From NCBI GenBank assembly GCA_964187785.1, contig OZ076410.1, forward strand, positions 15,066,001-15,130,000: a DNA stretch of 64,000 bases. The letters run 5' to 3'. Below are positions 1-64,000 of the stretch, in pieces (within the stretch, counting starts at the first letter, position 1; each line of letters begins with the position of its first letter). Position numbers and translations under genes: made by a program. The notes below the pieces were generated by a model, which did not search any database, was not told the DNA's origin, and saw only the letters and a program-made list of their open reading frames with translations. This DNA is from Amphiscolops sp. MND2022 (lineage: Eukaryota).

Positions 1-324
1 TGGAATGTTAAAAGAACGATATTGATTCAAAAAGGGCACATCTGGATAACTATTTATAAGTTCCTTGCTGACAGTATCAGGTTTGTTTACAACAACGCGA
101 TATCGTTGAAGAGTCGGTGTAGGAATATAGCCTAGCGTGAATTCACCGTCGGTGACATTGTATACTCGGTTTGGGAACGAAATGTCTGTGAGTGCAACTT
201 CCCATTCACTGCCTCTGCCCAAATTGATTGGATTTGACATAAAGTTTGAAAAAAATGCCAGAGTATTATTTGGATAAATGTCCAAACTTGCATTAGACAA
301 TAGATCAATATAAAAGGAAGTCAT
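1..324 (-). CDS. Polinton minor capsid (penton) protein, N-terminal 108 codons, open at window edge
   Basis: Manual translation from ATG at 324: MTSFYIDLLSNASLDIYPNNTLAFFSNFMSNPINLGRGSEWEVALTDISFPNRVYNVTDG..., matching the FY-x-x-L-x-SN-x-S...P-x-NT...F...L...EWEVAL-x-x-I-x-FP motif typical of Polinton pentons; no stop before base 1. Confidence 0.85.
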   Translation of the reverse strand, partial: MTSFYIDLLSNASLDIYPNNTLAFFSNFMSNPINLGRGSEWEVALTDISFPNRVYNVTDGEFTLGYIPTPTLQRYRVVVNKPDTVSKELINSYPDVPFLNQYRSFNIP

Positions 325-381
325 CTTTAGGGAACTGGATAGGAAACACAGAATTTGATTGAATGAGAGTCACTCACTCAT

Positions 382-825
382 TCATTCATCTTCACTGCTG
401 CTGCTGGAGCCAATCATCAGCTTTACCCTCTTTAGATTTTTCTTTTTTGGTTGGCGACAACATTTTTCGTCGTCGTCGACATCCGCCGATGCTATAGTTT
501 CTGCGTTGCTATCTGTATTATCGGATATCGACCAATAAGATCGTAAGGATTCTTCGTATTCTTGTGTTCCCAACTGATTCTCCGTAATGGGCACTAGCGT
601 GTTTTCCAAACGATTGAACTCTCTTCTCAATTCAAGACTCAAACAACCTGGATGTGTGCACTCCATTTCTTTCCAGTCATACGTTTCCAACAACATCAAA
701 TCAACAGAGTATTGGCGGGGCAGTTGTGGCGGACTAGGAGCTGTCAAGTCAAAAACACTTTGGTTGTCAGTGTCACTTTCTCCTTGCTCGTCGTCGTCGT
801 TGTCGTCGTCGTTCGATCTGAGCAT
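382..825 (-). CDS. Acidic low-complexity Maverick accessory ORF (147 aa), possibly the C-terminal part of a frameshifted gene
   Basis: ATG at 825 preceded by an A run; D/E/S-rich with basic PKKKNLKRVK patch; stop lies 57 nt upstream of the penton ATG. Confidence 0.5.
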   Translation of the reverse strand: MLRSNDDDNDDDEQGESDTDNQSVFDLTAPSPPQLPRQYSVDLMLLETYDWKEMECTHPGCLSLELRREFNRLENTLVPITENQLGTQEYEESLRSYWSISDNTDSNAETIASADVDDDEKCCRQPKKKNLKRVKLMIGSSSSSEDE

Positions 826-1025
826 TTTTTTGCAGTATCAACTGTAACTTGAGCACTAATTAAGTGTAATAAATGAACCGGTAGGAGAAAAGACTCAACA
901 ATTTTCCATTCATCATTTGTTGCTGAGTTTTTCACTTCCTTTATTAGGATTGCCGACGCTCCGAAATGTGTCTTGTAGGCAAATATACGTTCGACATCAT
1001 TACGTTGTGTGAATATGTAAATCAT
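744..1025 (-). CDS. Small Maverick accessory ORF (93 aa, MIYIFTQRND...)
   Basis: ATG at 1025 in frame with track ORF 744-1097; protein-like first ~65 aa, then reads a GAC repeat as poly-Thr where it overlaps the 382-825 ORF. Confidence 0.45.
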   Translation of the reverse strand: MIYIFTQRNDVERIFAYKTHFGASAILIKEVKNSATNDEWKIVESFLLPVHLLHLISAQVTVDTAKKCSDRTTTTTTTTSKEKVTLTTKVFLT

Positions 1026-1877
1026 TGTTTCCAACAACAACAAAATTATTCTGAAAACAATAATGTTAAAACTACTGCAAAAAAAAACAACAATCATTTT
1101 GTGTTAAGGAGATTCAGCAGTGACCAGTAGAATGGATGAGAGCTCCTTTCTTGAAGAAGCGTGTTTTTATTTGATGGGAAAAAGTTTATAAAAATTATAC
1201 ATTCTAATGCAAAAATTTTTGCAGTGTGGAAAAAGGGCAGAATTTGCTATGTTACGTTGATCATTGTGAATCTTGTATAGTTGTCGGGTGGTAAACAAGA
1301 GCTACTCTAACTGCTATTCTCAGTCAATAAAGATGAAAACAAAAAAAGAGTTTTGAAAAAAAAATGCAGAACAAAATATTGAGTGAACCCTAGACATGGG
1401 CACATCAAATTCGTCTAATTTTTCGTCCCGAATCTAAATTTCGCATCAAAACGGCATTTCTCGTAAAATTGGAGTTTTTAAAAATTTTTGCCCCATGAGG
1501 GGATTTTTTCCCTTTCGGAAAATAATTTTACAAGAAGGTTTTTTTTCGTCTTTCCAATGATATTTATGACGATGGGTGTTCATGATAGTCATTGACAAGT
1601 GAAATTTCGAGTTTTAAAATTGAAAAAAAATGACTGAAACTAAGTTTTTCCGTGAGTCAAGACCATGCATTCATGTTTAAATTTTAATTCCAACCAGAAT
1701 ATGTCAATGAAAGCGCATTTCAGAATTTTTCATTTTTCTCCATGATAAGGGGTTGTTGACGTTCCAGTTTTAACGTTAAACAAAGTAGTAATTGATTATG
1801 TACAAAACTAGATTCAAATCCAAAAAGTGAGTCTTGAAGAATGTTACTGTTAAATGAAGAAAACTACAACTTAGCTA

Positions 1878-2219
1878 TTAGTTGTTTTTGGGAGACGCCA
1901 ATTGGAGAACATCGAGCAAAGTTCGTTCCAAAAACTGCCTAGTGTAGTGAAATTGGTCAGTCATGTCGACACCTCTGGTACGCATCTTGTGCACGTTCAA
2001 AGATTTGCACTTTTCGAGCTGTTTCTGCAAAATTTTATCGACCCTTTTTTGTTCGAATTGGGAAGAAGTTGATTACGTCTCGCCAGACCAATCACTAGTT
2101 TGACACCTTTCGTTTTGCAAACTCTGTTCCATAGCATTAGTTTTTCCGTAAGGTCTTTAGGTGACAGTGTCGAAACACTATTGTTCCCTTAAACACATTG
2201 TTTCCCAATCAACTATCAT
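1878..2219 (-). pseudogene. Maverick accessory ORF (113 codons) with one in-frame stop
   Basis: AAAAAATG at 2219; MIVDWENNVFKG...SGET*STSSQFEQKRVDKILQKQLEKCK...LASPKNN*; internal TAA at 2073-2075, same frame on both sides. Confidence 0.5.
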
Positions 2220-2264
2220 TTTTTATCGCAAGAAAAAAACTCAATTTTGTTGCTACGGGACAAC

Positions 2265-2286
2265 AGGGTTAGGGTTAGGGTTAGGG
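2265..2286 (+). repeat. Short (TTAGGG)3 telomere-like tract
   Basis: AGGG TTAGGG TTAGGG TTAGGG seen directly. Confidence 0.9.
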
Positions 2287-2484
2287 GCGAAAAAAAGACA
2301 AAAGAGTACAACTAACTTGGTGGCGTTGTGAGCGAATTGTAGAGAATGTCGGGAAAGATAAAGACGAACTGACATCCTGGTCGAGAAAGGGCTCGGAACA
2401 ACAAGGAGTCAAGTGTAGGTTTTGAAAAGTTTTGTTTAGAAGAGGAGGAGGAGGAGGAGGAGGAGGAGGAGGAGGAGTATTCAT
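2281..2484 (-). CDS. Small proline-rich Maverick accessory ORF (MNT + 11 Pro)
   Basis: ATG at 2484, (CCT)n microsatellite encodes poly-Pro; 3' end uncertain (possible GTTAGT...TAG intron). Confidence 0.3.
   Translation of the reverse strand: MNTPPPPPPPPPPPLLNKTFQNLHLTPCCSEPFLDQDVSSSLSFPTFSTIRSQRHQVSCTLLSFFRP
2443..2477 (+). repeat. (AGG)n microsatellite
   Basis: About 11-12 perfect AGG units. Confidence 0.95.
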
Positions 2485-2703
2485 GACGACCGCCACTTTC
2501 GACGAGAATTTGGATATGTTTTTAATGAAATGAATCCTTAATGATTCTACAAAGATTTGAAGCACCAATAACAATCGCGTGCTTTTTTCCAAAAAACCTG
2601 AAAACAGATGATGTGTTATTTCAGAGTCAGAGCACAATAGTTTTGGTACTAGAACAAAACGTGCAAGCACAGACAGAAACAAAAAAACATGCAGATACTT
2701 AAA

Positions 2704-3133
2704 TTAAAAAACATTATTACTACAATAGACATCGTATGATTTATTTACAAGTTTTTTGAGGGCCTGGAGGATACCCGCATCAAGGGTACCCTTCCTCCAG
2801 GCCCTCAAGCACGCGTACACCAGCCCGTGCTGGTGTTTACGTATTTGCCAAAAGGCAAACACATCCAGCACGGGCTCTGTGTCGACCCCGTCAATGTAGG
2901 CTTGGATTCCCTGCAGCAATAAAAAGTGAATTGGTTTTCGTTTCTGAAAGTTGCTTCAGAGAAGTTTTGCAATTAAAATTGTAAAAGATTAAACCTACCT
3001 CCTCTCCGCACATCATTTGCAATACGTCCCAGGTGTCCTGGGAAACCTCAACGAGGCAAGAAGAACGATCTTTATTGTTTGTTACACCCCAACTAAAATG
3101 ATCGATCTTATCAAGATCATACCAAGTGAGCAT
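2704..3133 (-). CDS. Spliced Maverick accessory gene, ~113 aa: exon 3133-2999, 88-nt intron 2998-2911, exon 2910-2704
   Basis: Donor GAG|GTAGGT and acceptor TTTTTATTGCTGCAG|GGA join two track ORFs in phase 0 (...LQMMCGEE|GIQAYIDG...); AT-rich intron between more GC-rich exons. Confidence 0.65.
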
Positions 3134-3154
3134 TTTTTCTATTAGCAGAGGGTA

Positions 3155-3352
3155 TTAGCAGAAGGTAGTAGCAGAGGTAATTTTTGAGCACAGAATGAAT
3201 TTTTTGAGCTCGGTAGGCTCAACCCCTTTTTCGAGACTCCAAGCACCTCCTTCGTTTTTTTCCAGTTTCACTTTTATCTGGGAAACATCAAAGATTTCAA
3301 CCCAGACACAATTTCCATATCTAATCATTTGGAAACTCGGATAAATAACCAT
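3155..3352 (-). CDS. Small Maverick accessory ORF (65 aa, MVIYPSFQ...)
   Basis: AAAATG start; stop only 21 nt before the next ATG (3133). Confidence 0.45.
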   Translation of the reverse strand: MVIYPSFQMIRYGNCVWVEIFDVSQIKVKLEKNEGGAWSLEKGVEPTELKKFILCSKITSATTFC

Positions 3353-3719
3353 TTTCACTTTTTAGGGCTCATAAGACCCGAATCAAAGGCTCCGCTATCT
3401 TTTGAACCAGTTTTCAAAGTGTTGCAGGGTCCACCTTTGTTCCTTTGAAATTCGGAACCCACCAAATTTGAGTTTCCAAGTGATGAATCAAAGAAAAGAC
3501 CGACACTCTGTTAATTGGCATTGTTTTTTTTAGTTATAATTAACAAAAAAAATGTTGCCTTCACAATTCCAAAACAAATTAAAAGGCATTTTGATTGCTT
3601 TTTTTCCAAAAATTTAGCATTTTTTCCCGACATTTTCATGTTTTTTTCAGACATTTTAGGTCATTTTGTCTCTTTACAGAATGTGAAAATTCGGTGTAAA
3701 AAGAAGCTGGGATGATTTC

Positions 3720-4178
3720 CATAAGCTTGTTGGAATAGTTAATGACTGTTTCCATTACGCAAATGAAGGCAATATCAGGGAAATTTGTTCCACAGCAATC
3801 ACACTTCTAAAGAAAGGTAATATAATCTAAGAGCACATTCTTTTCAAAGTTGCTAGATTAAAAGAATTTTTATTGATTCCATTTCCTTTCATCCCATCTG
3901 CGTTCCATTTCCATTCCTAACAAACCACTCCTTCCATTTTTATTACTTTCCAGCACGCCAAGGTAAGGAACTTTCCTTTCATTGCCTGAAATACGAACAA
4001 AAATTTATCGGGCCTGTATTTTGTTTTCGGATTTTGTTCGGCTCTCGGTGAGTATTTTCATATTCGGATACGTCATGTTCGTATCGCAAATATTACGTAA
4101 CGTTTCAGAAAGTTTTGTTGTCCATATTTGGTTACTCACTCAACCCCCCCACCTATAATGCCACGTACATCTACTACT
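3720..4178. repeat. Putative Maverick terminal inverted repeat region (inner boundary unknown)
   Basis: ORF-free segment with pyrimidine-rich TTCCATTTCC-like motifs, C7 run, ending in CTACTACT; partner TIR outside the window. Confidence 0.55.
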
Positions 4179-4964
4179 TAGGCTAGTCTGCTCAATTTAC
4201 ACACTTCTAAGCATCTTGCTAAAAGTTAGCCACAGATTATCGCGTATGGAATGTTTAAAGTTTTTTTTTCATCTTATGGCTCGAGAAAACCTTTCTCTCA
4301 GTTGTTTTTTCTCACCACTTTGTAGCCAAGCCATCAATTCAGCTAAAAAGCTCAAGATTCAGCAGGATAGATCTACCTTTTGACAAGTTCTGCTGTCATA
4401 CATTGTTTTATATTTTCCAATTTGCTTCAATTGCGTTTCATGGTAGATGGGTTGTTTAGGTCATATCGATAATGCAAGTCTTTTTGTTGGTTCTTGGAGA
4501 GCACGAGAAGTCAAAATTTTTAGTTTCTCTGATTTTTAGTTTCCTCATTTTTTAAAAAAAATTTAGCTTCCTCAGTTTCTGGCACATTATAGCAAAACTT
4601 TGATTGACCTACCATGAGAATAGTCTTGTGCTTTGGTTTCAATATTTAAAAATTCGTGTTAACCGTGACAGCTCAAAGAAGTTATTCTCGAATTTTGGCA
4701 TTTTTGTAGTTTTGTAAATTTATGGAACGAATCGTTGAAATAGCTTGAAACTGCAACGAAAGATTCGTAATCACAAGCAAAAGTTTTTTGATATTGTGGA
4801 GACAAACTGATTATGAGTTTCAGAATGTGGGTATTGTATTTATTGGTTGAAAGATTTTTGTGAAAAGTGAAGCAAAATCTGAAAGTCTGACGCAAATTTT
4901 TCTCATCAAACCAGTTTCCCCAAGCTTTAGAGGAGTTAACTATAAAATTCGGCCTTTTTAGGGC

Positions 4965-5867
4965 TCACAACATGTCGCACATAACTGAAGCCCAGCTATA
5001 CATGTTAACATCAGTCAAAGTGGGAAAGCCGAAAAAGCCGCTGACGACGTTATTCTCGTTATTTCCCCAATTGTCCGGTTGTCCAGATCCCCAAAGAAGT
5101 CGTTCCGGTCCGATTACTTCTCCTTCGACAGTTTTCCAAACTTCGGCACTGTCCCTTACTATTCCCAGCCAATGGATCTTGTTTACGAGTCGGTCTCGAA
5201 AGAATTGCAGTTGGTCCATGCTTCCGTCAAGATTCGAGAAGAGATCTCCTCCGAGGTTGATGCAATAATCTCTAGCTTCATTGAACTGCATGACATCATC
5301 AGTGAACCTCACCCACGTTTCTTGTCTTACGGGGGTTCCCGGGATCGCGATGCCTCCATGAGCGACGTCTTTTACCATGTAAAACTCATCTACATGTCTC
5401 CATTCTCCAGGAATGTCGACTATAATGGGATCAGCCCAACGCCATTCCATATCTACACGTTTGTTATTCAAACGGCACACTCCTGAAGGAGCGTCGTCCA
5501 TGGTAGTAGCAAAAACCCCGTGCTCTGAGCACACAGGGACTGATGCTTTCCGCATTCCCACATACTTACAGTTCGGTGCAACTGTTAGCAAAGTTGTTGC
5601 TTGGTAGCTCGAATAGATATCATGAACATTCAACTCACACGTGTCAGCTCCACAGAAGTTGAAAGATCGACACCACTCGTTCTTGTTACAAGCCAAAGCA
5701 CATTTGGTCTCAGAAACGACCACTAAAGATTCCAACAATTCAGCAACAAGTTTTTGCCCTGCGAAAACGTCTTCAAACCCCATTGAATTGACACTTTTGG
5801 GCAATGTTGAGGTAGCATCAACAGTTAAAGCGATTGAGGCACAGCAGAGGATTACGATTGCATACAT
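4965..5867 (-). CDS. Secreted PAN/apple-domain + C-type lectin protein, 300 aa, intronless
   Basis: Hydrophobic signal peptide; PAN pattern C-A-L-A-C...C-R-S-F-N-F-C...C-E-L-N; CTL features F-x-E-A-R-D-Y-C, WLGI, W-x-x-G-QPD-N, terminal Cys. Confidence 0.85.
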   Translation of the reverse strand: MYAIVILCCASIALTVDATSTLPKSVNSMGFEDVFAGQKLVAELLESLVVVSETKCALACNKNEWCRSFNFCGADTCELNVHDIYSSYQATTLLTVAPNCKYVGMRKASVPVCSEHGVFATTMDDAPSGVCRLNNKRVDMEWRWADPIIVDIPGEWRHVDEFYMVKDVAHGGIAIPGTPVRQETWVRFTDDVMQFNEARDYCINLGGDLFSNLDGSMDQLQFFRDRLVNKIHWLGIVRDSAEVWKTVEGEVIGPERLLWGSGQPDNWGNNENNVVSGFFGFPTLTDVNMYSWASVMCDML

Positions 5868-6743
5868 TTCCGCACCTCAATGCGTTTCAGCACGTCTACA
5901 TTTGGGGAATCAACTTGGCTGCATTCAAGCTTTTTTTCAAGTGAACTGGCTTTAGAAATTTTCAACTTAATTATGTTTACCGTCCCATCCTTTTGCTGTT
6001 TCATTAAAGCGGAGTCAATTGAAATACTTGAAAACAATGTAGTCGCAAACTATTGTAAAAATGACGGCACTTGGAAGCTTCCATTATTGTCCATTCTGCC
6101 AATGTTGTATTATTTTTCATGTCTTTACAGAAACCTCGGAAAGGTGGAAAAAACATGAACAAAAACATGAACAAGAAGTATTTGTTCCTGCATTGAATGA
6201 TTCAAGGTCCTTGGGAAATCTTGTGGAAGGAACCATGAAATAATCATTTTTTTTCGAAACTGACAGTTGCGTTCAATTTGTGAATGACTTGAGAAAAAAG
6301 TCAAGTTTTCCCTTTCAATGAAACTCAATACATAGCCCTTCAATGCAATGAAAAGTTGACATGTATGAAAATTCGAGATGAGGTTGGTATCCCTAGTTGA
6401 AAGTATTTTTGAGAGCAACTTAGTGAAGTTTTCATGCTCAAAATTTTCATGGTGCGTCATTAATTTTTCAGATTATTCGTCATTATTTATTAAGATTTCT
6501 CTACAATTTGGCGGGTTTTCAGAGCATCATCAAGGAAATTAAAACCAAATTACTCGTGAAATTTTGTAGGTTTTCGTGGGCAAAACTTCTAATTCTGTAA
6601 GCACAGACGCTATAATGAGACGTAAACAAATAGTCTACGAGTACCAGTGTGGCAAACTAATTCGTACAACAGGAACTTTTTGGTGGATTTTTTTGCTTTC
6701 AAACTGTTGGAAAACACAATACATATAACTTTTTTGTTTGGAG

Positions 6744-7080
6744 GGGAGCATGGCGTAATGGTTAGAGCATTCGGCCTCTACTGGGACGGCATCAGGTTCG
6801 AATCTCTCTCAACTCACCATTGTTGGTCCTCCTTAAGCAAGTCCTTCATCCCTAGCATGGTGGAATGGTCAATGACAAAAAAAACGCATTTGGCGGAGAA
6901 AAGCAAAACAAAAGGAGCACCGGTGAGCAGTCAGACCTTTGTGACCTTGAGCAAGTCACATTGAAACCAGAGCTTCAAGTCCACCATTACTTGACCACTT
7001 GGCTGCAAATAGGGTACCATAGCTTGCTATAGGGAGATAGTATCCGAAAGGGCACCGACTTAGAAAAGCAGAACTGCTTA
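6744..7080 (+). mobile_element. tRNA-derived SINE with CORE-like body
   Basis: A box TGGCGTAATGG (6751), B box GGTTCGAATC (6795), core-like TCCTTAAGCAAGTCCTT and GTGACCTTGAGCAAGTCAC motifs. Confidence 0.7.
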
Positions 7081-9486
7081 TTTGGCGTCCACACTGCGGT
7101 AATGGGGAAATTAACTTCTCAAACGTTTTCATTTTGATGTTCTATACGGTATTATTAGGGAACTACGTTGAGACCGGAATATCAAAATCAGCTGTTTTGA
7201 CTGGTTGAAACTTCAAACTTTTTCAGCAGCGAACTCCGGTAAAAAATCTGAAATACTAAAAAATGATTAATAAATGCTTTTTGAGCAGTTTTCTTCGAAT
7301 TGTTTGCAAATCATCAAAGTTTTGTGATTTTTGGTGATCAAAATCGTCGAAATATTATTTTAGGAAAATTCGAAAAGTTAAATTTTTGAATTTGTTCATC
7401 TTCAATTAATTTTTTCGGTTGAAATGAATTTCGATAAAGTACAGTAGTATTTGAAATGAACTGGAAGCGTTTGAAAAAGGTTTCTACGTTCTTTGATTGT
7501 TTAAGATCCACGGTGCACACGTTTTCCGACTTCTTTTTTTCCAAAGAAACTCTGTGAACTGCTTGGAAGTTTTTTTTATGCATGGAAGTGCCTGGATACG
7601 CATTTCAGAAACTGCTTGGAAGTTCTGCAATTATTTTCCGAGCAGGGTTCCTGAATTTTTTGTTTTATAAAAAACTAGCATGCATGCATAAATGCAGCAT
7701 GAAAAACTAGCCGGCAGATTCGATAAGGGGTACATACGCCTGACCTGTTTTTGATCAATGTTTAGTATTCCAGTTTCTCAGGTCACCTTGATGGTTCGAG
7801 TGGAATTAAGTACTTTTCGACACCACTAGAGTCCTCAAGCAGCTATATAGGTACGTTGTTTGGTATCAAAAAGGGATGACCCTGAACCTTTGACCACATA
7901 TGATTTCTTGACTGACATTGCGACGTCTTATCGATGGAGTTGCAAAAAATACATCAAACTTTCGAAAGTTCCGTACTTTGAAAAGTCAAGTTACTACTGC
8001 ACAGTCTTCGGACGTTTCGAAAGATTTTACGATGCTGAGAATCCAGCTGGGCTTCCCACACACTGCCATAGAATCAACCTTTCGTTATCTACATCGTTGT
8101 TTTGGGAGTCTCCTGAGCTCTCCCTAATGCAACCAACTCGATTACTAAGATTTGAGTTTTTATGAGACAATCTTCCTACTATTTTCCTACTATTTTATAC
8201 TTCGGAGCTCCTGTGTAGCACAATAGCCCTAGCACAGTCCAGTTCATTTGTAACTTGACTAGTGATTTCACAATTGATCTTTCTAGAAGTCTCAACAGAA
8301 ATTTTACTACTTTCTTCACTAGTTGTAATTAGTAAAGATCTAAAATCCTCATTAATCGGATTAACATTGTGCTGTAGCCCATTGGACTCAAAATCCGCAT
8401 CTATTTTTTTCATCCTGATGAATTTCTAGCTCATTTCTAGGGTAACTTCCTATCATTATATCCTAAGTTTCTCAATCGGACATCACGTCTGATTGCCTAG
8501 AACGCTTTTTCCTTTGCTGTTTTTTCAGTAGAAGGCATTCGAAGAGTTCTCTGCTGTCTGAATATTATATTGTGGAACCAAGTTTTAGTTGACAAATGAT
8601 TAATTTTTCAGTGAACTGAGGCAAGATATTGGCACAAGAATAATATCAATACTATTCAGAGTCGGTAGGTTGATAGTAGCGATGCATTTCAAATTATGAT
8701 CCCTTGTATTACTAGTATTCAATATAGAAACCCAATCACACATGACACGCAAGTTTTGAACTAGTGTCATCGAACTAATATATCTACTACTGCATTACGT
8801 CATCTTTGCATCACGCTAAATTTGGGTTGAAAGTAGCATAACAGCACTTCAAAGTGATAAATATGGAAGTGGGGGTAAAGGCCTTGTAAGTCACTGTATT
8901 GATTACTGAATGCGTGTGGCAACGTGCGCTATGTGTGACAGACTGTAGCTATTTTCTAAGTAGCTACATAAAACTAGCAACGTGATTGGCTGATAGTTTT
9001 GAAGGAACACGCGTCTGTTTTGCTAGAGCGTGACCTTACTCGAACGCGTTCATATAAAGCTATCAGCGTGTTACTATATTGCTAATAATTGACGCCACGT
9101 ACTCACATCGAAGATACAACAGTGATTTATACTCAACGGCGAATAAAGTTATGATAAATAAAATTAGTACACAAATGCACAATAATTCATGGTAAGAAGG
9201 TTTATTGTTTTATTACTGTAGCCGGTGGACCTTTGGTCTATTTTTTCAGAATGGGAGTATTCCTGTCGGCAGTCTCGTATTTTCCGGGGCTATTAATGTT
9301 TCCTTCAAAAAAGCTGCCAAATTATCCTACCCCGCCCCCAAAAAGCTGTTTCTAGTCGGCGCTTTTATTAATGTAAGAGCCCGACTATTACAGTCACTAT
9401 TTTTTTTTACGACAGACTCGAAGCGACCTAAATTTTCAGTTCGTTCAACTAAACGAATCTCTGGAAAACGCATCGAAGTTATCGCA

Positions 9487-9574
9487 GGGGGTCCCCCTTT
9501 CATTTACTCCTGTAACTGTTAGCAAAACTGAGTAACTGTTAGCAAAACTGAGTAACTATGGATTCAGAGGCCCT
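9487..9574. repeat. Terminus of a non-autonomous DNA-transposon-like repeat with a 20-bp subterminal tandem
   Basis: GTAACTGTTAGCAAAACTGA x2 + GTAACT (9512-9557), GGGGGTCCCCC motif, ends GGATTCAGAGGCCCT; no matching left end found. Confidence 0.4.
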
Positions 9575-9579
9575 ATATA

Positions 9580-10700
9580 CAATATAATGGTTGACTATCT
9601 TTCAAACAGATCACAATATGTATATGCGAACGGGAATCGGAGTGATAATGCCAAAATTACAACTGGAGTACCACAAAGGTCAGTTCTAGGTCCCTTCTTG
9701 TTTCTCGTATATATCAACGATTTGCCCCAGATCCTTGGAAACGATAACAAGATGGCACTTTTCGCGGATGACACAACCATAATCAAGTCTGGAAAAACGA
9801 ATTGTAACATGCAAAACGACTTAGATAAAATTTGTGATTGGTTCAATTATAACAAAATGTAACTGAACACCTCGAAATGTGAAACCATGTCATTTGGTAA
9901 CAACTATCAAAATACGCTCACAGTTCAAAACGAAGCCATGCCACGAAACACATGCTGTAAGTATTTGGGTGTGTTGATTGACTCGAAGTTGACTTACAGA
10001 GATCATATTATTTACGTTGTAAAGAAGCTCAATAAATTTTGCGGCCTGATATATAGAGTTCGGGATATCTATCCAATAAAATGTCTATTGTTGTTTTATA
10101 ATGCGTATGCTAAGTCTGTAATTTGCTATGGACTATTGGTTTATGGGAGAGCGGCGAAAACGAACCTTACCAAAATTGAAATGGCACAGAGGAGAATTAT
10201 CAGAGCTATTTTATTCAAAAAGAAGTTTGACAGCTTGCAAAACATTCTGCACCAAACCACTTTAAATACAGTTTTTGAATTGTTCATTCAGGATGTATTT
10301 CGAGAAATCTTTAATCAACTGAGATCTAATGGTACATCGAAACTTTCGAAACTCATTGCTGAATGGAAACAACGAAAAACGCGAGGATCGATAAAAGGCC
10401 TCTTACCAATACCCTACAGCCGAACGAAAAGTAAATCGAAGTCAGTTGAGCATACACTCATCAAAGGCTACAACTGGTTATTGCAAACGGATTTAATGCC
10501 CGGTAATATCGAAACCATGACCCAAACGCAAATCAAAACGTACCTGAAAAATCTAAATAGGCTATATATTACAGATAGTAGTGAACTTTTTGCTTTGTTT
10601 TTCCAATGGTAAGGTCAGTCGCTGAAATTGAATCACAGCCGAAAAATTTATTATTCACATCAGTTGATCAATAAAGGATAAAAGCTTTATTGTGTGAGAT
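9580..10700 (+). mobile_element. 5'-truncated CR1/L2-type LINE (RT C-terminal half), one nonsense codon
   Basis: GVPQRSVLGPFLFLVYINDL and LFADDT RT motifs; TAA at 9860-9862 in frame with continuing KYLGVLIDSKL; ORF ends at 10612. Confidence 0.9.
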
Positions 10701-10879
10701 AAAGAGACTTCTGAAAAAGGAAGGTTAGATATGAGTTGGTCTGATTTTGGTTCTCTCTTATACAGGGCAAAAACTCGAAGAGCTGATTATGCTCCTTTTT
10801 TGTCCTACTTGAACGTTTATTTTAGTCTTTTCATAATTATGTTGGATTATGTAATCGTTCAAGAAAAATAAACTTTCAA

Positions 10880-11108
10880 CTCCATTTTTAACGTAACATA
10901 CAAAACCGGATGAGACTAAAGGGTCCCCCATTTCAATTTTTTCTTCGGTGCAGAGACTTTTTTCGAGATTTTTTTTGTCTTCAAACGGTCCCGCCTTCAA
11001 ATTTATTGAAATCTCCCCTCATAGTATCTGGAGTTGAGCGCTATATCCGAACTTTTAACGTCATATCCGAAATATATAGCGCCGACTTTAGACGTTTCCG
11101 TCTTGTTT
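10880..11108 (-). mobile_element. Helentron/DINE-1-like non-autonomous repeat fragment
   Basis: Reverse complement of AACAAGACGG(A/G)AACGTCTAAAGTCGG also present at 49458; AAAGGGTCCCCC subrepeat shared with 49083-49905. Confidence 0.5.
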
Positions 11109-12014
11109 ACTTTAGAACCAAGGTTTTAGTTTAGAACCGAAGTTGTTCGTAGCACATTAAAACGTGTTCTGGTTAACATCCAATTCTGCCGCATTCGTTC
11201 TGTGCCGGACTTTTGGCCAGTAAATTTGACAATATGTTGCGGCAAATTGAGTTCACACGCTATTTTGCTTCTGAAAAATTTTTGTATCCCCGTACTTTCA
11301 TGGGTATCGATCGCTTCTGGCAATTGGTAGGTTTTACTGCCACATCTGTCGATTTTTGTAAAGATTTTGTTTGAAAATTTTATCTATTAATTACGCGGAA
11401 TTGACTTAGTGTACTGAATTTGGATACTTCACTATGTACTGTGATTATCTGGTAACAAAAATCGGACCATTGTTCATTTCTGCAACTGGAAAAATCCTTC
11501 ACAAATGAAGTTTTTTGGGGTACAATATAATTTCTTAAAAACTTGGATCTCGATCTTTCATGGTAAATTCCTCAAAAAGGTTATATTTTTGAAATTTGGA
11601 AAAATGCTAATCAAAGATTTCAACGATTTCTTGCAATTTACGCGTTCATTTCAACTTTTGTCACTTATTAGTGATGCTCTATCTAGAGTAATTTTTGTTG
11701 AATATTTCTTCTATACCAAGTATTTGGTAGCAATTGTACAGCGTTGTACATTCGATTGAGTAGAATAAGGTGCATTTTATAAATTATTATTTTAGATACA
11801 GACAAAAATTCCGCGACTCTCTTATGTTCGAAGTTGAAAATAAGACACTTGAGGAATTTCTATTTTAATATGATCAAAAATTCAGTAAACAAACTAAGTA
11901 TAAATCTAGAATATGACATTGAAAGGAAAGACTTGCGAGAAATCACCAGCAGTTCTATGAGCACCAATAGAAATAGTTGCTGACATCTTGTCAGTGATGA
12001 AGACTAGTCAATAC

Positions 12015-12632
12015 TAGAGGTGTACCGGACAGAAAAATTTCCGTCCGACCGGACATAATGCCGGAAACTTTTGACAGTTGTTGAGGAATGAATGTTCAAA
12101 AGCGGGAATAAATGCATAAGCGTCGAAAAGCAGGTTTCAATCTGAGATATGCGATCATTTGCTTAGATATTTGATATAGTGTTTCAAAACAGTGTTTTTA
12201 ATCAGTTGTATTCTTTTTCAATCAATATTTCTTTTTCAATGGTTTTTGGCTTTATGACTTTTTCGAAAATTCTTAATATCTTCAAAGGGTCCTCCTCCCT
12301 TCAATTTTTAAAAATATTTTGCAACAAACTGGAATTTCAAGAGGCCCAAAAAGTTCCCATTTTACAATTTTCGGCATTGTGAGATTTTCCAAAATGAACG
12401 TTTTTCGTCTTAAAATTAGGTTTTCTCAGTGGCATACTCAGATTTGCTCACCATGGGTTTTGTTCATTCTGATCTTAGGAACAGACTCGGGATTGAAAAA
12501 GTTTCGATACGCGGCTTTTCGTTTCCGTGCTTTGAACGAATAAAACCTTAGAAAAAACTTGATTGGTTTTGAACGTGAAAACGTGATTTTTTTCAATAGA
12601 TAACTTTTCCAACCCTGTCCGGTGCATCTCGA
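12015..12632. mobile_element. hAT-type MITE, 618 bp
   Basis: Imperfect 18-bp TIRs TAGAGGTGTACCGGACAG / CTGTCCGGTGCATCTCGA and exact 8-bp TSD GTCAATAC (12007-12014, 12633-12640). Confidence 0.85.
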
Positions 12633-12639
12633 GTCAATA

Positions 12640-13035
12640 CTAATTGTCTCCAGGTTCGTCTCCCTTGAACATGAGAGGCACCAAGTGCCTGTCTCCGCAG
12701 TCGCCTTCGATGAGGATGCGGTCAGTTCCGACCTCAACTAAAGTAGGCACCGCGACGACTCCTTTCGAGGTCCTGAACACATTGTCGGGGTTATCCTTCC
12801 ATTCTTCTCTCTCGCCAACTCCACAGGTGATGAGAACGTCTTCGTCTTTCAGAATGTTCTTCGCGTTTCGCATCAGAGTTGGCAGAGCTAAGCTGCAGTC
12901 AGAGCACCAGCTTTCGCCCTCGGCGTTCAAGTTGCCTATGTAAAGGACAAAGGTCCGGGTGCCAGGCTTGGCGCTGTGTTCTTCGATGAGACTGTTCAGA
13001 GAGGTTAGATCTCCGTTCACAGTGAATTCTTTCAT
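12640..13035 (-). CDS. TXNDC17: Thioredoxin domain-containing protein 17 (TRP14)-like, 131 aa, intronless CDS
   Basis: G-E-S-W-C-S-D-C, GVGEREEWKDNPDNVFR, V-x-A-VPTL and L-I-E-G-D-C motifs typical of TRP14; first ATG (MKEF) at 13035. Confidence 0.85.
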   Translation of the reverse strand: MKEFTVNGDLTSLNSLIEEHSAKPGTRTFVLYIGNLNAEGESWCSDCSLALPTLMRNAKNILKDEDVLITCGVGEREEWKDNPDNVFRTSKGVVAVPTLVEVGTDRILIEGDCGDRHLVPLMFKGDEPGDN

Positions 13036-13722
13036 CTTTATCTGAAAGATCAGCCAAAATTTAGCTTCCACGATAAATTACGTGGGCGGTGCAGTGCCGA
13101 CGACGTTTCACAAACAGTTAAATTCCATATAAGCGATTTTTTTCATATTGGTTTTACGACTCGGCCTGCCTTCTTTCGCCCCTCGCGGTCGGCTTCGTCA
13201 AAACCAGCCACTGGACTAGTAGTGGCACGTCGCTCCGCTTCTGCATTTAGGGCACTAGGAGTATGCGAGCATAGCTGATTACATTATCGTAATTAGCTCG
13301 CCGCTGTGTAGCACAGAAATTAAACAAATTTAATTCTCTTTTAATTTACATCTCTTGAACATGCGCGAACAAATTTTCAATTTCGTCGGCTTAGTGAACT
13401 GTCTGTATGGTGATGATCCGCTCCCTAAATTATAGCTGCATGGGATTCATCAGTATCCAAAAAGCTCTGAACATTTTTAATCATCAAATTTTTCATCAAA
13501 TGAACACCTTTCCAATTTTCCAAGCAATAATTAAATTTATAACCAAAGAATGGGGATATCGAATTTCAATCAAGATATTTACAAGTAGAGCATTTACAAA
13601 CAAAAGAAAGCACCAGTCTGATAGACACCATGTTGTTTTGGAAATAATCGTTAAATCTATTTGGTTCTAAGATGACAATAAACTTTAGTATAATCCAAAT
13701 AATGTAATATAAATAATGTTCA

Positions 13723-14538
13723 TCATGAATCAAACATGCGTTTTCTAGGTTTCAGTTCAGCATTCTTTGACTTCTCACAACATTTCTCTTTTATCATGAA
13801 GTTCATTTTCGCATGATCGCTCTTCGAAGACAACTTCTGTAACTGATGACTACTTTTGGGAATTTCCGTTTTAGAGGCCTTGATTTCCGAAATCCCGTTC
13901 CCAACGAGCGATTTGCGGATTTTCTTTGAGGCAACACTTTGAGGCAAAAGATCTTGCGTTGAACTAGACGATGAGTTCCTTGCAATTGAACCATTTGGTG
14001 ACTCTTTTGGTCTCTTATCGCTTCCAATTGAAATTAGTTTGGCACCAGAAAATTTCCAATCGGAACTCATGATGTTCCCTGACATTTTAGTAGCGATACC
14101 CGCGTTGGAAGTAGATGACGGAGGGTTCGAGACACTGCTTGCTGATGAAGACTGACCTTTAAATATTCTGGGGTCATTGAGAGTTTTCAGCCCTCTCTTG
14201 GCCAGTATTTCAGCTCTAGACGGTATGACAACAGTTGGCTCCTCCGGAGGGACTGTTTTAACGCGTTTGGGTGCTGAGGCAACTTGCAATGATGCGTTAA
14301 AAGAAGAAGGTCTCGATGCCATTGACATCGTTGGTTGTTTGATACAAAACTGGTTACTATTCGATGCAGGTGTAACTGTATTAGAAGGCGGTGCTAGCAG
14401 ACCTCGTCTTCTTGAGGCTGGTTTGCTGATAGCACATGTCAATTTCGTTTTCCTTTTAGGACTTTCTGCTTGTACCAAGTGCTCATTCACCTTCAATTTC
14501 AACTGCTGCAACTTATGATCTCTCTGCTGGCAAAGTCT
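13723..14538 (-). CDS. ELOA: Elongin A last coding exon
   Basis: Acceptor TTTCAG|AGA; RLCQQRDHKLQQL continues the Elongin A helix. Confidence 0.8.
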   Translation of the reverse strand, partial: RLCQQRDHKLQQLKLKVNEHLVQAESPKRKTKLTCAISKPASRRRGLLAPPSNTVTPASNSNQFCIKQPTMSMASRPSSFNASLQVASAPKRVKTVPPEEPTVVIPSRAEILAKRGLKTLNDPRIFKGQSSSASSVSNPPSSTSNAGIATKMSGNIMSSDWKFSGAKLISIGSDKRPKESPNGSIARNSSSSSTQDLLPQSVASKKIRKSLVGNGISEIKASKTEIPKSSHQLQKLSSKSDHAKMNFMIKEKCCEKSKNAELKPRKRMFDS

Positions 14539-17500
14539 CTGAAACATACTAAAAAATCAATTCGTGCAAGAATCGATTCAGGTGAAAACGGAGGCATGCC
14601 TACAAGCAGTTATATTCAAGGATAGCAAAATATAAGTTTCTAACTAAAGTCGATATATTTAAAAAACTTCACGATGACAAAAATTAGGAAAAAATTATTC
14701 ATTAACAATATGGAAAGATCTATCCAAATGATATCTGAGTTTGTTTTCATCTTAAAAGTGATCGATAATTAGGTTTATGGCGCCAGAATATTATGGTGCC
14801 TCTAACATGCCAGATTGAAAAAAGGAGTCTTCGCATATAAAACGTAAGAATATTGTGCGCTAGCTTCGTTTGAAAATGAGAGAGAAAATTGCCGGGCCCC
14901 AGAAAAAAGGAAACCGTGCCAACGGTGATTGCTTCGAATATCCAAAAAACTATTCACAAGTGAAAACCTGCTCTGGTTTCTTTAATGATCCGTTGAAGTT
15001 AACATTTGGTTATGGAGAGAGTAATGCCGAAATATAGCTAGTGGCTAGGATATAAAGTGGTATAGAGAAAAAAAATTCACGGTGCAAGGGATTCGAACCA
15101 GTAACATCAGGGACGGAAATCAGAGTATCTAACCACGTTTTCTAGAGAAAGTACCATCATAAAAACACAAAACGTGGCTTCCAACCAGCAATCAGGGGCA
15201 TAGCGTTCTTGCATGTATGGAATGGTAAAGATAGAGGAACTGCGACTTACAACGTAATACTCGCACCAACTCTCCTCCGCAGGTTTGTCACCCATAAACA
15301 ACTTGAACTCCTTCTTGCAGAAACCTTCCCACAGTTGATCAGTATCATCGATAAGGTGCTAAAGAGGAGGATGAAAGTTACATGGATGAATGTAGAAGGA
15401 TGGAACGTGTCATGCTTTTCATTCAAGACACAGCATGGCAGATGAAGACAACTAACCGGATTGTGAGACTCAATTCTCATCAATTGAACAGGAGTACAGC
15501 GATCTAATACTCCCTTGAGAACGAAATAGGGCAGATCCCCGACTTCATCTATCAAGTCAATGTGGTTGCACAAAACTTTCAGACACAGGTCAACCAAACG
15601 AGGAACGCCATCTGCAAAATAATGGTTCAAGGCAGGCAGGGATGGGCAATCAATAATTGATGAACCAATTAATTGCAATAATTGACTTTCAATAAATGAA
15701 CTGGCATTGTTTCCAATTGCAGTTAATTGATTGGTACTTGACAATAATTGCAATTAATTGGAACTCAGCTTTAACTCGTTTTTCAGGTAATTATGTCTAA
15801 AAAACTGCAAGATGTTTGCATAAAATACTTTGAAAAAGTGCAAGGGATTGAAAAACTGTGGAAGTGCAAGTGCGGAAAAGAATTGAAACAACGTAAAGGC
15901 ACAGGATGGTCAAATTTGCACACCCATATTAAAGTTCAGCATGGAATACACGAAAACTGTGCTGACAAGAATCAAAAAACAATCACACCTTTCGTGTTGA
16001 TTAACAAGCAAGCCCTGAATATATACTCTTGGCTTAGGTGAATATGCAATGATTTAAAGCCGTTCAGTTTTGTTGAAAGTGAAAACACCAAAGGTATACG
16101 AATTTGAAAAAAAATTCGAGAAACACTTTCATGAAGTGCTTGAACCTTGTAAGGGAAGCCACGGAGAAAATTTCATAGCAGCTTCCATGCAAATTTGCTC
16201 TGATGTTTGATGAACTCGACAGAAACAATGAATACATTGTCAAGGATGCAAGCATTGTTAAAAGCTGACACTTCGAAAATGGTAATAATATAAATTTTGG
16301 AAGGCCGAGAAAATGAGATGAAGATGACCGAAAAAGTTCAATGTAGACGCTTGAAAAAAGTGGAGGATGATGACTCGGATTTTGTCACTCAAGAGAATGA
16401 GGATGATTTCGCTTCAGCTGTACTACAAAAACGGCGGAAGAGGTGCGGAGATTCATATATATAATTCTATTAGCTCCTTTTTGCGAGCAGTTAACAATCT
16501 TAGTTGTTCAAACAAGATGAGATGACGCAAGTTCTCATGAGTTCAATTAAGCCGTTCTGTTTCTTTGATAAAATCAGTCAAGTTCTTGCTTTGGAGAGAA
16601 TATATATTCAAGTGATTATCGACAACGAATCACCCCCGAGCATCTCGAAGAACAGTTGTTTCTGAAAGCCAACGCTCAATTCTGGAACATTAATACTGTT
16701 ATTGATGTGTTGAATAAGTGACCCTAATTTCAGTCTGACACATGTTATTTTTTTCCAATTAATTGCAATAATTGATTATATTGATTGGTTTGGTCTCCAA
16801 TTATCATTCATTAATTGGTTAAATTTTTTCAGACCAATTAATTGGAATGAAAAATTGCCCATCCCTGAAGGCAGGGGTGTTCAATATTTTATTCGCCTAG
16901 AACTATGTTATTGCCTAGAAATCAATGATTTCCTTCAGGGCGGAAAAAGTAATTTTATTTTTTGCTAAAATAAATTTTATTCTCAACGAAAAACGGATAT
17001 CAACAAAAACTTGAATTATGCTCTGAGAATCACGAACAGACCAATATTTTTTGTTAGCCATAAAAAAAATTGCGACTCAAACAAAGTTCAATGGGCTGAG
17101 TTTTTGGCGGTAATCTCCCATGACATGTTTTGCTTTAGAAAAATTTCAATACGGTTAACAATTATCGAATTTAATTGGCTGACATGTTTGTCATATTCCT
17201 GACATTTAAAAGAAGAATTTTCCGTTGTTGCATAATAAGTTGAACTTTGAATCATTAAACTTTCACACCTTTGTTTATATTCGTATTGACTAATTTGTTG
17301 TTTTGGTCGCTTTCTCACTTGATCAAGTCCACCCACCAACACCGGGTGCCTCAAACTAAGTACTGAATTAACATCTGAAACATCAGTTCTTCTACAATAG
17401 AAGCGAAACAAAAGATAACTCAGAAGTCAGGAACTATTCACGATGAGGAAAATAGACTTTATGACTTGGTGACCAGGAGTGGTGCCATCGAGCAGAAGAA

Positions 17501-20500
17501 CTCCGCATCTGATGAACCTGGATATCTAGTTTTTGGAACTCCTGCTTGTATTGAACTGATGGTCTAACCCTCCGAAATATTGTGGACTGCAGGCAGTCAT
17601 CACGAACTGATTAGGGTCCTCTTCGAAGAACAATAATGAAATTGTCAGAAAACAAAACAAAGATGGAATTTTTGGAGGTACCAAGGGGCTGTGGCAGGAC
17701 CCTTACATTTCGGCTGATGGAAGGGCTGACTGGTCAAGAATGAGCAAGGCAGTTCCAATTGGAGAGACTGGAAGAGAAGGGTTTCTTGATTGGTTCTTTT
17801 TGATAGCACCCAGCTGCACCACAATTCTGTTGAAAGATCTTGGGCCTGGGAAACCCACAGATGGTATGGTTAAAGCCGTTCAGTTTTGTTGAAAGTGAAA
17901 ACACCAAAGGTATACGAATTTGAAAAAAAAATTCGAGAAACACTTCCATGAAGTGCTTGAACCTTGTAAGGGAAGCCACGGAGAAAATTTCATAGCAGCT
18001 TCCATGCAAATTTGCTCTGATGTTTGATGAACTCGACAGAAACAATGAATACATTGTCAAGGATGCAAGCATTGTTAAAAGCTGACACTTCGAAAATGGT
18101 AATAATATAAATTTTGGAAGGCCGAGAAAATGAGATGAAGATGACCGAAAAAGTTCAATGTAGACGCTTGAAAAAAGTGGAGGATGATGACTCGGATTTT
18201 GTCACTCAAGAGAATGAGGATGATTTCGCTTCAGCTGTACTACAAAAACGGCGGAAGAGGTGCGGAGATTCATATATACAATTCTATTAGCTCCTTTTTG
18301 CGAGCAGTTAACAATCTTAGTTGTTCAAACAAGATGAGATGACGCAAGTTCTCATGAGTTCAATTAAGCCGTTCTGTTTCTTTGATAAAATCAGTCAAGT
18401 TCTTGCTTTGGAGAGAATATATATTCAAGTGATTATCGACAACGAATCACCCCCGAGCATCTCGAAGAACAGTTGTTTCTGAAAGCCAACGCTCAATTCT
18501 GGAACATTAATACTGTTATTGATGTGTTGAATAAGTGACCCTAATTTCAGTCTGACACATGTTATTTTTTTCCAATTAATTGCAATAATTGATTATATTG
18601 ATTGGTTTGGTCTCCAATTATCATTCATTAATTGGTTAAATTTTTTCAGACCAATTAATTGGAATGAAAAATTGCCCATCCCTGAAGGCAGGGGTGTTCA
18701 ATATTTTATTCGCCTAGAACTATGTTATTGCCTAGAAATCAATGATTTCCTTCAGGGCGGAAAAAGTAATTTTATTTTTTGCTAAAATAAATTTTATTCT
18801 CAACGAAAAAAGGATATCAACAAAAACTTGAATTAAGCTCTGAGAATCACGAACAGACCAATATTTTTTGTTAGCCATAAAAAAAATGCGACTCAAACAA
18901 AGTTCAATGGGCTGAGTTTTTGGCGGTAATCTCCCATGACATGTTTTGCTTTAGAAAATTTTCAATACGGTTAACAATTATCGAATTTAATTGGCTGACA
19001 TGTTTGTCATATTCCTGAGATTTAAAAGAAGAATTTTCCGTTGTTGCATAATAATTTTAACTTTGAATCATTAAACTTTCACACCCTTGTTTATATTCGT
19101 ATTGACTAATCTGTTGTTTTGGTCGCTTTCTCACTTGATCAAGTCCACCCACCAACACCGGGTGCCTCAAACTAAGTACTGAATTAACATCTGAAACATC
19201 AGTTCTTCTACAATAGAAGCGAAACAAAAGATAACTCAGAAGTCAGGAACTATTCACGATGAGGAAAATAGACTTTATGACTTGGTGACCAGGAGTGGTG
19301 CCATCGAGCAGAAGAACTCCGCATCTGATGAACCTGGATATCTAGTTTTTGGATCTCCTGCTTGTATTGAACTGATGGTCTAACCCTCCGAAATATTGTG
19401 GACTGCAGGCAGTCATCACGAACTGATTAGGGTCCTCTTCGAAGAACAATAATGAAATTGTCAGAAAACAAAACAAAGATGGAATTTTTGGAGGTACCAA
19501 GGGGCTGTGGCAGGACCCTTACATTTCGGCTGATGGAAGGGCTGACTGGTCAAGAATGAGCAAGGCAGTTCCAATTGGAGAGACTGGAAGAGAAGGGTTT
19601 CTTGATTGGTTCTTTTTGATAGCACCCAGCTGCACCACAATTCTGTTGAAAGATCTTGGGCCTGGGAAACCCACAGATGGTATGGTTAAAGCCGTTCAGT
19701 TTTGTTGAAAGTGAAAACACCAAAGGTATACGAATTTGAAAAAAAATTCGAGAAACACTTTCATGAAGTGCTTGAACCTTGTAAGGGAAGCCACGGAGAA
19801 AATTTCATAGCAGCTTCCATGCAAATTTGCTCTGATGTTTGATGAACTCGACAGAAACAATGAATACATTGTCAAGGATGCAAGCATTGTTAAAAGCTGA
19901 CACTTCGAAAATGGTAATAATATAAATTTTGGAAGGCCGAGAAAATGAGATGAAGATGACCGAAAAAGTTCAATGTAGACGCTTGAAAAAAGTGGAGGAT
20001 GATGACTCGGATTTTGTCACTCAAGAGAATGAGGATGATTTCGCTTCAGCTGTACTACAAAAACGGCGGAAGAGGTGCGGAGATTCATATATATAATTCT
20101 ATTAGCTCCTTTTTGCGAGCAGTTAACAATCTTAGTTGTTCAAACAAGATGAGATGACGCAAGTTCTCATGAGTTCAATTAAGCCGTTCTGTTTCTTTGA
20201 TAAAATCAGTCAAGTTCTTGCTTTGGAGAGAATATATATTCAAGTGATTATCGACAACGAATCACCCCCGAGCATCTCGAAGAACAGTTGTTTCTGAAAG
20301 CCAACGCTCAATTCTGGAACATTAATACTGTTATTGATGTGTTGAATAAGTGACCCTAATTTCAGTCTGACACATGTTATTTTTTTCCAATTAATTGCAA
20401 TAATTGATTATATTGATTGGTTTGGTCTCCAATTATCATTCATTAATTGGTTAAATTTTTTCAGACCAATTAATTGGAATGAAAAATTGCCCATCCCTGA

Positions 20501-23500
20501 AGGCAGGGGTGTTCAATATTTTATTCGCCTAGAACTATGTTATTGCCTAGAAATCAATGATTTCCTTCAAGGCGGAAAAGTAATTTTATTTTTTGCTAAA
20601 ATAAATTTTATTCTCAACGAAAAACGGATATCAACAAAAACTTGAATTATGCTCTGAGAATCACGAACAGACCAATATTTTTTGTTAGCCATAAAAAAAT
20701 TGCGACTCAAACAAAGTTCAATGGGCTGAGTTTTTGGCGGTAATCTCCCATGACATGTTTTGCTTTAGAAAATTTTCAATACGGTTAACAATTATCGAAT
20801 TTAATTGGCTGACATGTTTGTCATATTCCTGACATTTAAAAGAAGAATTTTCCGTTGTTGCATAATAATTTGAACTTTGAATCATTAAACTTTCACACCT
20901 TTGTTTATATTCGTATTGACTAATTTGTTGTTTTGGTCGCTTTATCACTTGATCAAGTCCACCCACCAACACCGGGTGCCTCAAACTAAGTACTGAATTA
21001 ACATCTGAAACATCAGTTCTTCTACAATAGAAGCGAAACAAAAGATAACTCAGAAGTCAGGAACTATTCACGATGAGGAAAATAGACTTTATGACTTGGT
21101 GACCAGGAGTGGTGCCATCGAGCAGAAGAACTCCGCATCTGATGAACCTGGATATCTAGTTTTTTGGAACTCCTGCTTGTATTGAACTGATGGTCTAACC
21201 CTCCGAAATATTGTGGACTGCAGGCAGTCATCACGAACTGATTAGGGTCCTCTTCGAAGAACAATAATGAAATTGTCAGAAAACAAAACAAAGATGGAAT
21301 TTTTGGAGGTACCAAGGGGCTGTGGCAGGACCCTTACATTTCGGCTGATGGAAGGGCTGACTGGTCAAGAATGAGCAAGGCAGTTCCAATTGGAGAGACT
21401 GGAAGAGAAGGGTTTCTTGATTGGTTCTTTTTGATAGCACCCAGCTGCACCACAATTCTGTTGAAAGATCTTGGGCCTGGGAAACCCACAGATGGTATGG
21501 TTTCAGTAGCAGCAAGCCACATATTGCTTGTGGGATGATCGGAGAACAGAATCCGTTGAGAAAGTCATCTCAACCAGAGGGGAAGTTTTTCAAAGAGTGA
21601 AAGTGTCATATTCCTGACATTTAAAAGAAGAATTTTCCGTTGTTGCATAATAATTTGAACTTTGAATCATTAAACTTTCACACCTTTGTTTATATTCGTA
21701 TTGACTAATTTGTTGTTTTGGTCGCTTTCTCACTTGATCAAGTCCACCCACCAACACCGGGTGCCTCAAACTAAGTACTGAATTAACATCTGAAACATCA
21801 GTTCTACAATAGAAGCGAAACAAAAGATAACTCAGAAGTCAGGAACTATTCACGATGAGGAAAATAGACTTTATGACTTGGTGACCAGGAGTGGTGCCAT
21901 CGAGCAGAAGAACTCCGCATCTGATGAACCTGGATATCTAGTTTTTGGAACTCCTGCTTGTATTGAACTGATGGTCTAACCCTCCGAAATATTGTGGACT
22001 GCAGGCAGTCATCACGAACTGATTAGGGTCCTCTTCGAAGAACAATAATGAAATTGTCAGAAAACAAAACAAAGATGGAATTTTTGGAGGTACCAAGGGG
22101 CTGTGGCAGGACCCTTACTTATATATATGGTCTATTTACACCCCTTGATGCGGGCAATGTTAAGCAAATGATTTATCAAAAACATTTATGGGTGAATAAT
22201 ACCACTGATTTATATCGTGTTTGTTAGTTATTCAAATCTTCCGCAGTTTCCGATGAATTCTACTAGCTTCGCACAGTTTGTCAGGTCATAGAGGTTGAAG
22301 TTTTCGGTCGGAAGATTTCTCGGTTCCCATATTTTGCAACTGAATAAAAAGTGAATTGCAGTTTCTTCGGTTCTTTTACATGAGCATAGAGGACTGGCTG
22401 TTAGGCTTCGGTTGTATGCAAAATTTTTCAGTGAGGGGTTGATGTCCAGGAGTACTTCTATGACATGCCTCATGAGCTCTTTGGTTGTGGATATCTTGGT
22501 CAAAACGGGGTCGCTTTCTACTCGAGGGACAAGATGTTTGAGATTTGTATCGGAGTCCGGATATTGCCATCTATAATTCCATTGCCTAAGAATGTGATTT
22601 CTACTCGTTTCTTCATCGTAGCTTAGCTTGTCGCGTAGGTTTAATGTCTTTCTGCAGTAAAATTGTCTCAACGTATTTCTATGGCCCAAAAGAAACGCTA
22701 AGTCTGATTCATTTTCTATTATTTGATTTGTCATATGATCATTGCTTTGTAGAACTTTAGTTAAAAATTTCGATGATATGTTTTGGCACAGTATGTCTAT
22801 AGGTGGAATACCCAAAAGAACTTCAGCTGCTGCCGAGTTTGCATTGTATCTGGTTTCCATTATGCTGCGGGTAATCGTATGTTGAAATTTAGTTAATTTA
22901 GTAATGTTTTGACTCGCCCATACAGGTGTGCAGTATAGTAAGGCCGGTAGGATCAATGTTTTGTACATAACTGTAAGGGTGTGTCTCGATAGACCCCATT
23001 TGCCTGTGCAATGATATCTCAGTTCTCTCCACCTGTTCAGGCAACGTGCTGTTGTTGAATCTGTGTGTTGTTTAAATGAACATTCGTTGTCTACGATCAA
23101 GCCGAGAATTTTCGTTTGGTATTTCACTTCACATTTCTCTGTTCCCAGATGAATTTTGTGGTCCCAGATATCCAGTGGGTGAATGGGCATTATCTCGGTT
23201 TTCAATCCGTTTATTTGAATTCGCCATGTGTTGCACCATGTTTTCACCGAATTCAGGTTTTTCTGAATTTTTTCGCAGAGGGAGGCTTGTGTTTCTGCAG
23301 ACACAAGGATCTGAGAATCGTCCGCATATTTGAATTTAGTTCCATCAGTATTCTTCAACATTTCTGCGATGAAAAATATGAAAAGCAATGGTGAGAGTAC
23401 GCTTCCTTGCGGAACTCCCTGTTTTGGCTTAATGGGCGAGCTTAACACTCCATCCAGTTTTGTTCGTATCAGTCGGCATTTGAAAAAATTCCGAAGGAGA

Positions 23501-26284
23501 TTAAAGAGTGATCCTCGTATTCCTGCTGTCCACAGCTTCAGCAGCAAGCCATTGTGCCAAACGCTATCGAAAGCCTTCTCTAAGTCTAGATTTATGAGAG
23601 CTGCACATAATTTGCTCTTCTTGAGGAGGTCGCATTCGAGTTTCAGTCTGAAGAGTGATCTGACGGTGTTCTTCTTTGGGAGAAATCCTTCTTGTTCAAT
23701 ATCAATAAGTTTTTCAGAGAGCATGTAGCGCATTAGACGTCGGTTGAGTATTCTTTCGAAGACTTTTCCTATATGGCTGCTGATTGAAATTGGCCTGTAG
23801 GCAGATGGGTTGCAGTAGTCAGCTTTCATGGGTTTCTTAATGAATAAAACGCGAGTGTCTGTCCAAGGCCAGGCTCCAGATCTGAGGCAAGAGTTGAAGA
23901 GGTTGATTAGACAGGTTCTGAAATTATTTCCACACATGATGACCATCTTCGGGTGGATCTTGTCATCGTCGCTGTTACATTTCAGGTTTCGTAGTTTTTC
24001 AATGATCTCGTCTAGTTCATGTCTTTCAACAGCTTCATTGAACCATAGGCTGGAGTACGAATTACTGTCTGTAAATTCTAAAAAATCAATATATCGCATT
24101 TGATCATCCACAAGGTTTTCAAACTCTCCGTCAAATTCTTCTTCTTTCAGATGGCTACCGCTAAAAAACGTATTGAGCAGTAATTTTGCTTTATCTGGCT
24201 CATCGAATCACAGTCCGGATTGTGATCTCAAAGGGGCTACCATCTGGTCTTTTTTGTTGGGGAATACCTTCTGAATGTTTCGCCAAGATGAATTACCATG
24301 TTTTGCATTGTTTATTTCTTTGAGTTTGGAAGAAGTCCAGTTAGATGCCGCTGTGCTGAGTTCTTGTTTGAATCGAAGTCTAGCTGATGTTAATGCGGCA
24401 TGATTTTGCGGTGTCGAAGTTCTTTTGAAGGTCTTGTTGAGTGCTCTGACCTCGTCGCTAAGCTGTGTCAGGACATCTGTCCAAAATGGCTTGCTGTGCT
24501 TACTGATGACTTTCGTATTGAGACATAACTGATTCACTTCTTCAAGAATGTATCTCATTTTCCGCCAAGCGACGTTCGGGTCTTTGTACAACAGGTTGTT
24601 TGGGTCCGTAAAGCTGTTCATTTTCTCTTCCAATATACTCTGCCAATTTTGCCAGTCAGTATTTTCGAGATCAAATTTGGTGACTTTTCCGTCCTGTGAT
24701 GAGTAGTTGAGTTCCCATTTAGCAAACACTGGGACATGTCCCCTGTTCGGATAGCCAGTGAGAAGTTCTGTGTCGAGATCCGTGTACATTGTTGTTTTCC
24801 ATCCGCAAAGCTCTTCCGTTGTCATGATGAGATCGATTACTGAACTTCCGTTGATTGAGTAAAACGTTGGTTGCCCATCATTCAGGATTTCAACACTCTC
24901 CTCCTCGATGTACTGTTCCAGAAGTGAGCCACTGGAGTTGTTTCGGATGTCTCCCCACAGTAGGTTCCTGGCGTTAAGATCCCCAACAAAAAGAACCCCT
25001 TTCATGTTATTCAATTTTGCGTAGGATCTCGCTTTGTCAAGAGTGCTGAGGAATTCTTTCATTTTGGTGTCTGCGATGGGAGGGATGTAAGCAGTTGCGA
25101 GCAGAAAAGACTGGTTGTGAAAGTTTACTGCGCACCAGACGGAGTCGAAATTCTTACTCTGGAGATCGTGTATCTCAAAGAAGAGATCGTGTATCTCTTC
25201 TACAATAGAAGCGAAACAAAAGATAACTCAGAAGTCAGGAACTATTCACGATGAGGAAAATAGACTTTAAGACTATGTTAAATTAAACGCTCTTAGCTCT
25301 AGCTATCTCGAGAAAAATTATTTTTAGTTTAAGAGGTCCAACATAAGTGTAAAAATAAATTATTTCATTTTACTTATAATAATTCTCATGCGCAATTATT
25401 TATTGAACACGCCTGGTTCAAGGGTCTCTCACCGTCGAATGGTTGTTTTTGACAAAAACCATGGCATAAAAGACCAAAAGAAACCAAGAAGCACGCATTT
25501 CTCATTTTCTACCGGGAATCGTATTCAGATATCTTATCCCATTAAACCTTATAAAGAGCGAAGTTTCTTGAATTTGCTCAGGGAGTAATTGAAAAAAATT
25601 CGGAAAAATATTCTCCTTAAGGCTTGAAAAACTTTTCCACAGTATTGAAAAAACCAATTGCTATTCGAAGGTGGAACATTGAAAATATTCTGTAATAAAA
25701 ATCAGAGTTAGAAACAACGGACCAATAAATCAAAATAGACTTCCAAGCTAAAATCTCAAAACAAAAAAAAATCAAACACACCTTTGAAAGAAGCGTCATT
25801 CATCTTCACTTTGCGGGAATACAATTTTGGCATAGTTCGTTTCGAAACAATCGCATCCTTCAATGAAGGTCCAGATTCAATTATTGGCTTCTGGGTGAGA
25901 ACAGCATGCACAGGCGATGAAAGACCTACAAAGAATTAGACAATAGGCCATTTTCACCACTTCCATTAGAAAACTTGAGAAATTCAGATTTTATGATTAC
26001 ACAAAAGTTTCCGAAGATCATCACCAAAAATAGCTTCTGCTTTCTCTGTGGCAATTCTCGACAAGAAATGATTTATACAGGTTTTTTCTGAAGATTTTTG
26101 AGCTCTAACCGTTATTCGATGACACTGGACGATAGAAACGGCTGCTTTGTGATCTTTCAACATTCGATTTGCTGGGCAATGTTTTGGGCAGAATTATCTC
26201 AGGAAGAGAAGGCATTTCAATTTTTATCTTTTTCAAAGGGCTCGGAAGATAGCCTGTCATTTTCAAATCTTCTGTCATCATCAT
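13723..26284 (-). CDS. ELOA: Elongin A, spliced; predicted 465 aa from coding exons 26284-26110, 25925-25782, 15611-15457, 15358-15251, 14538-13723
   Basis: BC-box/F-box-like VPRLVDLCLKVL...IDLIDEVGDLPY...LDRCTPVQLMRIESHNP, then LIDDTDQLW...ESWCEYYVRL; upstream exons carry SLPEIILP...FYRPVS and KRTMPKLYSRK motifs; all four introns are GT-AG with compatible phases (1398 nt total). Confidence 0.75.
15075..15150 (-). repeat. Degenerate tRNA-derived (SINE head-like) fragment in an Elongin A intron
   Basis: B box GGTTCGAATCCC on minus strand (plus GGGATTCGAACC 15088-15099); A box weak. Confidence 0.3.
15251..15358 (-). CDS. ELOA: Elongin A internal exon
   Basis: Acceptor CTCTTTAG|CAC, donor GTT|GTAAGT; HLIDDTDQLWEGFCKKEFK...ESWCEYYV. 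Confidence 0.85.
15457..15611 (-). CDS. ELOA: Elongin A BC-box exon
   Basis: Acceptor TTTTGCAG|AT, donor CCG|GTTAGT; GVPRLVDLCLKVLCNHIDL... Confidence 0.9.
15637..16867 (+). mobile_element. Internally deleted hAT transposon, 1231 bp
   Basis: 14-bp perfect TIRs CAGGGATGGGCAAT; exact 8-bp TSD AAGGCAGG; BED-finger ORF (WKCKCG...GWSNLHTHI..QH, 15793-16041) and C-terminal LEEQLFLKAN..FWNINTV remnant. Confidence 0.9.
16054..21501. repeat. Head-to-tail triplication of a ~1816-bp unit (16054-17869, 17870-19685, 19686-21501)
   Basis: Near-identical units each containing the hAT right half, right TIR, TSD and ~1 kb of flank; junction GGTT|AAAGCC with TT microhomology. Confidence 0.95.
21604..22118. 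repeat. Fourth, partial copy of the triplicated flank (matches 17189-17706)
   Basis: Direct sequence identity apart from a 3-bp deletion; abuts the LINE 3' end. Confidence 0.9.
22119..25182 (-). mobile_element. 5'-truncated I-group (I/Nimb-like) LINE, ORF2 with APE-RT-CCHC and a single in-frame stop
   Basis: APE motifs GDLNARNLLWG and PTF...SVIDL; RT YRPISISSHIGK, DLEKAFD, GVPQGSVLSP, YADD; C-terminal CSC...ETAIHFLFSC; ORFs 24208-25062 and 22228-24111 share a frame across one TGA. Confidence 0.9.
25782..25925 (-). CDS. ELOA: Elongin A upstream exon
   Basis: Acceptor TTCTTTGTAG|GT, donor AAAG|GTGTGT; ends ...KMNDASFK-G, whose phase 1 completes GAT with the 15611 exon. Confidence 0.7.
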
Positions 26285-26288
26285 ATAA
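26110..26288 (-). CDS. ELOA: Elongin A first recognisable coding exon (ATG-ATG-ATG at 26284)
   Basis: Acceptor TTTGCTTTCAG at 26289, donor AACG|GTTAGA; MPSLPEIILP...FYRPVSS resembles the LPDLPLP...NYRPLPS segment of animal Elongin A. Confidence 0.6.
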
Positions 26289-27737
26289 CTGAAAGCAAAG
26301 CTTAAAACTTTGTATGCAATTATGAAGTTAAAGTTCAGTAAAGAACTTTTTCCTAACAAATGACGCTCTGTTGAAAAGCGCTCGTAAATGACTTTAAGAG
26401 GGTAATTTTCTGAAACAAATACAAACATTCTTCGGAAACATTGGACTCAAAATCAAATGACACCAGAAACTCCATGTTATTGCATCTTTTTGCCAGCATA
26501 ACTCTCTCATCGTGTACACACGCTCGCTCTTGCAGTCGAAAAGACCGCTACAGATGGATTCTTACTCAAACTAAATTCCCGATACGTTTTTTCCTCTGCT
26601 CGACGTCCCCGACGAAACGATCGGATTGGTCACTGAATTTACGCTGGATCTTTCGATACATAACACAGTCAAAGCTTGTAGCTTGAGTAGACTTGCCCTC
26701 GGTTCTACAATGGCGGACCACCTGACTACTATCAGAAAAGAAGACAAAGCATGGGGCATACTACGGGTGTGTCATCTCCCCGAAAAGAGGGACCAATCAT
26801 TTTTTTCCGCTATCAGATATCATGGATCTTCGTCATGAATCAAGTGCCATGTGTATCATCATGTTGGGGGGGAAGACACACACCCGTGGTCTGCAACGAA
26901 AGTAGGGAACCCCATACTACCCACTATCCCCGTAACAAAAAAAAACTAACAAACTACTCATACCAGCCTAATTGTTGTGATAAACTTATAAAATAGTTTC
27001 AGAGACGTTGATTTGAATTGAACGCACATCTGGTTGTTGGATACATCTTTGGATCTTACGGACCTTGACTGGTTTCCAAAAAGGCTACAGACTCAACTCT
27101 ATCCTGTTAGTTAGTTCCTTTATCCATCTTCATTCATGGTCTTCCTTATAGGCGCAAGCTGCTTAGACAACGCCTTTAATTCATTTGAACGCCTCAAGCA
27201 AAAGGGACTGAAAAGAAATATTCTGACAATTCGTGGCCTATTTTTAAACCCACAAGCCCTCGACCCTAGGAAAAAACTCCAAAACTTCTCAAGTAGAACT
27301 GAAAATTTGTAATTAGGCACGACGTGATCAGCAACTCCATTTCAAAAACCGCAGTAAAATACACCCAAATATTACATACTATATAAAAATATGATCCGCA
27401 AAAACGGCCCCTCTCGAAAAACCTACCATCTCAGACACGACGGAAGAAAGCCCACAAAAAAACAGTCGCCTGTTGATAGTAGGCCGCTCAAAACTGTCTA
27501 TTTAGCTTTGACGCCTCAGGGACTTCAGTGTCTCAGTAGGTACCTTCGTTGAATAGCCAAGCAATGAGTGACCGTAACCAAGAAAATCAACAAATCAAGG
27601 ATATGCATCAGTTGCCCTACTACTATTAGAAACCAGCCGACAATTTTTGCGAGTCCTCTTGAAAATGGCCCCTAGACGACTGCGTGGGACTCATTGTTGT
27701 GATAAAACTTATTAAATAGTTTCCGTTATATGAAAAC

Positions 27738-28088
27738 TTGATGACGGTTCTCACAAGAAGTGCACTGGTCTCCTCTTCCAACGATGGGACAATTCAACTG
27801 GGTGGAAAATGTGCTGTGGATCATGAACTCTGTTCTGTATGTCATGGATCCCAACAAACGAGGGACTGGATTCAATGTGAAAAATGTTCTCATTGGCTTC
27901 ACTCTCAGTGTCTGAAAATACCAAAGGAAGTATTCGTTTACTTATTCTCGTCTGAAAATTTCTCCTACTTTTGCGATTTGTGTGTTAGCAAAAAATCAGC
28001 CTTTGATGACTCAATTGAAAATGCTAAACTAGAACTACCAGGGTGGGCGGAAGTAGGTCGAAGGAACGGGATCGAAAATCAGAGTTAG
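27738..28088 (+). pseudogene. PHD-finger ORF1 remnant of a CR1/L2-type LINE
   Basis: C-x2-C...WIQC-x2-C-x-x-W-x-H-x-x-C...YFC-x2-C; lies just upstream of CR1/L2 ORF2 fragments. Confidence 0.7.
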
Positions 28089-28149
28089 TCCTCAGGTCGA
28101 CATACCAAATTTTTTGAATGGGATCGAAACAACTCAGATCGAAATTTTT

Positions 28150-28280
28150 ATAACGTAGTCAGATATGTTCACATACCCCTAGTGCCCTGAATGCAGGAGC
28201 GAAGCGAAGCGGAGCGACGTGCCATATGGCCATGCCTCAATGTTGCTACTTGGCGAAGGGAGCGAAGCGACCGAGCCATA
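28150..28280 (+). repeat. Interspersed repeat with GAGCGAAGCGA motifs (Helitron/Helentron-like non-autonomous)
   Basis: Second copy at 33297-33420; GTTCACATACCCCTAGTGCCC...GCGAAGCGAAGCGGAGCGAC. Confidence 0.55.
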
Positions 28281-28390
28281 CAACAAATACGATAAAATTC
28301 GATCGCATTCCTTTCGATCCCTGCAATTCGATCAAAAGGTTCGACCTCTGTCCTTTCGACCAGAAAAATTCGACCTATTTACAGCCACCC

Positions 28391-30243
28391 GAACTACCAA
28401 ACGAGGATTGGGCACAGTTCCCAGCGATCAGTACAGAATAATTCTGTGAAACCGAAAAAATCCTTACTGCTAAAAATTTCACCCAGCTTATAAAGGAACC
28501 AACCCACAAAGATGGTAATGTCCTCGACCTGGTATTTACAAACTATGACGAGCCTGAAGTTCTTGATATTGAAAAATTTCCAACTTTTTCTGATCATTTC
28601 AGCATATCTGTGGAGTTCCCGAAAAACTTGAAACAATGTACACACGAACTGTCCTCAAACAATACAGTCTCGCAGCAACCGACTTAAATTCGATTGACCT
28701 AACACTAGCTCAGTCACTATTCTCGTTCAAACTAGACCAAAATTCTGTCGACTTCATTGCGGACTGGCTGACTTCATTTCAAAACATTTTAAAACAGTTC
28801 TTAGTTAGCAAACGGCAAAAGCAAAAAATGTTGCCGGATTACTTGAGCTCTCACAGTATTCATCTCTTCAACTGCCTCCAAACAGAAATAAAGCAACTAA
28901 ATGGCCTCAACTTGAAAAATTATATGAAATACAATACTATCTGTAATGAACTTGAAAATTCTTTTGAGTTGGACACAAATGTATTCCTCGACAAGTTTTG
29001 TGCCGTAAATGGTGACGTAAATGATTGTTACAAACTGATTAGAAAACTCAAAGTTTCCGACATTCCGAAGACAATGATTGATCCCAAAAAGAAAAAAATT
29101 ACTGGAGGTTCCAAAATTGCAAACGCCGTCAATCAGTATTTTGGATCAGTAATCAATGCTTTTGACGATACATTCACCGATTTAACTGATAATGTACTGA
29201 ATGATGTAGATCTACCGAAATCGCAAAAGAGGCTCTAGATTTATCAACTGATGGCATTGACCTTGATGGTTTTCATGGTCAAATTTTACGAAAGTGTTCA
29301 AACAGTCTCTTAATACTTTCTACAACCTATCAAAGGTTATCGTAAAAACTGGAGTGTATCCAACATCCTGGAAAAAAACCATTATCACACCTATATTCAA
29401 AGAGGGATTGAAAAATGAGATAGCCAACTACCGTCAAATTGCTTCTTTGAGCAAACTTTCAATCGCATTTCAAAAAATTCTTTTCAGGAGCATTTCCAAG
29501 CATCTACAGAACAAACTATCCCCCATCATTTTGGTTTTCGAAAATCCGGATCATGTGTCATCCAGTTACTGTCGTTCTTTGATAAAATCTTTGAGTGGAT
29601 CGATTCCAAAGAAAAAGCCTTTGCAATCTTTTTGGATTATTCTAAAGCATTTGATCGAGTCCCTCATTCTATACTACTGAGAAAACTACGATCTCTAGGG
29701 TCTGGGTGGATCTCGACTCAAACTAATAGCTTCATAGTTGCAAAACCGAGTGCAACAAGGTAAAATTGAAAACTGTCAATCAGAAGAGTGTCCTATTAAA
29801 AGTGGTGTGCCCCAAGGCTCAGTGGTCGGCCCGCTTTTCTTCATTGCGTTTATAAATGACCTGCCCGAGAATTGTGAGTGTGTTCCATTTCTATTCGCGG
29901 ACGACCTTAAACTGGCAAGTTCATCTCTAATTGAGCTTCAGAACGATTTGTTATCACTAATGAAGTGGAGTGAAAAAAACAAACTCGACTTTAACTTGCA
30001 GAAGACAAAATTATTACATTTCAGTAAATCAAAGGTGCAATGTGATAACCTTGTCCTACACATGGGAGACAATGATGTCTATCCTACAACAAAGAGTATT
30101 CGTGATCTTGGTGTCTGGGTCTCTCCAAATCTAACGTGGACCGATCACATAAATATTAAAATAGCAAATTGTTATAAACGCCTGGCCATGTTACGTCGGA
30201 AACTTCCTAAAATGTTTACCCCTGACATGAAATTTAAATTGTA
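28391..30243 (+). mobile_element. Degraded CR1/L2-type LINE ORF2, copy 1 (APE C-terminus to RT)
   Basis: EPTHKDGNVLDLVFTN, WKKTIITPIFK, GVPQGSVVGP, LFADDLKL; multiple stops and frameshifts. Confidence 0.9.
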
Positions 30244-32947
30244 CCGCTGCCTACTCAGTCATAGCAAAAGCCGTGCGTGAAACAAATCAGCATGGAGGTG
30301 TGGCTATTATGGCGAAAAAAGAACTGGTTGCATCAAAAATAGAATGCTTGGACAAAACATTTTGATGTGGTATGTCAATTGATACCTATGGAATTATTGT
30401 TTTATACAATCCTCCAAACCCTAGTGAGTATCGTGTTCCTGATGATGTAATCTCAAATTGCTTATCCTCGGCCTATAATGTTCTCAGTAACGCTTCCATT
30501 GATAAAGTATTAATTATGGCCGATTTCAACTTACCAAACGAGGATTGGGCACAGTTTCCAGCGATCAGTACAGAATATTTCTGTGAAACCGAAAAATTCC
30601 TTACTGCCAAAAATTTCACCCAGGTTATAAAGGAACCAACCCACAAAGATGGTAATGTCCTCGACCTGGTATTTACAAACTATGACGAGCCTGAAGTTCT
30701 TGATATTGAAAAACTTCCAACTTTTTCTGATCATTTCAGCATGTCTGTGGAGTTCCTAAAAACTATGAAACAATGTACACACAAACTGACCTCAAACAAC
30801 ACAGTCTCGCATCAACCGACTTAAAATCGATTGACCTAACACTAGCTCAGTCACTATTCTCGTTCGAACTAGACCAAAGTTCTGTCGACTTCATTGCGGA
30901 CTGGCTGACTTCGTTTCAAAACATTTTAAAACAGTTCTTAGTTAGCTAACGGCAAAAGCAAAAAATGTTGCCGGATTACTTGAGCTCTCACAGTATTCAT
31001 CTCTTCAACTGCCTCCAAACAGAAATAAAGCAACTAAATGGCCTCAACTTGAAAAATTATATGAAATACAATACTATCTGTAATGAACTTGAAAATTCTT
31101 TTGAGTTGGACACAAATGTACTCCTCGACAAGTTTTGTGCCGTAAATGGTGACGTAAATGATTGTTACAAACTGATTAGAAAACTCAAAGTTTCCGACAT
31201 TCCGATGACAATGATTGATCCCAAAAAGAAAAAAATTACTGGAAGTTCCAAAATTGCAAACGCCGTCAATCAGTATTTTGGATCAGTATTCAATGCTTTT
31301 GACGATACATTCACCGATTTAACTGATAATGTACTGAATGATGTAGATCTACCGAAATCGCAAAAGAGGCTCTAGGTTTATCAACTGATGGCATTGACCC
31401 TGATGGTTTTCATGGTCAAATTTTACGAAAGTGTTCAAACAGTCTCTTAATACTTTCTACAACCTATCAAAGGTTATCGTAAAAACTGGAGTGTATCCAA
31501 CATCCTGGAAAAAAACCATTATCACACCTATATTCAAAAAGGGATTGAAAAATGAGGTAGCCAACTACCGTCCAATTGCTTCTTTGAGCAAACTTTCACT
31601 CGCATTTGAAAGAATTCTTTTCAGGAGCATTTCCAAGCATCTACAGGACGAACTATCCACCCATCAATTTGGTTTTCGAAAATCCCGATCATGTGTCATC
31701 CAGTTACTGTCGTTCTTTGATAAAATCTTTGAGTGGATCGATTCCAAAGAAAAAGCCTTTGCAATCTTTTTGGATTATTCTAAAGCATTTGATCGAGTCC
31801 CTCATTCTATATTACTGAGAAAACTACGATCTCTAGGGTCTGGGTGGATCTCTACTCAAACTAATAGCTTCATATTTGCAAAACCGAGAGCAACAAGGTG
31901 AAATTGAAAACTGTCAATCAGAAGAGTGTCCTATTAAAAGTGGTGTGCCCCAAGGCTCAGTGGTCGGCCCGCTTTTCTTCATTGCGTTTATAAATGACCT
32001 GCCCGAGAATTGTGAGTGTGTTCCATTTCTATTCGCTGACGACCTTAAACTGGCAAGTTCATCTCTGATTGAGCTTCAGAACAATTTGTTATCACTAATG
32101 AAGTGGAGTGAAAAAAAACAAACTCGACTTTAACTTGCAGAAGACGAAATTATTACATTTCAGTTAATCAAAGGTGCAATGTGATAACCTTGTCCTACAC
32201 ATGGGAGACAAGGATGTCTATCCTACAACAAAGAGTATTCGTGATCTTGGTGTCTGGGTCTCTCCAAATCTAACGTGGACAGATCACATAAATATTAAAA
32301 TAGCAAATTGTTATAAACGCCTGGCCATGTTACGTCGGAACCTTCCTAAAATGCTAACCCCTGACATGAAGTTTAAATTGTTCCGCATCTACATTTCACC
32401 CGCACTTGCTTATGCTTCAGGTGTTTGGCATCCGAACAGAGGAGACTTGAAAAAAATACAAAGGCTGCAGCGGATCTGTTTCAAGTGGATTGACTATAGG
32501 AGCTCATTTCATCAACTTCTTGACGAATATCACCATTTACCGATCTCTTTACATCTTCAAATGCAGGATCTGCTCCTGTTCAACAAGCTCACAATGGGCC
32601 TTGATGACTTCACCATATGGGATTATGTCTGTTCAAATCAACACAACAATAATTATGAGCTCAGAAGTAACACCAAAAATATTTTCATGTCTGACTACAC
32701 ACGTTTAAAGTGTACACGGGAATTTTTCTTCAATCGAATCATCAAACTTAGCAATTTTGTACAACAAGAATACAACATTAAACTGCCGAAACACCCTGCT
32801 GCATTTGAATCCGATCTAAAGAGAATTTACTGGAATCACTTCAAAACTAAATATGGAGATAGTGGCTGTAAAATGTTCCTGAAATGTAGCAGTTGTTAAA
32901 AAAAATCTGTACATGCTATCATCAAGTGGTTCTTTTGTGTTGACTAG
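30244..32947 (+). mobile_element. Degraded CR1/L2-type LINE ORF2, copy 2 (APE to C-terminus and 3' UTR)
   Basis: HGGVAIM, ADFNLP, YRPIASLS, FLDYSKAFDRV, ADD motifs; repeats copy 1 at ~2137-bp offset; ends at the N gap. Confidence 0.9.
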
Positions 32948-33141
32948 NNNNNNNNNNNNNNNNNNNNNNNNNNNNNNNNNNNNNNNNNNNNNNNNNNNNN
33001 NNNNNNNNNNNNNNNNNNNNNNNNNNNNNNNNNNNNNNNNNNNNNNNNNNNNNNNNNNNNNNNNNNNNNNNNNNNNNNNNNNNNNNNNNNNNNNNNNNNN
33101 NNNNNNNNNNNNNNNNNNNNNNNNNNNNNNNNNNNNNNNNN
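32948..33141. other. Assembly gap
   Basis: Run of N. Confidence 1.
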
Positions 33142-33191
33142 AGCGGGTCCTCTTGAAAATGGCCCCTAGACAACTGCATGGGACTCACAAA

Positions 33192-33549
33192 AGGGGCAGG
33201 GACGTTACGTTACCAGCCATTTGGGCGACAAAATTTTCAGCCCGTTTCGACGACAATAATGTCGCACAAATGTCCCGTAGACTAAATGGCCAAATTTGTT
33301 CACATACCCCTAGTGCCCTAAATGCAGGAACGAAGCGAAGCGGAGCGACGTGCCAAGGGCCATGCCTTAATGTTGCTACTTGGCGAAGAGAGCGAAGCAA
33401 CCGAGCCATACAACAAATATACTAACCTCTTCAATTATATCAAGTTAATTGATCAATTTGATCAACCCATTTTGTCGACACTTTTGTCGCCCATGTGACC
33501 GACGCCATATTGTCGCCCAAGAGGCTGGTGACGAAATGTCCCGGACCCT
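33192..33549. mobile_element. MITE-like TIR element with a nested copy of the 28150 repeat
   Basis: ~40-bp imperfect TIRs (GGGACGTTACGTTACCAGCCATTTGGGCGACAA vs reverse complement GGGACATTTCGTCACCAGCCTCTTGGGCGACAA); no clear TSD. Confidence 0.55.
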
Positions 33550-33619
33550 CGCAAAACAACAGATTGATAGGACGCTCGAAATTGAAGGGGCAATATGGTC
33601 CTGCAAAAATTGCCCAGAC

Positions 33620-33997
33620 CGACAGTGAAAACGACAATCCAACCAGGGTTGCCAAACTTGCGTGTTGAACTCGAAAAAAAAGATAACAATCAAAGACATG
33701 GTCGCAGATGGAAATTTACGAAAAGTTTTTCTAGCTTTCGAATTTTTTGAAAGAATTGAAGGCATTCATGAGGCTTATACTGCATGCGAATCTACAGTTA
33801 CTGGCCTGAAACCTACCTTGATGGAGGTGAACAGAAAAATTCAACAACACAGCAATACACCAACGCAAAACAAATTGACCTACGCAGCATATGCGCAGCT
33901 ACGCTATCCGAGGCTACGGAACAGAAAGCTTCGCTGTCCATCGACAAGATACTTCTTGTGGAAAACTCAGACAGCGGACTTGCCAACAGTTCCCAAA
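33620..33997 (+). mobile_element. 5' part of an I-group LINE ORF1, interrupted by the copia insertion
   Basis: MVADGNLRKVF...KLTYAA ORF1-like reading; resumes at 41083 after the CCAAA TSD. Confidence 0.65.
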
Positions 33998-34229
33998 TGT
34001 CAGGTCTAGATGGCAGAAAGCCGACCAGCTGACTGGCTGACCTACAGCCGATGAAACGATTGAGGTCAAAATAGGTAGCAGACTTGACAGGTTTCTGCCA
34101 GACAGTGAACTGAATTGTAATTTTCTGGCACCTGCTGTGCTGTAAACAATAGTATTTATATCGCTTTCGATTTCAGATGTGTCATTCCAATTTTCAATTC
34201 AATTATTAATCACTGCCTCATTTTTGAGA
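33998..34229 (+). repeat. Copia 5' LTR (232 bp)
   Basis: TGTCAGG...TTTTGAGA immediately followed by the PBS. Confidence 0.9.
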
Positions 34230-34243
34230 GGTTATGGGCCCAG
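34230..34243 (+). promoter_or_regulatory. Copia primer-binding site (half-tRNAiMet type)
   Basis: GGTTATGGGCCCAG, the PBS known from Drosophila copia-like elements. Confidence 0.85.
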
Positions 34244-34350
34244 ACCATAACTGACATACAACGACGACGACGACCAATTCCACCTCAACAATCACAACAT
34301 AATCAGTCCAGACAACCAGTTGACGTGGAGCCAATCAGTCAGCAGCCGAG

Positions 34351-37300
34351 ATGACAGCTACTCACTCGAAGTTGGAGAAGCTCTCCTTCTCTGGCAAAGA
34401 CGAGGATTTTGCGGCGTTCAGCGAGCAGTTCGAGGTGAGGATTCACATGCTCAACCAGGTGAAGTGCCTCGAGGACAAGCTGACTGTGCCTGCCTAAAAA
34501 GAAGACGAGACGAGGGGGGAAAAAACTGCCAGGGTCGAAGCAGAGGGCGAGCGGAAGAAGCAGCGCTTCATGGACTGGTGCGAACTTGTTCAGTGCTTGG
34601 ACAAGGCTTCAATCAACTTCATCCGCGTTCACATGCCAGACGGGTTGGAAGCCTGGAAAGCCATTGTGGGGAAGCACCGCAGCACCGAGAGGCTCCGCAT
34701 CCAGACGTTGCTCACTCAGCTGGCTGGATTGAAGATGGCACCAGGGGAGAAGGTGACGACTGATTACCTCCCCAGGGCTGAGAGAATACAGCTGAACCAT
34801 CACGAAGCAGGCGAGATGACTTCCAATGCATTGTTCAGCGCGATGGTGTCGAAGGGCCTTCCTACAACGTTCGATAGCATCGCGACGGTTCTCAAGTTCG
34901 GACCACGAAAGGGCTACGAAGAGATGAAGCAGGACCTCATCAACTTTGCCAACACGAGGGCAGAGCCTGGCACTGACGTGGCTTCAACTGCATTCCACTC
35001 AAGCGGGGGCAACAGCAGCAGGAAGATCACGTGCTTGAAGTGCCAAAAGGAGAGTCACATGGCGAGGGACTGCAGGTCAGAAAAAAGCAGGGCGTGCTTC
35101 AAGTGCAATGCGAAGGGCCATCTTGCAAGGGATTGCAAGAGCAAGAAGGTTCAGTCCAGTGGCACCAGCAGGGGTCCAGAGAAGCAATGCTCCTTTAGCT
35201 TCCGAAGCTTTGAAGGGGCTTCAGAGGAAGGAGGACTCGAGCTATTGGACTCGGGTTGCAACGGGTTCATGCTGAAGGTTAGGACTCTCTTGAAGGAACT
35301 CGACGAAAAATTCAACCCTGATGTGGTCAATGCCAACGGGAGTCGAACACGAGTGGAATGTAGAGGCACAGCACGTTGTGGGGTGCTGGACAGCAAGGGC
35401 ACGATGTGTGAGCTTGAGCTGAAGGAGGCCTTTTGGGTAGCAATTTACACCCGCAACCTGATTTCAGTGAAGAAGCTAGCCGAGCAGGGTGCAAGGGTCA
35501 GCTTCGGGAAGGAAGCCAACATCCGGACACAAGACGGGTCACTTCTTCCTTTGGTTTGTACCAGTGATGACCTTTACACTCTTCTTGTTCTTCCTTTTGT
35601 GTGTAACCTTGGACCAAGAGCGCTCCCAGTGGATCGTCTCCCAGGCATTACACATAGATGTGGAGGGTGCAAGGGTTGGTCACACTGGTTGGGCAGCCAT
35701 GCAGCCCAAAGCCGAACCCTGGTGCAGTGGCACAGGGCACTGGGACACAACAACTTCAAAGATGTGGCACGGCTAACGAAGCTATTAGACGGTATGCAAA
35801 TCCGGAAAGACGGAGCATCAGGGCATTGTGACGCATGCGCAGAAGAGAAGCCCAAGAGTGCTCCTGTGAACAAGGCATCGGGCACCAGAGCGAAGAAGCT
35901 GGACCTTGTTTACACTGATGTGCTGGGGCCAATACATCAGGAGTCATACGAGGGTTTCCGAAGTGCAATCGGGTTCATTGACAGCTACTCTCGATATGTA
36001 CCCAATGCGGACACGAGACGAGATCATTGAGAAGCTGGAATTCTTCATTGCGGACGTGGGCGCACATGGAACCCTGGTCTCGAACGGGGCACAAGAGTAC
36101 AAGTCACGGGGTTTCAACGAGTTGTGTCGCAAGAATGGCATTCGGCAGGAGTACTCAGCACCCTACACTCCACAGGAAAATGGCAAAATTGAGCGCGTGT
36201 GGGGCACTGTCACAGGAATGGCGAGGCGCGTGCTCGAGACGGCGGATCTGCCGAATCTTTCTATGTCAAAAACCGATGTTTTCACACTGCGCACAACAGT
36301 ACGCCTTATGAACGGTTCTTTGGTGAGAGGCCCAACCTGAGTGAGATGCAACCTTTTGGATGTCAAGCGTTTGTGCTCACCGAGGGCAGAAAGAAACTTG
36401 ACAGCAAGGCCCAGACAAGAATCTTTCTGGGGTACTCGAGCAGAAGCAAGTGTTTCATCGTGTGCACTGAAGATGGAACTCCTGAGCGAAAACCGAGCAA
36501 GATGCGGACATCAAAGAACGTAACGTTCAACATGGACTACTTACCAGGAGGCGCTACATCTGTCGACACAGACACGACGATAGATGCGGGGAGACGACCA
36601 TCCAATATGACACTGGTCTTCACGACGTGAAGGGTTAATCACCAGATGTTGAGCAAGTAGAAGTAGCCGACGAAACCATTCCCAACACTGGACACTTGGA
36701 TGACGAGGACCACAACACATAGCCGCAGAGAAGCGATTCAGGGCGACAGCGGAAGAATGTCAGACTGCCTCGGCGACTCGATGACTTCGTTATGGGGTAC
36801 GAGCTCGAGAACCTGACACTACACAGCGAGGCATTGGTGGCATCGACGGTCGCTGGATCCGCAGCCGAGCCTCTGGCTGACCCTAACTGCAAAGCAGCGA
36901 TGCAGCGAGAGTACGATTCTTTGATGACCAACGAGGTGTGGTCTCTGGTTTCACGGCCAACGGAGCGACAGCTGATCACTGGGGAGTGGCACTTTGCGGT
37001 GAAAGTCAACGAGGACGGCAAAGTGACAGAGTACAAGGCATGTTTTGTTGCGCGGGGCTTCACGCAGACACCTGGCTTAGACTACCACGAGACGTACTCA
37101 CCAACGGTCAGACTGTCAACATTGAGAACAATGCTTGCGTGCGGCGTGATACCGGGCATCAAGTTCCGGCAAATGGACATAAAGACAGCCTACCTCAAAG
37201 CACCCATAGACAAAGAGATTTTTCTGGAGCAGCCTCAAGGGTTCAAGCAGGGTGACGACGACATGGCCTGTAAACTGAACAGATCGCTATACAGACTCGA

Positions 37301-40300
37301 ACAATCAGGGCGCAATTGTTACGAGTGACTATCGCAACAACTGGATTAGCTGGGGTTTCACTCTTCGCATCACGAGAAGTGTCTTTGGACACAGAAGAGG
37401 GGCGACCATCATTGCTGGGCACTGGTGTGGGTTGACGACATCGTTTACGGTTCAACCGACGAGGACTTTGGACGATGGTAGGAGGCAGATGGGGGCAAAC
37501 AGTTCACAATTGGGGACTTTGGCTCTCTTGCGTGGTTCCTGGGCATTGCATTCAAATCAGATCAAGATGATTTGACGTTGAGCCACAAGCTGTACATATC
37601 AAACTTCTCCTTACCAGAGAAATGTGCACTCAGCAAAGACGACCAGCTAGAAAACGGTTCAGAGGATGCTTCTAAGATAACTGGATGCGACTACCCAGGT
37701 CTAGTGGGGAGCATCTCTTACCTGGCGGTGACGACAAGACCTGACGTGGCATTTGCACCTCATCTCCTATCGAGGTTCCTCAACAATCATAGTCTGGTTC
37801 ACTGGCAGGCGGCGAAACATGTGTTGCGGTACCTCAGGGGCTCCGAAGACGTGGGCATCACATACTGGCGGAACTGCGAGGCACACTTGACAGGGTACTC
37901 AGACGCGGACTACGCGAGCTGCAAGGACGACCGCGAAAGCGTGACTAGATACTTTTTCAGCTACGGGAGTGGCGCAATCTCGTGGTCAGCGAAGAAACAG
38001 AAAAAAAAGACTACGCGAGCTGCAAGGACGACCGCGAAAGCGTGACTAGATACTTTTTCAGCTACGGGAGTGGCGCAATCTCGTGGTCAGCGAAGAAACA
38101 GAATGCGTGGACCAAGAGCGCTCCCAGTGGATCGTCTCCCAGGCATTACACATAGATGTGGAGGGTGCAAGGGTTGGTCACACTGGTTGGGCAGCCATGC
38201 AGCCCAAAGCCGAACCCTGGTGCAGTGGCACAGGGCACTGGGACACAACAACTTCAAAGATGTGGCACGGCTAACGAAGCTATTAGACGGTATGCAAATC
38301 CGGAAAGACGGAGCATCAGGGCATTGTGACGCATGCGCAGAAGAGAAGCCCAAGAGTGCTCCTGTGAACAAGGCATCGGGCACCAGAGCGAAGAAGCTGG
38401 ACCTTGTTCACACTGATGTGCTGGGGCCAATACATCAGGAGTCATACGAGGGTTTCCGAAGTGCAATCGGGTTCATTGACAGCTACTCTCGATATGTACC
38501 CAATGCGGACACGAGACGAGATCATTGAGAAGCTGGAATTCTTCATTGCGGACGTGGGCGCACATGGAACCCTGGTCTCGAACGGGGCACAAGAGTACAA
38601 GTCACGGGGTTTCAACGAGTTGTGTCGCAAGAATGGCATTCGGCAGGAGTACTCAGCATCCTACACTCCACAGGAAAATGGCAAAATTGAGCGCGTGTGG
38701 GGCACTGTCACAGGAATGGCGAGGCGCGTGCTCGAGACGGCGGATCTGCCGAATCTTTCTATGTCAAAAACCGATGTTTTCACACTGCGCACAACAGTAC
38801 GCCTTATGAACGGTTCTTTGGTGAGAGGCCCAACCTGAGTGAGATGCAACCTTTTGGATGTCAAGCGTTTGTGCTCACCGAGGGCAGAAAGAAACTTGAC
38901 AGCAAGGCCCAGACAAGAATCTTTTTGGGGTACTCGAGCAGAAGCAAGTGTTTCATCGTGTGCACTGAAGATGGAACTCCTGAGCGAAAACCGAGCAAGA
39001 TGCGGCATCAAAGAACGTAACGTTCAACATGGACTACTTACCAGGAGGCGCTACATCTGTCGACACAGACACGACGATAGATGCGGGGAGACGACCATCC
39101 AATATGACACTGGTCTTCACGACGTGAAGGGTTAATCACCAGATGTTGAGCAAGTAGAAGTAGCCGACGAAACCATTCCCAACACTGGACACTTGGATGA
39201 CGAGGACCACAACACATAGCCGCAGAGAAGCGATTCAGGGCGACAGCGGAAGAATGTCAGACTGCCTCGGCGACTCGATGACTTCGTTATGGGGTACGAG
39301 CTCGAGAACCTGACACTACACAGCGAGGCATTGGTGGCATCGACGGTCGCTGGATCCGCAGCCGAGCCTCTGGCTGACCCTAACTGCAAAGCAGCGATGC
39401 AGCGAGAGTACGATTCTTTGATGACGAACGAGGTGTGGTCTCTGGTTTCACGGCCAACGGAGCGACAGCTGATCACTGGGGAGTGGCACTTTGCGGTGAA
39501 AGTCAACGAGGACGGCAAAGTGACAGAGTACAAGGCATGTTTTGTTGCGCGGGGCTTCACGCAGACACCTGGCTTAGACTACCACGAGACGTACTCACCA
39601 ACGGTCAGACTGTCAACATTGAGAAGAATGCTTGCGTGCGGCGTGATACCGGGCATCAAGTTCCGGCAAATGGACATAAAGACAGCCTACCTCAAAGCAC
39701 CCATAGACAAAGAGATTTTTCTGGAGCAGCCTCAAGGGTTCAAGCAGGGTGACGACGACATGGCCTGTAAACTGAACAGATCGCTATACAGACTCGAACA
39801 ATCAGGGCGCAATTGTTACGAGTGACTATCGCAACAACTGGATTAGCTGGGGTTTCACTCTTCGCATCACGAGAAGTGTCTTTGGACACAGAAGAGGGGC
39901 GACCATCATTGCTGGGCACTGGTGTGGGTTGACGACATCGTTTACGGTTCAACCGACGAGGACTTTGGACGATGGTAGGAGGCAGATGGGGGCAAACAGT
40001 TCACAATTGGGGACTTTGGCTCTCTTGCGTGGTTCCTGGGCATTGCATTCAAATCAGATCAAGATGATTTGACGTTGAGCCACAAGCTGTACATATCAAA
40101 CTTCTCCTTACCAGAGAAATGTGCACTCAGCAAAGACGACCAGCTAGAAAACGGTTCAGAGGATGCTTCTAAGATAACTGGATGCGACTACCCAGGTCTA
40201 GTGGGGAGCATCTCTTACCTGGCGGTGACGACAAGACCTGACGTGGCATTTGCACCTCATCTCCTATCGAGGTTCCTCAACAATCATAGTCTGGTTCACT

Positions 40301-40847
40301 GGCAGGCGGCGAAACATGTGTTGCGGTACCTCAGGGGCTCCGAAGACGTGGGCATCACATACTGGCGGAACTGCGAGGCACACTTGACAGGGTACTCAGA
40401 CGCGGACTACGCGAGCTGCAAGGACGACCGCGAAAGCGTGACTAGATACTTTTTCAGCTACGGGAGTGGCGCAATCTCGTGGTCAGCGAAGAAACAGAAT
40501 GCGTGGCCACATCAACGACAGAAGCAGAGGTTCACGCACTGAGCGAAGCGGTTAAGGAAGCACTTCATTTACAAGGGATCCTGGAGTGCATTGGCGAGAC
40601 AAAACAAACAACCATTCCCAGCGACTTCCAATCGTGTTTGGCACTAGTCTCGAAGGACGATAGTAGCTACAAGGCGAAACACTTCGCCACCTGCCTAGCG
40701 TTCCTCAAGGACACGGCCAAGAGCAGGGAGCGAGGAATTGACTTGAAGTTTGTCTCATCAGCAGACATAATGGCGGATTTATTCACAAAAGGATTGGCCA
40801 GACTCAAGACGATACTGCATACGAAGGGACTTTCAGCCAAGCGGGGG
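34351..40847 (+). pseudogene. Copia gag-pol polyprotein with stops, frameshifts and a duplicated integrase-RT segment
   Basis: ATG at 34351 (MTATHSKLEKLSFSGKDEDF); fragments in track ORFs 34570, 35906, 36199, 36792, 37572 and duplicates 38070-40859. Confidence 0.9.
35610..40505 (+). repeat. Tandem duplication inside the copia (35610-38002 repeated at 38108-40500) plus ~95-bp junction duplicate (37908-38002 at 38009-38103)
   Basis: Direct comparison, offset ~2498 bp, only a handful of differences. Confidence 0.95.
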
Positions 40848-41082
40848 TGTCAGGTCTAGATGGCTGAAAGCCGACCAGCTGACTGACTGACCTGCAATCG
40901 ATGAAACGATTGAGGTCAAAGTAGATAGCAGACGTGACAGGTACCTGCCAGACAGTGAACTGAATTGTACTTTTTCTGGCATCTGCTCTGACCTGTAAAA
41001 AATAGTATTTATATCGCTTCCGATTTCATATGTGTCGTTCTAATATTCAATTCAATTAATAACCACTGCATCAATTTTGAGA
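40848..41082 (+). repeat. Copia 3' LTR (235 bp)
   Basis: Preceded by PPT, followed by TSD CCAAA (41083-41087). Confidence 0.9.
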
Positions 41083-43905
41083 CCAAATAAAAAGCTGATC
41101 CTCGCTTTCAGGAAGAGTAGAGGAAAGATCCATTCGGAATTCAATTCCGCAGACTCAGCAGCGGATATAATTCAAAATTGGAATAAAGAAGCTATGGATA
41201 CAGATACTAGAGTTACAAACCCCAGAGGTAACTGCCGGCAAAAAGCTGTAATTATGAGAGGAGTCGACACAGGACTCAGCGTTGAGACGCTGGTGGAACA
41301 AATTTCAAAGCAACTCCACCCAGACACCGAAAAGGTCACAATCAGATGTTTCATCAAAAAACCTGATAATGCCAGAACAATCACAGTCAAAATTGACTTA
41401 CAAGAAAGAACTATGTTAGAGACAGCATTAGCAAACGGCCTTTTTTTCAACCAGCTGTTTTTTAGACCTAGTTAAAACGTCGAGGAACCAGATATTCACG
41501 TGAACAGATGCTTCAAAAGCCAGAAATTCTGCCAAAAGGCATCATCTTGCAAATTGGGTCAAAAATGTGGTAAATGCGAGGAAAATTATAACACCGATAG
41601 CTGTCACCAATCGGAACAAAGTTACAATTGTGTCAATTGTCTGGAACAACGCTTTTCATCGAAAGAATAACAAGGCCCTGTCTACCTGAAGATCGTGGAG
41701 AAGTTGTATCAGAGCCAATTGGTACCCATACCAAAACCATTACAGGAAAAAATTGACAGACTCATCGCCGAATACAAATGGCCCGCATAATGCAAGTATA
41801 ATTGGCGGAGTTCAGCACTCATAGCTCAACCGCGTTTACTTTTTACCAGAACCATGGAAAGCCCCATGCAGTGATTTTAAGGGAGACTCACCGAGAACTA
41901 GCAGCACATGAAATCCATAATTACTCTGCGATTAGCTACTGTGGGACGACCGGTCAGGGAGGAGTTCCAATTTTAGTCAGGAAAGATATCACACACGAAC
42001 CGAAAATCGTCAACGCCTCAATTGACTCTGTGTGGACCATTGTCACTATCAACAGAATATCAAATATTGGGAGCCGTTTATATACCACCAACCAGCTCAC
42101 CGAAACTAAAAACCTTTATCAGACAGCTCGAGGAAGCTTTGACCTTTTCCACTAGACACAACCTCGAACTTCTGCTAGCGGGTGACATCAATGCTAGAGA
42201 CCCAATGTGGGGAGACAGATCAACAAATGAGCACGGCAGAACTTTAGTGAACGCACTACACGACTCCTCCAGGATGCTAAAGGTCATCAACGACGGACAA
42301 GTCATCAGAACGGATAGATTTCGAGACAATGGACTCCGATTCCGCATGGTTGCTACTGAAAGAAGCGATTCAAACTGCTTCAGAACAACATATTACCGTG
42401 AAAAAGGTCTGTTGCTTTTTGAAGCTGTATTGGTGCGAAGAAGTCAGTCCGAAAACTACCGATACAGTAGCTCGGCGCATAACCTCAACCTTTTGAGAGA
42501 GCTTCAACAACCTTTTCAATATATGGTAAATGCTAAAGCAAACGAATACTTCAAAAGTTCCATCAAAGACGTTAACTATAGTCACTCAAAGGAATTTGGA
42601 AGCGTGTAAATAAGCTTTTGACGGACAAGGTAGATGCTGGAGTTTCCACGTTGTTGAAAGAGACCAAATTCCACTCCGCTGAAAAAGACAAAACAGATAT
42701 ACTTTGTGGAACTTTTTTCACTGGAAAACATTTGGAGAAACTCAGCGTCAACGAAGAATTCAAGCTATTTGTAGAAAAAACATTACAACAATCCCTACAT
42801 TCCGAAAGACCCGAAATAAAAAGTGACAGGTAGTTTAACTGCGACTTCTCCTTCGAAGGACTGGAATACTTTCTGCGTTTTTTTGAAAACATCGAGAAAG
42901 TTCCTCAATAACGACAACATCCATCCCAAAATGATCAAGTACGCAGGACCCCGATATAAAGACGTCCTTCTTCACATTGCAAACAGAACACTGAATGAAA
43001 ATGACGGCCGTGGAATCAATCAAAAGTGATTTTTTTTGAGCAAGCAAGGTGAAGCAGACTACACAACACCATTAGCGTATCGGCCGATAACAATCTCCAG
43101 CTATATCGGAAAAATTGTGGAGATATTATTGGATGCCAGACTGAGAAGCTTCTTAAAAATTCAACCTGATAGACGAAGAGCAGGAAGGCTTCCAGTCTCA
43201 CAAGAGAACAGTAAGGTCGTTGTTAAGGTTGAAAATGGAAAGTCAAGAGAAGAGAATGAGCAAAAAATGGCGCCTTGATATCCATTGGCTTCGGGAAGTC
43301 CTTCGATTCCGTATGGATCATTATACTGCTCCAAAAACAATATCATTCGGGAGTTAGAGATAAAGTCATTAAACTGATTGAAATTAAATTGAAAAGCCAA
43401 CAACTTAGCATAAAGCACGGTAATCCGAGAAGCCAATACTTTGGAGCCGAAGATGGACTCCCACAAGGTAGTGTGTCTTCACCAATTTTGTTGATTTTTT
43501 TTTCGTTTCCGACATGTCCAAAAAACTCAACTGTAAAAAGTTCAAATTCACTGACGATGCAAACCTCCTAGTGACAGGAAACACTGAAACGCAAGTCTAC
43601 CTGAACTGTCGAATTTTTCTCAAACAACTGGAACGGTGGTGCAAAATTTGTAGGATCGCAGTCCATTGTGATAAGACGTCAATACTCTACCTCAACAGTG
43701 AGAACATGCACGCCCTGAAGTTTTTCGGCGAGGCCTGCAATGTCACCAGAAACAAAAAAATCCTGGGTTTGATTGTGGACAACAAACAGAATTTCGGCGA
43801 ACATCTACAACGGGTAAAAAGAAAGTTGTCAAGCAGCTGAATATATTTTAAAAATTTTGCGGGTCTAATTGGGGTCTACAGCATGCAACGCTTATGAAGC
43901 TTTAC
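41083..43905 (+). mobile_element. Degraded I-group LINE: ORF1 remainder with zinc knuckles and deleted ORF2
   Basis: RCFK..KF...C...CGKC...C.NC; APE GDINARDPMWG; RT YRPITISSYIGK, GLPQGSV.SP, FTDD. Confidence 0.85.
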
Positions 43906-45541
43906 AGTACAGGTAAAAGGAAGAAGAGAGGAAAACTCCATTTGGAGTTCAATTTCACAGAAAGCAAAAATGCAAAATTGGATGCAAAGTTGGAATAAAG
44001 TTGCAATGGGTTCATATACTAGTTACAAACCCCAGAGGTAAACGCCGGAAAAATGATCTGATTATAACAGGAGTCGACACAGGAATCAGCGACGAGACGC
44101 TGGTGGAACAAATTTCACAGCAACTGCACCCAGACACTGAAAAGGTCACAATCAGATGTTTCATCAAAAAACCTGATAATGCCACAACAATCACAGTCAA
44201 AATTGATTTACAAGAAAGAACTATGTTAGAGACAACATTACCAAACGGCCTTTTGTCAACCAGCTGTTTTTCAGACCTAGTGAATACGTCGAGGAACCAG
44301 ATTTTCACGTGACCAGATGCTTCAAATGCCAGAAATTCGGCCAAAAAGAACTCTAGTGAACGCCCTACACCACGACTCCTCCAGGGTGCTAATTGTCATC
44401 AACGACGGACAACCTACTTTTGTGTCAACTAACAGGAGCAGTGTTATCGACCTCTTTATCACGTCAGCGAGACTAACTGAAATTACAAACTTCGTTATGG
44501 TAGACCACGTGACGGAGTTTCCGCCTGGTGCTCCGACCAGGGGACACCTTCCCGTATGGCTGAACATGAAGGGAGATGACACAAAAGAAGTCAAACTTAA
44601 AAAAGACCTGCAGAACGCCCATTGGGAAGGATTCTACGAGTGTGTAGAAAACGCTCTATCAGAAGAGATAGATTTCATGACAATAGACGCCGATTCCTCA
44701 TGGTTGCTACTGAAAGAAGCAACTCAAACTGCTTTAGAACAACATATTCCAGTCAAGAAGGTCTGTTGCTTTCGAAATCGTATTGGTGCGATGAACTCAG
44801 TCAGAAAACTACCACTACCGTAGCTCGGCGCATAACCTCAAGCTTTTGAGAGAGCTTCAACGATCCTTTCAAATTATGGTAAAAGATAAAACAAACGAAT
44901 ACTTCAAAAGCTTCATCGAAGACGTTAACTATAGTCACTCAAAGGAATTTGGAAGCGTGTCAATAACTTTTTGACAGACAAGGTCGATGCTGGAGTTTCC
45001 CCGTTCTGGAAAGAGAACGACTTCCACCTCGCTGAAAAAGACAAAGCAGATATATTTCGTGAATTTTTTTTCACTGAAAATTTTTGGAGAAACTCGGCTT
45101 CAGCGAAGAAGTCAAGCTACACGTAGAAAATACATTACAACAAAGCCTACGTTCCAAAAGACCCGAAAAAAAAGTGACAGGTGGTTCAACTGCGACTTCA
45201 CTCTCGAAAAACTGGAATACTTTCTACAATTTTTGAAAACTTCGGGAAAGTCTCTCAAAAACGACAACATCCATCACAAAATGATCAAGTACGCAGGACC
45301 CTGATATAAAGAAGTACTTCTTGACATTGCAAACAGAACACTGAATGAAAATCACTGACCGTGGAATCAATCAAAAATGATACTTTTAAGCAAGCAAGGT
45401 AAAGAAGACTACACAAAACCATTAGCGTATCGGATGATAACAATCTCCAGCTATATCAGAAAAATTGTGGAAGGATTATTGGATGCCAGACTGAGAAGCT
45501 TCTTAAAAAATTCAACTTGATAGACGAAGAGTAGGAAGGCT
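43906..45541 (+). mobile_element. Second, diverged and differently deleted copy of the same I-group LINE
   Basis: Repeats 41110 onward (GVDTG.S.ETLVEQIS.QLHPDTEKVTIRCFIKKPD); retains PTFVSTNRSSVIDL, which the first copy lacks; ends at gap. Confidence 0.85.
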
Positions 45542-45741
45542 NNNNNNNNNNNNNNNNNNNNNNNNNNNNNNNNNNNNNNNNNNNNNNNNNNNNNNNNNNN
45601 NNNNNNNNNNNNNNNNNNNNNNNNNNNNNNNNNNNNNNNNNNNNNNNNNNNNNNNNNNNNNNNNNNNNNNNNNNNNNNNNNNNNNNNNNNNNNNNNNNNN
45701 NNNNNNNNNNNNNNNNNNNNNNNNNNNNNNNNNNNNNNNNN
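45542..45741. other. Assembly gap
   Basis: Run of 200 N. Confidence 1.
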
Positions 45742-48239
45742 TAAAGTCTGTTATTATATATATATTATATCAAAAATTTGAAGTGAGACCCTTAGGAAAA
45801 ATTTTTAAAGGCATTTTTTACCTTTGTGAATGAAATCAGCTCTCAGGCTCGTCAATACAAGAAATTTCCTTGTCGTTTATTTCTTGCTATAGTTTAAACA
45901 AACTCTGATCTTGCTTTTCTTGAAGATTCCATGTCTTCACAATGTCGTCAGAACACAACTGTTGTTCTCCTGCAGATATTTCAACACTAGATAGAACAGT
46001 CTCATACCTGGTACATCCTTCGGAAAATTTTCGTTCAGACAAACGTCTTGCCCTCTGTTCTACTTGGACTTGAGAAAGGGTTTTCATGATTTTAATTGGC
46101 GTTAGGGCCGACTAAACTTCGTGTGGTAGATTTCTTACATAGATTACTTGTGGTAGATTTCTTGGTAGAAAAAATCAGTGTTTGCAAGTCTTCAGGTGAT
46201 TTGATTCAAGCATAAAAAAGCGAATTTAGCTAGCCACATGTTCAGTTTCCCACAAAATCAAGTAAACGTTTCCTTACCTAAGCTGACTTTCTCGTAAATC
46301 TTTGACTCCAAAGTGAAAGTGCATAACAAAGGCTAATTGTTGATCATCACATGTTTCATTGAAAAGTCGTTCACGAGTTTCTTGAATGACACCTTGTATA
46401 TTAGAGTTGGTAGGTGAACATCGTCGGAAAATTTCATGGCCCTGGGGTCATCTAATGACGATTAACGGAACTTCGGGGTGTGTCTCGGGGGCAATCATTT
46501 CCAATAATTTCATGAGTTTTTACGTGCTTCGCCGACGCGCCTGCTAACTGTTCGGTTCCGTTTTTTTAAAGGAGTACCATAACAGCTCAGGTATACATGT
46601 GCCCATTTTGAGGTCTCTACAACTAATAATTGTTGAAAAATTGGATTTAGGCTAAATGGCGGGCGTTTTTTGATTTTGTGATGACTGGTTTTTCATAGTG
46701 AATCTTGGACAATTTTCGACCAAAAGTAAAACTTCGCTCCTAGCGATCAACTCTGACTTAGCCATTGCGAACAAGTTCATCGCTAACGTCAATTCTATGT
46801 GTATTTAAGTCGTGAAAAGTATCGTCTACTAAATAAACACCGAGATTGCCAAATAAGGTTTAATAAAACAGATTGCAATCAACCTTTACTGCTGCTTTTA
46901 CTCTTTCGGCGAATCTACAAACGTGATTAACATAGTTCTGTCCATCGTCTTGGCTTCACGCAAAACAATGGGAGTTATACAAAAACACCAGATCTAAAAA
47001 TTCCACAATCCGAATAACCGAACAATTAACAGTATCGGGAATCGAACCCGTTGATTCTAGCGCGCTTCCTGTTTCGCGAAACTGCCGTGTTATTGGACGG
47101 TCTAAATTTAATCATGTTCTGATTTGCTTCGCAACAATCACCGTGATTCATTGTTCGGGCCCTTTGTGAATCTCCATTGAAAGTTTTTCGAACGACGCTT
47201 TTGCCACTTGATCAACAATCCTAGAAAGAAACCTAATCTCAACTGAATGTTTGTGTTATACTTTATTGCATAACCTGGGGTGAGACCAACCTTCGTTTTC
47301 TGTTGAAACTCTCTTTAGACGTTGCCTTTGGACTGAAATTTTAGTGACAAGATTTTGCTTTCGACGTTTTTCGACTTCATCATGCAATATCGCAAAAAAT
47401 GCAGCGTTTGAAACAAAAAACCCAAATTTTCTACCCCTGACTCAGATGGCTAGTTTTTTATACCTTTTTTTAAACGCCCTTCTAAAGAATTGTCACATCA
47501 AAAGGATCACAAAACGCAAATTTTTCAAATTTCGCCGAAAAGTTATCCTTTCGACGGACTCACAATTGTTCTTGGCTGTTTCTTTTTCGAAAAACAATTT
47601 CGGAAAAGAAGTCTTGAGTATGAAAGCTGAAGAACGGTGTCAATGCTACAAAAATTATCAATAAACTTTTCCCTCTGAGCAGTTGTTTTTCAGATGTTGC
47701 TTGATGAAGTACAAAAAATACTCTTGTATTTCAGATCCATTTGGAAAAATTTTGGCTTCTGGGACTTGTTCGTCAAATGCATGTCCTGACAACTAACTCG
47801 CTGGTGATATTAGCTGTCTATAGATGTTTGGTACAATAGTGTTTTTGTCGCACACTAGAATCGTTGAGGCACACATTTTAACCAGGTGATTTCAACATTT
47901 GAAAATACTAACTACCATTCTAATTTTATAATCAAATAGCTATCGTACAAGATTCAATTTCTACATCGAATACTTTGAAAACAGTTGACATATTGGGCTA
48001 GTCACTTTAAAACCACAATTTCAAGCCGACCATTTTTTGATCAGTTGCCTGAAAATTGGGCAGGTTAGAACATCACAGTGCACTGATCTAGGAAAGCAGA
48101 TCTCGAATAGGAAAAATGAACTTTGTTTGTTTTGGAGACACTTTATTTGATCAAAAATGCATCATATTTGTCACAAGTTTGTCACAAGTCAACATTAAAA
48201 TGCGAAAATTTACAACAGACTGCTCAAGAAGCACTTTTC

Positions 48240-49075
48240 AAAGAAATGGCGTGTTTCCCAATCGATAGCCCTTGAGCGAAGACGTTGGTCCGTCCAGGCA
48301 TGATCTTTGATGTGAGATTGCCCTTCGCTCGCTTGGAATCAATTCAGTTTGTAAGAGGAAAGTAATGGTGCATAAGATGTTTGTAAACTTCCATAGTTGC
48401 ATAGTCGTAAACACAAAACACGACACCTTCCACCTGAACAAAAATGATTCGAATTACACTAGGGTACCAAAAAGGTTGGATATTACTGGACTCCATTTGG
48501 ATAACGAAATTATTGAAGGCTCAATATCTATTAAAGTATCTGAATAGAAGCAAAACGGAAAACTGGGCAAATAGTCGGCTGCCAGTTATTACAATACTTC
48601 TCACAGCTGCGAAGTTTCTGGAAAAGTACATTTGTGTGATCGGAATTGAGGAAAGTACCAGTGCAAATGAAGTTACTTATTTTCTTTGATATACGATGTA
48701 TGAATTTGGTTAATCTCACTGATGAATGGATTCATACTCATATCGGATTAGGTGCATTCGCGAAAATAATCCCTACAAATATAACATCGACCAGAAATTT
48801 CGGTTCGGCGTTAGATTTGGCTCTGAATGGGATGCTGAACACTCCACACATCCGGCTCAGAAATTCAGCAGCCGAGCTACGCTACGGTCGAACACCCAAC
48901 ACCGAAGTAAACAACGTTCAGCAACTAGATAACTTGAAACATCTCACGAAGAGTTTTATTTCACTCATCTCAACAGATATCTTGCAGGTATACCACGCAA
49001 TGAAACAGCTGGTTGGTCGGCTAGCAATGAAAGACAATGAAAGTAACAAACGCTGTCAGTGTAATCATTTTAATT
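48240..49075 (+). pseudogene. Heavily decayed LTR-retrotransposon integrase fragment
   Basis: LNTPHIRLRNSAAELRYGR resembles the gypsy integrase RNTPHS.TG.SPAELLFGR motif; upstream frames broken. Confidence 0.45.
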
Positions 49076-49082
49076 TCTAAGA

Positions 49083-49905
49083 GAAACAAGCCGGGACCGG
49101 CCCAAGTCGGCGCCATATCTGGGCTCAAAAATAGCAAAAGGATTTCAAAGTGTCGAAGTAATCTCATCTACAGCACAAGAAACACTTTTTGAAAAAAGTC
49201 TCGCAATGCCGAAAAAAACTGAAAGGGGGACCCTTTGGCCTCGTCCGGTATTGTATTTTACGCGGGAACCCTTTTGGGTTCAGTTCCTTGCGCCAACAGG
49301 TACAATTTGGCGTTTTCCTAAAATTTTGTAGAACTTTTGGTGCAATTATTTTGGTCACTTCAGGTGTATCGAAAAAAAATAAAAAGCACTGACGAAAAGC
49401 CATGACTATAGTCGACTCTTTTCTTGAGAAAAGGGCCGACTAAAAATCCATATATTAACAAGACGGGAACGTCTAAAGTCGGTGCTATATCTAAGGCTCA
49501 AAAGAGCGCAAAGTTATTATATTTGTCAAAGGGGGGACCCTTTCGACTTTTTGAAAATCAAGTCTGTTGCAAAATATCAAAAAAATTGAAGAGGGACTCT
49601 CTGGAGACATTAAAAAATTTCGAAAAATTTTTTGAAAAAAATTTTCGAAAAAAACGAAAAATGAGAATTTTGAAACAGTCTCACAGTGCCGAAAACTAGA
49701 AGGGGGACCCTTTGGGCTGTGTGAAACTTCAGTTTGCTGCAGAATATCAAAAAAGTTGAAGGGGGACCCTTTGGCGACAAAAAAAATTCGAAAAAAGTAG
49801 CACAGTGCCGAAAAAAAATTAAAAGGGGGAACCCTGTAGTCCCGTCCGGTTTCGTATCTTAGGTTAAAAATTGAGTACACGAAAGGGGGGACCCTTTGCA
49901 CTAAC
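49083..49905 (+). mobile_element. Cluster of Helentron/DINE-1-like non-autonomous repeats
   Basis: Two AACAAG...AAGTCGG(C/T)GC..TATCT heads (49084, 49458) and repeated AAAGGGGGACCCTTT subunits; inverted relative at 10880-11108. Confidence 0.55.
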
Positions 49906-50197
49906 TTAGATGCGATTCCGCTTGCCGGTCCAGTACTTTAGTAGTTCTGTAAAAAGTGTCCAGTACGCATACATTCTGTGGTCTGACGAAAAAAAAGAAA
50001 AAAAAACTCGCCACTGTAATAGTCGGGCTCATTTTGATAAAATGCGCCTACTAAAAAACTGCCCTAACTGTTGTTTCTGGACGGGTGACCACCTCTGATT
50101 ACTTGAATCCCATAGAAATATTGGAAACAGTGTTTCTGATTTTGTAGTGGATGCAGAAAACGGAGGATCGGGATTGTGGGTTCGGAATGCAGATTCG

Positions 50198-50214
50198 TGA
50201 CGTCACTAACCAAT
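50198..50214. promoter_or_regulatory. CRE (TGACGTCA) next to a CCAAT box
   Basis: TGACGTCA 50198-50205 and CCAAT 50210-50214 in a locally GC-richer patch; no downstream gene identified. Confidence 0.25.
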
Positions 50215-50356
50215 AAAGGAGGCCCAGAGCATCTATCTTTCAGTCAGACAGCGACCCAGAGAGATTAATTTCACCTCCGAAACAAACGACTGTCGTGATA
50301 GAAGTACGAGAGAGTACGGCTGCCTCTACTATGAAAGGAACGGTAGGTCCAGGACG

Positions 50357-51287
50357 TACGGCGACAACTCATATCAATTCGAAAAAGCGACAACTCATAT
50401 TAGGCGACAACTCATATCAAATCGAAAAAGCGACATCTCATATCAAGAGACAGCTCATATCAATTCGAAAAAGCGAAAACTCATATCAAGGGACAACTCA
50501 TATCAAGAGACAACTCATATCAATTTGAAAAAACGACAACTTATATCAAGCGACAACTCATATCAGGCGACAACTCATATCAATTCGAAAAAGCGACAAC
50601 TCATATCAAGCGACAACTCATATCAAGAGAAAACTCATATCAATGTGAAAAAACGACAACTCCTATCAAGCGACAACTCATATCAGGCAACCACTCATAC
50701 AAATTTGAAAAAGCGACAACACATATTAAGAGACAACTCATATCAATTCGAAAAAGCGAAAGCTCATATCGAGTGATAACTTATATCAATGCAATGAAAA
50801 CTCATATCAGAAAATTAAAATCTGTTTAACAAAATTTAATCCAAATATTTCATTCGATAATTAGAGAAATTAGATAACTGATAAGTAAGTATTGGAAATT
50901 ATCATATTGTAACAAGATTTCATAGGAAATGTCAATGTAATTTAGATATTTTTAATTGCAGTTGATTATAAGCCGTTCTTGAAGTAAAATTTAGGCATTT
51001 GTAACCTATCGTCAAACTTCATTGATTTGTCGCTTTTTCCTAAGTGATATGAGTTGTCGCATGATATGAGATGTCGCTTGATATGAGTTGTCGCTTGATA
51101 TGAGTTGTCGCTTGATATGAGTTGTCGCTTGACATGAGTTGTCGCTTGATATGAGTTGTCGCTTTTTTCTAATTGATATGAGTTGTTGCTTTTTCCTAAT
51201 TGATATGAGTTTTCGCATGATATTAGTTGTCGCTTGATATGAGTTGTCGCTTGATATGAGTTGTCGCTTGATATGCGTTGTCGCTAT
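50357..51287. mobile_element. Foldback-like element: two inverted arrays of a ~17-bp GCGACAACTCATATCAA unit around an AT-rich spacer
   Basis: Plus-oriented array ~50360-50810, minus-oriented array ~51013-51285. Confidence 0.8.
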
Positions 51288-52406
51288 GCCGGTCGAGGAA
51301 CGCAGGTCAAAAGTCATGCGACACATTTCGAGCATCAACTTTACGTCGGTCAGCATCGCCGGGAAACTGCGCGAGCTCGGCTGACAAACATCGTCACGGA
51401 GAACATGACTGACTCGGAAGTGAACCGGGTTATAGAAGACGAGGTTTCACGGTAAAGTAGACGCTGACTTCCATTTTACAGATGAGGCCCCAAAAGATAC
51501 AATTCGTTTGAAGTTTACATTGTGTCGCATCTCTCACGATGCGATGGTTCCGCACTGCAACCATAGAACAGGGACAGGTGAAGAAACCCAATAAAAAACC
51601 TTTTAGGCTCCATTAAAACTTGTCTCAAGGATGTTTTGCTTAGTCATGTAATTTATTTGTTTACTCTCGATTTTGGGCTATTTTCTAGGTCCTCCAAAAA
51701 TGTCTTTGCTCATTTGTATTTCATTCATGAAATGTGCAGAAAGATTACATAAGCATGATTATTCTGTGATTCTTGATTTTGTATTATACGTAATTAAGCT
51801 ACAATCAGCATGATAAGCGCTACGACGAAAAAGCATCAATAAGCGCTTTGCAAAGACCAAAAATGCGTCATTATACATAAAATGACCTTACGAACAAACG
51901 TCAGTTTGCGTAAAATAATTTTTGAGTATGCGTCACTAATCGTTTTTTGAATATGCCCTAATATACGTCTTTAGATAATCCGGATATGTGGTAACATACT
52001 TTTTTTATCATATTTAGTATACATTATCATGCGGCTCAAGCAGTGACAACATACGTCACCATACGTTTTTCATAATAAAACTGCAAGCTACCATACGGAT
52101 TGAATTATAATGTACATGCTTTACTCTTCGTGTGTGATAATATTGATCACGTGTGTCATACGTCATCCTACGGTTTAGGGTATACCGTATATGCGGCATT
52201 ATGCATTTTTCAGTCAAAAGTGCAGTGTTTGAACGTCATGTAGTTATATTATCATCAAATAGCATTTGTGGTGTTTAATATACCAATTTGCAGTATTTTC
52301 CTAGGGTCTTGAGACCAGTTAGTCACGTTTACATCGTTGTGAAAGCGATATAAATAGAGATACGTAAATCTGACGCTATTCTAATTTTGGGTTTTCCAGG
52401 GTGACA

Positions 52407-55400
52407 CTTGGCATGATACTTGTAAAAATGATTGTCATTCTTTTATATTTTTGGAAAGAGAATCTGTAAAAGCATGGGACACAAAAGAATAACTACCGCC
52501 AAAAGTAGTCGAAACAAGTTCTACCAGCTTTTGTTGAAGTTCTGCAGTTTTCATCATCTTCTTCCAAGTTTGGATTCTCAATTCAATAAAATAATTCAAA
52601 TTCTTCCCCAGCAAACATAACTTGTTTTCTACTGAGAGAAATGGGAAATTAGAGAAACCGAAGATCAAGTAGACTGGCAACTCCATCTCCTGACAGAGAA
52701 GCAAATGAAACCAGAGTTGATTCCTCAGAAACAAGTAATATAATATACTAATCTGAATGTTCAAGAAAGTTTAAATGAACCTTCTTTGGAAAACCAGCTA
52801 AGAGAACTTGGTCATATTAGTGACTAGATTCAAGTTTGGACACAGATTGTTGAAAAGAAAAACACTGAGAGAATAGAAAAAATGAAAGAAGAGATGGATA
52901 AAAAAAACTTGAAGCAATTTTGAAAGAGATAAAATACAACAAAAGTGTGTCAACAGTAACAAACCCAAGATCAGTTGTTAATTAGATACAAGAACCACAA
53001 CCTTCGGGATCCAGAATAGATCCGTCTATAGGAGTTCGCGCATCTGATAACGAAAATTCGGATTCTGAAACTGACGATTATCATCTAAGAGCTTCGAAAA
53101 TGAACGACTTAAAACATCCCGCAAGACCATTATTCCAAACTGTATCTGACGTGGACGTAACAATACATTTGAAAGAAGAATCAGACGTAGAGGATTTTTA
53201 CATAGTGAAAGGAGTCAACTGACAACTCCATAGACAAAGCTCACAAAACGGAACGACACAATAAGAAGATCAATATCAGATCAAAAATTGTCGAATTTGA
53301 CAACAAATCCACCTGACCCAGTTAAACAGATTGCACTAGCAATAGAAAAACTAGCCAACAAAAACTCACCACAGTCTTTATTTCATCCTAAAAACACACT
53401 CACATTCAACGGGACAAACGAGAAAAATGAGAAATCCGAATACTTTGAGAATTTATCTCACACAACACTCCGAATGCAACCAATGCAGATTGCCCCAAAT
53501 TAGCAGAACGGCGTAAACTGGAGGAAGACCCGGACGCAGCAAAATGACAAAACTGCAACACACCAGGTCATGAAGAAGAAAACTGCTACTTCAGCGCCAA
53601 CATGGAAAACCGACCACCGAAGTGGAAATCACGGAGCCCAACAAAAGGTTATCGAAGCATACAAACAAGCTCGAAACCCGATAAAACCAAAAACTAGAAT
53701 CGCCACGCTTTTACATAAGGTCACCACAAAAACCAAACTCTGCAGATGACTGGCAGCATCCGCCGAGCCCAAAACCTACGCATACTGCAGTGCATGAAGC
53801 TGACTCAACAACACAAAATCTTCAACACCTAACACCAGAAGCTCAATCTGAAGACATAGATGAACTCTTGTATGACGCACCAGACAACTACTTTACCAGT
53901 TTCTTTGTTAGGTTCATTTGCAAGCAACTTGATTTTATTGAGGTCTTGTTCGGAGATTGCACTTGTGAGGGCTCCGGTGTCAATAAGATCATCAAGTGTG
54001 AGTTTCTCGGTGGACTTCGAAAAACTCACACTTGATGGTCTCATTGACACCGGAGCCCTCACAAGTGCAATCTCCGAACAAGACCTCAATAAAATCAAGT
54101 TGCTTGAAAATGAAGCTATCAAAGAAACTGGTCATCCACCAAACTTCCAAATCATGGTGGCAAATGGAAAATTAGAAGTCCCAATCGGCACAGTACTACT
54201 CGAATTCGAAGTGGTTGTCTTCATGTTGAAAGAAAACTTCATTATAATGAAAAACCTACCAAACCCACTTATCGGGTTGTGCTTCCTACGAAGGAATAAT
54301 GCAGTTTTTGATGTCAACCAAGGCATCATAGCCTTTCCCAACCTTTCAATGCAACTCAAACGAGACACCCAAACATCAATCCGACCCGCAACACCCTTGT
54401 TTGTAGAAAATACCTACACGTTACGGCCAGGCGAAACACTCGCCATTGCAAGCAAAATGGTACATTGGATGGATCATGACGCAACTGGAATAGTCACCCC
54501 ATCTCAACAATTTGAAAATCACGACAGCATATCTATCACATATCTATCATCGTTAAGTACCGTTAACTGTTAACAACATTGCCATCGGATACCAATTCAT
54601 TAACTTTTCCGAATTACCATACACAATCACACTTGACAACTTTTTAGCGGATTTCAAGATTCTCACACCAGAACAAATCAAACATATTCAGCCAGGCGAT
54701 CCAGCGTTATTATCCTTCATGATACAACATGAAGAAATAACGGAGGTCTACACAAATGAACTCCTAAAGGTTCCACAACCAAATTCAGAACACGAAACAT
54801 ACTGGTTCCCAAAACCCTGAAGAACCAGGCGATCCAGCAACATATACCCCAATCCAGGAAACCTATCTACAATGAACTTCTCGAACTTAAAGAAACTAAA
54901 CTTAAAGAACTCGAGAAACTAAACCCACATGATAATGAAACTTCCAGAAAAGACTTTCTTTCACGTTTTGATTGGTCTGATACAACACTCAACCCAGACG
55001 AACGGAAAGAAATCGAAGATATTCTCATCGAGTTCCACGATTTTTTTTGCTAGACATCGTCTGATATCGGCATAAATCGTGACTTCAAAGTAAAACTCAC
55101 ACCCAATGATGTCAAACCTGCTTACAGCCAAAGTCTGCCAACTCCATTTAACCTCAAAGATGATATCACAGTAAAACTCGCACTCCGACACAAGTATGGT
55201 ATCATTACAGCCCTACGCTTCTCCAAAGACGCAAGCACAATCTTTGCACAACGCAAACCCAATGGGCGTCTCAGACTTCTAGTCGACCTCCGAAAACTTA
55301 ACCGAATCTCATTACCAAAGATTACGTCAATAACAACCACCCGGTAAGCACCTTATCTGATGCAGCCCAACACATGGCAGGGAAAAACTATTCTGCGAAT

Positions 55401-58370
55401 TGGACTGCTCTTAGTCTTACCACTGCCTCCAAATGGCAGACCACCAATCTATTCAAATGCTTGCTTTTAATTTTGCAAGTAGAACATTCGCTTATCGACG
55501 GCTTTCCCAGGGTCTCAGCAGATCACTTTCTGCATTCGCAAGCTTCATGAGAGACTACCTGGATAAGGCAATTAAAGCAGACCAATTCGCCTATTATGTC
55601 GACGACATCGGCATAGCAGCTAATGACACAAAAAAATTGTGTACAAACATCAGAACAGCCTTCGAATGCAAAGAATGCATATGCAATACGGGATTGAAAC
55701 TCTTCATGTCGAAGTGCCATTTTGGAGTTAAACAAGTTGACTTCCTGGGACGTACAATCACACGAGATGGAGTTGCCCCACAAGCCGACAAAGTAAGACT
55801 TCCCCACAAAGCTTCGTTTCCCTAAATGAAAAAAGGCATTACAGAGGTAGATCGGATTTTTAAAATATTACCGAAACTACATTCCACACCTTTCAGAACG
55901 GCTCACCCCGTTTTTCAAACTCCCTAAAGAAACTTCCAAGTTTTATGTTCCAACAAATTTGGTAGACGACTTCGCAAACCTGAACAAACTCCTTAAAAAT
56001 TCTGGAACAACCACTAACAAAACTCATTAGTTATGTGTCAGAGCAGCTGCTGGATATGCAATTATGCTAGAAGATGACCCGAACCAAAAGCTTCAACCCG
56101 AACTCAAAACATATGCACCTATAGCAAAAACCGAACAAAAACTTTTAACCCAACTCAGACTAAAATGTCAATTTATGCGGAAGAATTCCTTTCCATATAT
56201 TTCGCATTTGTTCAATTGGGACACCTTATGTGGGGAAGCACTTTTCCAGTAATCGTGTTCCCCGACAACCGTTCAGTAACTGGATTTTGTAAACAAAAAT
56301 GATCTCCCAGCACTTTGGAACGCTTGCGATTATGTATTGCAGTACAATTTCGTTATGGCCCATGTTGCTGGTTCAATGAACACAGCCTAAGATTTTTTAT
56401 CCAGAACAGAAGTAGATCCATCAGAAAATCTTGAAATGACTATTCGCAACGATATTCACACACAAGCAATTGAAGTGAATATCCAGTCAACAGGCATCGT
56501 CGAAGAAGAACAAATCTACATTCTCCCAGACGATGAAATTGACGAAAATCAACTTTGAAAAACAAAACGAACGAAATCAAGCCCAAACTGAAACCTACAA
56601 CGATCCAGGAAATGCTGTCTCTGAACTACAACAATTTCACAAACCGACATCAAGGTTGATTACGGTATCATCAGTATCGTATCAGTACCGTATCAGTACG
56701 GTATCATGTTTTGACGAGAATGAACTGTCATCAGACTACCGATACCAGCACTACTTACAAAACATAACAAGAATAGAGAATAAACAAGAGGTCCTACAAG
56801 GAAATATTATACGGATACTTGAACAGTATCTAAATACCAAATCCTCCTTCGAATCCAACCAATAGATGAACTTCTTCAGGCCCTGCATGGTCATAATTCA
56901 AACCATCCAGGTATCACCAAGGTGATACAAGAAGCAAGACAAAAAATTACTACCCATTTATAGCTAAATACAACGAAAAATGGGTCAGTAATTGTCGAAT
57001 TTGTATTCAAACAAAACGAATTAACAACGAACTCCTTAATTGTCCAGAATGGGATCTCGGTCAGGAAGACATCCTACAAATGGATACTTTACAAAACATC
57101 CCCCCGAGTGGAGGCTTTGACCATATCATCACTGCAATGAACGTCTTCTCGAGATACTTGTTTGCTTATCCCATAACCCGCATCACTGCGACAGCAGTAT
57201 CTAGAGTCATCATGGATATACTATGCAAACACACCTACCTACCAACAACAATAATCACGGATTTAGGAACCCAATTCAATGCACAAGTAACTCATGAAAC
57301 CGCTGCAGTGCTTGGAATTGAGCTGAAACATGCAACAATGAAACATGCCGAAGCAATAGGACTCATTGAGAGAACCCATGCATCAGTAAAAACACACCTA
57401 AAAGGTGCAACAGGCGAGTTTAGGAACAACTGACATAAAAAAATCCCTTTGGCAATCTTTAATCACAACACCATATACCATGTATCACTCGGTTGTGGGC
57501 CTTCACGAGTCTTCCATGGTCGGATACTTTATATTTTCCTAGACTATAAACTTGGATATAATCCTAACCCGAGATATCAACCACAAACTGACATAGCTGA
57601 AGAAATCCATAAAAGGATGAAAATTCTTCTCGACAAAACAAAGAAGAATATCATGCAATCTTATCTCAAGTATAAAGCCTACTATGACAGAAACGCAAAA
57701 GCAGCACCGCTTGAAACAACGGACTATTGTTACAATCTCAATCCAAAAGCTGATACACAAGCAACAAAAATACCATTCCGAGAATTCAGATGGTGTGGCC
57801 CATATAAGGTAGAAAAAATGCTCCCTATCAATAACTTTATTGTCCGGAGACTTGGAACTAACAAGACGCAACTATTACACAGTCTTCGTCTGCGAAAATT
57901 CACTCCACCGCCCCATTAGCAGACATTTTTGTCCGTGAAACCGATTGGCAAAAAGTTGACGAAATACCTATAGCAAATGATGATCTCTATGCCCAATATG
58001 GAACACGAATTTTTGTTCAAACCCCTTCGATGACGGTCCTTTAGAGCATTCACAAAATACTGAGGACACAGAACACGTCCCAAATCAAAGACATGAGGAG
58101 AACTGCCCTCCTTCCCCAGGATCTTCAGAAAAGAGTAGACCACTGAACGTGAAGAAAAAAATTACAATGAAGTTCCACACGAAACTTATGATGTTGAGAC
58201 AGAAAATTCCTAAAAAACACCAAAAAAGTACACTAGATATACGAACTCAAAAAACCCCAGAAAATTCTGAAAAAAACCCATAGAAAGAAGAATCCATAAA
58301 TACTCGTGGTGAAAAAAAATAACCTACGTCCTAACCCTAACCCTAACTACTGAGACTCTTACAGATACTA
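52407..58370 (+). mobile_element. Decayed Ty3/gypsy retrotransposon gag-pol
   Basis: Gag remnants; protease LIDTGALTSAI; RT LDCS..YH, YVDDIGIA; RNase H; integrase PPSGGFDHIITAMNVFSRYLFAYP, ITDLGTQF; GPY/F-like FRWCGPYKV; ends NLRPNPNPNY; gypsy domain order; candidate LTR end TGACA-CT-TGG at 52402-52411. Confidence 0.9.
53895..54132. repeat. Inverted duplication (hairpin) of the gypsy protease active-site region
   Basis: ~115-bp arms 53895-54009 and 54018-54132, about 6 mismatches, 8-nt loop GTGGACTT. Confidence 0.95.
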
Positions 58371-58545
58371 AAAACTGCAGACCCGAAACTATCTTCGTTT
58401 TCCTTTTTTTCCTATAGTGCAGAATTTAATATGCTCCACACACCAAGTCACCTGTAATCCGGTGCAGTATTAATAAACGATAAACATAGAACAATGAGTA
58501 ATACAAACAAAACAAGCAAGTATACTAAAAATACAGAAAGTCCAC

Positions 58546-59660
58546 TCAATTCTTCTTGCCTTTTGGCACTTTGCTCTTCGCCCCTTTAGCGGCAGAATCA
58601 ACTACATCGCATCGAGGCACAGATAATGTAGCTCTTCCCAAGAAGGACCGGGGAGAAAGAGATCCAGTGCTACTGGTTGATCCACTCCTGCAATTGGGGT
58701 CACTTTCGGCAAGCAAACACAAGGTCTCTGGTTTCGCAACAGCTACTCGATAGAAGGACTCAAGCTTGTTCAACAAATTTAGACCTCGAGAGGCACTTCC
58801 TTTCAGAAAATTCCAATTGGAGAATTTCTTGTCACGAAATAAATCCTGACCCTCTCCCAACAGACGGAATACTCGGCTGACAGAACCGGTGTCTCAATAT
58901 AATCTAGGCACACTTGGCACTGCGGTGTCTGAAGTCATCTGAAGACTGTGGACACAGGACTGAAAAGTTCCTTTGTCACAGGTTCAAGCTCAGGATTAGG
59001 AACCACAAAAGGCTCTGGGAAGCCAAGCCGTGTGGGGGGGGGTAAACTGAGACTCGCATATCGGAAGACCTGATGATATTGGCGGCTACTTTGTAGCTCG
59101 TAGTGACTGGCCAGAAAATGAATTCAATCTGCCGTATCAATAACGCGTATGGCACACAATTTAATGACGAATGCTCCGTATTGGCTCACAACATTGGCCT
59201 TGTCACTAACGGTTATCCACCCTTTTACAAGGAAATGACTTGGAAGGTATTCTATAGCCGAAGTGTAATGTTTTTCAGACCCGTCTAAGATAACAGCTGA
59301 ATCAAAACTGGCTAGTCCGCGGACCAAATCAGATTTGATGATGTCATGTGACAACAGAATTCCACAAAAGGATTTGCAAAAAGTGATCGTCTGCTCAACG
59401 AACTTGCTCGACCTTGGCAGTTTGCTCCTTACCACAAGACGGTGATAGTCGGCATTTAATACGAATTCATCGGGAGTCTTGGAAGGTAGATCCGTTCGAC
59501 TGAAATCAAGTTTGAGACTATGGTCCCAATCAGAAATATCCCGAAGAACATTATCTGGAAGATATTTTGCAGCTGACTCTACACAAAAACGGCGAATTGA
59601 TTGTACAATCTGAATCCCGAACCGAATTGGGAAGTGACTTCAGAGAAATTGGAATTGTCT
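58546..59660 (-). pseudogene. Antisense ORF relic 3' of gypsy pol, unknown function
   Basis: Frameshifted but protein-like reading: AAKYLPDNVLRDISDWDHSLKLDFSRTDLP...VVRSKLPRSSKFVEQ...; ends AKGAKSKVPKGKKN*. Confidence 0.55.
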
Positions 59661-59819
59661 GAACATAACCAGATAGTTACAATGGGAACCTGAAACGTAC
59701 TAATCCTATATTGCTTAAGCTAAAAAAAGTGCAATCATGTCAATGAAAGGAGAAAATTGCATACACGTCACGTTTGAAACAGTAAATTTTGCGCTTTTAT
59801 ACAACTTTTCCTGTTTGCA

Positions 59820-60185
59820 CTACGTCGTTATACGGTTTTGGAGTCTTAATTATACGGCATTATGCGGAATTCATTATGCAGACCATTCGTCATCATACGG
59901 ATTCTACTTATGCGGCACTATACTGAAATCATACTGCCAACTATACGTCATTATGCTGATTTCAAGTCCTAACTATGCGGCATTATGCTGAAATCATACT
60001 GACGATTATGCGTCACTATGCTGATTTCAAGTTCCCATTGTGCGGTTTTATACTGGAAACATACAAGCGATCAGTCATCACTATGCTGATTTTAAATTCT
60101 GACTTCGTTGCCATGACGAAATCAATGTGCCACCTATTCGTCGTTATACGCATACTGAATACTGATTATACATCACTATGCGGAA
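59820..60185. repeat. Degenerate minisatellite of TATGCGGCATTATGC-like units; related blocks at ~51880-52210 and ~62530-62830
   Basis: Recurring ATACG/TATGCG(G/T)CA motifs at roughly 30-bp spacing. Confidence 0.6.
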
Positions 60186-60199
60186 TTTGCAATGACGAG

Positions 60200-62160
60200 C
60201 AACCGGCACTCCTCGAGAAGGAAAAAAATTCCCGCAGACGAAGGTTGGGGAAGGCTAAAATCTGAGGAAACTGCACGTGCTACCTAAAATAACAATCTTA
60301 GCTACAAAAGCGATGAGATGCTGTAAAGAATGAAGTCTTAAGGCAGAATCCAAAACTTGGGGGAACCTCTTATCAAAAACCTATCAAACGAGTTACAAAA
60401 GACACTAACAATGATCCAAGATGCAACGGATGACAAACAATCTCGCGAGATATGATGTGTCGAGTCGAAAGCATTCGTCTAAGGTGTTGGGCTACAACAA
60501 GAACTAGATGAATTAAATCGTGAAGCATTAAAACAAGATGTTACCTTGTGAAGTACGGGAAGAGCCTGAAGCAGTCTAATGCAGTACGCAGTTTCATGAG
60601 GAGGTAATCCAATACGGATCGGAAATCATGTCTCTCTAAAATCCTAACAGAGGAAGGCAATGACATTTCTCGAGATCCTTTGGTTCGAAACAGTCGATGG
60701 CATAGGAACGTAAATTGCCAGGCAACGCAGAAGTGAGGCTACCATCTAAATGATCAGGGCACCCAATTGAACAGATGCAGGAGGGTGCAGTCTCAAATAA
60801 ACTGACCTGCTCATTAAGGAAAGTTCAACCCGGCACACGCGGCACCACCACTTTTAGGGATTCGTGTGCCGGTCAAGTGAGCCTGTTGCAAAAAATTTTA
60901 ACACAGGATGTTTTCTCATCATGCTGGACTTCAGTGAGTATTGTGGGCGCTGTCTTTTTCCCTTGGCAATAGGAACATCTTCACAGCTAGAATACAGCCC
61001 TGTGTCATCCACAAGTTGGGGGGCATTGCTGGTGCTCGGAATGTTTCGTAAACGTCCTGTAGGCGATTGTGGGGCATCCTCAATCACGCTGAGTTGAATG
61101 CCGTCTGTGGCTACTCCAGGAATTTCAGCGAGAGCAGATTGTGGGATTCTCCTGTGGGAAAGCCAAATTTTCCTGCCGAGTGACTACAATACTTTGCCCA
61201 GCAACAGCGGAACTCTCAATGGTTGTAGTGTCAGGCGGACGGCTGTCAAGGGTCATTTCCATATCTTTCGCTGCGACAGGATCTTCGTTTGTCGGAGGAG
61301 GCTGCGGATTTTCAGGGTTTATTGGAATATCTTTCCCCATCAAGAAGGATGTAAATCGTGGAGAGGTAGTCTGAGCAACCCCGGCATAGGAAGTTTCGGT
61401 CTCCATAATGGGCCCGGATGTTCCAGGTAAATCCTTTACGATCCAAGACGACAAATCAGGAAGTGGAGTATCTTTTCCTTGATTGGTAGTTTGTGAAGCA
61501 AAAGCCCCAGTAGCTCCAATAACTTGCACACTTTCATCATCTCCATCCACATTATCTGAATCCTCAATGAAGAGTAATGAAGGGGAAACAGAAGCATTCA
61601 GTTCATGTGCAGTCTCCTGGACGATCTCGTCCTTGTTCAGAGAAGGGTCTGTCGTGACAAACTTGTCGGGAGTACGAAAGTTGTGGGTTGGAGTCAAAAC
61701 ATTTTCAAGGGGGTTATAAACCTTAGCAGGAGATTTCTCGGTTGTCTGGGCAGCCGGCTCAGGATGAACTGAAACAAACCTATTTTCTGTTGATGGACAA
61801 AAAGTGAACCAGACAAGCAGTTTCCGTAAAAAGAACGACTGAAACCGGACGCAATTTGTGGAAGTCCTAATTGGGCGGAAGCGACTTGAAATCAAACCGG
61901 AAGTGGATACGCTTCTAAAAATCAAGATTAAAATTGTGATCGAAAACAAGTAGATCAATATCCTTGGTAGCCTGGCCAGCTATCCAAGTTGAAATCCCTA
62001 TCTGATCAGGAAAAATTCAAAGAAAACTGACTTGTCCAAATCAGAAAAAGATATTAAAACTCACCAGGAGAACTTCCGGTGGGCATTTGAAACCCATTCT
62101 GATGGATTGTTGCTGTGGAGCAGATTGTTGATCACTTTTCCAATTACTAGATGAATCCAT
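60200..62160 (-). pseudogene. Second long antisense ORF relic, unknown function
   Basis: ATG near 62160 (MDSSSNWKSDQQ...GFKCPPEVLLVSFNIFSDLDKSVFFE), alternate-frame KRIHFRFDFKSLPP, S/T/P-rich middle (track ORF 61125-61958), RILERHDFRSVLDYLL near 60600. Confidence 0.55.
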
Positions 62161-63538
62161 GTCTCGGAAACTCGAATACCGAGTAACTCAAATGGTGAAA
62201 GTTGACAAAAAAGGGACTACCACGAATGAAGACAAGCAAGTATGATGATCAATGTTACGTGATGAAAGGAATTAGAATGAAAAAGGAGTGATAATATACA
62301 TATAAACTGACTGTAATTGAGAAATACTGATGTCTTACTTAAAAATGTAAATTCAAAAACTTGAAATTGTTGGAGAAATTAAACAGAAGTTGTGGCGTCT
62401 TCAAGATAAGGCAAAAAAGCAAATGACCTATGCAATAGGAGAAAACCAAGAACTATACTTTCTTCTGATTGGTCAGTTAAATTGTCAATCATTTCTGCCG
62501 GGATGATTGATTACGTAATTGGCATTCACAAAAGTATCACACTATACAGCGAGCAAACAGCAGTCTCTGAGCAACCCGCTGTGGATTCACACCATTAGAG
62601 CATACGGCAATATGCTGGACTACGAATATACTTGTGCGGCAGTATGCGGAATTACTATGAACGCATATGCAACAGCATACGGAAATTCAAATATACTTAT
62701 GCAGCAGTATGCGAAATTGCTATGAAAGTATATGCAGCAACCTACAGAAAAACGGATATGCTTTCGCGGCATTATACGGTTTTAGCACAGACGTATATGC
62801 GGCAGCAAATACGTGGCGACAGCTGGAATGTATATACAGAGATACATGATGAGATACGATGAATTAAGTTAACGCGTGAATTCCCACCTAGTCCACCTAT
62901 CTATGAACAGTCTGTTACCCATACTCGCCACAAGAGATTGCGCACTTTTCAAGTGCGGGACATCAAATGATACACCATGATATGGTCATATGATTTGAAA
63001 CTTAGTGAAACATTAAAATAGTCATGTAATATGTTTTTCCCTGATATGAATTTCATTGATGTCTTTGAAAAAAAACACATGTAGTAGTTGACTCATTGCT
63101 TTTCGTAGATTCTTAAGCCATGCTATTTTTGTTTACGTCATATTTAAATGTTGTTAAAACAAAATTGGAAACATCAAAAAGGAGATTACCGTTGAAAGAT
63201 GAGGTGGAAGAACTCACACCTACTTTGTTTATTTATCTTTATGGAAGGAAACTCAACCCTAACGCCTTACATATATGGTAATCCGCCATCCCCGCCCCAC
63301 ATAAGGTTTTCGTTAAACCCACGCAACCATGACACTCAATGTTTTCGCGGGGTTTTATCAAAATCAGGAAAAACTGAGAGGAAGATTCACCTTATGGACT
63401 TCATAAATTCACAAATCAGTCATTTTGTGAAAACTCTTGAAAACTCAAAACTCAAAATAACTTCTTTGTAAAATTGAAAATGAACAAGCTTCAATTTAAT
63501 ATTGACGAAGACTGTTTGTAATCCCCCATATCACCTGA

Positions 63539-63886
63539 CATGGTGGACATTTCAAGTTAGTCATAAGATGCGTTCTCCATCGCGCCCGGGGACATTACTC
63601 AATTATTGGAAAGATTCCGGATAAACCCGACTGGGAGCAATCTGAAATCCGCATTTGTGGGTGCAATAGCGGCTACCTTGTTCCTTAATACAAGTGCGAC
63701 ACCTGTCAAGATGCAGTGACATTTGCATCAGGGACTCAGTTGGAAAGGGACCTTATGGAGCTGATTGGAGACCGCCAGATCGAACAAGCAGGTTCCCTGA
63801 ACTCGTTTATAGACAGTGAGTTTGAAGAAGGGAATTTATTCCCATGGACAATGATCAATGGACCCGTAGAGGCTACAAATAGTTAA
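63539..63886 (+). pseudogene. Unidentified decayed reading frame
   Basis: HGGHFKLVIRCVLHRARGHYSIIGK...VP*YKCDTCQ...EATNS*, one internal TAA at 63686; GC-richer than flank. Confidence 0.3.
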
Positions 63887-64000
63887 GGTCGCCCCACTGC
63901 TAGAATTCGTCCGACTCTGAGGACAGATTCTGACGACATAGGAATCCTGCCGCGACCAAAACCAGTGTACCGCCCAATCACAGGCCTGAGTTAGCGAATT

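Follow-up and report, generated by a model that had tools for sequence, protein, structure and literature searches.

The first 4,178 positions of the stretch of DNA analysed here (64,000 nucleotides, hereafter the window) are probably the end piece, and very likely the right end, of one Maverick/Polinton-type copy that belongs to a multi-copy repeat family encoding a penton-fold protein. That this is a Polinton/Maverick-type element carrying a penton gene, as a preceding sequence-only reading had inferred, is well supported by the penton fold, the gene context of relatives, the copy number and the end motif. Observed directly were the penton fold, the end motif and the many copies, as well as three conserved features: a gene of about 213 aa, a 45-codon exon and a double hairpin; penton, both accessory genes, hairpins and end motif all lie on the minus strand and point inward. 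The features are:

1-324, minus strand: 5' 108 codons of a minor capsid (penton) gene that runs off the window (identity to sibling protein P0001, fold match)
382-1025, minus strand: accessory gene 1, about 213 aa in unbroken siblings (homologs, alignment, model, motifs, substitution test)
2704-2910, minus strand: predicted second exon of accessory gene 2, whose 68 codons and stop continue the reading frame of exon 1 (open frame, third-position bias)
2756-2882, minus strand: a tandem pair of long hairpins at 2817-2882 and 2756-2808 (GC content 57%), which may be a small-RNA precursor or an mRNA structure
2911-2998, minus strand: predicted 88-nt GT-AG intron (ends, sibling comparison)
2999-3133, minus strand: first exon of accessory gene 2, with 45 codons (7 homologs, substitution test)
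3155-3367, minus strand: stretch conserved among copies, probably non-coding, possibly a promoter or inner TIR (no protein-like substitution pattern)
4161-4178, minus strand: probable right end, marked by the (AGT)2 motif at 4173-4178 (as defined in PMC8097293)
4179-4184, plus strand: candidate 6-bp target-site duplication TAGGCT

The element is of an already known kind, and Mavericks are likewise known to have a terminal accessory region of a few kb whose genes are lineage-specific and contain introns (PMC8097293; bioRxiv 10.1101/2022.07.12.499685). Mavericks that combine penton genes with AGT ends and accessory regions are common in animal genomes, so there is nothing unusual in the element as such. 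Of interest is the accessory region, which is poorly described and, because on the order of 100 diverged copies seem to exist, can be tested by comparing copies. If it behaves like known Polintons, protein-primed synthesis from its ends would copy the element, an rve integrase would insert it and leave a 6-bp duplication, and host RNA polymerase II would transcribe it; a capsid whose vertices are formed by the penton-fold protein may enclose it. The genes for polymerase, integrase, ATPase, protease and major capsid protein would sit to the left of the window.

The penton gene

As the sequence-only reading had proposed, an open frame without a stop (1-324) continues past the left edge of the window; it lies on the minus strand. 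Its product is 100% identical over 108 aa to P0001 (299 aa), a protein of a sibling copy on which the penton fold was examined. The AF2 model of P0001 (pLDDT 90.8) matches the mavirus penton in Foldseek with an E value of 2.6e-13 and the vertex proteins of PBCV-1, adenovirus, mavirus and Sputnik with VIA Z scores of 12.7-14.3, and the suggested comparison with pentons was thereby borne out through the sibling protein. The solved pentons of mavirus (6g41), Sputnik (3j26), adenovirus (8roq, 1x9p) and PBCV-1 (8h2i) share the jelly-roll fold and the inserted domain over the whole 299 aa, whereas their sequence identity to P0001 is only 8-14%. A single-jelly-roll minor capsid gene, one of the characters of Maverick/Polinton elements (Eupolintoviridae), is therefore present. 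Virion formation, however, does not follow from a fold that is common to viral pentons.

In the Atlas the penton neighbours the Sputnik V18/19 minor capsid cluster (0.98; family on 26% of members), and its profile aligns to the L075 protein with an HHalign probability of 100 (E 1e-41). Sequence searches of the PDB gave no significant match, and IMG/VR scans yielded no relative of the penton or of accessory gene 1. Pfam matched 0 of 8 members of the penton family at E<=0.001, and 119 members produced four stray single-member matches.

Relatives and copy number

The gene context of penton relatives was scanned in 8 of 80 metagenome loci. An rve integrase ORF immediately precedes the penton match in seven of them, the eighth having no upstream DNA; pPolB was found in two of these eight loci, adenain in three and a packaging ATPase in three. 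In the window, the region 330-4400 was compared with 1,592 ORFs from the related loci with zero matches, so that the penton is the sole core gene, and no rve integrase was found in this region, which is its position in relatives; the rest of the element lies outside the window. That the sequence comes from an endogenous virophage or a Polinton-like virus lacking the pair of pPolB and rve, rather than from a Maverick proper, is most unlikely. Such an origin would fit mavirus and Sputnik as the best Foldseek matches and the giant-virus or virophage labels of most neighbouring Atlas clusters. Nevertheless, no solved Polinton penton was among the Foldseek matches to compete, the sequence relatives with context possess an rve integrase and some of them pPolB, and the end motif is of the animal Maverick type (PMC8097293).

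The family is interspersed and multi-copy in a eukaryotic genome, as is characteristic of Mavericks/Polintons. The counting of copies, which the earlier reading had suggested, gave penton clusters of 96 and 115 sequences, and the family occurs on 108 distinct contigs, which were told apart by size and may come from more than one assembly. By the same measure of size, 13 of 32 penton contigs and 6 of 10 contigs with the gene 2 region coincide with contigs carrying gene 1. Full-length members are only 7 of the 31 fetched sequences of the penton clusters. The flanking PAN/C-type lectin gene forms a cluster of one member on one contig; the flank also bears host-type genes and retrotransposon-like ORFs.

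Because no integrase lies upstream of the penton, where 7 of the 8 scanned relatives have one, a non-autonomous or capsid-only Maverick derivative stays a candidate, although a rather unlikely one. Such an element would have kept ends, penton and accessory genes and would borrow polymerase and integrase from a helper, and the high copy number of the family would suit it. On the other hand, the gene order of Mavericks varies (PMC8097293), the visible part comprises 4.2 kb of an element that typically measures 12-25 kb, and the penton has changed by conservative substitution in comparison with relatives that are 74-78% identical (p<0.05 in 3 of 4).

The right terminus

The AGTAGT-type terminus claimed at 4178 was recovered: AGTAGT reads inward from this position and TAGGCT follows at 4179-4184. 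Hence an (AGT)2 or (AG)3 end motif, by which Mavericks/Polintons are recognised, is present at 4173-4178 in the inward orientation. The terminal 18-mer occurs a single time in the window. The hexamer AGTAGT/ACTACT alone is a weak end marker because it occurs 25 times in the window, 16 of them as ACTACT. Family DNA extends to at least 3367 and a single-copy host gene begins by 4965, so the element must end between them. The longer 8-nt form CTACTACT occurs three times in 64 kb, with about 0.08 occurrences expected in the 1.6-kb gap 3367-4965, and the site at 4178 is the only one within this gap. A true end elsewhere between 3367 and 4965, with a chance hexamer at 4178, is therefore very unlikely: the 16 ACTACT hexamers and the family evidence, which covers nothing in 3368-4178, would allow it, but the motif at 4178 is correctly oriented and its 8-nt form is rare. 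The terminal 279 nt fold no better than shuffled sequences (z -0.3).

The accessory region

An accessory cassette of about 3.8 kb of small co-oriented ORFs had been read from the sequence. The accessory region itself is real, but it consists of approximately two genes plus non-coding DNA instead of many small genes. Between 1101 and 4178 there are 7 minus-strand ATG ORFs of at least 40 aa against 4.0 +/- 1.7 expected, a number reached in 8% of 500 resamples; beyond accessory genes 1 and 2, small ORFs are no more numerous than by chance. Supported coding sequence amounts to 986 of 3854 nt (about 26% of the span), and the listed ORFs 744-1097 and 382-825 are two halves of one broken gene. Pfam gave no match for the small ORFs, and exact protein look-up found 2 of 10 queried ORFs on record, both as singletons. 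Of the misses, that for 744-1022 carries no weight since the query began after the start codon, and the others say no more than that an identical protein has no entry. The ORF 3155-3352 was rejected as a gene, since none of seven siblings reached p<0.05 and five of seven lay below the neutral mean; in the 3' part of 3155-3367 the frame that is read differs between copies. Most of the accessory region is AT-rich.

Accessory gene 1

In the window copy the frame of accessory gene 1 is broken in a homopolymer run (825-831), and because of this break the copy as assembled is not intact; it may be at least partly decayed, or the run may hold a sequencing error. For the gene 62 homologs were found, and both halves stand in one frame in 33 of 98 fetched homologs. 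The predicted layout comprises a four-strand sheet plus helix, an acidic linker with an invariant LPRQYS, a small helical domain, a basic cluster and a Ser-rich acidic tail.

In the model, residues 1-73 form a four-strand sheet and a long helix whose topology fits the PC4/PUR/Whirly fold. Pur-alpha heads the VIA rows (Z 4.3, rmsd 3.7, 69 aligned), on a par with unrelated folds. PUR/PC4/Whirly domains (3n8b, 2gia, 5a4n, 6ycs) resemble the protein in this sheet and helix, but Z is just 3.1-4.3 and there is no sequence match. Foldseek against PDB and BFVD returned nothing at E<=0.001, which does not imply a new fold, and residues 1-75 gave no usable match in the Atlas. Going by the model, a PUR/PC4-like N-domain is thus possible but doubtful. 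The protein is rather likely to be located in the nucleus; that it is a phosphorylated nucleic-acid-binding regulator there is a guess. The strand-displacement replication of adenovirus uses a DNA-binding protein. Within the parts of the literature covered, a search joining Polintons to PC4 or single-stranded DNA binding found nothing relevant.

An Rb-binding Oncoid was considered and rejected: in gene 1, LxCxE and CR1 occur in 0 of 18 sequences and CxxC in 1 of 18, and in gene 2 LxCxE occurs in 0 of 8; the looser [ML]xCx[DE] is found in 5 of the 8 gene 2 sequences.

Accessory gene 2 and the tandem hairpins

Accessory gene 2 (3133-2999, 2910-2704) is probably spliced, judging from its sequence. 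Exon 1 diverges fast between copies (7 homologs, 53-84% identity), and in all 7 comparisons its substitutions lie on the conservative side of the neutral mean, with p<0.05 in four. At the predicted donor, all 8 aligned sequences retain the Val codon that contains the GT; beyond this codon similarity falls in the divergent ones. The acceptor is compatible with two of the three siblings that reach it; in sibling P0301 the AG looks changed. The third-position bias of exon 2 in two sibling copies is weak and not significant (p 0.08-0.10). The product of the spliced transcript is likely to be a small protein that evolves fast and interacts with the host.

Inside the predicted exon 2 lie two tandem hairpins (2756-2882), which do not appear in the sequence-only reading and are conserved in sibling copies. 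The pair folds with -90.1 kcal/mol (z -7.7, none of 200 shuffles as stable); in the windows covering 1-4275, no other stretch falls below a z of -3. As in microRNA precursors, the hairpins are long and stable with conserved stems; hairpin A has a loop of 4 nt, and the two are 8 nt apart. No Rfam family reached its gathering score. The matches of a 16-nt hairpin arm (46) and of the 18-nt terminus (one) in IMG/VR are ascribed to chance because none extends into real similarity.

That 2704-2910 is a non-coding structured RNA in a spliced transcript, with an incidental open frame, is less probable than a coding exon, yet several observations speak for it. Differences avoid the stems both in sibling P0298 (5 of 30 in stems, 10 of 22 outside, p 0.03) and in sibling P0300 (3 of 20 versus 11 of 18, p 0.006), two copies that are not independent. 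Seven stem differences can be explained by one base: in the minus-strand RNA, four of them leave a G-U pair in place and three break a pair, one site being counted in both copies. In addition, a poly(A) signal (AATAAA, 2745-2740) precedes the exon 2 stop and would truncate the reading frame if used. The coding reading, in turn, draws on a frame that continues that of exon 1 and has no stop for 68 codons, a length of open frame expected in 1.9% of 5000 shuffles, and on 13 of 16 third-position-explicable differences that would be silent. That the hairpins act as RNA is slightly favoured, while microRNA precursors would be an improbable form of this function. A search for element-encoded hairpins or microRNAs of Polintons/Mavericks found none by title or beginning of the abstract; for protist PLV/virophage genomes, 10 miRNA matches are given in PMC12220804.

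Two leads arise from the accessory region: the hairpin pair as a possible source of element-encoded small RNA, and the orphan 213-aa protein as a possible single-strand binder for strand-displacement replication. Either of them, if true, would strengthen the case for Polintons behaving as regulated viruses. A Maverick lineage that combines small regulatory RNAs of its own, made from a two-hairpin dumbbell in a spliced, fast-evolving accessory gene, with a PUR/PC4-type single-strand-binding protein directly ahead of the penton is a long shot; such a module for gene regulation and replication would be new to Polintons.

Comparison with known elements

Adintoviruses/Eupolintoviridae (Starrett et al. 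2021, PMC8502044) are alike in their association with animals, their single-jelly-roll pentons and their unassigned conserved accessory genes, but the accessory region described here has no PLA2X, gasdermin or Oncoid signature. Profiles of accessory genes 1 and 2 found nothing among the 1,592 ORFs of the related loci; the supplementary gene tables of PMC8502044 and PMC8097293 may list relatives. Nematode Mavericks (Widen et al., bioRxiv 10.1101/2022.07.12.499685) likewise have a variable region of 2-5 kb by the TIR with intron-containing genes. Their cargo, however, consists of host-derived proteases and kinases adjoining the integrase, whereas the genes here are without known family.

In vertebrate Mavericks the module order is integrase, minor capsid, PW, major capsid and protease (Barreat and Katzourakis 2021, PMC8097293), whereas the penton here is preceded by the 213-aa orphan gene and not by an integrase. 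Shared with the vertebrate type are the (AGT)2 end motif, the inward minor capsid gene, an accessory region between end and core, and the presence of many decayed copies, with copy numbers of 100-290 in some hosts (PMC8097293).

The penton gene and the class of the element

The stretch at 1–4178 is very likely the end part of a further Maverick/Polinton element, and its two orphan genes and conserved hairpin pair are worth testing. The features discussed below are:

1–324, minus strand: penton gene, incomplete at the window edge
1025–382, minus strand: accessory gene 1, about 213 aa in unbroken copies
3133–2999 and 2910–2704, minus strand: predicted exons of accessory gene 2
2756–2882: hairpin pair
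3155–3352: probable regulatory DNA
4178: probable element end

The sequence-only reading had proposed a penton-like ORF without a stop at 1–324, and this is borne out: the minus-strand frame is open up to the window edge, and its product is 100 % identical to the first 108 aa of P0001, a homolog of 299 aa on a different contig. With the AlphaFold2 model of P0001 (119-sequence alignment; pLDDT 90.8, pTM 0.86), the top Foldseek match is the mavirus penton (E 2.6e-13), and the penton bases of Sputnik and adenovirus come next; every one of the 40 matches listed at E ≤ 0.001 is a mavirus, Sputnik, adenovirus or PBCV-1 entry. In the structure comparison VIA, the vertex proteins of PBCV-1, fowl adenovirus, mavirus and Sputnik scored Z 12.7–14.3 and unrelated folds at most 5.6. 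The penton identity proposed from the sequence was right. A Polinton-class origin of the element is very likely (general Polinton features: bioRxiv 10.1101/2023.08.22.554363, in part). A profile built from six penton relatives matched the representatives of 8,273 clusters at E ≤ 0.001. Two distant relatives, P0009 and P0010 (416 and 471 aa), apparently carry the N-terminal jelly-roll motif twice.

Copy number and core genes

Of the penton clusters, the two closest contain 96 and 115 distinct sequences; the members listed are all on ENA contigs of 16 kb to >800 kb, and 7 of the 31 fetched are full-length. Contigs with homologs of the penton, of gene 1 or of the gene-2 region show 108 distinct lengths, from one or several assemblies. 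By size, 13/32 penton contigs and 6/10 gene-2-region contigs recur among those of gene 1, so the three travel together. Invertebrate Maverick loads can be high, at 4.5% of one acoel assembly (PMC6451197, excerpt; context only), and capsid gene expression is reported from corals (PMC11131425, excerpt).

The context of penton relatives was scanned in 55 ORFs from 8 of 80 metagenome loci. An rve integrase lies immediately upstream of the penton match in seven of these eight, pPolB occurs in two, adenain in three and packaging ATPase in three. None of 1,592 ORFs from the related loci matches 330–4400, and therefore the integrase usual ahead of the penton sits elsewhere or is missing. This keeps alive the rival reading of a non-autonomous Maverick derivative, which is nevertheless rather unlikely; an autonomous Maverick ending at 4178 is moderately favoured.

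The terminus and its flank

AGTAGT runs inward from 4178 on the minus strand, TAGGCT follows on the plus strand, and the terminal 18-mer (4161–4178) occurs once in the window. Family sequence was traced as far as 3367, the PAN/C-type lectin gene at 4965–5867 is single-copy, and the sole ACTACT between 3367 and 4965, at 4173, matches the vertebrate Maverick end motif (AGT)2//(ACT)2 (PMC8097293, in part). For these reasons 4178 is a probable, not a proven, element end; of the AGTAGT-type terminus proposed earlier, motif and orientation stand. Beyond the element the window resembles animal DNA, with the lectin gene, a TXNDC17-like thioredoxin and an Elongin A fragment, besides LINE-, Copia- and Gypsy-like ORFs (named by reading translations). 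The contig that carries the window measures 118,036 bp.

Accessory gene 1

The ORFs 744–1097 and 382–825 each represent half of a single gene, whose start is at 1025. Both halves are in one frame in 33 of 98 homologs fetched, while 22 begin at an internal Met, which may be the caller's choice or the same break. In the window copy the frame is broken within the homopolymer 825–831, by mutation or sequencing error. Relatives of about 60% identity were found on short contigs. Substitutions were more conservative than in neutral simulation in 6/6 comparisons (p<0.05 in two; penton control, three of four), a test somewhat biased by local alignment and kinship of the siblings, i.e. other family copies.

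LPRQYS is present in 18/18 sequences, a basic cluster and a Ser/Thr-acidic tail in 17/18 each, which suggests a nuclear phosphoprotein. The structural model is weak overall (pLDDT 54.7); residues 1–50 score 71–78, with four strands leading into a long helix. In VIA Borrelia Pur-alpha ranks top at Z 4.3, and MRP1/2 and PC4 homologs score 3.1–3.8 amid unrelated rows, so that this modelled likeness is a lead only. An assignment as Oncoid in the sense of PMC8502044 was rejected, as the gene falls outside that definition.

A strong splice-acceptor-like site lies at 1051–1060 (minus strand), 26 nt upstream of the start, where a 5′ exon or a trans-splice may join; P0244, a distant relative read from an upstream start, has TFQIVVGT-M there, and conservation is suggested. 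In the sibling copy P0005 the gene 1 frame runs directly into the penton, which fits a decayed copy with an internal deletion.

Accessory gene 2

A search with 2894–3352 returned 10 proteins with 33 members. The 45 codons at 3133–2999 share 53–84% identity with seven siblings (11 residues invariant), and their substitutions are conservative, above the neutral mean in 7/7 and at p<0.05 in four. G[DE]E-V, whose Val codon contains GT, is kept in 8/8 aligned sequences; behind it divergent copies lose similarity and soon reach a stop. An AG acceptor at 2911 would close an 88-nt intron and is followed by an in-phase 68-codon frame (1.9% of shuffles), predicting a spliced product of 113 aa. Against this prediction, the acceptor is apparently changed in one of three siblings reaching it, AATAAA lies 34 nt ahead of the stop and third-position bias is weak (p 0.08–0.10). 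Intron-containing genes are described from the 2–5 kb terminal cargo region of nematode Mavericks (Widen et al., bioRxiv 10.1101/2022.07.12.499685, excerpt), and introner-derived introns from dinoflagellate eupolintoviruses (PMC12166617, excerpt).

The upstream ORF 3155–3352 is well conserved in most copies and has a protein-like substitution pattern in 0/7 siblings; it was rejected as a protein gene and is probably regulatory DNA.

The hairpin pair

Within predicted exon 2, 2756–2882 comprises two long hairpins with an 8-nt gap between them (minus strand, −90.1 kcal/mol and z −7.7; plus strand, z −8.0), the sole stretch with z below −3 across 1–4275. In two siblings, which are not independent, differences concentrate outside the stems, numbering 5/30 in stems against 10/22 outside and 3/20 against 11/18, read off-frame from proteins, which cannot show compensatory changes. 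Four of seven single-base stem differences retain a G-U pair on minus-strand RNA and three disrupt pairing. No Rfam family matches the hairpins. The idea of element-encoded miRNAs is not absent from print, since 10 miRNA matches are listed in protist PLV/virophage genomes (PMC12220804, in part).

The remaining terminal region and other repeats

A cassette of many small co-oriented ORFs had also been proposed. That description was not confirmed: supported coding covers 26% of 325–4178, and small minus-strand ORFs occur close to the frequency expected by chance. ORF 1446–1592, a singleton, is the sole ORF of 1100–2700 on record. At 1881–2137 (minus strand) overlapping 46- and 64-codon frames meet near an A-run, possibly a third, frameshifted small gene; Pfam gave no match for these frames. 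At 3636–3806 (minus strand) an acceptor-like site precedes 56 open codons beginning Cys-rich, a possible, unsupported exon. A (GAG)12 run lies at 2442–2477, and short telomere-type (TTAGGG)n runs at 2269–2286, inside the element, and 58335–58346.

Elsewhere in the window, a unit of ~1,816 bp is present in three near-identical copies at 16054–22241, adjoining an Elongin A-like gene, and duplications of 2.1–2.8 kb at 28–32, 35–40 and 41–45 kb adjoin N gaps; all these are possibly assembly artefacts. At 50361–51285 a 17-bp unit forms two opposed arrays ~250 bp apart, whose long inverted arms are imperfect, a foldback/MITE-like arrangement. The Gypsy-like protease region at 53895–54132 contains an inverted repeat of 115 nt (95% complementary, 8-nt spacer).
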